A stretch of 64,000 bases of DNA from Octopus bimaculoides (lineage: Eukaryota), in the NCBI RefSeq assembly GCF_001194135.2, contig NC_068998.1:15550142-15614141 (forward strand), written 5' to 3'. Numbering within the stretch: the first letter of the stretch is position 1; each line of letters begins with the position of its first letter. This document shows positions 1 through 64,000 of this stretch, one piece after another. The notes beneath the pieces were generated by a model, which saw only the letters and a list, made by a program, of their open reading frames with translations, was not told the DNA's origin and did not search any database. The translations under genes were made by a program, and so were the position numbers.

Positions 1-77
<77 letters not shown>
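1..77. repeat. (AT)n(AG)n microsatellite
   Basis: Direct reading; many similar arrays occur throughout the window. Confidence 0.95.
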
Positions 78-79
<2 letters not shown>

Positions 80-989
80 CACTTATACAAATGCACAATA
101 TAAACACGTATATTCACAAAAAGTTATTAATGACTTCGAAGTTTCTGTCTGCATTTTGTATGGGTTAACAGTGCACATGCTTGTAATCGTGACATTCACT
201 ACTTAATAGCTGATGATAAAATTCATTGTAATTCAAAGAATCTGTACTATTTTTACCGAAATTTTCACAAACTTTTTATATAAATCGAAACTTTCCTAAA
301 CCGTAATTGCTATCTTATTATTTTTCTTATTGATTGTTAAGATTGTTCACCCCATGTCGAATAAATTTATGATCGAATATAAATCGGGACGACTCTGCCC
401 GTTAATCAGATAGTGTTATTAGGAACTATAATATCTAATGCGATCGTCTTTTTTAAAGATCCTAGTATTTGATCTGAAAGAAGATAGGCTGTTATTTCTA
501 ACAGTTAAAATTTTTTTCTCGTAGGCACGTTTATTGAAAGTGTTCGTTGCAAGCATCATAGAAGTAAATTTAAGGCTGGACATAATTATATATGTACTTT
601 CTTTGATTTAATCACAATTTACAAAAGTAAACAATATTGAAGCTATACTTAGTGAGTGGAATTTGTTAGATGTACAGAGGTTAACCGCGTGCGTGCGTGT
701 GTGTGTGTGAAAATAAATACATAAATAAATACATATAATTAAAATTAAAAAAAAAATAAAGGCAGACACACCCCCTCAATTATACATAGCACTCGGATAA
801 AATGGTATTTCCCTGTAAAAATATTCGAGGCAGCTGTTTATTACTTAGGCAGAAGTGCTTTAACAGTCAGACACCCACACGAATATCATCTGATACGTCG
901 GCGAGAGGGTACGTCAGCAATGACAAAAAAAAAGTAATAATAATAATAATAATAATAATAAACAAAAATTATAACTTCTTAAGTGATCC

Positions 990-1375
990 AGCTTCCCTGA
1001 ACGTCTCAAATGTCACAAAGCTTGAAAAATGTCATTCACTGAAAACTATTTCAGTGTCGTATTACGTTCAGGAGCGGATGCAATAACCCACAATTAGTTA
1101 TACCTACTAACATCGCAGCATTAAGGAGATGAGACGGAGCGGAAGACCCCTCTAAGAAGCGCCTCATATCTGGCTTTTTCCTCTTGCGTCAGGACAAACA
1201 GTGAGCTTATCATCGGGCCTCTTCCAGTTGTCCCCGGACAATCCCACTGAGTGCCAGACTCGAGGAATATTTAATCCAGTTAGGGCTCGTTTAATAATTT
1301 TGTTGTGGTGAGCAAAGCAACCGGCATACAGTCTAATTCCATTGTGTAAGACATAGTTTGAAACTAGATGCCATA
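990..1375 (-). mobile_element. Decayed CRE-like (restriction-like endonuclease) non-LTR retrotransposon fragment
   Basis: Translation AGCFAHHNKIIKRALTGLNIPRVWHSVGLSGDNWKRPDDKLTVCPDARGKSQI*GA, then SAPSHLL after a frameshift; resembles the RH..N.IIKRAL...GLS..DGKRPDG.T..PW..G...WD..T.APSH block of RLE-type elements. Confidence 0.65.
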
Positions 1376-2253
1376 CAAAATTGTGTACCGATGAATGTTT
1401 GCAAATACGAAATTATTATTTTTATATATATTTATAAACAGAATTAAATTCGACTGAAATACGGTGGTAGTAATGATTGGAGAATAAAATGAAAGCAGAG
1501 AAGAAAAATTTTGCTTACGGTCCCTTATTTACTTAAGTGTTAAACTAATAAAAGACGGAAGCAAAAATTATTGCTCTAATATAGTGGAAATATATGTTAC
1601 ACGATGAGCATTGTTATAAGAGTAGACGGCTTATTTTAAATTGGCACGATACAGAAATAAACAAACTAAACAAATCAGTGCCTTGGGGCTACACTGAGGA
1701 AAATGTCTAACATAGAAAGTATTGGAGGGAACTTAAGACATGAAACAGTTGGAAATGGATGCAAATATATCAGAAGTCCTGTGTTTTAATGTCACGAGTG
1801 CTAATCCATGGTGCCAGGATTTTGATGATGATGATTTATGTTACTTATCATCTTACGAATATATATAAAGAGAGAGAGAGAGAGAGAGAGGCCATGAACC
1901 AACAGGTTCTGGGATCTGATGATAAGCCGTAAAGCTAAGCGCATTATGGACGTGAAATCCAGGGTAATCCCATACACTCTCACACACACAGAGTTTCACA
2001 TAGAAGTTTATTCCCCCTAAAAAATATTCTTTAAAACATTTTCCCGCGCTTTGTGTTTCGTCTGCTGTTTTGGAACGAGTTAATATTCTAAATACCAAAG
2101 GTTTCGTTTTTGTAAAATTAATAATGTGAACGATCAAATATTAAAAAGTGATAAAATATTATACACACACACATACGTCTGTGCATACATATTTTTGTTT
2201 GAAATATTCTAAGCTGATAAAATTTATTGTAGCAAACCGAAACTATAAATAAG

Positions 2254-2315
2254 CCGGAAGTTAACTTCTTCATTTTAGAGATCAAAATACTTGTTGTAAA
2301 AGGTGTTTCCGGTTT
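2254..2315 (+). promoter_or_regulatory. Candidate EIF2D core promoter with ETS motif
   Basis: CCGGAAGT at 2254-2261 and tttccggttt at about 2306-2315, 30-90 bp upstream of the ATG in locally CpG-containing DNA. Confidence 0.5.
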
Positions 2316-2345
2316 AGTGATTGTATTTAATTGGCATCATCACTC

Positions 2346-2401
2346 ATGTTTAAGAAGAGCTTTCGTGTTAAGACCCAATCGTCCTTAAAGGGTTCTGACA
2401 G
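2346..2401 (+). CDS. EIF2D: EIF2D coding exon 1 (MFKKSFRVKTQSSLKGSDR)
   Basis: ATG at 2346; donor AG|gtatca; typical eIF2D/MCT-1 N-terminus. Confidence 0.93.
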
Positions 2402-5400
2402 GTATCAATTATTACTTTTGATGCTTCAACATGATTAGAATTCCCTTTGAAATAATGGAAATGTTATTTGTTAACTGTAGAAATACATCTTCGTAATGAT
2501 TTCAAATTTTAAAACCGATTTAGTTTTGAGACCACGCACACAACACAGTACATTGCACTTTAATTAATCCCTTGCAAGCCGAAATATGTAAACTTGAAAC
2601 ATATGCCCAGCACACTGCTTATTTAAATAACTCGAACAGATATAGTGAGCGGTATTACACTTACCACACCAGCTGACATATTCAGCGAAACTCAGCATGG
2701 ATAGTGTTTTCCTATGTTTACTAATTGATATAAAGCCATATATTTCTCTGTGTGTGTGTGTGTGTGTGTGTGTGAATTTTTGTTGACTAATAAATATTTT
2801 TGATAACATTTGTATGTAGGAAATATGTACTCTAGTTAGCTGTACAAATATACTTCAGAATTATAAAGAAGTGTCTCTTTTTATAATGTTCTAATATTTA
2901 AAATGCTACACAAAAACAATTCGTTCTGTTAAGCTGCAAAGAAATACGGAATTTCTTCGCTCGCAAAGCCAAACCATGGCAATAAAGAGGCTACTGCCAT
3001 CATATTAACAACTTGGACGTTTGTCTTGGTAAATACCAATATAAAAAAATAACTATAATTAGCTTGTTTCATATGTATTAGCTCTGTCTGTTACATTGTA
3101 TCAGAATCTATATGCAACTAGGAATCCACTCAATAAAGAGAAAAAGAAACTACAATAAAACAAAGCGTAAAATTAAAAGGGAAATTAGTTTTCTCCTTAC
3201 CTCCCTTTGATTAGTATCTTCGATTTTGGTTCAAACTGTCAACCGCAAGGAAGTTTATTATTTCTAGTCTATCAAAAATCACACATACACAGATGGCTGT
3301 ATGGGGAAGCGTATGAGGGATCTTAAAGCTGATATCCGTATGAAGGTCTCTAAATGCTCATAAATTCTCATTGATAAAAGTTATTAATCTGACAATTTCT
3401 ATCAACTTGCCAAGTTTCTACACCATCTTTTACAAGATATATTGAAATGTAGATTTTGTATTCAAATAATGTGGAGTCTTCGTAAAATTGCTTCTAATAC
3501 GTAAACTTAATCTTTTACAGCTATGAAAGTGTGCTTCAGTATACCTTACCTTATTAAGTATGCGTGTTGGTGCTATGAAGTTTGTTTTGTAAACCACATT
3601 GCTCCAAGTTTGATAACATTAGTATCATGTTGCTATTATTTTGTGTTCATGTACACCATGTAAGTGGAATTTAATAAAACCTGTAGTACGTATATAGATA
3701 TAAAATAACTATATAATAACCCTGAGAACATATTCTGATACCATGTCACTACCATCTTTATTTCTCTTCCCACTTGCACCCTGATTAATCCCACCTACAA
3801 TTATACAGTGCGACATAGCTTTGTATCTCTTCCCCCAGAAACCCATTCCTGCCCGTTCTTTCATACTTGAAACCTCAACACCTAGTATAAAGCCGTCTCC
3901 CACTATACTATACTTCTACTCAGTCAATGGGATATTTAGTCTTGCAAGTGACATGGTGATCTCACTAGTGTTGGTACCACAAAAAAAAACATCCAGTACA
4001 TTCTGTGAAGTGGTTGTCATTAGAAAAGGCATCCAGTTGTAGAAACTGTGACAAAGCTTCATCAGAGCATAACACAATTCAATTTGTTACATCGTATTCA
4101 ACCATTCAACCCATTTGGAAGACAAATGTTGGATGATGATGTTTATATATATATATACACATACAAACACACACTTCATTTTTCCATGTTTGCATGGGTT
4201 AGACAAATATGTTTTTGAGGTGTTGTTTTATAGCTAGATGCTCTCTTCCTGACACTAACCTTACCTATTTTTCAAATAAGGGGCCTCTTATTCCATACAA
4301 CTTAATAGGTGTCAAGCTAATGGATGATTTGTCTATAGTTCTGACAAAAGTGACACCACTTGTCTGTTGCAACTTTAGTAGAAGCAAGCACATGTAAACA
4401 GGCAGACACACATGTGTATGTGTGTATCATCATCGTTCAATGTTTGTCTTCTATGCTGACATGAGTTGTATGGTTCAACAGGAGCTAGCAAGCCAGAAGG
4501 CTGCACTAAGCTTCAATGTCTGCTTTGGCATGCTTTCTATGGCTGGATGCCCTTCCTAATGCCAGCCAATTCACAGAATGTACTGGGTGCTTATTGCATG
4601 ACATTAGCACTAATGGAGTTACCAAGTAACTCACAATACAACATTCCTCTCAACCGAGGGTTATGTAGTATTGATGAAGGTGGCTTTATGTCTGATGGTT
4701 GGAGGTTAAATTATAAGAGAACGACCAAAACAGATGTCTTGCTGTAGAGGAGATACATGGTTACCCTAGCTGGAGAGGAGTAAATGTAGTGATGAAGATG
4801 TGTCGTGTTACTGGAAGGTCAGTAAAAGAGAAGTGGTCCAGATTGGTTGGATGGGGTGAAAACGTTGGTAAGTTTGTGAGAGTGTTTGATGGATAAAGAT
4901 GGGGCAGAGGTGAATGGTGAACACAGGTGAAAATGTGGTCAGTGATGAATATCAGTGTGTGTGTATATATATATTTTATTATTTTACTTGTTTCGACCCC
5001 AGGACTTCTTCTTTTCTAAGCCTAGTACTTATTTTATCAGTCACTTTTGCGAAACTGCTAAGTTACAGGGGCATAAACACACTAGCATTAGTTGTCAAGT
5101 GACGGCAGGGGGAAAAACACAGACACATACTCTCACACACAATTTTTTTTATGCAGTTGTTCTCTTCCTTATACCTCACATGCACATAACAATGTAATCT
5201 CTCTTGTGCACTAATCTGATTCCTTTTATGTTCAGTTTTTCTTTCAGCTCATTTGCGCTCTATTATTCATGCATGCTTGTATTATGTAGAGCATGCTCAC
5301 TTCATTTCTTACTAATTTTCAAAAATCTGCATTCAAGTCCCGCGTCTCACTATCATGCAACATTGTACTTCATACACAAGCATCATACAGTTGCCCTTCA

Positions 5401-8400
5401 TTCTGAGAGAGAAGCCCTTTGTTGCTTGCAGAGATAAGAGCACCCTGAACTTCTTCCAACCTGTTCATACTCTGACAACTACGTTATATGAACTCCCACC
5501 CTTACAGCTAATTAGGTCTCCTAGGTAACAAGCTATCAACAACTTCTGGAGAGCTGCTTGTGCTCTTAGTACTTATTGACCCTGTGTATATGCCACGTGC
5601 AAAGTCTACCTGCTGTATTTGTCTACATGTGGTTCTACTACACCTTATGCATCCACAATTTACACTGCATACACCATTTGGAATTTTTACCTCTTCCTTT
5701 TCTATGCGCTAATAATGGCCTTTGCCTTAAAAGTATCAGGGTTTTCTCTTCTCTCTTGCTTATTAATACTTTAGTCTTTGCTAAGCTTACTTTGAGGTCA
5801 ATTGTTTCTAGGTTTTGTTTTTATGCCTGAAATTTCTTTTCAAATTGAATCATCAATTAGAATTAGATCATCTGTATAGAGGACTTCCCATGGGTAGCTA
5901 GTCTGCTTCTTGATGTACCCCTTACCTTCATGCTGAATTAATCACTATACACATTACTAACTCTCACTAGTCAGTCACTTATCCCAAGTTTCCTCAGTGA
6001 CCACCAAAAGACTCTGTCAAAGGCCTTCTCTAAATCAACAAATTCCAGCTATAGGGACTTACTCTTGTCTAGTTACTTTTCCTGCAGCTAACTAACTCAC
6101 TAGGAAGATGACATCAGTGGTATTTCTACCTGTACAAAATTTAACTGCACTGTATCTATGTTAATTCTCATCCTAATCAATTATTCCTATAATTCTTTTA
6201 CTAGCTTTCATATCCTCTTTCAACAATAGCTCTGTAATTTCCTCTTTCTAGTGTGTCACCTTGATTGTTGACAGTATATTGAAAGAACAGGTCAAAATCT
6301 GAATTAACAAAATGAATGTTATCGTTCACTTTCACTGTGATATTTGAGTATCAACATTGGATGGGCTAGTTGAGTGCTGCACACATACCATAGATGGTAA
6401 ATTCATCATGAATATTAAGCTGACTCAGTAATATAATTAAAGATTAAAATGGGAAACCAAATACTCTGTCTGCTGTGGTAGAATATTGTGGCAGTTGTTC
6501 TGAGATAGCACTGCATGTCCCTTAGCTTGTTGTATGATGACATGCACTGGTTCAAATGGTGTGATAATGGGATGGTGACAAAAAAAAAATGTTCTGAAGA
6601 ACATTTTACATTCCTCTCTAAGAAATGTACCCTTTCTTTCTAGCACTCTGCACACCTCTATTAACCAACTTCTTTGCCTACTATTTGAATTCATTCAGCT
6701 CTTCTCTCCTTGCTTTTTTTCTGTCTATAATCAGTCTATTACTTATATAAAGCTTAACCATTCTTATTCACTTTTGTACTCCCCTCTAGTAAACACTTTC
6801 TGTGATGAGAAGTTAAGTATAAATTTATTTAAAATTTACTAACTGAAACTGATTTTCTTTGTAATGATTCTATCCTTGCAATATCATAAAACAACCTGAC
6901 CAGAGTGTCATTTCATAGATTGAAATAGCTTAAAGTTTTTACATTTATTTTCAAATAATCTGACTAAGATGTTAAAAGCTAAACAGTGTCAGAGATGCCC
7001 AAAGCTAAGGACAAACTAACTACATATCCTTTGAAATGAAATGTTGATGTAAATTGGGAATCATCATCTGTTAGTGCAAGGAAGTATATGAGATGTGAAA
7101 TATAGAGACCTTGAAGAGACACTGATGAAGTGGTTATCCATCAACATCTCTGATGTTAAAATTTTAAGTGTTACTGTCAAGCTAGCTAAGTACATGGAAT
7201 TTCAAAGGTACTATAGTGTGGTTGTGGTAATTTAGAAATAGCCAGGGAGTGGGTCATAAAAAAATTGCTGATGGTGAAGCAGGCAAATTGGAAGGAAATT
7301 GAAGTAGTCACAAAAAGTTAAACACCTTAAGAGTGAAGAAATTCTAGTGAATAATGGAAATGGAACTTCCTTTGTATATGATTGTAAATTAAGTAAGGAA
7401 TAATCTTTTGGCTTATGTTGTGCAAATGCAGGCAGTTTACCTCTTTTAAAGTTAGTGGTGGTGAGGACCTCTGCATATTTGCATGTTTTGAGACACAATG
7501 CACCACCTATCTGTGTATTCTTACAATTTCAAGAATTTGTGATTCAACACTCATATCTTTCTGCAGTGCATAATTTACTGCTGGTGAGGTGAAAGTGATA
7601 CTAATTTTGAATAACACACCTACTCATTCTGATGGTCACCAGCTTTTCAGTAATGGTGGTAAATTAAAGTACATATTCTTATTACACGATGATATCTCCA
7701 TAATCCTATCAATGGACCAAAGTTTAATTATAACCTCCTAGAGATATTTAGATGAAGCTCTTGTGGCAGTAGAAAGGGACCCTCTTTGGGAAGATGCATG
7801 GGGACAAAGAACTCTCTGTAACATCAAGAACTGTGAACTCAAGTTTGAAATATTCAATTTAAGAGTTTTGTAGAAGCTACTAAAGATTAACACTCTAATC
7901 AATATTTGAAAAAAAAAAAAAATGATATGGATGTACAATATAATTTTGAAGGATTCAGGGTAAAACATTTTCATAGTACACTCTTGAAGGTAGGTGAAAT
8001 AGCTGTTACACATGAAATTCCATATGGGGTACCCAGTGTAAAAAAGGGACACACAAGATGTAGTGGGATCACATGCAAGTGAACAGAGAAGGTAGAATTT
8101 GTGACCAGTAGATACAGATGGCTTATAAGTAATGAGTACACAGTAAATAGATTCTGTCAAATGCCCAGAAGGCTCTCTGGGAGTAATTGATAACTTCTGT
8201 TACCTGTATGAAAGGTGATGATGGAGAAGATGAAGATTATATACATATATGACTATAACATTCAATCTGAAGGCAAGTGCCTGCCCAAAATCGCATGCAG
8301 TGGGATTGAGTACAAGACCATGCAGTTGCAAAGCAAACTTTTTCACAACACAGCTTTCCATCCATCTATATACCTGATACATATATCTGTTTAGCACAAA

Positions 8401-11400
8401 CACAAAATATGCATTCGGTGTTGTTTGTGGCTGCTTTATGCTGACATCAGTTTGAAAACTGATTGTTCATGTTGTCTGTTTTTGTCTTGTAACTTAGTGG
8501 TTCAACAAACAGAATTCAATAAAATAACGCTGAAATATATATACTATACTGAGTTTGTAACCTGTATATTTGTGTAAAATGACACATATTAAAAAACTGT
8601 CATTTCTTATTTCCAGAATAAGCACATTTTAATACACAATTATATAATACTTTCTTTTTTATCTGATTTTGAATTTATGATTTTAGGAAGAAACTCAGAG
8701 CTGATTTAGTTAAAGCTTTCCCGTCTTTAGATGAAGAATCTCTTGAAGAATTATGTCCAAGCAAAGGCGATGTTTCTGTTATGAAAATTTCTACACACAC
8801 TGGGGAAATTGCCTTTGTCTATTTTTATCAGAGAGATCCCCTTGTGTTTGAACTCCATAAAACGTTTTATCCAACAGGTGAGCCAGTTCTTTTGTGATTT
8901 TTGACTTCATTTGAATTAAAGTTTAAAGATTGTAGTCATTATTAAATTATATAAATTGGTGGAGCTTCTATTTTTTTTTTTTTGATTGTTCAGTATTACA
9001 AATAATATGTCGTTTTTTATCCTACTCACTTTTTGCTGAAATTCATCCCCACGCCTTTGAACATGGCCTTAGGCCCAATTCAGAGAGCTTTGTGAAGCTA
9101 CTGGAGACTGGTCACTCGCTGGCTTGAGAGAGTTGCTGCTGGAAGGCCATGTGTGTGGTAGCAGGATTCAGTTACATGCCATACCTCCAGAAAGAGTCAG
9201 AAGTAGTTGTCAGAGAACTTCTACGACTTCATCAGCCCCAATTTCTGACCTCTTAATTCCCTTGGTTGTAACCCCATAGATTACTTCATGTGAGATATGG
9301 TTGAGAAAGACACCATCCACTTTTCCTGCAACACTGAAAGCTGAGCTGATGGCCAAGATCAAGGAGGTGTTGAAAGATCTTGATGAACATAATGATGATG
9401 ATAAGATTCATAAATTAACTTTATAAATACTATCTGGATTAGATTTTTAAAAAATTAACTATTTAGCATTTAAACCAGCCATGTCTGGCGTATATATTCT
9501 ACCTGTTTTATGTTCAAACCAGCCAGATCTGGCCTTTCACACCTACCTTCCAATCTCATTCTAAAAGTAAATAATCACATCATCAAAATCTACAAGCTAC
9601 GAGATGATACATGACTACAATGTGAATAAATAAGCATTACATTTGAAAAGAGTAATCTGAATGCAAAAGGGTTAATCTAAAATGTGTAAGAGCTTTCTCG
9701 TATTTTAGTATATTTTATTTATGAAAATATTTAATGAATTAATTGTAATAAAGATTTGTTAAATGTGACTAAAGTAAAGAAAGAAAAAGACAGACACACT
9801 CACTATTTGATTACACCAGTTATAATATATGTTAGTCAATACTAAACTGGAGAATTATTTGTGAAGAATATATACTTTCATGGATGAAGTGTTAAATATT
9901 GTACAACTTTTCCTTAAAATGTACAGAAACATATTTTGTTGTAACATTTAAAAAAATATCTTTTACAGTTTACCTTCTATGGAAGCACCCAAAACTTCTG
10001 GAACCATTTACAACATGGCCTACAGTTTTCACAAAGATTACAGGAGGAGCTGGTAAAATCAGTTCTTTTCTTTGGTTCTTTTTGTATATATATATATTTA
10101 CATCAATTAGTTAAGTGGTTCTCAAATTTCTTTGTGTTTACCACGATTTTCATCTATTCATCCCTTTTATTTGTATACTATTCCTAGAATGCTTGTTGAG
10201 GTAGAGTCCTCAGGTACCTCCTCTGTAGGGTCCTTTCAGAAACAACCATCATTACACTTTTCAGCTGGATTCCCAAGCATGACCAACTGAGATTATGGAC
10301 AATATCCAGCTATCTCATTCATGGTCTACCCCTATATTTCCTGCTTGTCAGTCATCTTTAGGCTCCATACTTCACACCCATACAGTGCTGCTGGCTAGAA
10401 CAAGGGTTTTAAAAGTTTTAGCTTGATGCTTTTGCTAAGGGCACAGCCTCTCCATATTGTATTGAGTGACCTGATGACTGATCTTTGTGCACCAAGTATT
10501 ACTCTGGTTCCTTGGTTGCAGTTTGCTGTTTGGTCAACAACAGAGACAGGTACATTGAACTTGTCAATCTGGGTTCTAACATGACGACTTGGAATTATGT
10601 GGTAAACTACTCAATGTTAAATCGTATTGTTTATGAGTTACTGGTCTTCTATTTTAACTTTAAAAAAAGAACAAACTTAAAATTAAAATGTTAGTCTGAA
10701 AATTAACTTTAAAAAAACACCTCAACTTCAAAGGTAATGGATTTGTCTCTTTTATTTTTAAGATTTAATGCTTCCTGGTGTAATAATGAAAGGAGATGTG
10801 TTCCCATGGACCTTCAAACATATAAAAAAGGGAGACATTTGTTCTGTCAATGTTCAGGGCAACCAGTAAGTATGTTCAGTAATTTTGAAGGCATGTGGCT
10901 TAGTGGTTAGGGTATTCCAGTTCACGTAAGGTTGTGAATTTAATTCCTGACAGTGTGTTGTGTCCTTGAGCAAGACTCTTTATTTCATGTTACTTCAGTT
11001 CACCCAGCTGGCAAAAATGAGTTGTATCTGTAATTCAAAAGGGCCAGCCTTGTCGCATTCTGTGTCACACTGAATCTCCCTGAGAACTGAGTTAAGGGTA
11101 AGTGTGTAAGTGTGCTCAGCCACTTGCATGTTTATTTCATGAGCAGGCTGTTCTGTTGATCTGATCAACTGGAATCCTCATCATTATAACTGGTGGTGTG
11201 CCAGTTCAATAATTTTTAAAGCTTGAATTTATGGCAAATCATGAAAGCTTGCAATAAATCATTTCAAACAAACCTAATAATAATGTTTGATTTTGTTATT
11301 ATTGTTATTGTGCAATGGGTTTGAAATTACTGAGGATGAAAACTGATACAGCAAGGTAGTTTTCAGAATATTTCTACTTAACTATTTTTCAATGCTTTAT

Positions 11401-12245
11401 TTTAAATATGTTATTTATTTTTCTTAAATTTATATATAGATTGATCATCAAATCCTTCTTTTATTTATTATGTATTCATTCATTAAAGAAATTTCCCAAT
11501 TAATTTTCTAATATGCTCTGATATAAAACTAATCCTTTCATGTCATTGTTTTGTCGTGTTGTGTTGCCACTGTTTCATAGCTTTAATTTCACAGAAGTTA
11601 TATTAAATTGTGGGTTAATGCTAAGCTTCTAAGCATTTGTTTTACACCATAGACTTATTCATGTTTATGTGATGCATCTTTTTTTTACTGATTGCTGCCA
11701 AAATTTCTAATTTAAAGCAAACATGACATACCAAGATATATGAATTGTTGTTACAAGACATGACTGGAAAGTGAATAACCCCAATTTTTATCAATAAATT
11801 TTTAAAAATACCTTTCTATAAAAATCTAATTTCCACCCCACCCAAACACACCCAAAAATGATTTTAACTCAACAGAGACTACATAAAGGCAAAACTAACT
11901 CTAATGCATCACAGTCTGACATTGGCTTAGCTGGCCAAAACTTCGGAGTCACTGTCAACAACATTCTTGTATAAAAATAGTTAATATATGTGTGTATATG
12001 TATGTATAAAAATCTACATGAAATAAACTGTTATATTTATATGATATCATTTTTTTTCCCTACAGATCTCCTTTGGCTATTGGCAAAATGCTGATGTCTG
12101 GTCTTGACATGTATGAAAGTGCTATGAAAGGGAAGGGGATGACGATTCTTCATTTTTATGGTGATGAACTCTGGTAAGATAGACATTAAATTTCTGTTGT
12201 TTGTTTTATTTTTATTCACTTATTATTTTTAAGAATGTAATTGAA

Positions 12246-12282
<37 letters not shown>

Positions 12283-12451
12283 GATATAGATAGGCGCAGG
12301 AGTGGCTTTGTGGTAACAAGCTTGCTTCCCAACCACATGGTTCCAGGTTCAGTTCCACTGCATGGTGCATTGGATAAATTTCTATTATAGCCTCGGGCCA
12401 ACCAAAACCTTGTTAGTGGATTTGGTAGACGGAAACTGAAAAAAGCCCGTC

Positions 12452-12495
<44 letters not shown>

Positions 12496-14049
12496 TACAG
12501 ATGTATATATATATACATGCATGTATGATTATGCACTAAAGACACATACATTGAGAAGTTGGTTCTGTATCTAAAGAATTAGTCAATGTATATGAAAGAT
12601 GCTGGTTGATGATAAATGTTGAATGACGGACATACTGTAATATGTCAGCAGTGAATTTACAGGAATAGAGTATATTGTAGTCAGAAGATTTGAGAGGAAG
12701 TTTATAGATTAATTTTTAGGATAATAGTTCAAAGAGATGAGAAGATATTGTCTGTTGGCTGGAGTTCTGTTCTTTCAGTTTTGTGCTGCTCGTGCCAGGA
12801 TAGCTGGAAAAAGAATTAAGCCAGCAAGTATATTATACTGTAGAGAAATGAAGATTCTGTAGTCTTACAGGCTAGAAACCAACCTCCCTAGTGATGATGC
12901 TATAATAAAATGCACCGAGTAACACTCTGTAATGTGGTTGGTGTTAGGTTGGTCATTCTATCCATCTCTTTTATTGAACCGCTAAACTATGGGGACATAG
13001 ACACACCAATACTGGTTGTCAAGCAGTGGTGGGGGGGACAAACACACATACACATGATGAGCTTCTTTCAGTTTCCGTCCACCAAATCCTCTCACAAGGC
13101 TTTGGTCAGCTCAAGGGTATAGTAAAAGGCACTTGCACAAAGTGCCATGCTGTGGGGCTAAATCAGGGAAGCATGTGGTCGGGAAGCAAACATCTTATCA
13201 CACAGTCACGCCTAGAAATATTTATTTAATAATTGTCATCCTAATTAATGATAGAGCTAATTAATGATCAATAGCTACTGTGAAACTATAGTGAATGTTT
13301 TACTAATGAATAATTGATCCTATTGATTCAGGGCTGCTGGGAGTAAATCAGAACCACCACGTATTCGTTCTGGTAAGTAAAGTATCTTTTATATTCTTTT
13401 CTCTTAACAGTCAGCCTATATATGTTCTGCTAAATGTGTATGAGCTTGTTCATATAATTCTGATTATATAAAGTCTTTAAACCTTTAGCATTCAAACTGA
13501 CCACATCCAGCTAAAATATTTAACCTGTTCTATGTTGTCTACAATGTCCACATCATTGAAATCTCTAAACTACAAGATAATGCATGATTAATTATATAGC
13601 TAAACAAAACTTTACGTTTGATAGAGTAATCTGAATACAAAAGGGTTAAGGGCATTCAGCCATAGAAACTTAGGTAAAAATGAAATGCGGGAGTAATATA
13701 TGGAACTTCCAACCTGTCTAGAAAGGCAGTGGCTCCAAACGAGAAGTGATTTTAATATTGATGACCCAACCAACTCATGGTAGCATGGAAAGCAGATGTG
13801 AAAATAAAGATGATAGTTATTTGTAAATTATTCACTTAGTTCGTCTACATATGTTCCTCAGGTCATCAAACAAAATAACAAGCATTGTGAAGGGAATATG
13901 TTTAAATTTGACATCTCTCACTGTAAGTTTAACTGAAGATGAGACAAGAATGTTTAATTCAGAGCCTGAAACTGATATTAAGCTATCTGCCATTTCTTCT
14001 GCGACCTTCGCAAAGATAGGAGCCTAAATAATATACTTGTATATTTATA

Positions 14050-14106
<57 letters not shown>

Positions 14107-15039
14107 AGATATATATGATGGGCTTTTTTCAGTTTCCATGTACCAAGGCTTTGGTCAGCCTGAGGCTTTAGTAGAAGTCACTTGCTGCAAGTGCTATGCT
14201 GTGGGACTAAAACCAGAACCATGTGGTTGGGAAGCAAGCTTCTTACCACATGGCCATGCCTATGCCTTTATTTTACATCATGATGGGTTGGATGGGTACA
14301 TACTATTATTATTGCTACCTTATTTTAAAGTCCACTTTTCCATGTGTGCATGGGTCAGCCAGAATTCATGGAAGATTCACTATGGCTTGATGTCCTTCCT
14401 ATTGCCAACCCTTGTTTCCAAATAAGGTAATTTTTCACCATAGTGGGACATGTCTTCACAGAAGATTGATAACAAATTTCATTGCATGTATCACAGTAAC
14501 ACTGGTTTGCAGCCATCATGTAATGTCAACACACACACGACAGGCTTATTTCCCTTCCCATCTACCAAATCCACTCAACAGGCTTTTGGTTAATCTGGTG
14601 TGTCATGCAGTAGAATTGAACCTGAAACCATGTGGTTGGAAAGTAAACTATTTAACCAGTCATATCTGAAAATGTTTTAACTATTACAAATTAGTAGCTG
14701 TAAAGAAATTACCACTATTTAAACAAATTACTTGCTATTTTGAATTTGCTTTCTTTGTTTATACAATGCAGGGTTTTGTTGATAAATAGTTCAGACGAAC
14801 CAATGAATAGTTATATAATTGGACTCGTTGATAATGAGTGTAATTATTGCTATATAGAGTTGTTAGTTTATCAAGCCAGAAAATAAGTACATTTCATGAT
14901 ATAAGGTTTGAGTCAAGAAATCTTAAGTTTTAGAAAATCAGACCTCTCCTATTAAAAGAAGATTTTAAAGCAGTTTTTTTTTTATGCTAACAATTTTCTC
15001 ATAATGATCTATGTTGTAAATACATATTACTGATTATGT

Positions 15040-15099
<60 letters not shown>

Positions 15100-15604
15100 N
15101 NNNNNNNNNNNNNNNNNNNNNNNNNNNNNNNNNNNNNNNNNNNNNNNNNNNNNNNNNNNNNNNNNNNNNNNNNNNNNNNNNNNNNNNNNNNNNNNNNNNN
15201 NNNNNNNNNNNNNNNNNNNNNNNNNNNNNNNNNNNNNNNNNNNNNNNNNNNNNNNNNNNNNNNNNNNNNNNNNNNNNNNNNNNNNNNNNNNNNNNNNNNN
15301 NNNNNNNNNNNNNNNNNNNNNNNNNNNNNNNNNNNNNNNNNNNNNNNNNNNNNNNNNNNNNNNNNNNNNNNNNNNNNNNNNNNNNNNNNNNNNNNNNNNN
15401 NNNNNNNNNNNNNNNNNNNNNNNNNNNNNNNNNNNNNNNNNNNNNNNNNNNNNNNNNNNNNNNNNNNNNNNNNNNNNNNNNNNNNNNNNNNNNNNNNNNN
15501 NNNNNNNNNNNNNNNNNNNNNNNNNNNNNNNNNNNNNNNNNNNNNNNNNNNNNNNNNNNNNNNNNNNNNNNNNNNNNNNNNNNNNNNNNNNNNNNNNNNN
15601 NNNN

Positions 15605-15663
<59 letters not shown>

Positions 15664-18600
15664 AATGTGTGATATCATATTCAATAATTTCTACTCATAT
15701 TCAATATATATTAGTATTATATGATTATAGTTAAGCTCCAGGTTTTCTTTTATGTTTTTCTTGAGATAGCTGCAGTTCTAAAATTGATTATGTTCAAAAG
15801 CTATTTCCTTTCATTAAGAATATTTCAAACTTTATAAATGTATATGTGACAAAACAAAATGTATACTGTCAACATGAGTCATTAAGTAAGATGTTAATTC
15901 TTTTAATATAATGATAATATAGGTACAAGTGTAGGTGTGTGGTTTAGAAGCTTGCTTCTCAACCATGTTGTCTCAGGTTCAGTTTCAATTCATGCTTACA
16001 TGGGAAAGTGTCTTCTACTATAGCCCTGGCACTGACAAAAGCCTTGTGAGTGGATTTGGTAGATGAAAACTGAAAGAAGACTTTCGTATGTGTGTTTATG
16101 TGTGTGTGTGTACCTTTATTTTGACATAATGTGATGGTGGTAAATGAGTATCACTGTCATACGAACAATATTGTTTATTTCCAGCCTTCTGTGAAGAACA
16201 TATCTGACTATGCAGAAATATCACCTTAGAAACAGGTGAGGGTTGGTGACAGGAATGGCGTCTAGCTGCAGAAAATCTGCCTCAACAAATTTCGTCTGAC
16301 CCATACAAGCATTGAAAAATGTACCTTAAATGATGATGATGATGATGATTCTTGCAGTATTAAAAAAATATGGTGATGTTAAATGATGTTATATTTTTGT
16401 TTTTGTAGATACAGTTAGTGACAACTCTGAAGCAGCCAGTAATGATGCTGAAGAAGGCCAACCTTCAGTTCAGAACTTAGAGCAGCTTAATTTAAATGAT
16501 TCTAACAGTGAAGATGATACAAATTTGCCAGTTGACAGTGAGTCAATAGAAGATCATAATGATAATTATGATGATGAAGATGATGAACCTGTAAATACAC
16601 AAGGTATTTCGTTATGTTCTCTCTTGCTTTGCTTTGCTCCCATCTTTCATTTGTCTTCCATTTCTCTCCCTCTGTCTCTCTCTGGCTGGGTAGCCTTGTA
16701 CCTCCTCTACGGCAAGACATCTGTTTCTACAAGATCACCTCCTCCAAATTCCCCCTCCCCTCTCAAAGATTCCTTGTTTTGCTTAGTTACTTGGTGACCT
16801 TGCCAGTGCAGGTGCCGCTTAAATAGCATCAAGTCCACGCTGTAAAGTGGTTGGCATTTGGAAGGGCATCTAGCTGTAAAAACCATGCCAAAACTGACCT
16901 TGCCAGTGCCGGTGCCTTTTAAAAAGCACTCAGCCCACTCTGCACAGTGACTGGTGTTAGGAAGGGCATCCAACCATAAAAAACCATGCCAAAACAGACA
17001 CAGAAGTATGGTGCAGGCTTCTGTCTGGCCAGCTCCTGTCAAACCATCCAACTTATGCCAGCATGGAAGGAGGATGTTAAACAATAATGATGATGATTTC
17101 TGTGAAAGCAAATACACATATAATCTAGTCTTTGTAAAGAGTGCAGAAAATGGCAATAACTTTATTCTCACTTAATTTATTCAGATTCTAATTATTATAT
17201 ACTCAGTGCTTTGATATCTGACATTTTATATTTTTAATCAGATAATGAAAAAAAAAGAAATACTTTGTGGTTTTGTTGTTCTTACTTTTAAGATGAGAAA
17301 GTAAAAAAAAAATGATGTCGTCAAGTTTATTCTAAAGTGAAGCTATGAACCTTATATTTTCTGCCTCCCCCATTCCCATTTTATGATTTGCTCCAGATAT
17401 ACATGGTTGTAGACAGAATACTCTAACATAATATTAGCTTAAGCTAATGTCTTTCAATCAGTATTACCTCAAAAGGATAAGATGGTTGTTGGGGTGTTTG
17501 TGTGCATATGTGTTTGAACATTGGAGCTCTTCTCATCTGTTAACAAGGAGTATAAATTTAGAAGCTTGACTGGAAGACTCTCATTAGCAACATATATGGT
17601 GTGGTTAAGAAGTTTGCTTTGCAATCATATCGCTTCAGTTTCCATCTTGTTGCTTGGCATCTCAGACAAGTGCCTTCTCTGTTACGGTCTTAGGTTGACC
17701 AATGCTTTGCGAATGATATTTGACAGGAAGAAACTATACAATAGATCATCTCAAACACTCACACACACACACGTGTATTTATATATATATGCATCGTATG
17801 TATATATTTGCATTGCCACCACAAAGTCCACCTAGTCATTCAAGTGACTATCTATGTGCCAACTATCAGTCTGGCTTGGGAGTTAAACAAGAATAACAAC
17901 GATAAATGTTTCTTATTACACTAAATAGAAACAATACGCCTTTTAACCGTTTATAAGAATTCTTTCTTGTATCATGATATGTCTTTATTTCTTTTATAGA
18001 GGAGATGGACTCCTTATTACGTCACTGCTTCCTTTGTGCCTTGAAATCTAAAGTTAAAGAAAAAGAACTCCCTATAATGACAATAAATTTTTACCGAAAT
18101 CATATGAAAGCTTTTTGGTTAGTAAACAGTTGTTTTGTTTTAAAAATATAAATTTTGACCAAAATTTGATTTTCACTCCCTTTCTGCCCGTTTTGAGGAT
18201 GTTTTTTTTTTTTTTTTTTTTTGGTATTCCTTCTGCTTTGTAATACAACTAAACATGTTCAGCTACTTTCCATGAAATTCTTTAAGATGATATATACTGT
18301 CTGTATTTATAATGTGGTTCTTTCTTTTAAACATCTTCAGTTTAAACGAACAGAATTGTAGCATTTCTGTTGTAGCCTTTGACTGAGTTCTTGAGAACAT
18401 CCTTCAGTCCCAGTTACTGTTGCATTGACACTGTAGACATGACTAGGCAGGTTTTTCCTAATGATTTCAATCTATGTGGATGGAAAATGATCTTTGAGTG
18501 ACTAATTTTAAGAAAGGTATTCAACTGTAGTAAATATAAACTCTAATATCTTATACTAGTGTCTCGTATATTTTCAGAATGCTCCAATTCATGCCAACAT

Positions 18601-21600
18601 TGAAAAATAGTTGTATAAATTTTAAATAGAAACCAGTAAGTGCAGATCAATAATCAATGATTAAATGTATACAAATTTAATGAGTAGTTTTTGTGATACA
18701 TTTTAGATTAAAACACTTAGCAGCAGATATATTTTTTAATTATTAAATGTGTTAACTCTGTTTGCTGGGCAACAGTGATTTATGTGCAATTAATTCTGAA
18801 TGTAGATTTAATTACAATAAACAAAAATAGTATAATTTAAGTAATACTGATGGCTAAAATATATTTTCTGAAAACAGAAGATAGATATAATATAGAGAAC
18901 AGTGTTTCCCCAGACTGAAATGTAGTTTATCAAATGTATTTTATAAATTATATGAAATCTAGTTCTAAGAATATTTCTATTTTTAAAGATATGATAATCA
19001 TTGAATTTTTTTCTTTTCTTTTCATTTTCCCAGTTTAGCATTTTCATATATATTTCTTTATTTCTTCTTACTTCCCTTTTATTCTGTCCTTAATTTTCTA
19101 TAGTTGTAATCAACCAGTATCTTTATTTTTGATTGTAGCCCTGAAGGTAAAACACTTGAAGTTAAGAAATCTTCCTATAAAAAGGTAAATTTCCTGATCA
19201 CTAAAACTTATTATCCAGTAGATGAAATAACTGAGTTAAAACACACCTGCATTTTAATCAACTAATACTTGTGAGTTTGATTCCCAGATCAGGCTGTGTG
19301 TTGTGCTCTTGAGCAAGACACCTTATTTCATGTTGATCTAGTTCACTCAGCTGTAGAAATGAGTTGCAATGTCACTGGTACCAAGCTGTATCGGCATTTG
19401 CTTTTCCCTCAGTAGTGTGGAGAGGGGAGGCTGGTATGCATGGGCAACTGCAGGTCTTCCATAAACAACCTTACTCAGATTGTTCCTTGGAAGGTAACTT
19501 TCTGGGTGCAAACCCATGGTCTTTCATGATTGAAGAGGGTCTTTACTCTTTTGTTTACCCTTTTATTTGTTGCCAGTAACTACAACCATTTATTATGCTT
19601 GTTTTCCTTTCTCTGTTATATTCTTAGTGTTACTGTTAATAACAGTTAAATATGTCTTAAAATTACATAAAGTTAAAATGTGCTGTGTGCCTTTTGTAGA
19701 AAGTATTCTGAGCAAGGTGGGTTTAGGTGTACTAAAGAAGTATCGGACTGTGACATGCAATGCCATAAGTAAGATGTAATAAAAAGATGTTTGTCTTGTA
19801 CACTCTATCCAACTCTTGTCAGTATAAGAAACCATATATTAACCCATTAGCATTTAGATTACTGTATCATGTAATCCCTATTCATTCACATTGTTTTGAA
19901 TTATCTTGTAATTGCAAGATTTTGATGATGTGGTTGTTTATTTTTAGTATGACATTGTAAGGTAGGTGTAAGAGGCCAAATCCACTCAGTTTGAATATAA
20001 AACAGAATATTTGGGCCAAATATAACCAGTTTAAATGCTAAAGGGCTTAAATCAACAATGATGAGGAAATAGAACTTCTATAGCTGCCTTTGTGATGTTT
20101 CCTGTTGACACTGAAATGAAATATGTGATTACCATAAACACTTAAAAATTTAAACTCCTTAGTTTGATGAAGTTAATTAAACTTACATGGACTTGGGAAA
20201 TAAATTACAGTTTGAAATTCAGTATGAAATTGTTTCTTTATGAATCAGAATTAAGGGGATTTTTTTTTTATCACCTTTGCTGTATGATGTCTTCTATTTT
20301 CATTTAATTTTGTGAATAAAAAAAATCATTTTACTCTTTCTCAGCTTTCAAAATTTCTCCAAGAAATGCAAGATAATGATTTTATAAAAGTGGCCCCAAA
20401 AAGTAAAGGTGTTGATGAAATAATATGGTTAAATAAAGACCATGCAAAGTAAGATTACAACTCAATTTTTATTTTCTTTATAGTTTTAAAATTTAATTAG
20501 TAATTTTCTTGTATAAGGTGATGGTTTAAAAAAAAAAAACACTTGATGCCTAACTTTTTTTTTGTGCATTTAAGACAAGCTATCATACCTAAAAAAAACC
20601 AGACTTCAATCTAAGTTGGGACTATATTGGTTATGCTATCATATAATGTTTGGTTGTGTGAAATGTAGCCTAATACAGCATGTTTCAGTTTATACTTCTT
20701 TGTATAGTTGACTTGTGCAATGCAAATTGCATAATTCATTTGCAGAGCAAACTATACTCACCTTCCTGTGAATAGGCCTATAAAAATTGTCTTGGTTTTG
20801 AGATTTCAGGATGGTTATTGTAAAACTACCAGTAGAAGGTTGAGTAAATGATATATTAATGTATCTGCTAATGTATCATAGTGCTTCTGGGTTATACACT
20901 TTCTTCTCCTTGATCTCATTGCATGAAGCTGTTGCATGTTAATACCAGATCAACTCAGAATCCTCCACGTGATAGTCTGGTGTGCTATTCATCATGAGAT
21001 TTAGTTCTCATCAGCTTAACGTCATAAAGCTAGTACTGGCCTTCAGATATTATTTTAGGGTACAAAAGGTTTTTACTTATTGAAAAACTGATGGGAGACT
21101 ATAAGCTTCATAAAACTATCATTGGCCTTCAGATACTTTTTAGAGGTTTGAAAGGTGTATTTACTTTGAGAAAACTGGAGATTGTAAGCTCCAGGCAGTT
21201 TTTCTTGAATTGAAACTTGATAGTTGAATATATTATAAAGATCTTGTGGATATCCACATTATTTTTGATTAAATATCAAAGGTAAGGTTAAGAAATGATT
21301 AAAGACAAGGTATGTGAAAGAAGATAAATTTTGCAACCATATCTTCTTGGAAAGATGACAAAGTAACACTTAAAATCTCTGATTATCTCAGAAAAATGTA
21401 TTCAAAATGCATGCTCAGCATTTCTTGCTCTTTACATCAGAGCTTTATGTCTATTAGTATTTGTATGCTGCAATGAGGACGTTAGGAAACCTTTGTGGAC
21501 TAAAGAGAAGATATTTGGTACTGAGGTTATATTGGAGATTTATTTTCAATAAAAATTTCTATATTTTTGTAGACTTAGAGATTTGATTGTTCCTGATATT

Positions 21601-24600
21601 ACGGAACAAGCAAAAGAGTCTGAGGATGATTTTCAACTACCCAAAATTACTGAAATACGGATTGTGACAGCAGCAGTTTTGCCAGTTTTGAAGGAATATG
21701 GTTATGAGTAAGTTAGATGTTTAATTTTATTTCAATCGGTGTCAATAGTATCTCCTTTCTCTCTGGACACTGCTGAAGAAATTCAAGAGCCAGTTGGTGT
21801 CTTTAAACTAAGTGGTTAAGTGCATTTTCAAATCTCTTATTATCTTAAGATAATATGAGATTTGGCAGTTATTTCTAGCAGGTTGAACCACTGTGTAGGG
21901 TTCCATTACCACCACCATTGACTGGAGAAAGAGAGTTTCTGATATGTGTGTGTCTGAATCTATTGAGCTGTGGAAAATGTTTGATCAAAAGTGAATTCAA
22001 ATTCACTGATCTAGTTTCTTGAACATTCAAAGTTATCATCAAAGTCATAGTTTCAACGTCCACCTTTCCATTCTTGTATAGATTGGATGAAGCTTAATAA
22101 GGCAAATTTTCCAAGGTTGAACATCCTTCCTGTCATCAACCCTCACTTGTTATCAAGCAAGGTTTCCTGTAGCCAGACATGATTTTTCAGAATATTGGAA
22201 ACAAATAATGCATCTTCGATGATAGTGACACTCATTCACAAATATGTGATTTCAAGACAAAGATTCACCCTGCCACACACACACACTTTTTTTAAAGTTT
22301 TTCAGAAATATAGGACACAATTCCAGTCATGCTTCTGTTTTTTAACAAGTAAGAAATTCATCAAATGTGTGTTAATTTTTTTTCTATTTGAATACAATTG
22401 TATTTTTACTTTAACTAATCAATAGTTTTTCTTCTAATTTTAACAATGCCAGCAAAGGAAGTACTATGCTACCAGCAGATGTGAGAACTGTCATAACAGA
22501 TTATGTAAAAAAAAACCAATTACCGTTTGATAAAAGCCAAAGGTAAGAATAAACATAGAAGGTGGGCAATAATCACACACCAAAACATTTCATATTTTAT
22601 TTATATCATTATTATTATTATGTTGTTGTTGTTCATTCATTTTGTTCATCATGTATAAGTATGTGTGAAATCATCATTATTTTTTATTTTATTCAATTTC
22701 AATAAAATTGAAGCATGTCTTTGACAATTCTGGAGCATATTGAAGTTTTTTGGGTGGTTTCCCCTGAATTCTAATTTCCAAATTCTTTAACTATGGACAT
22801 GCTTTATGGACCTCCATCCAGCCATCATCTCTGCCCACTGTTCTTGGGAGGACCGATGGGATAGTCCTCAGGTACCTCCTCCACAGAGTGCTTTCAGAAA
22901 AAACTGCCATTAAACTTCCCAATTGGATTCCTAAGCGTGACCAATTGAGGCTTTGGGTATCATCCAACCATCTCATTCTTGGTCCGCCACTAGGTCTCCT
23001 GCTGGTTGGCTTGACTTGAAGAATTTGTCTTCTGGTTTCTTTATATGACATTTTAATCACATGTAAAAAGCATCCAGTCAACACAGTAAAGTGGTTGGCA
23101 TTTGGAAGGGCAGCCAGCTGTAAAAACCATGCCAAAACAGACCTCGCTGCTGCAGGTTCCACATAAAAAGCACTCAGTCCACTCTGTTGGGTGCTTGATG
23201 TTAGGAAGGGCATCCAGCCATAAAAACCCTGCTAAAACAGATAGTGAAGCCTGCTCTTTTCCCTCCAAGTGATACATCCTGTAACTCTGCAGTTTTGAGG
23301 ACTGGTGGAATACTAGTCTCTTACTTGAAAACACTCAGAGGGCATTTTATCATCATCATACATCCATTTTCCATGCTAGCATGGGTTGGATGGCTTGACA
23401 GGAGCAGGCAAGCTTGAAGACTGTGCCAAGCCCCATTGTCTGCTTTGGCATGATTTTTATAGCTGGATGCCCTTTCTAATGCCAACCACTCTAGAGATTG
23501 GACTTGGTATTTTTCATGTGGCACCAGCACTAGCGAGGTATTTCTTTTCCCTATTCTACCTTCTTTGTTAATGGTGAAGGTGACTGCAACAACAGCTGCC
23601 ACCAACACCAACACCACCATTATCATCTACCTAGGCTTCTTAGCATGATAGTAAAGCAAAATCTTCTTGTTGCAGTATGGTGCAGTTGGATCCTGTTTTA
23701 GCGGAAATTGTTCTGCGTTCTGGTGAAAACAACAAATTTTACTTAGGCTGGAAAGACCTGATATCAAGGTAAGATTAACACCATACACACACACATATCA
23801 CCATTCCTCACTATCTACCTACTGTGAACTTTGATGTAAAATGAGTGGCTTTGTGATCCTGTCATTCAAGTTTCATGTTTAAAACCATTTATATTTAAGG
23901 ATTGAGTGCAAGCGTGGCTGTGTTAAGAAGTTTCCTCCCCAACCATACAGTCTCGGGTTCAGTCTCACTGCATGACACCTTGGGGCAAGTGTCTTCTACC
24001 ATGGCCTTTGATCAACCAAATCCTTGAGTGGAGCTGGCAGATGGAGACTGACAGAAGCCCGTTTTGTGTATGTCTGTATGTATGTGTGTGTTTTACTGTC
24101 TCCTTGCCTTGACTTGTTGAGATAGTTGTTAATGAGTGTCATCATTATTGTAAGCAATGTCCTTCATTTTCAATCTTCTTTGAAAACATCTCTGTTCATG
24201 GAGAATATTATCACATTACTTGGAAGCAAGTGAGGGTTGGAGACAGGAAGAGCATCTGGTTGTAGAAAATCTGCCTCAGCAAATTGTCTGACCCGTGTGA
24301 ATATGAAAAGTGGATGTTAAAATGATGATGATTAGAGTCATGTGATCATATGACCAACCAGGCTAGTCACAATGTGTCTTTTGCATTGTTTTAGCCTTCA
24401 AATGATGCTGGCTAGGTGAGCAGGCCAACATTCCCTCCTGATCGATAGGGGTACAGGAGTAACATGAAATGAAGTGTTTTGCTCAAGAACACAATGTGCT
24501 GCCCAATCAGGGAATTGAGCCCACGATCTAGCAGTCGTGAGTGCAATAGCCTAACTATTAGGCCTTACACCTTCACTGTAATTTGAGTAGTAGACTCATT

Positions 24601-26655
24601 AGTGGAGGCGCAATGCCCCAGTGGTTAGGGCAGCGGACTCGCGGTTTCGATTCCCAGACCGGGCGTTGTGAGTGTTTATTGAACGAAAACGCCTAAAGCT
24701 CTACGAGGCTCTGGCAGGGGATGGTGGCGAACCCTGCTGTATTCTTTCACAACTTTCTCTCACTCTTACTTCCTGTTTCTGTTGTACCTGTAATTCAAAG
24801 GGTCAGCCTTGTCACACTGTGTCACGCTGAATATCCCCGAGAACTACGTTAAGGGTACACGTGTCTGTGGAGTGCTCAGCCACTTGCACGTTAATTTCAC
24901 GAGCAGGCTGTTCCGTTGATCGGATCAAATGGAACCCTCGACATCGTAAGCAACGGAGTGCCGACAACAACAGAAGTAGACTCATTTACATGTATGCATT
25001 TCTCTTTCAGATTTATGAAAAACATGCAGGTAGCTCATGAATTAAAGATTCCTGGAAAGGTACCCATACTGAAGAAAGGTCCTCTCCAGAATATCAACAT
25101 AGAGGTTCAGAAAAGAGCCAGCAACAAACGGGTAAGTTTTTCAAAATATCTGGCTCTCTAAACTTCTCATTGTTTTCACATAGCAATGTTCCAGTTATGT
25201 GACAGTATTCAGCCTTACTTCTTTGTTAACTCAGCTGGCTGCATGCCTACATGATAAAACCCGGAAACTAGTGATGGTCTGCATTGGTTAAAAAAAAAAA
25301 TGCAAAATGGTGCATGGTGTTCCATGAGAAGGGAATTTTAATCTTTCTAACCTTAGTCTTTCTTGGCCCACTCTTACAGCATAGCCTTCCTGTAAATATA
25401 ATCTTAGCCCACTTTTCTTACGTAGTTTACCTATAATATACCTTGAATCATTCTTTCAACTGCTTTCGTCATATAGGCTGGGATCACTGTTATATCAGCT
25501 TTTCTGTAATATAACATAGCTTTCCTGTTAGATAGCCATAGCCTTTTGTGGATCAGATATAGCATTTTTGTAAATGTCCTTCCCAACGCCAATTATATTA
25601 TATTATTTTTGTAAGTCAACACTGTGTTCTATTGTGTTAGCAGTGCTATTACATCACTTGTTAAGGTTATCTATAGAAATCATAGCCAGCATTGATTTTG
25701 TTATGACGTTTGGTATTTGAGATGCTTGATGTAAACAATAAGATCATAAATGATTAATGGGTTGGATGGATGCTGATAAAAGCAAAAACTCCTGAAATAT
25801 GGCGTGTATGCCCATTACCCATTTTTGATCTTGTTTACATTCAGGTGTCTCGGATACGGAAAGTCGTAACTGAAATCAGTGCTGACTGTAATTTCTATTG
25901 AATATCTATAGAGATAACCTAAACAAGTGATATGCATGTTAGCTTCCAAAAGGCTTATAGAAAAGAAATGTGATGGCTCATGCGAGTCTTGCAAATATAC
26001 TGCCACAACTCTCCAGTGGTTTGTGAGGTAGCTGTGTTAATGATTGAATAAGTCAAATCCGCTTCTCGTTATCTTTCATTAACCCTTTAGCATTCAGATT
26101 ATTCTGTCAAAAGTAATGCTTATTTATTCGCAGTTTTGAATTAACCATGCATTATCTTTTTTCTTTTAAGATTTTGATGAGGTGACTTAAATTTTAGAAT
26201 GATATTGCTGGGTTGGTGTGAGAGGCCACATCTGGCCAGTTTGAAGATAAAACAGAATATTTTGGCTGGATATGGCTGATTCTTAAATACTAAATGGTTA
26301 ATTTGTTACTGGTTTGTCACTTTCAGGTTACTATTGTACGAAATTTAGAATCATTAGGAATTTGTCCTGAAGAATTTGCACACCATGTCAGTGTTGGTGT
26401 TGCCTGCAGCACAAGTGTATTCCAGGAGACGGGCAAACATGTTTTGATACAAGGCAATCAAGTAAATTTTGTTGAAAAAGCACTGATTAGTAAGTTGCAT
26501 CTAAATTTTCTCTATGTATCATTCTCGATTTTTATACCCCCCACAGTTATAATTAATATTTTTCTTGCATCACAGATAAATATAAAGTACCACGAAGAAT
26601 GGTTACTGGATTAGAGTATGCACCCAAGACAAAAAAGACTAAAGGTAAAAGATAA
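2346..26655 (+). CDS. EIF2D: Eukaryotic translation initiation factor 2D (ligatin), 16 coding exons, 575 aa
   Basis: Manual splicing, all introns GT..AG and phase-consistent: 2346-2401, 8687-8877, 9969-10052, 10763-10865, 12066-12173, 13332-13372, 16409-16603, 18000-18117, 19139-19184, 20345-20448, 21573-21707, 22453-22542, 23676-23768, 25011-25131, 26327-26489, 26576-26655 (1728 nt). Recognisable eIF2D motifs: MFKKSFRVKTQSSLKGSDRKKLR, PUA-region GGADLMLPGV and KGKG..ILH..GDELW, KKSSYKKLSKFLQEM, and SUI1-domain KRASNKRVT...VLIQGNQV. Confidence 0.96.
5200..6690 (-). mobile_element. Decayed RTE-clade LINE (RT region) in EIF2D intron 1
   Basis: Minus-strand remnants LPWEVLYTDDLI (YADD-like, about 5865-5895), KTKVLI and EVVDS..YLGDLISC; many stops. 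Confidence 0.75.
7200..7900 (+). mobile_element. Decayed pogo/Tigger-like DDE transposase fragment
   Basis: CCANAGSLPLLKLVVV and VKVILILNNTPTH...KLKYIFL..DISIILSMDQSLI (7589-7740) match the LCANA.G..KL and ILDN...H...FLPPNTTS.IQPMDQG motifs. Confidence 0.7.
8687..8877 (+). CDS. EIF2D: EIF2D coding exon 2 (KKLRADLVKAFP...FYPT)
   Basis: ttttag| acceptor, |gtgagc donor, open frame. Confidence 0.95.
9040..9390 (+). mobile_element. Tc1/mariner maT-type (DD37D) transposase pseudogene fragment
   Basis: WLERVAAGRPCVW*QDSVTCHTSRKSQK*LSENFYDFISPNF*PLNSLGCNPIDY; exactly 37 residues between D (9165) and D (9279). Confidence 0.85.
9455..9675. mobile_element. TTAA-flanked piggyBac-like MITE, family A (other copies 13477-13649, 19839-20050, 26079-26301, ~28190-28395)
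   Basis: Termini TTAACCCTTTAGCATT...AATGCTAAAGGGTTAA (variably degenerate), shared ~210-bp body; TTAA + CCC ends are the piggyBac signature. Confidence 0.7.
9969..10052 (+). CDS. EIF2D: EIF2D coding exon 3 (VYLLWKHPKLL...ITGGA)
   Basis: tttacag| acceptor, |gtaaaa donor. Confidence 0.95.
10130..10600 (-). mobile_element. RTE (Expander-like) LINE 3' fragment
   Basis: LSKSIKLKLLKPLF*PAALYGCEVWSL on the - strand; 3' part homologous to 22790-23050. Confidence 0.65.
10763..10865 (+). CDS. EIF2D: EIF2D coding exon 4 (DLMLPGV...VQGN)
   Basis: tttaag| acceptor, |gtaagt donor; PUA motif. Confidence 0.95.
10887..11206 (+). mobile_element. tRNA-derived SINE (older copy)
   Basis: A-box-like tggcttagtggttag, core ccttgagcaagac, 3' part shared with the 24601 element. 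Confidence 0.7.
12066..12173 (+). CDS. EIF2D: EIF2D coding exon 5 (SPLAIG...GDELW)
   Basis: ctacag| acceptor, |gtaaga donor. Confidence 0.95.
12293..12455 (+). mobile_element. High-copy tRNA-derived SINE with internal microsatellite (further copies near 4980, 12930, 14115, 15921, 27000, 45900, 49921, 51220, 51740, 52712, 61340)
   Basis: ggcgcaggagtggct.tgtggtaa...ggttcagt.ccactg...gtggatttggtagacggaaactgaaa recurs throughout the window on both strands. Confidence 0.85.
13332..13372 (+). CDS. EIF2D: EIF2D coding exon 6 (AAGSKSEPPRIRS)
   Basis: ttcag| acceptor, |gtaagt donor; 41 nt, needed to join exon 5 (phase 2) to exon 7 (phase 1). Confidence 0.85.
15100..15604. other. Assembly gap (others: 33276-33745, 50033-50042, 54986-55744, 58515-58561, 59370-59469)
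   Basis: Runs of N, mostly flanked by (AT)n. Confidence 1.
16409..16603 (+). CDS. EIF2D: EIF2D coding exon 7 (acidic linker)
   Basis: ttgtag| acceptor, |gtattt donor; D/E/N-rich open frame. Confidence 0.88.
16785..17098 (+). mobile_element. RTE-type 3' tail repeat with internal ~95-bp tandem duplication, ending in (TGA)n
   Basis: ggaagggcatc.agc.gta.aaaccatgccaaaac twice in tandem, then catggaa...gttaaa..atgatgatg; homologous tails at 4400-4620, 23050-23560, 33955-34140, 41755-41880, 46220-46420. Confidence 0.75.
18000..18117 (+). CDS. EIF2D: EIF2D coding exon 8 (EEMDSLLRHCFLCALK...)
   Basis: ttatag| acceptor, |gttagt donor. Confidence 0.93.
19139..19184 (+). CDS. EIF2D: EIF2D coding exon 9 (PEGKTLEVKKSSYKK)
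   Basis: ttgtag| acceptor, |gtaaat donor. Confidence 0.93.
20345..20448 (+). CDS. EIF2D: EIF2D coding exon 10 (LSKFLQEMQ...)
   Basis: tctcag| acceptor, |gtaaga donor. Confidence 0.93.
21573..21707 (+). CDS. EIF2D: EIF2D coding exon 11 (LRDLIVP...KEYGY)
   Basis: ttgtag| acceptor, |gtaagt donor. Confidence 0.9.
22453..22542 (+). CDS. EIF2D: EIF2D coding exon 12 (KGSTMLPADVRTVITDYVKKNQL..., SWIB-like)
   Basis: gccag| acceptor, |gtaaga donor. Confidence 0.92.
22790..23050 (-). mobile_element. RTE (Expander-like) ORF C-terminus fragment
   Basis: RRPSGGPRMRWLDD..SLNWSRLGI resembles the G.RPRGRPR.RW.D...L.WSRLG end of RTE ORF2. Confidence 0.7.
23676..23768 (+). CDS. EIF2D: EIF2D coding exon 13 (MVQLDPVL...WKDLISR)
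   Basis: ttgcag| acceptor, |gtaaga donor. Confidence 0.92.
24601..24974 (+). mobile_element. Young tRNA-derived SINE with 12-bp target-site duplication
   Basis: CpG-rich body, (CAA)n tail, TSD AGTAGACTCATT at 24589-24600 and 24975-24986. Confidence 0.9.
25011..25131 (+). CDS. EIF2D: EIF2D coding exon 14 (FMKNMQ...KRASNKR)
   Basis: tttcag| acceptor, |gtaagt donor. Confidence 0.95.
26327..26489 (+). CDS. EIF2D: EIF2D coding exon 15 (SUI1 domain, VTIVRNLE...QGNQV)
   Basis: tttcag| acceptor, |gtaagt donor. Confidence 0.95.
26576..26655 (+). CDS. EIF2D: EIF2D coding exon 16 (KYKVPRRMVTGLE...KGKR*)
   Basis: cacag| acceptor after an 86-nt intron; TAA at 26653-26655. Confidence 0.93.
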
Positions 26656-26828
26656 TCAAAAAGGACTCTGAACAAAGATTATCTTCCGAAACTGCTTAGT
26701 CCTAAGAAGTCTGTGCAATCACAACACACCAACTGAATGAAATTCTTCCATTTGAATGTCTGAGAGAGGAAATAAGGTTGAACATGCATGTCCTGTATTG
26801 ACTGTAACTTGTATGTATTGGCCAGCAA

Positions 26829-26834
26829 AATAAA
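26829..26834 (+). terminator. Candidate polyadenylation signal of EIF2D
   Basis: AATAAA about 175 nt after the stop, followed by T-rich sequence. Confidence 0.5.
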
Positions 26835-27619
26835 AGAATAGATTTATCAATTTTTATTATAGTAATTTAGTGTTTGGAAAAGTTTGCTTTCCCTTCTTCA
26901 CATTTATGTGAAATGAAAATATTGATTGAAGGTGTTCTGATATAGTTTTTAGCTTTCCATCTACATTTATGATGAAATTGGTTTTGCTTATTAAATAGGA
27001 AAATGTGGGTGTGTGGCAAGACACTTGCTTCCCAACCATGTGTCTCCATGTTCAGTCTCACTGCATGGCACCTCTAGCCTTGTGAGTGGATTTGGTAGTT
27101 GGAAACTGAAAGAAGCTTGCTGTCATCGTTGTTTGACAACTGGTGTTGGTGTGTTTACATCTTGACTTAGCAGTTTCGCAAAAGTGACCAATAGAGTAAG
27201 TACTAAGCTTTAGTCCTAGGGTCAATTTGTTTAAAAAAAAAAACTTTGAAGGCAATGCTCCAGCATGGCCAGTCAAATGACAAACAAAAGAATATACAGA
27301 GGTTGCTGTGTCTATGACAATGGCTACCTGTTTCAGTCATTGGACTAGATTACCCTCGAAAGGATTTAGTTGAACATATTGACCCCAGTACATATTAAGC
27401 CTAGTGCTTATCGGTCTCCTTTTGCTTAAGTACTAAGTCACTTGCCAAAGGTGCCATCCAGTGGGACTGAACATATGTGGAAGCAAGCTTCTTACCATAC
27501 AACCAAACCTACCTCTATATGTTAATCTATTTTTAGTTTCTATCTTCTCTTGCATAACTCAATTTGACAGGGTTCACTTTTAGAGTATACACAAGTTGTG
27601 GTGGTAGAAATAAGATAAA

Positions 27620-27735
27620 TAATAATAATTATTATTATTTTGGAACCGAACTTGAAATCTTGGGGTTAGTAGTGGTTAAGAGCGCAGGTTACTAACCCCA
27701 AGATTCCTAGTTCAATTCCAAGCAGTGACCTGAAT
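27620..27735. mobile_element. Truncated fold-back copy of the tRNA-headed Penelope-associated element
   Basis: 16-bp perfect inverted repeat AATCTTGGGGTTAGTA (27656-27671) / TACTAACCCCAAGATT (27690-27705); same head sequence as 39369-39440. Confidence 0.7.
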
Positions 27736-28442
27736 AATAAGCAGATAAATATTCATATAACAACAGTAACTGTTGTTATTGAACTCCACAGTTCTAAGTG
27801 GGAGAATGTGGGCTCTAAGCTAATCTCTGTTGGCAGTTGATTAGAATTACTCAACCGATACATGAATGGTAAATACTAGTCAGGAAGTGTAGTCAAATAA
27901 TGTGGACTTAGGATTTGAACTCAAAACATAAGCAGGGGATTAGATTCCAATTTGTCCCAGTCCCTAATTTCTTTTACCTCTGCCTTAGAAAAAGCATTGT
28001 TTTCGGTTTGTCCATGGACACGATATCTCAAGAACCACTGGATGGATTCGGATGAAACTTTCTGGCATGTTAGGCCTCGTGACTGGCACAAACCAATTAG
28101 ATTTTGGGATTTATCCGGTACTGCACTTCATTTTTAGTATTCGTATTTATTTCAGATATTCTCATTTTAATTTGACTATCAGTACTTCTGATCCTTTAGC
28201 ATTTAATCCAGCACCAATATTCTACCTGTCATGTTAAAACTGACCCAATCCAATGACTAAAAAAACACTACAATGTCATTCTAAAGAATATACAAAAACA
28301 CCATTGAAATCTTGAAGTTACAATATGTGACTAATTCAAAACAAAGTGAAGAAATAAGCATTACATTTGATAAAGAAATCTGAATGCTATTTTGGAATAT
28401 CTTATTCAATATCTCTGCCAGTAAATGCATTAGTTTAAAATG

Positions 28443-28584
28443 CTACAGATTAATAGCAACATAAACACAAGAACATGCAAAAATCATAGGTTATACATAT
28501 GTTCAGCACCAAACTCAGCAGTTGCATTTGTATGCAGGAGAATATCTTAACCCCTTTTGTGACCATATTCCTAGTATATCTTAC
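28443..28584. repeat. 142-bp direct repeat, copy 1 (copy 2 at 31043-31183)
   Basis: About 68-nt and 30-nt identical runs between the copies; flanks unrelated. Confidence 0.95.
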
Positions 28585-31042
28585 CTCTTATCTCAGCTAA
28601 GGCTAATACTGCATTCTTGAGATATGAGTTAGTTCAGGCTGTTAGCAAATGCAACTGAGTTATTGTGCTTGGTTTATGTAGTCATAACTACTTTTGTGAA
28701 GATAGTTCAGTGATTGAAAGAAATGCTTTTTTCAAAAGGACACAGTTGTAACCAGTTACAAGAAGAAAAAAAAGAGGATGGGGAGTCTTGGCACATGATC
28801 ATGCCTCTCATTTGGTATTGAATAGGTGCCTCTCTTGACAGCAACACAAGTGTTCTCGACTGCTAAAGGACAATGATCAAGTATGACTTTCATAAGGCAA
28901 TTTTAAAACTTTACTCTTCACACCTGCACAGAAATGTTTTAAGTATTTGTAAAAGTGGTCGAAATTGGCACATTTTATAGTTTGATTTGTTAACCATGCA
29001 ATTAGAGCTAGAATGGTACCCATTGTCTCATAAAATTTAGTGGTAAAGGTAAGATTTATAACATTAAATGACAGCCATCATATTTCCTTTTATAATATAA
29101 AATTGTTTCTCAATTTTCTCATCAACTGAATGGGTAAAATACTAGAACTGACAGTTTCTCATACAAGAAATGCAACTGAAAGAAACAAATGTACTCAAGA
29201 GAACCTTGCTCTGCTCAAATGTTTTGTTTATCAGACAAAATGAATGGTTCAAATTTTGGATATTTTGTCAGTACATTCTTTAACACTCCACAAAAAGAAA
29301 ATTCATCTTGAAAATTGGCCCCCTACATAAAACAGGTCAAGCAACTAAATTCAGATCTTTTACTGCCACTGCTCTGTGTAGAATAAAATTTTAAAACTAT
29401 TTTGTTTCCAATTTGAACAAGTTAAGCTTAATGTTTCTCTTGCTAAAGCTCAATATTAAATGAAATTGGGAAATTGACTATGAAAAAAAAACAAAAACAA
29501 AAAAAAACACACAAATCTGAAGGAATTTTATTAATTTTAAATACAAATAGTTTTGAATTCACTATATGGCCAAGCTAAATACTGCATACAATAAAAAATA
29601 ATCCTTAACTGTCAAAAATATTTTACCTATGGAACCAGAGCAGCAGTGTAGATGCCAATAGTGGGGGAAAACCTGAATTCTATTTCAATTTCTTTCTACC
29701 CATCTTTAATTCTAAAGACTCAATTTTGTTTATACTTTTCACTGTATCATACTTTTTATATGGATATACATATTGCATTTGAAAACGAGTTTGTTGCAGT
29801 TTTCATAAACACATTGACTTCTAAAGAGAGTGTTTTTGCATCAAACGAAATCATCTGCTTTTAATGACCCGATCCACATAAGACGAAGAAATATATCAGC
29901 AAATGCATACATTGAGCTCATATCTTTTCAAGGTAATAAAGCAATAAGAATCATTGCAGTTTATATCCCTACAATCCTAAGGACTACACGATATTTGAAA
30001 ATCGGAAAGAGGTTTTAAATGATAGGGGAGGGGGTCAATATTCAAACAGTAAGATTTGCATATTGATGTTTTCTTATAGTTGGAAAAAGTTCCTTCATAC
30101 ACCACAATGAAGAAACAATCCTTCAAGGCTTCACTTTACAGAAAGAACAATGGTAATTTAAGCAATACAAGTCAAGGCACTTGCAATTTGAGTGAAAATT
30201 ATAGACACTATTAACTGCAACACTAAACTTAACTAAAAACATGAAAATAAATTATGTTATTTAAATTTCTACAGACTCCCCACCCCATCCCTTTTTTTGT
30301 AGAACAAAATGAATATCTACAAGTTCAGCTATAAGCAGTAAGGAAATGTGTAAGCTGTAACAAGAATATCCCTAAAGCTTAAAATACAATCTATGATTAA
30401 ATTTTAAAATGAGGTAGTTCAAATGTTTCCTGCCAGGACTTAAATATTTGATGCTGACACCTATTTGACCTATTCAAGATAAAACTTTAAAAGTGGAACC
30501 AAATTATACAAAAATTAGTAAACCATCTACAATATTAAGACTATGCTCAGAAGATGAGTAAAATATAACCAGATAATATATAAAGGAAAAAAAAATGACA
30601 TGGAAATAAACGGAATCATGCCATTTAGAATTTATTTCAAACTCCATACAATGTTTACACTAGGACAAATTAGTTTCATTTACTATATACATAGAATTTT
30701 GGAATCAAATATTTCAATGAATTAGTATGAAATGTGTTACAGAAGAGCCTCCTCATTATAGATGATTTATTACCATGTTGGTCCTACATTTTCTAAAATG
30801 AAGGTTTAAAAAAAAACAAAAAAGTTAGTAGTAAACAAATCACTGCCAACATGTCAGTTGAAAATGTCATTCATTAGATGCACAATCAAACACTGCAATC
30901 AGCTTGAGTTTCATCGGATGCTTCAAAGATATTGCTTTTAAATCAAAAGCATCTCACATCCAAATACTTGATAAAGTAAAGAATATGGCTATGACAAGTC
31001 TGAGAATCACCTTGTGAGCAAGCAGGGAAATAAGGTAAAATC

Positions 31043-31183
31043 CTACAGATTAATAGCAACATAGAGGTAAGAACATACAAAAATAATAGGTTATACATAT
31101 GTTCAGCACCAAACTCAGCAGTTGCATTTGTATGCAGGAGAATATCTTAACCCTTTTGTGACCATATTCCTAGTATATCTTAC
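31043..31183. repeat. 141-bp direct repeat, copy 2
   Basis: See copy 1; the right end overlaps the MITE at 31147-31353. Confidence 0.95.
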
Positions 31184-31353
31184 ACTATAAAGGTTCAATT
31201 CATTTCAATTTGTGGAGGGATTTAGTAAAATAGTTTCATTAAAGTTGCATTTTAGAAGACAATTTACCAATTGATTTTTAAATATAAATACAAACATGTT
31301 TAGTAGCAGAGACCCATAGGTGGTCCCAGGCAGGTTGGTATCAAAAGGGTTAA
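31147..31353. mobile_element. TTAA-flanked piggyBac-like MITE, family B (other copies 38963-39184, ~47700-47910, ~57990-58222)
   Basis: TTAACCCTTTTG..ACCA...TGGTATCAAAAGGGTTAA termini and shared body. Confidence 0.7.
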
Positions 31354-31974
31354 AAGATAGAGATAATATTAAGAGGGGAGAATAAAAAGTTTGATCTAAT
31401 TTTATTCCATAATTATTACATCTATTAAATAGAAAGACATTTGTATGAAGAGCCATGTTATATGTCTGGATATTATTCAAAAGCCAGTCATAATCAAACA
31501 ACAAAAAAAGTATACAGACAAAACCAATAGATAATCAAAAAGAAAGTCAGTAATGTTTGGTTGTCTTGGTCTGCACAATATTATATGTATCTAGCAATAA
31601 AGAAGTAGATTAGACCATAATTGCAAAGTTACTCCATTTTTACACTCTTCAGAATACCAAGAGCTGTATAGATTTCATTAACAAGAAATTCTAATTTAGG
31701 ATTAAATTAATGGAGATCAGGGTAACATAAGTATGTTAGAGAGGGGAGAAAATTTCATGGAAGTTTTGTAGATGATATATGGAATCTTCTAGATATGGTT
31801 AGAACAAAAAAAATAATAAATAAAAGGAAGCATGAATAAAATAAGCAGAAAGATCTATCAAGCTGAAAGAGCGACAATGAATGAACATTATCAATTGAAA
31901 AAGGAGGAGGGTGTAGAATAAAAATCTAATGTTTTTTTTTGCTTTTCTTTTTTTTTTTTTAAAGGTGGAAACTA

Positions 31975-32300
31975 TCAATGGGAGGCACACTGAACTCGGG
32001 ATTGACCCATGTGATCATCCTCATCATCATCATAAGCTTCAGTGCGTTGAGACCTATAACGTTGTTCTTTTGGATTAAATTCTGACAGAACACATGCTTC
32101 TGCAGTAACTGGAATGTTCACAGGTCTACGTTCAGGCAGCAGTTTTTCAAGTTCTACCAATTTGTCTGAGGGAATAAAATTTGATGGTGGGAATTTGACA
32201 GTAAATTTTATGATCAAAACTCCTTTTTCAAATGGGTCACGATATATAGGCATACCCTCACCAACAACACACTTGATGTCTCCATGTTTGAGAACCTCAC
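31975..32300 (-). CDS. DNAJA1: DNAJA1 coding exon 5 (EVLKHG...VQCASH*)
   Basis: tttcag| acceptor; TGA at 31977-31975. Confidence 0.96.
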
Positions 32301-35300
32301 CTGAAAATAAAGTATTTTTTATTTAAAACATTGATTAAAATTTTTTTAAAATCAAACATTAGAAAAAGAAAAAACAATTCACAAGAAATAGCATTTAAGC
32401 CTTAATAATTTTGAAGTACATTTCTACAACTGAATTTTTAACATAGCAAACAAGTATGAAATAGAGACTAGAATCAGTGTAACCACAAAGGAAAGTTATG
32501 TGTATCCCCTAAGGAATGTAACAATGGTTGCAGCAAGGCTTGAACTCCAAGCTATGAAATTCTAATTTAGTAACTTGGTACTTTAATCTATTAAATCTCA
32601 TTCTCTAAAGCAAGGGTTTGTACTTTATTGCATCAATGTTAGGTTAGTATAATTGATATAGCAGTTACAAAACTGGACATATGCAGATTGCTGAAACAAA
32701 TAGTTGTTTGCAGTTAAATCATATCACCTTGGAAATTTATTCCAAAAATTTTTAACTCAAATAACAGTATATTCAAAAGCCTCGCCCAAACAATGCTTTG
32801 AGAAGCTACTCTGTACATTGCAAATACACAGCAGCAAGTCAAAAGTCATGGCAGTGAATGAAGTAGATTTATTTTAAAAGTCCTTCAGAATTAAATCAGG
32901 GGGTCAACCAATTATGGAGGCTAATTTGAATAAATGTTGATGTACAGCAGACTGGTTAAATATAAATGAAGACATAAATAAACTCACCGGGTAAACTAGT
33001 TGCAACTAAAATACGATCATCTAAAGTGGGAATAGTTTTCTGAAACCCACATAAGGCTTCTGTAAGGGTCAGTGAAATTGGCATTTCAAGATCAGCTCCA
33101 TTACGACGGAAAAGTTCATCATCTTGTTCATCCAAAACTATGATAACATCTCCTGCTTCCATTTTTGGAAATTGATCACCATCACCAGCAAATCGAAATG
33201 TCTGACCATCTTTCATACCTTTAAAATACAAATTTTTAAAATGTTGAAACCAACTTCTAAAAACTTAATCTATAANNNNNNNNNNNNNNNNNNNNNNNNN
33301 NNNNNNNNNNNNNNNNNNNNNNNNNNNNNNNNNNNNNNNNNNNNNNNNNNNNNNNNNNNNNNNNNNNNNNNNNNNNNNNNNNNNNNNNNNNNNNNNNNNN
33401 NNNNNNNNNNNNNNNNNNNNNNNNNNNNNNNNNNNNNNNNNNNNNNNNNNNNNNNNNNNNNNNNNNNNNNNNNNNNNNNNNNNNNNNNNNNNNNNNNNNN
33501 NNNNNNNNNNNNNNNNNNNNNNNNNNNNNNNNNNNNNNNNNNNNNNNNNNNNNNNNNNNNNNNNNNNNNNNNNNNNNNNNNNNNNNNNNNNNNNNNNNNN
33601 NNNNNNNNNNNNNNNNNNNNNNNNNNNNNNNNNNNNNNNNNNNNNNNNNNNNNNNNNNNNNNNNNNNNNNNNNNNNNNNNNNNNNNNNNNNNNNNNNNNN
33701 NNNNNNNNNNNNNNNNNNNNNNNNNNNNNNNNNNNNNNNNNNNNNTGGAATTAATATCAACCTATGATAGAAACTGATTTCAAACGTTCCAAATACAAGT
33801 TTAATAAAGTTATCTTCTCAAATTCGTCATTATTTTCATAATCGAAACAAGTGGAAACTAATACTACTATTAACCTTTGATACAAGCCTGCCAAGTAGAT
33901 GTCTGAAAAATATTTTGGTTAATGTTAACAAACTGCTCATAACCTGCCTGAAATGATCACCATTTAACGTCCGTTTTCCATGCTGGGCATGGGTTGGACG
34001 GTTTGATAGGAGCTGACCAACTTATGGGCTGTTCAGGTCCCATGTCTTTTGGCATAGTATCTACAGCTGGAAGCCCTTCCTAACGCCAACCACTTTACAG
34101 AGTGTACTGGTTGCTTTTATGCAGCACCAGCACCTACGAGATTAAGGATGCTCAGTAGGAGAGGGTTGCAGGGGATGAGTCTGTATGCAAGGACAACCCC
34201 GCTTTTACTTAGTTTGATGTGTCTTTTCAAGCACAGCAAACCGCCAGGAGTCTTGGGTCCCTGTCATCCTCTTTGTGAGTTTCAACGTCTGTAAATCCTT
34301 TCTCACCACTTCATCTCACGTCTTCCACATGTTCCCTCAACGATACGTTCATTCATATGCACATGTCCATATCAGTGCAGTCTTCTCTCTTGTACACATC
34401 TGATGCTACGTATATCTAGTTTTTCTCCCAAATCATTACACTGTTGTATATGCACACTGACATAGCTGTCCAGCAAAGCACACTGACTTCGTTTCTTTTA
34501 AGTCTTTGCATATCCTCAGTAGTCACAGCCCATATAGCACAGTTGTTCATACACAGGCATTGAACAATCAGCCTTTCACTCTGAGGGAGAGGCACTTTGT
34601 TACTAACAAGGTAGTAGCTCCCTGAATTTTGTCCAGCCTACTCTTATTCTAGCAGCTATACTTTTGGAACAACCTCCTACCACTACTAACTTGGTCACGT
34701 AAGTAATGGAAATTGTCTACTACTTCTAAGGAAACCCCTTGACATATGAGGGAGTTTGTTTTCTGTACATTCCTGGTGTTTAATGTACCTGCTCATCTGC
34801 CACATGTAAATATTGATACTGCTGCACCTCATGTGTCCATAGCTTGCACTGGCTACACCTTATGGAGTTTCTCCTGACACCGTTTCTACATATCGAGCAG
34901 GGCTATCTCCCTCGAGGGATCTGCAATTAGTTTTCCTACTTATCAATACTGCGGGCTTTGTTAAATTAACTCTAAGGCCCTTTGATTCCATACTTGAAAT
35001 TTCTTCTAACCATCCTCCTAGCTACCTGATATAGTTCTGTTACCACCACTCTTCCAGGCCTGTTTCTTTGCTCTAATGGCCTTGTCTACAGCATTGTTCA
35101 CATCACTCTAGGTCTGGTTGGGACTTTGCACTAGCTGCAGATTTGGTCAGTGACACTCAGGAAGTTGTCCCTCAGGAACTCCCAGTTGCCCTGTTACAAG
35201 TCTGTAGGTCAATTAGGGTGCCCCTAAATCTCTGACCATATAAAGGATCCTTAAGCTACCAAGTCCTTTTCTAGATTGGTCTGCTTGTTGGCATCCTTCT

Positions 35301-38300
35301 AGTCTGAAGCCTAAAGTCACTAATGACTAGTCTATACATGTGGGGGGGGGGGCATTCTTCACCATGGAAGGTCTTTGTATTTATGAGCAACCATGTATCT
35401 TGCTGTCTGGTGAGAATGTAATCAATCTGGCTAGCATGGTATCCCAATTAATAGGTTATCAGGTGATTGGCTGGCTTCCTGAAGTTGATGTTGCAGATTA
35501 TAAGGTTATATGCATCACAGAACTCCAGTAGTCTTGTTGCCTCATTTTGGGAACAAATTCCATAGCCCCTATGTACACCATGGAAGATACCTGGCTGCTA
35601 CCCAACATCAAATGGTCGTTGAAACCCCATTTTCAGATGCTGAATGCCATTCCCCCTTCCCATGTTCCCTCCCTTGTCCCTTTACAGTTTTTCAGAGTTG
35701 GCATTGTCATGTAAGCACATTGAAAGGTAGGTCTTCAAAGACAAATTCCAGTATTTCATTATTTTACCTTTATGGCACACCTGTCATATGTGCATTAAAT
35801 TCAGCTGATAGATAATCCAATAATTTGCACAATTCTTCTATAATAAAATTTTGTTGTATACTCATTGAACATTTGGTTAATAACTCATTTTCTACGCTGA
35901 TGTTTAAATAAAATTTAATTTTTTATTTTGTTGTATTTACCTGTAATTAGATTGGCTTTGAGACAAAAATTACGAAATAGATTTGGTTAAGAACCTTTTG
36001 TTAAACTGTATTCCGCAAAACAATGTTGATTAATAAAAAAAAAAGAGTTCTATGAAATCAGTCTAAATTCATGATCATTTTAGAATTTGGAACATATAAC
36101 GAATGTATTTTGGTTAGCAATTTAGTTAATACACCTAAGTCTATCAGATGGACAACCAGAAATGTGAAACAATCACAATACAGTCTTTTTGGATTACTGA
36201 AATTATTTTATGAGGATCAGAAGGTTGATTTAACATAGTACTACACTAATGAGAATAGGGGGTAAATTGTAGCACACCTTCCAACAGTCATGGCATAAAT
36301 TGTGCTCCACAAATTTGTTTTACCCATCCTCTCACCTTGTAACACTACAATCTTATCAGCTTCATATTAAGAAGTAACTTGATTTGAAGGAACTTTGAAA
36401 AGTAGCAGCAAATATGAACACAACAGGAATAACAAGATGTAGTTTAAACAAGGTTTTCAGTATGCAACAATAAAAACAACTCAGTGGTAATGAAAGCAAT
36501 AAATTGAAACAGAATAGATTGGAAACTTCCTAAATACTTCAAGCACCCCCGCCCTCAAACCCACCATGGTCTTTCTCATTACTCAAAAACCCATTGACTT
36601 TTCTTTGTCATTCCAACAAGTGGAGACCAACTGCTAGACAATATTAAAACGGAAAATGAGGAACTAAAGGTTCATATACCTGGATGAAGTTGAAGCATTT
36701 TTTAAATATAAATATAATTAACTATTAATTTTTAAAAATTGCCTGTAATTTTAACTTGGGTGACAAACTGACTAATGATATCAGTGAATTACTGTAAGGT
36801 ATGAGTTAATATAATTTTATCTTCAAACATTGATGTATTTCAGGTAACTTTACTAATACATGTTATTCTTTTATTTATGTGCACTTTTAAAGCCTAGCCA
36901 GGCGCATGAGCCCGGTTTCCATGGCGTATGTGTTCCCCACCAGGTAGACGGGACGCCAGTCCATCGCAGTTTTTACTCAAGCAACAGGAAGAAAGAGTGA
37001 GAGAAAGTTGGGGTGAATGAGTACAACAAGGGTCGCCACCACCCCCTGCTGGAGCCTCGTGGAGCTTTAGGCGTTTTTGCTCAATAAACACACAATGCTC
37101 GGTCTGGGAATCAAAACTGCGATCCTATGACCGCGAGTCCGCTGCCCTAACCACTGGGCCATTGTGCCTCCACACTAATACATGTACACATTTTATATAA
37201 ATAAGTTACAAGTTCAATTAACAATCCAATAATGTGCACAATTTACCTTAAGTCCTAGCCTCATTTATTTACCCTAGCTAAATATTGGTCAATTTCATGT
37301 GATATTTATAGAAAATTTTAACTTTTAAAACTTAATTGAAAGAGGTATTCTGGTTAGAAATATGATGAAAAGAATTGTATTCACAGGAAATTTCTGAAAC
37401 TTGTCATGAATACCAATTTATTCCCATCCCCAAAAAGGGAATGTTTTAGCCAAAACAACCACATCAATTTTGCATTGTAATCACAAAGTATAAATAAATA
37501 AAAAATGAGCTGCTGAATCTCAAGCAACCAGCTTACCTTTATCAATATGAACTTCTAATATCTTTTTAGATTGATAAGTCTTTTTCCCCATGCAGGTTTT
37601 GCAGCGAAGTTTAGGATTGATTGTTTCCTTTTTGCCACTACATTCAGAACACACGGTTTGCATTTGTTGTACCATACCCGGACCAAGCCGGGTGATAGAT
37701 ACTTGGACACCTGTGCCATTGCATTCTTGACATGTCATTACTGCACCTTCTTTGCCACCTCGCCCTAGAAAAGAACCATTTTGCAATGTAATACCACAAA
37801 AGTCTTTAAAAAAAGCCTATAGATAGTTTGTCCAGTGGCATGGGAAACAATCTAAGAAATGGATTTTTTTTTTAGTGAAAGGAAAAAAAAGATTTTGATT
37901 AGACAATGAGCATTTTACCTTTGTCTAAAGAAATACGAACCTCAAAAAAATGCATGCAGTATTTTACAGGACAATGTCTATGAACAGAACAATTGCTACA
38001 AGAAAATTGAGAGAAAGAAACAGCATCAATAAAGCCAGTATCATGGTAACCAGGTAAATATCAATAACACCAGAAGGAATGATGCATTTTGAAGTACTGG
38101 TATTACATGAACATAGAGAATGAAAGAAAAATTTAAGGATGGTTAACCAAGTGGCATTTAAAATTTGTTCGGCAGTGTTTTTTTAAACTTATTTTTGAGA
38201 TAGTTCATGTAACTTTGGTGCCACCTCATTTTAGCTAAACATGCTTGAAGTGTGATGTAGCATTTATTGGGATTTATGTTTGTAGAACTAATAACAAGTT

Positions 38301-41300
38301 AAATACATATATGACACATACTTCCTTCCAAGAGTGTAATGTACTGAAGCACTTGAAATTTTTTGAAACACACAAGTTTTAATACCTTACATCCATCCTG
38401 CCTATTGAGTAAGCATTTGTAATTTAGATAATCCAGACTAATTTATTTTTTAAGAATACAAGGCTAGCCTGTATTGCTTCTAAACCATACATTGTTTAGT
38501 CATATGAGTGACCAGCCCTATGATAAAACAACATTCCATCTACAAAATGATGCTCGTCTTTTTGCAAATCTAAGATTACAATATTCAACACACAACTTTT
38601 AAAAAGACAGTAGTGTGGGATTTTTTTTTTTTTTTTTGTGTGTGGTTTATTTCTAGCTGATTAAGAGACTATGTAGAAGCTTCACAAGTTGGCTAGATGC
38701 AATTTCAAATGGTTTAATATAAAATCTAGTCACAATGGAAATCTAAACCAGAATTTAAATGCACTTCATATTGTTATCTAACAGAAATGAAATGAAGTGG
38801 AGATGAAAATCTTGCGAGAGTTTCATCTATTCTGATTAAGTTGTGAAATACCTAAGACTTCAAATTATTTCTTTGCTAATAATGGTTAAAAATATTTAGC
38901 AATTAGAAAATAAAGAAATTTTACTGACTCGGATATAATCATTTTACAATAAATTTGAAATATTAACCCCTTTTTTAACCATATTTATGTTGAAATATAC
39001 TACCCCTGTCTCAACTTTGTAAATAGTGAAGAATTTATTAACTTTGTTATTATTAAGCTGGTGTCTGGAATACAAATCAACATGAAATTTTGATGGAGGT
39101 TTTTAATTTAGACCATTTTAAAACTGTGAATTTGCATCATAGCACCAGGGGTAGTTTCAAGCAGGATGGTATCAAAAGGGTTAAGGAAGATAAGCGTTTT
39201 TAGCAATTTTAATTTTCAATTTACAGTCTCCACTGCCACTACCCTTATCACTAACCTAGGCATGTTTAATGATGAACAACATCATATCTGGTTCTATATT
39301 TAAGAGATGAGGAATTATTTACATTATTTACATTTGACGGATATTTGTCCTCATCTTGTTTGTTGTTGCATATGGCGTAGTGGTTAAGAGCGCGAGCTAC
39401 TAACCCCAAGATTCCGAGTTCGATTCACGGCAGCGACCTGATTAATAATAATAATATAATAATAGTAACATCGTTAGGAATGAGAACCCAGGTTCGAAAT
39501 TTCCCCAAGACACCTGACGAAGGCTGGAGGGTATATCAGCCAAAACGTTGTGTTAACAAACAAGATGAGGACAAATATCCGTCAAATGTAAATAATGTAA
39601 CATCATATCTGTACTTGATCTTACCACAATCACATCCTTTCCTTCAAGTTGCTCCTTATTGACACCTGCTACCCTCTCTTACCAGCAAAAAATGATGTTC
39701 TTTCCATCACTGCCTCTCTCCCCCATTATATTATTCCTCTTTTCACTCCAATTTATCTTATTACCCTCTGAGTTCTGCTTTGAAGGATATGAGACAACAT
39801 TGAGTAATGAGAGCTAGCCTGGCAGGTACAAAGCAACCTGATTAGTGTTAATGCCATAAAATATATAAAGTTGTATCTAAGCATAGAAACCATTCCAAAA
39901 AATGGAATGGTAGGAAAAAGACAGCCCTCCAATCTGTCTATGATGGCAGTAGCTCACTGGGACCATCACACAAAATACAGATGTAAAATAATGCTAAAAT
40001 ATTTCACCTCTTTCAAATAGGAGAGAAACATTTTAGTTTTATTATATAAAGTAAATATTTAAATGGAGTCAAAAGCCAGTGTCAGTCAGTAATAGTTTTA
40101 GTAATATTTTACGGTCAAACATGATAAAAGGGAGTAAAATTAAAAAAGTAAGTTTAAAGGATGAGACAAATGAAAAAATATAACTTACCATCACATTTAT
40201 CACATATTATATCTCTAGTGATAGATAACTTTCTTGTTGCTCCATTGTATAACTCTTTCAAAGAAACTTTAAGTTGATGTACAATGTCTTTAACTTTAGA
40301 TGGCGTACTACGTCTAGCATGTCCGCCAAAAAACATATCAAAAATGTCCATAGCAGAATGGAACTCAAATCCAGTACCCCCTGCCCCACCTCCTTTAATT
40401 GCTTCTTCTCCACCTTGATCATAGATTTCTCTTTTCTTGGGCTCACTTAGTACTTCATAAGCTTGACTGATTAATTTGAACTGAAAAAGAAATATTTCCA
40501 AAGAGTAACTTCAAAACTTGAAATTAATTCTGAGAATATTTTGAAAATCTCATAAGGTATGCTATAAAAATACTCTTTAGCTTCCTCAAGTTTTAATTAA
40601 GAGATATTACTAGTCTTAAAAATATCAAGATAATCCAATGCTCTCTTCCATGCCCAACTGAAAGGAAACATCACTCATCTGGCCAAATCTCTGAATTAGA
40701 TTTCAGAACTGTCTAACCTTGATTTCTTTATACAGGAGTTGAAACAGTGAAAAATATATACATAGTGACAAAAGTCAATAAGCATAAAGAGGTACAAAAT
40801 TACAATTATCAAATCTGTGCAGGTTTCATGAGCTAAGATTAAATATCAAGACATTTATACATCTTTAAAAAATTTATTCAAAAGATGACAAACTTTTGAA
40901 TGAAAAATAAGTGCTAGAAAATTTTTTAATAGAAATTATCTACACGAGGCAATTATTTTAAAAGAAATATCACTGCAAATGCTAAATTTGAAATATTTTA
41001 ACCAATGCAAGGTTTTTTTACTCTCAGAAGCAAGACTTTAACTCCAACATTTAGGGATTTGAATATGATCTTTTAGGTGTATAAAAGTTTGGTAAGATAT
41101 GAGTCACTTTGTGCTGATATATAATAAAGAAAAAAAACTACAGCAGTGACATGCAATAATTGAATGGTTGAAAGCATAGACATGAGTTCAACAAAAACTG
41201 ATTGTTATTTGCTGTCCCAGCTGCCAGTACAAGAGAATTAAAATTTGAAAATAAAACGTTTACCCATCAACTTTTACATTGAGTACCTTTGAATATTATG

Positions 41301-41560
41301 ATTGAGTTTACTTTCAAAACACAATATTTTAATCAACCAACGTAAATTGGATATTTAAGGTAAATCTTCAAGAATTAGAGACAATGAATTTCAATCTTAG
41401 AAAAACAAAATGCAAGAATTCTACTTACTCTTTCTCCTTCATTCGGATTTTTGTCAGGATGGTACTTAAGCGCCAATTTTCGATAAGCTTTCTTAATCTC
41501 ATCTGCAGAAGCAGTTGGTGAAATGCCAAGTGTGTCATAGTAACCCGTTTCTTTCACCAT
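31975..41560 (-). CDS. DNAJA1: DnaJ homolog subfamily A member 1-like (type I Hsp40), 5 coding exons, 402 aa
   Basis: Exons 41560-41429, 40480-40189, 37764-37537, 33218-32988, 32300-31975 (1209 nt, GT..AG, phase-consistent). J-domain with HPD (KYHPDKNP), G/F-rich region, four CxxCxG zinc-finger repeats ([32 protein letters not shown]), C-terminal domains, CaaX end (VQCASH). An acceptor at 41577-41576 implies a non-coding first exon. A1 versus A4 paralog assignment is not certain. Confidence 0.95.
32988..33218 (-). CDS. DNAJA1: DNAJA1 coding exon 4 (MKDGQ...LTEALCGF...SLP)
   Basis: tttaaag| acceptor, |gtgagt donor. Confidence 0.96.
33955..35810 (-). mobile_element. Internally deleted RTE LINE (APE endonuclease + RT C-terminus + 3' tail) in a DNAJA1 intron
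   Basis: [27 protein letters not shown]...SQIDYIL (about 35380-35600) is an APE endonuclease motif; 3' tail at 33955-34140. Confidence 0.8.
36864..37173 (-). mobile_element. Young tRNA-derived SINE with 12-bp TSD; same head as the 24601 copy but a different tail
   Basis: TSD ACTAATACATGT at 36852-36863 and 37174-37185; head gtggaggc.caatg.cccagtggttagggcagcggactcgcgg. Confidence 0.9.
37537..37764 (-). CDS. DNAJA1: DNAJA1 coding exon 3 (zinc-finger region)
   Basis: ttctag| acceptor, |gtaagc donor. Confidence 0.96.
39289..39600 (+). mobile_element. tRNA-headed, hammerhead-containing Penelope-associated element with an inverted 3' duplicate
   Basis: A-box TGGCGTAGTGG, B-box GTTCGATTC, 46-bp perfect inverted repeat 39319-39364 / 39555-39600. 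Confidence 0.75.
39509..39554 (+). ncRNA. Minimal type-I hammerhead ribozyme motif (G12A variant, probably inactive in this copy)
   Basis: GACAC-CUGACGA-A-GGCUG(gagggtatat)CAGCC-AAAA-C-GU-U-GUGUU: stem I, catalytic core, 5-bp stem II, AAAA in place of GAAA, palindromic stem III. Confidence 0.7.
40189..40480 (-). CDS. DNAJA1: DNAJA1 coding exon 2 ([12 protein letters not shown]...CDKCD)
   Basis: tttcag| acceptor, |gtaagt donor. Confidence 0.96.
41429..41560 (-). CDS. DNAJA1: DNAJA1 coding exon 1 ([12 protein letters not shown]...[11 protein letters not shown])
   Basis: ATG 41560; donor |gtaagt. Confidence 0.96.
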
Positions 41561-41667
41561 TTTGAATGCTTATATCTGGAAAATGAAAATGTTAAAAGCC
41601 ATTTGTTACAAATTTTTGAGTTATGAATATTTGCGAAGAGAAACTGGAAAGAAGTTAAACAGGAAAG

Positions 41668-41948
41668 CAAATGGTTCCCAACCCTTTTATTTAAATGAGT
41701 TTTTCCACGGACCCCTTTTAATGCTTATCCTTATATATATATATATATATATCTCGTCGTTTAACGTCCGCTTTCCATGCTAGCATGGGTTGGACGATTT
41801 GACTGAGGACTGATGAACCAGGTGGCTACACCAGGCTCCAATCTGATTTGGCAGAGTTTCTACAGCTGGATGCCCTTATCTGAAATTTCGAATTTAATTC
41901 ACGGACCTCCAGTACTACCCTAGGGGGCCACCAGGTTGGGAACCACTG
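41668..41948. mobile_element. hAT-like MITE with a nested microsatellite and RTE-tail insertion
   Basis: Terminal inverted repeats TGGTTCCCAACC...GGTTGGGAACCACTG; 41755-41880 matches the RTE 3' tail. Confidence 0.6.
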
Positions 41949-43584
41949 GACTAGATATATTCTTTCGGTATTGGTTCGTTATAATAAATCTAAATAAACA
42001 ATGTTAGTTCCAATAACAATAACAAGACTACGTCTTTTGTTGACATTACGAGTATACAAAACATTTCATATTTATAGTATGTTATCAACAAAGTAACGAA
42101 ACTAAAGACACCAGGGGGTGTAATATCGTATCAGAAACTTTAATCTGAAAATTAAACTGCAACACCAATACTGAAAGACAAACCGGTTGTTCCTACTTTA
42201 GTGGGACCCACCAAATAATCAGCGATTATAATCGAATTTAAGGTGAACAAAATATAGCAGCTATTAACTTTACAGAAGAGCGATTAACAAGTGAGAATAC
42301 AACGCATTTAACTTTGCCCTAGTTGTAATGAGGATATGAAAATAATTGAGTCGCTGATAGTGGATTTATTTAGAGCTATCAGATTCGTTTGTCATTTGCT
42401 TTCCGTTTTTGTCTTTTGAAATACTGTTACTTTCGATTATACACTTTTCAAGGGACCCCGGAAACGGGAAAGCGCCAAATAAAACCAAAGCCACAAGAAA
42501 AGGAAAAAGAAATCTACGTTTACCCATGAATGTGTCAACGTTGTGTAGTCAATGCAAATTTTAAATAAAAAAACCGTGAAATGTAACGAAAACAAAATCA
42601 CCATGGATTTATGTAAAAAAGTTTCAATTTTGCCAACCTAATAATTTTTTTGACAGTTTGTTTATTCGTGAATCAATAGCAAATTCAAATGTTAATTTCG
42701 GTATAAACTGAAAGCACACATGATGTGTCAATTTCCCCACTTTAAAACGAAACTTTACACCCAGTTTTAGCCACATGTAAAAATGTTACATCATATTGAA
42801 ACGAAGGGAGGTTACAATGATTAGAAAGGCCATGACAAGTCGGATTTTATTCAGCTAATAACATTTTCATTAAACCGAACTAAAAAAAAAAAAAAAAACG
42901 GAAACACCAACGACAATTTAGAAGAATTTGAAGAAAAAGGCGTTCTACTATTAATTTAGAGGATAGCTTTTAAAAAATACTGATAAATAGTTGTCGATAA
43001 AGGGGGGAAAAAATTCCTCTCAAACATCTTGTAATCTGGAAATCCATTATTTAACAAACCGTCTTTATCAATAGGAAATTAAACACCAGATAAATTAAAC
43101 TAGTTCTACGAAAAGTTTACGAAGGGAAAATCTAAAAAGACGAGCGACCATTGTTTCTATATGGCCTTTTTTTTTTTTAATTGACAGATTCATAATGGAG
43201 ACATAAGTCTCGTTAAAATGTTATTCAAACGGGAATCATATTAAATCAAATAAAAGCAGATTAAATTTATCATGTATACATATATATATATAAAAAAAAA
43301 AATCGGTCAATCTTGCGGGAAACGAACGCAATCATTACGAAAATGTAAAATCCACAAAAGATATATCCTTAGAAATCAGGACTCTCCTTCTGTATATTTT
43401 GTATCGTTGACATAAAACGAAACTACAATATTCAAGTGACGAATGACATTATTGCCGGACAAATTTCCAACTACGGTATTTTAAAACACTGTACCACACA
43501 CGCTAACGTATACACATGAAACCATTTAACTCCAGATTTTATAGATCTGACGAAAATTATATCTAAAAAAGTTTGCCAGGCGGC

Positions 43585-43591
43585 TTATATA
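43585..43591 (-). promoter_or_regulatory. Candidate TATA box of DNAJA1
   Basis: TATATAA on the - strand, between the HSE and the gene, in CpG-enriched DNA. Confidence 0.5.
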
Positions 43592-43770
43592 ATAAAGTAA
43601 TGTAGGAGGAAGGTCTTTTCAAACAAATTGTGCTAAAAACGCCAGTGATTGTAATTTTAGTTTGTCACTGAGAGTGTAGATATAGCCACAGATAAACACT
43701 AAAGGTATCAATAACATCGGAGATTCCTATTCTTTCCAATTTTTTATTTCCAAATAATAACAGATTCACT

Positions 43771-43785
43771 GGAATGTTCTAGAAA
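43771..43785. promoter_or_regulatory. Heat-shock element (nGAAnnTTCnnGAAn) upstream of DNAJA1
   Basis: GGAATGTTCTAGAAA = three contiguous inverted nGAAn units; about 180 bp upstream of a TATA box on the - strand. Confidence 0.75.
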
Positions 43786-44518
43786 TGGCTGAAATGTTCT
43801 CTGAGCCAACACCGCCAAGGGAGGAAATAGAAGAACTAAATATTCGAAGGTGGAACTAGTTTATATACACACACATATACAAACAAGAAATCTAGCTCTT
43901 TCGGCATGTCTCGGAGGTGAGGGGAATAGCAGTATATATATATATATACGTTTGACATTTATGTGTGTGTGTATATATATATATAAATAGAGACTATTTT
44001 AATTAAGTAACGAGACAACCGGCGTAGCTGACATTTTGAACAAAACAGTTTTTATTTGAAAATATGTATATATTTTTATGGATTAAGATTCACAAAATAG
44101 CTTTTATTTATGTATATATAACAAATCAGCGAGGTTAATTTAAGTAGGGATCGAATCGACATGAATTAACCGGAACACATGTATACCGGAAAATCATACA
44201 TCCCTGTATGTATAATCATTCTGAAATTATATATATATATTACGCACAGATTCACACACAAGATGTTTATTACACATGATATTCATTCTAATCAAGAGTT
44301 ATCTACGAGCTAGGTAGAAATAGTAGATCATTCTCCCTCGGATCGTACCCTTTGATCATGTGCTTACTGATACAATAATGGGGGATAGTCGCGGTTGGAA
44401 CCTATATCAAGGCTCTGACCTGGAATGATAGGCATCAATATACACACACACGTTGTTTTAGATGCATAAAAATATGTATTGAGTACTTTTTCCCAATTTC
44501 TAAATTAAAACGTATGTT

Positions 44519-44561
<43 letters not shown>

Positions 44562-45004
44562 ACACACAAAGAGAAAGAGAGAAAGCACGTGTGAAATATA
44601 TAACAAAAAGGCTGAGGGGTGGAAGAATTAGTTTTCTTAGAATCTAAAAGTTAATAGATTGTTAAAAAGGTGAACTTATTACCACAATGGAAGTCGGGAA
44701 ACAAAAATTAATCATAGAGAACGGTTTAAAAATATATCGTCTCTCATTCCCCACAAAGTGACATTTTTACAGATGTGTCGTCTTTTTGATAATCATTTTG
44801 TCCATAATTTCCCTAGTCTTTTGTCTTCTTTATATTTCTATTTCTTTACCTCCATTCCGCAATTCAGTCATATGGTTTGGCTCATCTTTTACATAAGGCC
44901 GATTCGACATATTTTGATTTTAGCGACATTTTTAGACAGAGAAAGGGGTTTCATTCTACTTATATACGGTGTGTGTATAGACAGAGAAATTTGCCTTTAC
45001 AACG

Positions 45005-45240
45005 ATATATATACAGCCTTATGGTTTATGTGTACTATATATATATATGTAGAGAGGTTTTATGTCGGTATATATAGCCTTATGGTTTATGTGTACTATA
45101 TATAATATATATATATATATATGTAAAGAGGTTTTATGTTGGTATATACAGCCTTATGGTTTATGTGTACTATATACATATATGTGTGTGTGTAAAGAGA
45201 GGTTTTATGTCGGTATATATAGCCTTTATGGTTTATACAC
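45005..45240. repeat. Minisatellite, about 3.5 units of 60-75 bp
   Basis: Unit ATATAYAGCCTTATGGTTTATGTGTACTA(TA)n..TGTARAGAGGTTTTATGTYGGT. Confidence 0.9.
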
Positions 45241-46122
45241 ACATACATGAGTGAAGCATTGTTTAGGCTGAAGCAGCTTTTTCAAATCAACTAGGGTAAA
45301 TCTAATTAAAGTACATATACATATGAATTGTAATCACTAAAAGAAAAAAATTAACCTATTTATCTGTTTTTTTAATAAAAATAGGCAAATCATTTCTAAC
45401 CTTAGTTTAATATCTCACTCCCTGAAGGAAGAAACAAATCTGATGCATTAATTTTTTTGTGTACCTTTGATGAAATATTAATTAATAATTAAATATTAAT
45501 TAATAATTAAATATCAATTACCGTTTTTTGTTTCCTTATTCTTCTTGGTAACAAGTTCAACAAGTCGTTGTTTTGGACGTGAAGGAAAAAAACGCAGCCA
45601 ATAAGTATAATATAATATAGTAGGTGCTTTACACCTCTATATATATATGTGTATATATTTTAAATGCTGAATAATATGTCTTGTATGCTTTACGTTGCTC
45701 ACCGACTGCGAATTATCTTGAGAAGTACAGAGGATTCTAGAAAAGGTTAGAAATGTGACGTAAATGACCACGTGATTTGCCACGTTTGATGGCTGTAAAA
45801 ACTGGAATGGGATCGAAAAAAGAAGCTACTTTTCGCTTACATATGTGGAACAAAAAAAAAATTAGCGGAATAAAAATAAAATGTATACTTCTTTTTTATC
45901 TTTTGTCTTTTGTCTTTTACTTTGTTTCTGTTATTGGACTGAGGTCCTGCTGGGGAATCGCTTTGAAGGGAAAGGGTTTTTAGTTGAAGAAATCGACCCC
46001 CATTGCTTACTAAGCCTGGTACTTATTCTACTGTCGGTCTTTTTTTTTTTGGGTGAAATGGTAAGTTGCAGACACGTAAACAAACCCACACCGGTTGTCA
46101 AGTGGTGGTGGACAAACAACAT

Positions 46123-46168
<46 letters not shown>

Positions 46169-47169
46169 AGTGGATCATATATCCGAAAAGAAGCACACTC
46201 TAAAAGCTATATATATATCATTATCATCATCATCATCATCATTTTAACGTCTGCTGTCCGTGCTGGCATGAGTGGCTGGTTTGACTAAGGCTGATAAGCT
46301 AAGGGGATGCACCAGACTCCAGTCTGATTTGGCATAGTTTCTATGGTTGTATGCCCTTTTTAATGTCAACCACTCTGAGAGTGTAATGAGTGCTTTTACA
46401 TGTCACTGACATGAGTGCCAGTTGCGTGGCACCGGTATCTGTCACAACTACGATTTCACTTCATTTGATGGATCTTCTACTCAAGCATAGCATATTGCCA
46501 AAAGGTCTCAGTCATTTATCATTGCCTCCATGAGGTCGAACACTCGAAAGGTGCTTCTTACATGCCACTGGCACAGATGCTAGTTACCCAACACTGGCAT
46601 TGGTCACATTGCCTCTGTGAGGCCCAACGCTTGTAAGGTACTTTTTATGTTCCACTTATATGACACTGGCATTGGCCACGACTATAATTTCACTTCGTCT
46701 GATGGGTCTTCTCAAGTATGGTATATCACCAAAGGTCTCAGTCACTAGTCATTGCTTCTGTGGGGCCCAACATTTGAAGATCATGCTTCACCACTTCACT
46801 CATCCCATGTCTTCCTGGGTCTACCTCTTATATATATATATATATATATATATACACGCACACACACACACACATACATATGTACAGTAATGCCTTGATA
46901 TATGAGTTAATTTGTTCCCAGAGACTTCTCATAAAGCAAAACTTTTAAAGCATAGCAATAATTTCTTGAGGCACCAATGAAATTTTATGCTGTCATTTTA
47001 CTCTGTCATTGTGTAGAGGTGTCAGAACCAGTGTTGTCACATGTTGTGATGTTGCCACACACACAAAATAGTTGTTTAACCTTTTTATATTTATCACACA
47101 GTAAAACTTGTAAACCCAGGGTCTCGTAAAGTGAGGTATTACTATATATATATAAATATATGTGTGTGT

Positions 47170-47338
47170 CTACAAATCTAATGGATGCCCCAAAAGATAT
47201 TTTAAGATCCACAAAAATCAGAACTTAACTGCAGCTCTTGGTGGTCCATATCAGACATGCAATCTATGTGGGTGTTTTTTCAATACAATGTATGGTTTAA
47301 AAAGCCACATCAAATGCCATGATGGATCTAAGGTGTAA
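47170..47338 (+). pseudogene. Isolated C2H2 zinc-finger frame, probably a LINE ORF C-terminus
   Basis: YKSNGCPKRYFKIHKNQNLTAALGGPYQT-CNLCGCFFNTMYGLKSHIKCH-DGSKV* (C-x2-C-x12-H-x3-H). Confidence 0.55.
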
Positions 47339-48779
47339 GTACAAGACAGAATTTGCTGGGGATTTTCCTCTGCATGAGGAGTAGATAACCACCATATCTA
47401 TGATCAGCTTCTTTCAGAGTCTATCTGCATAAGATACTTGCCTTATGTGCTGGGCAGTGGGACTGAACCCAAGACCACATAGTTAGGAAGTAAACTTCTT
47501 ACCCACACTGTCACACCAAAAATCTTTCATTTTTTTTCTTTTTCTTCCAGAAAGAGAGTGTTATTTCCTTATGATTAAAATGTATAGGAAAAGGCTATTA
47601 TTTTCTTCAAATTTCACTTTTGATATTTTTTTTGAAATTCGAAATATTTTGAAATTTACCAAGCTAGAAATAGTAATATTTATATTACCAAGACCTTAAA
47701 CTCACTTTAGATCCAACTGTCTAAGTGTTTAAAGCTTTTGTTACCTTATTTGTGTTGAAATACACTGCCTTTGTTTCAATTAATTTTTAAAATAATGAAG
47801 AATTTAATAAAACAGTTTTGTCATTTATTAGCTGGTAAACATAAATTAACATGAAATTTTGATGAAGGTCTTAATTTAGATCACTCTAGAATAAAAAGTT
47901 TATATCATCATCTGGTTTCACCAGTCCTCAGTCAAATCGTCCAACCCATACTAGCATGGAAAGTGGACGTTAAGCGATGATGATGATCCAAGGGTGATTT
48001 TATGTTGATTAGTAACAGAAGCTTTCTGCATTCAAACTAGATGGCATCAAGAGGTTACAGCATCTGGCTGACACATTTTGCTATATCTGTAGCCAATTTA
48101 TTTAGACAATAATGAAAACATGCTGTGTGGCAACATCTGGTAAAATGTATGAGGTATAGAAAGCATATTTTAGTATGGCTATTGGGGATCAAGACAAATT
48201 CTAGACACTTCATTTCACCTGTTAGTACAGTAAAAAAAAAAAAAAAAAATTCAAGACAGTGGTTCTCAACTATTTTTTGCCTATGAACTACTTTGATTAT
48301 TATTTTACTCTGGTGGACCTCATAACCTCTCAATGTTTAAAAACTAGTTTTATAGATGTTTCTTTCAAAATTCCCATTTGGTTTTTCAAACATTAACTTG
48401 TGGAAACTGAACTATGTAAAACATTAAAGAAAGAAACCCAGCTGTTTTTTTCCAATAAATACATCTAAATTAAAATTTTTTCATAGACCTTTAATATACT
48501 ACTGTGTGTACTCAATTTACTATTTTGCTTGTGTGAAACCCCCTCCCCAGTTAAAGTGTTGGGCTCACAGTCATGAGGTAGTGAGTTCAATTCCCTGACC
48601 GGGCTGTGTGTTATGTTCTTGAGCAAGACACTATTTCACATTGCTCCAGTTCACTCAGCTGTAGAAAAGAGTTGCAATGTCACTGGTGCCAAGCAATATC
48701 CGGCCTTTGCTTTTCCCTTGGATAACATTTGTGATGTGGAGAGGAGAAGCCGGTATGCTTGGGCGACTGCCATAAACAA

Positions 48780-49450
48780 CGCTTTCTGATTCCACACTGT
48801 CAGCTACAATGTTCACAAGGGCTTGGTTGTGTTCCATAACACTCTTTCACCTATATGTCAACAACCTACTTGGCACCATCTCTAATGATACTCACTCCTA
48901 TATAGTTGATGCCCTTCACTTCTGCAGCAAAGAATTGTCTATGTGCAATATAAATATCTCAAACAAAATTTGTATTGGGTCTCTTAACAGATGCCCTGCA
49001 AACATGCTGAAATGGAATCGTACCAGTTTTGTTTTTATCATTATCAAAAAGTGACAATCACTGCACATACTGAGAAAATTTTGTTGGTCCCACCCTTTAT
49101 GAGAGCATGTAACTAGAATCTTTAAAATTGTTTCAAATGTCAGGTCTCACCTTCTCTCCTGGTGAATATGCTCAATATAACAGTGACTATCTTCTTGAGA
49201 GTCAGAAAATAAATACTTCATTTTCCAGGAATTGCATATCCTCTATGTGGGTGCAGTATTCATGATTGAATACTGCACCCCTATTTGGGTTAGTGCTATT
49301 ATTACCCAAGCAGATATTCAAGAATGGACCCACATAAAAAAGACCACTTGAACTATAAACATGAAGTTGCTCACCAATGCACATCAATCCCTAGCTCATA
49401 AATATGTCTGGCCATGAGGAATTGTGACCTTGCTTGGAACTAGTTGCCTA
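48780..49450 (+). mobile_element. Decayed CR1/L2/Jockey-group LINE RT fragment
   Basis: TLFHLYVNNLLGTISNDTHSYIVD resembles TLFLLYINDL......HSYADD. Confidence 0.6.
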
Positions 49451-49965
49451 AATTTTTTAAATATAAATATCATATTCTTTTAAATCCATGTATTTTTATT
49501 ACTTTTGTTACTTTTTATTTCAATTTAAATGACTGCAAAATAGTGATTTACCACCTGGTTTTTCCAGTTAGCGTGAGACGAGAGTCGACGACTTTCGTTT
49601 CGGCATCTGTGGTACATATTTCACGTTTTACAAGTCCTTTCTTTTTAGTTTCCTTGTTCTATTTTTTTTTTATTTAATCTATTGGATACACGACCTTCAC
49701 TCTTTGTGAGAACTTCTTTGTCCATAAATAATTGTTTCTGTGGTAGAAATTCGCGGATTTTAATTGAATTGTAGGAAAGAATCTGAAATATTGAAGATCC
49801 GATCCTCTTCGTATAAGCATAAATACAATGAATTATCTACTGCCGGAAATAGAAGTCCGGTTGTAAACGCCGTTTGCCGGGTGCTGACAAATTACTTGGC
49901 TGACAATTATATAATTTAAATTGTGAGTGGATTTAGTAGACGGAAACTGAAAGAAGCCTGTTGTA

Positions 49966-50022
<57 letters not shown>

Positions 50023-50776
50023 GTGTGTGTATNNNNNNNNNNATATATATGTATGTATGTGTGTGTGTATGTTTGTGTGTCTGTGTTTGTCCCCCCTAAC
50101 TTCGCTTGACAACCGATGCTGGTGTGTTTACGTCCCCGTAACTTAGCGGTTCGGCAAAAAGACACCGATAGAATAAGTACTAGGCTTCCAAAGAATAAGT
50201 CCTGGGGTCGATTTGCTCGACTAAAGGCGGTGCTCCAGCATGGCCGCAGTCAAATGACTGAAACAAGTAAAAGAGTAAAAGATACTGTTCTTTGGAATTA
50301 TATGAAATGAATTGTGGTTTTAAGAAGATCGTACCTTACTTCAAGTGGATTTAAGGAATATATTAAGGGAAACTACTACAAGTGAGACTCGAAAGCGGCT
50401 GAATTGAGCTATTGGCTACTTAGTTGTTTCTTAATGTTCGGCGTTTGATTAAAGAAAGGAAATCTTTCCATAATTTCCTTTAGTTTAACCACAAGGATAA
50501 TTTTCGCAAGGGTGGTGGTGATATATAGTTGATCAAATCGTAGATTATACGTTTTTTCTTTATTATTTAGTTAGTTTTTGGAATGATGAAAATTGTAATT
50601 TATATCGATAAGGCTCGGGTAGGGAGAGATGAATGAATAAAATAATTCATTTTAATCCATTGTTTCAGTTGATTTTCTGAACTTTTGACTTAGAAATAAT
50701 ACATTTGAAATAAATAAATCCACCCTAATTAATCAAGCTAATTAGAAAGAAAAAAAAAGAAACATTACAATATTGT

Positions 50777-50813
<37 letters not shown>

Positions 50814-51546
50814 TTTCATTCATTCTTGTATTGTATGCCAGTAAAAATCTTCAAGTCATGACCTGCATTAGCAACATATGTAAATTTGGTAAATTTTTTT
50901 CAAGTCTGGAAACAAACTGCTAGCTGTTTGTTTTTTTTTTTTATTGAACTTCAAAATGTTTTGTAAACTTATTGCTTATAAATATACATATTTATTTACT
51001 TCCTTATAGCCTTTGCAGATTATCACTTAAAAAATGGATTAACATGATTTTTTTTCTCCGAAATCTTTCACTTTTTGTTAACGTGAAAACATTTGGATAA
51101 ATTCCAGTGCACTGAAAGTGAAAAACAAAAGCCTACGAGGCCGAAGAAATTTAAAAAATGTTTGAATGGAATAAAAAATGACAAGCCCAGTATCAGTTCG
51201 GCCGCATATATATATTTTTACATTTGAGTACGGCCATGCTGGGGCACCGCCTTGAGGAATTTTAATTGAACTAATCGATCCCGGTCTCTCTTTCGCCGAA
51301 CGTAAACAACACTGGTCGTAATCGGTGGTGGGGGACAAACATAGATACATAGACAGACACACAGACACACACACGATGGGTTTCTTTCCGTTTCCGTCTA
51401 CCAAATCCATCCACGCTGCCTTGGTCAGCTCGAGGTTGAAGTAGGTGTCACGCAGTGGGACTGGACCCGGAACCATGTGGTTGCAAAGCAAACTTCTTAA
51501 CAGCCACGCCTGCGCTTATATACATACACACATACATACATACATA

Positions 51547-51598
<52 letters not shown>

Positions 51599-51681
51599 GG
51601 GATAAAAATCCAAAATTACAGGTAAAAACTCAATTAAAATCAATTTATTAAAAATTAAAATTAAATTAAGTTTCACATTAT

Positions 51682-51742
<61 letters not shown>

Positions 51743-53234
51743 CTTTATTTTACTTGTTTCAGTCATTTGACTGCGGCCATGCCGAAGCACCGCCCTTAGT
51801 CGAACTAATCGATCCCAATACTTATTTTCTTTTTTAAGCCTTGTACTTATTCTATCGTAGTCTTTTGCCGAATCGCTAGGTCATGGTTACTTAAACACAC
51901 CAGCACTGGTTGTCATGCGGTGGTGTTGGGACACATACACACACACACACATGTATATAAATTCATATAGGCGCAGGAGTGGCTGTGTGGTAACCACATG
52001 GTTCCCAGTTCAATCCCACTGTATGGCACCTTGGGCATGTGTCTTCTATAGCCTCAGGCTGACCAAAAGCCTTGTAATGGAAGCTGAAAGAAGCCCGTCG
52101 TATATCCATCCATCTATACAAACATACACTAGCGTAGAGTGTGTACTGCCCCCGGACCCCATATATACATGAAAAAGAGAAAATAGATGACGGTGATGAG
52201 TATTCAGAGATAGAATTGAAAGGAAGAAGAGTATGGTGATCATGGGGTATAAGGCCAGAAAGGGAGAGATGAAAGGGTCTGGAGGTGAGGAAAAAGCTGT
52301 GGGTGAGAGAGGACAGTGAGAGAAAGATAGGCAACTAGGGAGTGGTGGCGGTAATACATTCTAGATACTGTTTGAAGTTGTTTATATGGGGTAACTTTAC
52401 ATTAAGGAGTGGAAAGCACAATTTCCTGCAATTCAGACTGTCTCATGCTAATACCATGAGGCAACTAGAGACGAATGAATGGCAGTCAACAAGTATCACA
52501 ATTGGGAAAATTTGAGATATGAATGATAGGCTGGTGACTGAAATGAATGAGAAGGTGGAGCTAAAAGAGAAAGTGAAGACAGGAAATGTGTTGAGGATGG
52601 ACGTCTATACAATACTTTATGCATAGGCCCAGTCAAAGATGGGAAAAGTATAGTGACATTCTGATTAGTTAGTTACCTGTTATAACCAGAAATATATTGG
52701 TCAACTTACTCTTTACTCTTTTACTTGTTTCAGTCATTTGACTGCGGCCATGCTGGAGCACCGCCTTTTAGTTGAGCAAATCAACCCCAGGACTTATTCT
52801 TTGGAAGCCTAGTACTTATTCTATCGGTGTCTTTTGCCGTAAACACACCACCATCGGTTGTCAAGCGATGGTGGAGGGACAAACACATACATATATATAT
52901 ATACACATATATACGACGGGCTTCTTTCAGTTTCCATCTACCAAATCCACTCACAAGGCTTTTTTCTTTTATTTTTTTACCTGTTTCAGTCATTGGACTG
53001 CAGTCATGCTGGAGCACCACTTTGAAGGGTTTTAGTCAAACATATCGACCCCAGGATTTTTTTTAAAGCCTGGCACTTATTTTATCAGTCTTTTGCTGAA
53101 AAACTAAGCTATGGGGGATATAATCACACTAGCACCAGTTGTCAAGTGGTGGAGGGGAAAACACACACACACAATGGGCTTCTTTCACTTTCTGCCTACC
53201 AAATTTTATGTAACTCAACCAACCTCCACACTGG

Positions 53235-54521
53235 TCAAAAGGGATAAACATCCTTCTGATAAACATCCATTAATGCTATATCTCCTGAAGAAATAAATCC
53301 ATGAAGATGATCTATCTGATGCCCATGGAAACAACAAACTACACTGTAATCATTCCTGGAATACGGACTGTAATCTTAAGAGACATGTGATTAGTGGAAA
53401 CAGATGTAGCGATGCATTAAATGTTTATAAATTCCATCCAAGGATTATTGTTATTACAATACACACACACATGTATATTTGTGTGTTGATGTTAGTTTGT
53501 TTACATCCCTGTGGCTTAGTGGTTCAGCAAAAGAGAGTGATAGAATGGATACCAAATTTAAAAGATAAGTACTAGAGTCAATTTGTTTGACTAAAATTCT
53601 TCGAGGTGGTACCCCAGCATGCTACAGTCCAGTGACTGAAACAAGTAAAATATAAAAGGAGAGTATTGCAGTTCGCTTGAAGCATTGTGTATTGTTTGTA
53701 AAGAATAAAAGTTTTGAATGGTACAACAATGCACTATAATACATAAATGGACTATATACCTGTTGTAATTTAGTTATCTATAGTCCGATGATATTTCGGA
53801 ATACAATTCCTTATAGCAGAGACTCCATCTAAGAATATCTGAAGAAGGAATTGTATTCTGAAATATCATCGGACTATAGATAACTAAATTATAACAGGTA
53901 TATAGTCCATTTTTTTTGTTCTATAGTGCATTGTTGTACCATTCAAAACTTTTTATTCTTTACAAAATATAAAAGATAAAAGGTGGATTTTTGAGGGACT
54001 GCAAAAGAAAGAGATGACAACAGTGAGTAAGCCAGGAGGATGAATTGAATAGATTTGATGAAAATTAGAGATTGGGCACCCAAAGCTAAAAGTTATAGAA
54101 GGGAAAAGGAAAGGTTTTTTTGCCAGCAATGGGAGAGCAATGGTTGATTTGATTAAATACTGCTTTTGTGTGCTTTTCTGGTCTTGTGCCAATGTAAGCA
54201 ATTATGTGCCTATGTATATGTGTGTGTTCAAGTAGTTGTAATGCTCACACTGTCTTGCAAGCTCCATATAAAATATTAAATAACTACTAGTTATTGACCT
54301 TCAGGAGAAGATATTGATTTTGTTTTTTTTATAAAGAAAAAATGAACAACTATGTGATGTATCTATGTCATACAATGAAAAGATAGTGACTTTTATGCTT
54401 TAGTTTTTACTTGATCTAATTGTTGTTAAAACGATCAAATCAATTTACTTGGCATTTTCATGATCAGAAATATCTATAGATGGGTAATAACCTTTATCAA
54501 ATTCTAGATAAAACCAGTGAT
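53235..54521 (-). CDS. Candidate unannotated exon pair (54521-54449 + 53367-53235), product unknown
   Basis: ttcttcag|73 nt|gtaaat, then a CTAAT branch and attacag| acceptor; phases join into xHWFYLEFDKGYYPSIDISDHENANPYSRNDYSVVCCFHGHQIDHLHGFISSGDIALMDVYQKDVYPF*; no family recognised. Confidence 0.3.
53695..53966. repeat. Long near-perfect inverted repeat (arms ~118 and ~122 bp, 32-nt loop)
   Basis: 53695-53812 is the reverse complement of 53845-53966 except two transitions and one short divergent patch. Confidence 0.95.
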
Positions 54522-54954
54522 CTGAAGAATTGTTTAAGACGAGACAATAAAATAAGTATTTGGTAGTGTGCTGGTTCAAATTGTTTTCTATTTTATATGT
54601 TTAGTGTTGAAAACACTTGTAAGTATGCAATCAGCCATTTTAATGTTGAAATCTGCATTGTGTCATGTATGGAAAGGTTACTCATGTTAAACTTTTTATT
54701 AAACATTTTTCATTCTATAAATGTTTTCGAAAACTTACTTGATAATATTTTTTTCCATTAAAAATTAAGGTGTATTAAAGGGCAATAAGAATAAACAGAA
54801 AATATCTATTATTTATGTAAGGACCTAGACTTGAGAATTCGTTCCAGAAATGTTAAAATTGTCTCCCTTATATAATACCTAACACACTTATACATACATA
54901 CATACATGCAAACACACACACACATACGTATATATGTATGTGTGTGTGTATATA

Positions 54955-54985
<31 letters not shown>

Positions 54986-55744
54986 NNNNNNNNNNNNNNN
55001 NNNNNNNNNNNNNNNNNNNNNNNNNNNNNNNNNNNNNNNNNNNNNNNNNNNNNNNNNNNNNNNNNNNNNNNNNNNNNNNNNNNNNNNNNNNNNNNNNNNN
55101 NNNNNNNNNNNNNNNNNNNNNNNNNNNNNNNNNNNNNNNNNNNNNNNNNNNNNNNNNNNNNNNNNNNNNNNNNNNNNNNNNNNNNNNNNNNNNNNNNNNN
55201 NNNNNNNNNNNNNNNNNNNNNNNNNNNNNNNNNNNNNNNNNNNNNNNNNNNNNNNNNNNNNNNNNNNNNNNNNNNNNNNNNNNNNNNNNNNNNNNNNNNN
55301 NNNNNNNNNNNNNNNNNNNNNNNNNNNNNNNNNNNNNNNNNNNNNNNNNNNNNNNNNNNNNNNNNNNNNNNNNNNNNNNNNNNNNNNNNNNNNNNNNNNN
55401 NNNNNNNNNNNNNNNNNNNNNNNNNNNNNNNNNNNNNNNNNNNNNNNNNNNNNNNNNNNNNNNNNNNNNNNNNNNNNNNNNNNNNNNNNNNNNNNNNNNN
55501 NNNNNNNNNNNNNNNNNNNNNNNNNNNNNNNNNNNNNNNNNNNNNNNNNNNNNNNNNNNNNNNNNNNNNNNNNNNNNNNNNNNNNNNNNNNNNNNNNNNN
55601 NNNNNNNNNNNNNNNNNNNNNNNNNNNNNNNNNNNNNNNNNNNNNNNNNNNNNNNNNNNNNNNNNNNNNNNNNNNNNNNNNNNNNNNNNNNNNNNNNNNN
55701 NNNNNNNNNNNNNNNNNNNNNNNNNNNNNNNNNNNNNNNNNNNN

Positions 55745-55787
<43 letters not shown>

Positions 55788-55844
55788 CATGTGTGTGTGT
55801 ATGTATGTATGTACATATTTGTATGTATATTGTATGTGTATTCA

Positions 55845-57300
55845 TTACTTTATCCCACTGGGTCTCTTTCTTCCACAGGTTCTATCCACATTCAGCAATT
55901 GACAATTCTTTATACTGCTGTCCACATTCATACACATCACATGACCATTCCAGAGCAATCTTCTCTCTTGCACCCTGCATCTGATGTCTCTTACGCTCAG
56001 TTTTTCTCTCAACATATTTGCACTTTGTTGTACTTGCACACCGACATTGTACATTCAGCAGAGCATTCTGGCTTCATTTCTTTACAGTCTTTGCATAGTC
56101 TCTGCATTCACAACCCACATTTCACTCCTATGTAGCTTTGTTGTTTGTACACTAGCATCATAGAGTCTGCCTTTCACTTTGAGAGAGGCCTTTTGTTATC
56201 AACAGTGGTAATACCTCTCTGAACTGTCTCCATCCTATTGTTATTCCAGCGACAATACTTTCATAACAACCTCTTCTGCTGCTAATTAGATCACCTAGGT
56301 AACAAAAACTATCTACTACTTCTAAGGATTCTCCTGGGCATTTGAGAAAATCTGTTTCTTGTGTGTTTTTAATGTTTATCACTTCTGCAATAAACACTAA
56401 GAACATATTTTCTCTGTTAAACTTTCTGTGATTCTAATGCATTCTTTGTGTGTCCATAGCTTGCACTGGGTGAGCAGGGTGGTATATCTGAAGGAAGTAA
56501 AGATCTCTCTGTTTTCTTGCTGACTAGAACTTTGGTTTTTGCTAAGTTAACTTTAAGGACTTTTGATTCCTTTTTTTTTTTTTTTTTTTGCCACACCTGG
56601 AATTTCTTTCGTAATTCCTTTTCAGATCCAGCTATAAGAACACGGTCATCTGCATAGAAGCATTCTCATGTACCACCAGTCTTAAACTCTTTTGTCTTGG
56701 TCTGGAGATCTCTGATGAATTGGAGGGTACTGAGAACTCCTACTTGCCCCCTAAATTCATTGCTGTACTCATTGTTAAATCTCACCTTACTGATAGCATC
56801 CCTATACATGGCTTGAATGGTTCTCACCAGCCATTTGTCTACTACAAGCTTCCACAGTGACTACCAGATCAGGAAGCAAGAGACCCTGTTGAAGGTTTTC
56901 TCTAGGTTGACAAATACTAAGTGCAGTTATTTATTTTTGGTTAAATACTTCTCCTACGGTTACCTTGCCAAAAAGAGAGCATCAGTAGAAATTCAGCCTG
57001 ACACAAAACCAAATTACATCTCATCTAGGCCAGAATCTCATGGAGGAGATGACAAAGAATCACAGTAACTAGTGCTTTGCTGTGCTTAAGAAGCCATTCA
57101 TCTCAGCAAAAATTGAGGTCCTAAAAGCCTGTCCTTTATGTCTATGTCCCTGCATGTAATCTGTCCCTGTCAAGCCTTCTCTGCAACTTCACTTCTGATT
57201 ATTAATTGCTCCATCACTCTTCTAACTAAAACCCTATTTATTCAATTGCTGAACTTTTTTGAGAGTAGAACTGCACATATTTCACCTGCCTTTTGTGCTA
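55845..57300 (-). mobile_element. Decayed RTE LINE (RT domain and C-terminus)
   Basis: YADD at 56656-56645; EVVDSFCYLGDLISS; QERRLLWNGHV. Confidence 0.85.
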
Positions 57301-57609
57301 CAAGTTATCTCTCTCTCTGGAACCATGTTTTTTGTCACCCATTCCGTTTTTCTTGATATCATCTCTTCCCACTTCATTTTCCACTGAGTACCCCTTTTCC
57401 TTGAACACTCCCTCATATCTATTATTGTTTCCCCCACTGCCTTTATTTGTCACCCACTATATCAATCTCTATGTACTTCTGACTTCTGTCTCTGTCACAG
57501 AGCATCCCTCTCTCACCTCCAAGCCCACACACCTCACATCATCTCACATCGTCTCCCTACTTTTCAACTTTATACAGTCTTATTTAACATCTGATTTGCA
57601 TTACACTAC

Positions 57610-57832
57610 TTTATATATTGGTTTCCAATTTTGGCACAAGGCCAGCAATTTTGGGTGTGCTATTAAGTTGATTATATCAACCCAGTGCTCAAATGGTACT
57701 TATTTTATCAACTCTGAAAGGATGAAGGGCAAAGTCGACCTTGGTGGAATTCAAACTCAGAACATAAAGATAGATGAAATACAACTTAGCATTTTGCCCG
57801 GTGTGCTTATGATTCTACCAGCTTGCCACCTT
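57610..57832 (-). mobile_element. Nin/Deu-domain-like SINE
   Basis: The - strand reads gactttgcccttcatcctttcagagttgataaaataagtacc, matching the cctttcatcctttcggggtcgataaa core of Nin-domain SINEs. Confidence 0.6.
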
Positions 57833-58479
57833 TATCTAAGAAATCATTATTAAGAAGCCATACCTGCTGAAAAATGTATTGTTTTAAAAGATGGGAATAG
57901 AATTAAAGAGTTATGATTATTACTTGTAAAAACCAATATATTTAAATGGTATGGAATTTATAAATACAGATATTTATATGTTATAACATTTATCTATATA
58001 CCTTGATATGCTGTCCAAGACTATCCTTGGTTCCTTGAATCAAACTTACCATTTTAAAGTGATCAAAATGAAAACCTATGGAAATACCTTGTTAATTTAT
58101 TTGCCAAATCCCAGCTTGATAATGACAGAGTTAATTTTACTAATTTTTTAAAAAATTATTTTAAAAATTAATTGAAACAAAGTCAGTGTTTCTTGACAGA
58201 AATATGGTAACAAAAGGGTTAATGTGTCAATCAGCCTGAAACAAGCAGAGTAATGCATTTTTCATAAAAGTATGAAATAGTGCATGCCACAAAATTTGTA
58301 TTCACAAACATGTCATTTGTATTTCAGCACCATAATGCTTCAATAGTTAAATAAAGGTATAGACAAAAGTATATACAAATCAAGCATTTTCTAACTATTG
58401 AAGATATAGATATAAATGTTTAATTACTATAGATAGAAACCATAAATAAATATAATATGTATGTATATATACGTGCCTG

Positions 58480-58514
<35 letters not shown>

Positions 58515-58682
58515 NNNNNNNNNNNNNNNNNNNNNNNNNNNNNNNNNNNNNNNNNNNNNNNATATGTATATATATATATATATGTATGTATGTATATATA
58601 TGTTATATATCATATATGTACATATACACATACATGCACATACACTCACACACACACATCATAAATATATAATATATATATA

Positions 58683-58724
<42 letters not shown>

Positions 58725-58803
58725 TGTGCAATATTTACATGTATATGTATATATGCATGCATGTTTGTATGTTGTTATATATAGTGTGCATTTTTGTCAA
58801 CTT

Positions 58804-58809
58804 TTTATT
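58804..58809 (-). terminator. Candidate polyadenylation signal of the VWA gene
   Basis: AATAAA on the - strand about 80 nt after the stop. Confidence 0.55.
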
Positions 58810-58885
58810 ATCCAATAAAGAAATAAGTGGTTTTAGCCTTGTAGCTGCGATTCTGTTTGGTCATTGAATATTATTCATACAGAAA

Positions 58886-59172
58886 TCAAATTGCTGGACA
58901 TCGTTTGCAAGGAGAGGTGTTGATGTGTTTCATCATACCGAGGAAATCATTACAGCTTCTGAAACTATACACATTATCTGTAGAACTATCAGAAGCTATA
59001 TCAGTTATTTTAATCTTTTTATTGGTAACCTGATCCCTCTTAATAATTGTTAATACAGACACGTGTGCAACAGAGCGCAGTTTCCATGCCTCTCTGTAGT
59101 ACGACGAACGGCATGTTGATCGGCCATCTGTTATTAGAAGCACATCGTATTTAATGCGTGTTTTGGATCCAT
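58886..59172 (-). CDS. VWA gene coding exon 4 (DGSKTRIKYDVLLITDGRS...CKRCPAI*)
   Basis: ctttgcag| acceptor, TGA 58888-58886. Confidence 0.88.
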
Positions 59173-62100
59173 CTGCAAAGAAATGATGAAAATATTAAAA
59201 ATCAAAAGAATTTATTAAAAAAATAAATAAAAAGATAATAACACCGACACAGGAATGGTAGTGTGATTTAGAAAGTCTCTTTGCAACCATATGTTTTTGG
59301 GTTCAGTCCCACAAGTGCCTTGACCAATGCCTTCTGAGTGAATTTGGTAGTTGAAAACTGTGTAATATANNNNNNNNNNNNNNNNNNNNNNNNNNNNNNN
59401 NNNNNNNNNNNNNNNNNNNNNNNNNNNNNNNNNNNNNNNNNNNNNNNNNNNNNNNNNNNNNNNNNNNNNATATACTTGAAACCGCTTGAAAACTGATGTT
59501 GGTTTGTTTACATATTTGTAACTTAGCAGTTTGGTGAAAGAGACCAATAGAATAAGTACTAGACTTTAAAAAATGTATTGGAGATTAACTGTTTGTCAGA
59601 AAAAATTGTTTAAAAAAACCTCCAAAAACTTCAAGGCAGTGTCCCAACATAACCTCAGTCCAGTGACTGAACACACAAAAGATAAAGATAACATCAACTT
59701 GATATGGCTGCAATAGTTTTTAGAAAATATTGGCAAGCTTATTATGAAGCCATGTAAGAACTGACCTGTGTACTTATCAATGTGAGTATATGCTTTCTTC
59801 AACAGAGAAGTTACACAACTGACTCCATCATGTCCATTCAGCTTATGGATGGCTTCTTTAAGTTGTTCAATGCTTTTTGTTTCTGAGTGATATTGCTTCA
59901 CATTGTCATTGTTCGTGATCAGCGTTAAAGAATGGACATCAACAGTATGGTCAAATGTACGGGTGCTGCTTTTTGGCAGACACATATTGTCGACCATTAA
60001 AGTAAGACTCTCTTTAATGTGAGATAATTCATCTGGAGACATCTGCAAGATCATTAAATGTATAAATCAAAATAAAAAATAATAATAAAATCTTTTTATC
60101 ATATTTAATGTAAATACATTAGTCAAAGGCAAGTTACTGTTTGTATTCATCCAGAGATAATATCTCTTATGAATGTGCTCTATTTGAAAACACAGTATAT
60201 GTGTAGCTGTAAGTTTCTGTTTATTCTCAAATTCCTAATGTACTTTATATTTGTAAACCCAATAGTCAATATAACATAGTTTGTCATAAACATTTGTATT
60301 TTGTGGTTTTTTGTCATTTTAGTTACAAAATAAGTAAATTAATTCAACGGAATACACTGTCTGCAAGTCGTTGGGTACAGCATATTATCCTCCATTTTCT
60401 AATTGCTATATAAATTTAGGGTGAAATAACTGCCCTTTTACCAGCACCCACTTATTACACTTGGTATAACACTAGTGTAACAATAATTGGTTACCCTAAC
60501 TCTCTTGCATTATATATGTACATAAAAACGTGTATGTGTGTGTGTGTATATGAAAAAGAGAGAGAGAGAGAGACAGACAAACATAGAGAGGAGATTTTAA
60601 ATGGTTTATAGTCTTTAGGACTTTGTGACTTGATAAAAAATGTTGATACTCTAGTTAGTTACAAAGGCATCCCTATAAAAAGACAATCTGATAACACAAA
60701 TGTGGTTTGCCTTACATTTGTTCTATTTAAAGCACTACCTTTTCCCCTCATCATTTAGAACTACATTCCTACGATTCTTATTTTCCCCTTTATGTTCATA
60801 GGATTCGTATGGTTGGTTTTGAAACTGTGAATACCAAGGCATGGGTATGGCTCTGACGTTAAGAAGCTCAAAATGTAACTATGTGGTTTTGGGTTTGGCT
60901 GTGACACCTTGTGCAAGTGTCTTCTACTATAGCCCTAGGCCAACCAATGCCATGTGAGTGAATTTGGTAGACTGAAACTATATGGAAGCCCATTGGGCTT
61001 CCATGTAGTGTGTGTGTGTGTGTGTGCACGCGTGCGTGTGTGTGTGTGTGTGTGTGTGCGCATGTGTGTGTGTATGTGCGTGTATAATGTCTCACCCATG
61101 CCAGCATGGAAAAAAAGATGTTAAACAATGATGTTGATGATGATGGTAAATGTATATTTATATAATAAACGTATATATATATATATATGTATATGCATAT
61201 CTATATATATCTATATATATCTATATATATACGTATATATATGTATATATATATGTATATGTACGTGTATACACACACACATACACATGCGTACACACAC
61301 ACACACACACAACACATACACACATGTCTTTATGTTTGAACACCACCACCACTTAACAACCGGTGTTGGTTTGTCAGTGTTCCCATAACTCAGCAGTTCA
61401 TCAAGAGACCAAAGAAATGAATATCAGACTTCAAGAAAAAAATGTAGTATTGGGGTTGATTTGTTTGACTAACCTCTTCAGAGCAGTGCCCCAGGATGGC
61501 TGCAGTCCAATTTTTGAAACAAGTTCAAAATTAAAAGAAAACTTTCTTACCTGTGAAGAAAGGTCAAGAAGAAACAATTTACTCCTTTTGCCTTCTTGAT
61601 AATTATTGCCAAAATTGGCAAAGTTCTTCAGAAATCGGTCTTCAAATCGGCAACACATTTCTTTGAATGCTCTTGCAAAATCTATCATAAAAAATAAAGA
61701 TATGAAATTTCACAAGAAGTATAGATTTTACTGTGAAAATATTGAGTATGGTATTCTTTTGCTAGTTAAATAAAAAAATTTTACACTAAATATAAAAATA
61801 AATTATAAACACAGGGACAGGCATAATTATGTGGTTAAGAAACTAGCTTTGTAACCATGTGGTTTCAGGTTCCATCCTACCATACAGTATCTTGGGCAAG
61901 TATCAGAAGAAGAAAAAGAAAACGACAATAATGATGACAATTATACCTATTCCCCTGATTTGAAGTGTCAGATATAAAACTAGATTAATAAAAAATGTAA
62001 CTCTTTTGCCCAAACTGACTCATTTTTGATATCATTGAAAAATGATATCAGAAAGGTAAAAAAATAAAAGAGAAGTCATCGTTTTAAGTAAGATAGAAAG

Positions 62101-62651
62101 AAAGATGTAGAATGATGATGATGTATACAGGTCTGTATTATTTGGACAAATATGTTTTCTTCTTTTTTTTAAGACAGTAAATTGTGATTTGAGGGCGATT
62201 TGGTTGTTATTTCTAGCTGGTTGACCACATAGAAGTTCCCTTGTTGGCTTTAGGATTAAAGTTGTTGCTGGGAAATGGAATGAATGTCACTGAACTTATT
62301 TAACTTCTGCCCATTCCTGCTGAAGTTGAAAGGGTTAATACTCTATTGCAGTACATACTTCTGCTAATGAAAGGTAAATTAATTCTAATTAACACATCTG
62401 TGATGATCATCATCTTCATTTAGCATCCACTCTTCTATGCTTGTATAGGTCAGACAGAATTTGTTGAGGCAGATTTTCGACAACTGGTTGCCATTCCAGT
62501 TGTCAACAGTCATCACCTGTTTTCAGGTAAGGCAAGATTTTCCCACACGTTTTTTGCAGAAGACTGGAAACGAACAACATTGGTTGTATGATGGCAATGT
62601 TTGTTTATGACCATGATGTCAAGACATGGGTATGCACAAACATACACACAT

Positions 62652-62685
<34 letters not shown>

Positions 62686-63885
62686 ATACACATACACACA
62701 TGCATACACATGTATACACATACACACATGCATACACAGACTCATTTACACAAACACATGCATACATATGCACATGCGTATACACACTCACATGGACACA
62801 TGCACACAAATACACTCATATGCTTACACATGCACACACACACATGCATACATACATGCACACATGAATACACACACATGCATATACACACTCACATGCA
62901 CACACACACACACACACATGTATACACATACACACATGCATACACATACACACTTGCATACACAGACTCATATACACACACAAACACATGCACATGCATA
63001 CACACACTAACATGGACACATGCACACAAATACACTCATATGCTTACACACATGCATACATACATGCACACATGAACACACACACATGTATATACACACT
63101 CACATGCACACACACACACATATGCATACATACGCACATGGATACCCACATTCATTCGCACACACATTCATTTAATCACAACTGTACCTTAGATATAAAT
63201 AAACAAAATAATTAATGATATAAAATCAATGCTTCTCAACCATTTTTTACCTATTGACCCCTTTAATTCCCATTTTACTCAGATGGATCCTCTTAGCCAT
63301 TTAATGTTTAAAAAATCCTATTATATTTTTATAATTAAATATTATTTGGAAGTGTATAAAAAAATTTCCAAAAAAAATTTCCAAAATAATTTGTGTATCA
63401 TAGAAATATAAGCAATTTATAGCACATAAATTTTAACACCAAAATCTTATATGAAACCCCAAGTGCCATATGGAACCTGGTTGAGAATCACTGATATAAA
63501 TAATTGTCGACTGATTGATTGATTGATTGATTGGTTGATTTTTCTGTTTACCTTCAAAAAAGTTATGTCCATGATATTGAGGCTCATAAGACTTGTGTTG
63601 AGCTGCATATTCAGGCTGCTTCCATAATCTAAAATAGCCCCACTCACCATTTAAAGAGAAATCTCCAAAGAATGAACCCTGTCGTGGAAAACTGGGATAT
63701 TGCCGGAAAGATTTCTGATGTGCAACCATAGGAGAATAAGAGTTATTTCTGCGACCATAATTCCACAAACCATTGTCATTCCAGCCATCATATTGGGGGT
63801 CTTGATTTCCATAGCCCAAATAATCTTCACCAACAGATAGCGTGTGTGAGATGAGTGTTATTGTAATAATTCCCAGAGTCCACAT
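58886..63885 (-). CDS. Secreted VWA-domain protein (signal peptide + aromatic/G/N-rich region + single VWA domain), 4 coding exons, 342 aa
   Basis: Exons 63885-63552, 61681-61551, 60042-59766, 59172-58886 (1029 nt; phases 1, 0, 1; donors gtaaac, gtaaga, gtcagt). Hydrophobic N-terminus MWTLGIITITLISHTLSVG; VWA hallmarks LFLLDLSSQ, LKEAIHKL..DGVSCVTSLLKKA, VLLITDGRS, ITDIAS..DNVY; AATAAA at 58809-58804. Confidence 0.88.
59766..60042 (-). CDS. VWA gene coding exon 3 (MSPDELSHIK...IDKYT)
   Basis: cttgcag| acceptor, AG|gtcagt donor. Confidence 0.88.
61551..61681 (-). CDS. VWA gene coding exon 2 (DFARAFKEMCC...LFLLDLSSQ)
   Basis: atgatag| acceptor, CAG|gtaaga donor. Confidence 0.88.
62625..63165. 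repeat. Degenerate (CA)n/(CATG) microsatellite with a ~220-bp higher-order duplication
   Basis: catggacacatgcacacaaatacactcatatgcttacaca at both 62791 and 63011. Confidence 0.85.
63552..63885 (-). CDS. VWA gene coding exon 1 (signal peptide and low-complexity region)
   Basis: ttccag| acceptor at 63901-63900, ATG 63885, GAAG|gtaaac donor. Confidence 0.85.
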
Positions 63886-64000
63886 TATGTTAGAATTATC
63901 TGGAACAAAAAGAACATATATATATATATATATATATATAGCTAGTAATTATAGACCAATCATGTGCTTACCATTGGTGTGGAAGCTGTTAAGAGGAATG

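Follow-up and report, generated by a model that had tools for sequence, protein, structure and literature searches.

At positions 58886-63885 of the window, the 64 kb stretch of DNA analyzed here, four putative exons encode a small protein showing the VWA (von Willebrand factor A) fold and an unusual metal site (MIDAS). Two questions are raised by this locus: whether it is an intact gene, and what a VWA domain with a departing MIDAS would do. A preliminary description, made from the DNA alone, had joined the four exons in consistent phase into 342 aa and proposed a lineage-specific secreted matrix, adhesive, or gland protein with altered metal-dependent binding and no assignable ortholog. The spliced reading frame was rebuilt and compared with annotated proteins, transcripts, related genomes, and solved structures.

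Gene structure, integrity, and orthologs

The rebuilt open reading frame is 1029 nt long on the minus strand (exons 63885-63552, 61681-61551, 60042-59766, and 59172-58886), with joins in phases 1/0/1 and GT-AG ends at all three introns. Its 342 aa product is identical over its full length (100% identity, 100% length) to XP_052830463.1, an "uncharacterized protein" of Octopus bimaculoides annotated as LOC106881823, which confirms the preliminary gene model. The features of the locus are as follows.

58886-63885, minus strand: full coding span of LOC106881823, ATG at 63883-63885, stop at 58886-58888, four exons
63552-63885, minus strand: exon 1, putative signal peptide (aa 1-18, 63832-63885) and disordered Y/W/F/G/N/Q-rich region (aa 19-111); donor AAG/GTAAAC, phase 1
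61551-61681, minus strand: exon 2, conserved pre-domain helix (DFARAFKEMCCRFEDRFLKNF) and strand beta1, ending right after D151-L-S-S-Q155 (61551-61565); donor CAG/GTAAGA, phase 0
59766-60042, minus strand: exon 3, VWA alpha1-alpha4 (from the model), with C176 and, at the MIDAS-Thr position, S230-C231 (59815-59820); donor ACAG/GTCAGT, phase 1
59173-59765, minus strand: intron 3, holding an N gap at 59370-59469
58886-59172, minus strand: exon 4, VWA beta4 to the C-terminus, with T262-D263-G264 (D263 at 59126-59128), C268, C321, the C336-x-x-C339 tail, and the stop
58949-61574, minus strand: genomic span of the Pfam VWA match (PF00092, aa 148-322), interrupted by introns 2 and 3
58804-58809, minus strand: AATAAA hexamer about 77 nt past the stop, read from the sequence as a probable polyadenylation signal

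A decaying or mis-annotated gene, either a pseudogene or a chance join of exons over an assembly gap, might be suspected here, as the assembly is gap-rich, one gap lies within the gene, and the full protein is absent from the O. bimaculoides RNA-seq assemblies in the searched collection, leaving no contig from this species with the exact full product on record. In intron 3, 296 nt separate the donor from the gap and 197 nt the gap from the acceptor. The flanks of the gap are 90% and 85% identical to intron 3 of O. sinensis (1725 nt, no N), which carries ~1247 nt of microsatellite and interspersed repeat where O. bimaculoides has 100 N. In the gene models of O. sinensis and Argonauta, and likewise in Sepia mRNA contigs free of introns, the exon 3/4 junction (..DKYT/DGSK..) is uninterrupted. 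The gap conceals no coding sequence; the frame is unbroken and no exon is missing.

The wider comparison argues in the same direction. The N-free O. sinensis gene and the Argonauta gene have intact reading frames with identical exon boundaries, and decapodiform genomic ORF fragments break at the exon 2/3 point (P0013 reads ..DLSSQ/V..; P0010 and P0011 begin MSP(D/E)E). Spliced poly(A)+ transcripts of both isoforms described below are present in Sepia, where RNA from pooled whole hatchlings is the sole expression evidence; these transcripts and the RefSeq models support the exon junctions. The VWA domain is 57–58% conserved across the octopus–cuttlefish split, and dN/dS between O. bimaculoides and O. 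sinensis, estimated from 34 substitutions in total, is 0.25 overall and 0.21 for the VWA part, which points to purifying selection. Decay or mis-annotation is effectively refuted by these observations.

The gene is also single-copy. The preliminary description had suggested checking for a tandem array, and none was found: tblastn with the protein as query matched only the gene itself in the window and in another 10 kb upstream of it, and searches of 90% and 50% protein clusters returned no second O. bimaculoides protein. A search for octopus RNA-seq contigs encoding the exact protein returned genome records alone for P0001 and P0005 and no record of the X2 isoform. Pfam found no match in either an RT-like ORF just upstream of the ATG or an ORF at 22791-23213; their retroelement nature is an impression only. 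The locus is an intact, single-copy gene.

Orthologs were found in coleoid cephalopods only (Octopus, Argonauta, and, as hatchling mRNA, Sepia). An exhaustive search of 1.84 billion representative proteins returned just 10 matches, and all relatives found are uncharacterized; the proposed lineage restriction thus holds, and no characterized 1:1 ortholog emerged. A neighboring LSm gene is kept in Argonauta. Shared traits comprise an invariant LLDLSSQMS, seven conserved cysteines (122, 176, 231, 268, 321, 336, and 339), introns after DLSSQ and before D248, and an internal GTGAGT splice donor within G-E-W codons, whose exact 12-mer was not found in Argonauta. On these sequence traits we propose a coleoid LOC106881823 orthogroup, single-copy and with no characterized member. 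Its value is modest, that of a clean orthogroup confined to coleoids. In our literature search, no paper mentioned LOC106881823 or LOC118766263, any of the protein accessions, or any of six diagnostic peptides, and none paired Lottia with 160181.

Domain layout of the protein

The first 18 residues (MWTLGIITITLISHTLS|VGEDY) form a putative signal peptide, and the protein is probably secreted. Secretion is suggested by hydrophobic N-termini in all orthologs together with a Cys-rich domain of extracellular type and even cysteine count. The signal is weak in the octopus protein, having a Thr-rich core and no basic n-region, and is clearer in Argonauta, Sepia, and the gastropod Patella, whose N-terminus is likewise hydrophobic. 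As first described, about 90 residues rich in aromatic residues, Gly, Asn, and Gln follow: aa 19-111 contain 24% Y/W/F, 12% G, and 17% N+Q. No Pfam family matches aa 19-141 at E<=1.

Part of this tail is optional, through use of an internal donor in exon 1.

63552-63647, minus strand: optional 96-nt segment (32 aa, aa 80-111, GEWGYFRLWKQ...), lost when the internal same-phase donor ATG/GTGAGT is used, so that exon 1 ends at 63648

The internal donor is seen in O. bimaculoides, O. sinensis, and Sepia. Isoforms X1 (342 aa) and X2 (310 aa) are annotated in O. sinensis, and in Sepia it is the same 96 nt, at AATG/GTGAGTGG, that separates long from short transcripts; Argonauta keeps the G-E-W residues. 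A same-phase alternative donor conserved from octopus to cuttlefish is new here. The codons GGT GAG TGG encode G-E-W and also form the GTGAGT donor, a tidy case of dual coding constraint. A reading of GEWGYFRLWKQ as a degenerate thrombospondin-type (WSxW) repeat like that of the gastropod relatives is unsupported: profile-profile alignment of the cephalopod and gastropod N-terminal regions by hhalign gave a probability of 0.2% and three aligned columns.

The remainder of the protein is a VWA domain, as anticipated. Pfam PF00092 matches aa 148-322 (E 3.5e-10; 40.8 bits, with Pfam's gathering threshold at 23.8), and VWA and VWA_2 are the only Pfam matches in the whole protein. An AlphaFold model built from 121 sequences (4 cephalopod proteins and 117 further VWA relatives) gives a single confident VWA fold over ~aa 100-340 (pLDDT about 80–94) with aa 1-91 disordered (pLDDT <50), and the protein stops nine residues past the fold. 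The 4-sequence cephalopod alignment alone yielded no usable fold (mean pLDDT 32.9). The fold, Rossmann-like with alternating beta strands and alpha helices, superposes on solved VWA and integrin I domains: at E<=0.001, Foldseek returned 309 PDB matches, single-domain VWA and integrin I targets giving a TM of about 0.7. The top matches (E about 1e-9) are factor B/C2, PTMP1, vWF A3, and integrin I domains. Against PDB sequences, a mixed molluscan profile found collagen VI, PTMP1, and integrin alphaM/X as closest solved relatives, a cephalopod-only profile gave no match at E<=0.01, and single-sequence phmmer gave chance-level matches only. There is a single VWA domain, which belongs with the classical extracellular VWAs, those of the collagen VI, PTMP1, and integrin alpha-I class.

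These matches bear on whether the protein might instead be a soluble hemolymph factor of humoral immunity or clotting-type recognition, rather than a structural matrix or adhesive component. The VWA domains of complement factor B and C2 are the top Foldseek match (E 1.4e-9, 12–16% identity), and the Sepia transcripts, having been obtained from libraries of whole hatchlings, could derive from any tissue, hemocytes included. However, the protein resembles factor B no more closely than it does other VWA families, including PTMP1, vWF A3, and integrins, and the closest solved relatives by sequence profile are collagen VI and PTMP1. Factor B and C2 combine CCP, VWA, and trypsin-like protease domains, whereas Pfam finds no CCP (Sushi), trypsin or other serine-protease, or other immune-type domain in the octopus protein. 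We consider such an immune or clotting-type role unlikely.

All eight cysteines of the preliminary count are present (121, 122, 176, 231, 268, 321, 336, and 339). The CC motif noted there exists in O. bimaculoides (C121, C122) but is not conserved as such, C121 being Ser in O. sinensis and O. vulgaris while C122 is invariant. C321 occurs in cephalopods only, in a column that is hydrophobic elsewhere. C231 and C268 occur together in eight of nine sequences, all molluscs. From this co-occurrence, the single basis for the pairing, we predict a mollusc-specific C231-C268 disulfide joining the MIDAS-Thr loop to the MIDAS-Asp loop.

The MIDAS and its possible function

Aligned to relatives, the MIDAS columns of the octopus protein are D151-L-S153-S-Q155, S230, and D263, just as the preliminary description had read them. 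Of the canonical five ligands (D-x-S-x-S...T...D), the protein retains three, D151, S153, and D263; it has Gln at 155, and Ser at 230, where Argonauta has Asn. The canonical D-S-S-T-D is found in 111 of the 121 aligned sequences, and D-S-Q-(S/N)-D in the four cephalopod proteins only. The site is therefore remodeled as compared to every one of the 111 relatives with canonical residues, and its altered form is fixed across the octopus–cuttlefish split. Between Octopus and Sepia, the three MIDAS-face loops are 70% identical, as compared to 55% for the rest of the domain (Fisher p = 0.21); this extra conservation is not significant and therefore does not pin down the binding face.

We favor, at slightly better than an even chance, an intact coleoid-only gene for a small extracellular VWA protein that would bind its partner without canonical metal bridging, through a domain with a remodeled MIDAS, and self-associate or attach to a matrix by its tail. 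The layout would be a cleavable signal peptide, ~90 disordered Tyr/Trp/Phe/Gly/Asn/Gln-rich residues, a short conserved helix, and one disulfide-stabilized VWA. An ancestor resembling the present gastropod relatives would have had a normal Mg2+-type MIDAS (DxSxS...T...D) and the C231-C268 disulfide. Two of its five metal ligands would then have been replaced in the coleoid lineage (Ser by Gln155, Thr by Ser/Asn230) and afterwards frozen, with metal-dependent binding presumably lost or altered. As the most likely mechanism, the VWA would serve as a protein-binding module lacking canonical MIDAS metal bridging, like other VWA domains that bind partners metal-free. The sticky aromatic tail might promote self-association or matrix attachment, with the conserved alternative 5' splice site setting inclusion of the 32-aa GEW-x-F-x-LWKQ module. 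A matrix or cross-linker role may thus be suggested for the protein.

Since Gln and Ser/Asn still offer side chains able to coordinate a metal, a possible, though distinctly less probable, reading is that the MIDAS is remodeled yet functional, with the Gln155 amide oxygen, Ser/Asn230, D151, S153, and D263 holding a cation, perhaps selecting Ca2+ or Zn2+ over Mg2+, and ligand binding still metal-bridged. Three of the five ligands, both Asp included, are invariant; the replacements are polar oxygen donors that are themselves conserved (Q155 invariant, 230 Ser or Asn); the whole D-L-S-S-Q-M-S loop is 100% conserved from Octopus to Sepia; and the MIDAS of mussel PTMP1 is zinc-occupied in PDB 4cn9, per the entry title. 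Nonetheless, Ser/Asn variation at position 230 is unusual for a direct metal ligand, and the 111 nearest relatives all keep Ser and Thr, such that the change departs from a strongly constrained state. With either metal-independent or metal-bridged binding, two strongly constrained ligands replaced once and then frozen offer a natural experiment on MIDAS retirement or retuning.

A more ambitious version of the metal-independent reading, which we regard as improbable, would make the protein an innovation of coleoids for building or cross-linking an extracellular material specific to cephalopods. The tail would drive self-assembly or polysaccharide binding, the disulfide-stapled VWA would bind a partner without metal, and the internal donor would switch the 32-aa interaction module. 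Candidate materials that can be named are chitinous sucker lining, beak or radula, cuttlebone or stylet matrix, and egg-case. If true, such a biomaterial component would be of interest to materials and evo-devo researchers.

Comparison with known VWA systems

Among extracellular binding modules, the VWA domain is one of the commonest, and examples that lack a working MIDAS are well known. In O. bimaculoides, 111 VWA proteins have been reported (PMC11291548). Given this abundance and these precedents, one more such gene is unsurprising; though restricted to its lineage, it is an ordinary member of a known and very common family and not a new kind of system.

The nearest non-cephalopod relatives are gastropod VWA proteins with 20–26% identity and E values from 1e-7 to 8e-5 in the search of 1.84 billion proteins. 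They are Lottia gigantea LOTGIDRAFT_160181, Patella vulgata 'collagen alpha-1(XII) chain' (372 aa), Littorina saxatilis V1264_015921, and Batillaria attramentaria BaRGS_005736. Each has one VWA and is as uncharacterized as the cephalopod protein, and the Patella relative has a signal peptide. Gastropods and cephalopods have four cysteines in common: C176, a C-terminal Cys, and, beside the MIDAS, the mollusc-only pair C231 and C268. The Lottia gene has a phase-1 intron that lies one codon away from the position of cephalopod intron 3, and it has no intron after DxSxS. Unlike the cephalopod proteins, the gastropod relatives retain DxSxS, Thr, and Asp in canonical form. In Lottia, Patella, and Batillaria, a Cys-containing WSxW (TSR-like) N-terminal region stands where the cephalopods have the aromatic disordered tail, and the 245 aa Littorina relative has only a short N-terminus.

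Pif/BMSP shell-matrix proteins are secreted, molluscan, and combine VWA with chitin-binding (peritrophin-A type) domains. Pfam detects no chitin-binding domain in the octopus protein, and no Pif/BMSP proteins are among the nearest relatives found; a single-VWA BMSP-family member has been reported from O. bimaculoides (PMC11291548). Collagen VI/XII-type proteins, from which the Patella and Lingula relatives take their automatic names, have Gly-X-Y repeats and multiple VWA domains, whereas the octopus protein has one VWA and no Collagen Pfam match.

Mussel byssus proximal thread matrix protein 1 (PTMP1; PDB 4cn8, 4cn9, and 4cnb) is likewise a molluscan VWA protein and is secreted. It ranks second both in Foldseek (E 2e-9, 18–19% identity) and among the solved sequences that match the molluscan VWA profile, each of its domains scoring about 6e-24 to 9e-24 in the latter. 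Its C-terminus ends in C-x-x-C, like the PCKRC of the octopus protein. However, PTMP1-type proteins, which bind collagen, carry two tandem VWA domains, as compared to the one VWA stretch seen here by Pfam and in the model; PTMP1 has no aromatic disordered tail, and orthology with the octopus protein is not evident.

The vWF A1/A3 and collagen VI N-domains are classical extracellular VWA folds with 14–15% identity to the octopus protein, though unlike it they lie within very large multidomain proteins. The A domains of vWF have an N-to-C-terminal disulfide clamp and bind ligands without a functional MIDAS. We take such MIDAS-independent, vWF-style binding as the working model for the octopus protein.

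Gene model and the gap in intron 3

LOC106881823 was rebuilt from raw sequence, and the result reproduces exactly the four-exon, 342-aa model of the preliminary description. The three introns are all GT-AG (phases 1/0/1), and the 1029-nt reading frame encodes a 342-aa product that is 100% identical from end to end to XP_052830463.1 ("uncharacterized protein LOC106881823 [Octopus bimaculoides]"), the gene for which is placed on chromosome CM046618.1 of GCA_001194135.2.

63552-63885, minus strand: exon 1
61551-61681, minus strand: exon 2
59766-60042, minus strand: exon 3
58886-59172, minus strand: exon 4
59370-59469: run of N within intron 3 (59173-59765), with 296 nt separating it from the donor and 197 nt from the acceptor

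In O. sinensis the ortholog (locus L010) is free of N and has the same four exons and splice-site sequences. Its intron 3 is 1725 nt long; at its ends, identity to the sequence on either side of the O. bimaculoides gap is 90% and 85%, and ~1247 nt (L010 8097-9343) stand against the 100 N. This stretch is a microsatellite plus an interspersed repeat, with more copies of the repeat at window positions 19271-19552 and 48559-48770. Since the exon 3/4 junction is uninterrupted, with zero added residues, in O. sinensis, Argonauta hians, and intron-free Sepia mRNA contigs, and since the O. sinensis intron holds a repeat, the gap covers intronic repeat and not coding sequence. The reading frame across 59370-59469 is secure, and the reading of this gap-spanning model as an artefact or pseudogene is effectively excluded. 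Comparison of O. bimaculoides with O. sinensis gave a dN/dS of 0.25 overall (0.21 for the VWA part, 0.57 for the tail); these values derive from small counts (17 synonymous and 17 non-synonymous changes) and indicate purifying selection on the gene, weaker on the tail.

N gaps in the window lie at about 15.06-15.62 kb, 33.27-33.74 kb, and 54.98-55.75 kb, and at 58516-58561 and 59370-59469. At least four have (TA)n or (CA)n microsatellites at their edges, and assembly breaks here therefore follow simple repeats. Other open frames were also observed.

40154-40501, minus strand: open exon encoding the end of a J-domain, a Gly/Phe-rich linker, and the start of a DnaJ C-terminal domain
63842-64000, plus strand: ORF continuing to about 64126 beyond the window, antisense over the first codons and 5' flank of the VWA gene, carrying NYRPIMCLPLVWKLL
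22791-23213, minus strand: 140-aa ORF carrying GGPRMRWLDD

The exon at 40154-40501 looks like part of a DnaJ subfamily-A-like neighbour gene on the same strand as the VWA gene; its Pfam scores (DnaJ, E 1.4e-4; DnaJ_C, E 7e-3) are both under the cut-off because the exon is partial. The plus-strand ORF resembles a fragment of a non-LTR retroelement reverse transcriptase and the 140-aa ORF may be a retroelement remnant, neither having a Pfam match.

The VWA domain, its metal site, and its cysteines

Pfam detects VWA (PF00092) at aa 148-322 (E 3.5e-10; 40.8 bits, gathering score 23.8) and no other family in the full protein, with zero families in N-terminal aa 19-141 even at E<=1. An AlphaFold prediction from a four-sequence alignment reached a pLDDT of 33; the final model was made from a 121-sequence alignment and has a pLDDT of about 80-94 across aa 100-340. 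The model predicts a VWA-type alternating strand-helix order with a helix (109-132) ahead of the domain, and residues 1-91 are predicted to be disordered. Both profile and fold place the protein in the VWA superfamily, in agreement with the single VWA fold first proposed.

The five columns of the VWA metal site (MIDAS; D151, S153, Q155, S230, and D263) read D-S-S-T-D in 111 sequences of our VWA-only (A3) and 121-sequence (A4) alignments, 6 others being N-terminally truncated. Four sequences only, all cephalopod, read D-S-Q-(S/N)-D. Q155 is invariant among the cephalopod proteins and the TDG Asp is retained; at position 230, Octopus and Sepia have Ser, Argonauta Asn. For O. bimaculoides these residues are as the preliminary description had assigned them. 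The heptad D-L-S-S-Q-M-S shows 100% conservation when Octopus and Sepia are compared. Being confined to cephalopods and conserved there, the substitution is therefore a lineage-specific, fixed change. The three loops of the MIDAS face are 70% conserved and the rest of the domain 55%, a difference that is not significant (p = 0.21). Degenerate MIDAS sites are well known among VWA domains. A metal site that has been retuned yet still functions seems to us less likely; we favor a domain that would bind its partner without reliance on canonical metal bridging.

The O. bimaculoides protein has 8 Cys. The "CC motif" noted earlier does not survive as a conserved feature, C121 (window 61653-61655) being Ser in O. 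sinensis and O. vulgaris. With this first Cys of the pair variable, the conserved set comprises the seven that are invariant across cephalopods, an odd number. C231 lies immediately after the MIDAS-Thr position and C268 five residues past the MIDAS Asp, and their co-occurrence in 8 of 9 sequences, all molluscan, suggests a clade-specific disulfide linking the two MIDAS loops. C176 accompanies a C-terminal Cys in 73 of 77 sequences, and these two may also pair. C321 is found in cephalopods only (Phe, Tyr, Ile, or Leu elsewhere in the column) and is probably buried and free, the unpaired member of the seven.

An alternative donor in exon 1 and the aromatic tail

The octopus protein begins with a putative signal peptide, assigned from its hydrophobic N-terminus and from clearer counterparts in Argonauta (MQLLGVTAAVVTLLFSHSLS/VGEDY), Sepia (MLWKISTGLVTMLVLQQAVC/EDEN), and the Patella relative. 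In the tail that follows (aa 19-111), Tyr/Trp/Phe make up 24% of residues, Gly 12%, and Asn+Gln 17%. An internal donor (ATG/GTGAGT) is present in exon 1 at 63648; it precedes the canonical donor by 96 nt and is in identical phase.

Window 63552-63648, minus strand: alternative 5' splice site AATG/GTGAGTGG
L010 (O. sinensis), about 1232-1247: the same site
L011 (Sepia transcript locus), about 370-466: the same site

Use of this donor, which is identical in O. sinensis, removes aa 80-111 (32 aa) and yields the annotated O. sinensis isoform X2 (310 vs 342 aa). Sepia esculenta transcripts encode a long form of 349 aa and short forms of 317 and 306 aa, and these differ by exactly 96 nt from the same AATG/GTGAGTGG site. 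Its presence in octopus and cuttlefish indicates that the donor is conserved across the octopod-decapod split, and because it sits inside the invariant G-E-W codons (GGT GAG TGG), those codons also form a strong 5' splice site in each group. This same-phase alternative donor is a new observation. The gene is expressed in Sepia hatchlings, the libraries being poly(A)+ RNA from pooled whole animals; in these assemblies the short isoform (L001-L006) is found on 40 contigs and the long (L011) on 2, and the 342-aa-type form given by RefSeq for O. bimaculoides may therefore be a minor product.

The reading with most support is a secreted single-VWA adaptor, stabilised by disulfides, that would bind without dependence on canonical MIDAS metal bridging; its domain would be joined to a sticky, disordered aromatic tail, the make-up of which alternative splicing would adjust. 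Such a protein could serve a matrix or cross-linking role. The product is absent from octopus skin-mucus proteome supplements, and we found no literature on LOC106881823 or its orthologs.

Relatives and comparison with known VWA families

A word-seeded search returned four clusters only: Octopus spp., the O. sinensis short isoform, Argonauta hians (70% identity), and the 306-aa RNA-seq product (56%), three of whose run accessions appear in papers on Sepia esculenta. When 1.84 billion representatives were searched exhaustively with an HMM, just 10 matched at E<=0.001. Of these, five are exon-sized pieces from decapodiforms that end exactly at octopus intron positions; the others comprise a multi-VWA protein of Lingula and three hypothetical proteins of gastropods (Littorina, Batillaria, and Lottia), to which a Patella protein adds a further gastropod relative. 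The gastropod proteins are 20-26% identical to the cephalopod protein and share C176, C231, C268, and the C-terminal Cys, but their MIDAS is canonical. Lottia, Patella, and Batillaria have a Cys-containing WSxW region where cephalopods have the aromatic tail, and homology between the two N-terminal regions is not detectable. Lottia has a phase-1 intron one codon off cephalopod intron 3 and lacks an intron after DxSxS. Orthologs and the D-S-Q-(S/N)-D site were confined to cephalopods in our searches, which upholds the lineage-specific gene originally proposed. Some 100 small single-VWA Cys-rich proteins (190-290 aa; P0025-P0048 and similar) from ENA eukaryotic assemblies form a separate observation, a large family with a CFNC...CAC consensus and canonical MIDAS.

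An LSm-domain gene (containing LGLVVCRGTSVVSICPADGMEAIPNPF) lies upstream of the VWA gene in two species, which supports 1:1 orthology among octopods.

L008 (O. bimaculoides, past the window's right end) 785-1051, about 9-9.2 kb past that end: LSm-domain gene
L009 (Argonauta hians) 2830-4294: LSm-domain gene

The tandem array once suggested is not seen: neither the window nor the 10 kb upstream contains a paralog of the VWA gene.

Foldseek against the PDB gave 309 matches at E<=0.001, the best being complement factor B, C2, mussel PTMP1, vWF A3, and the integrin alphaL and alphaM I domains; single-domain targets score a TM of about 0.7 at 12-19% identity, with no one family ahead. Against PDB sequences, a mixed molluscan VWA profile lies nearest to collagen VI N-domains, both PTMP1 domains, and integrin alphaM/X. 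The cephalopod-only profile has no PDB match at E<=0.01, which shows the extent of this family's divergence. Factor B and C2 are among the structural matches, with no family leading; a humoral recognition factor appears unlikely to us, and the secreted adaptor remains our preferred reading.

The O. bimaculoides genome is reported to encode 111 VWA proteins (PMC11291548). LOC106881823 is a lineage-restricted VWA protein of modest interest. It lacks the chitin-binding domain of Pif/BMSP, has one domain where PTMP1 has two, carries neither the CCP nor the protease domain of factor B and C2, and is devoid of the collagen triple helix, and so belongs to none of these groups.
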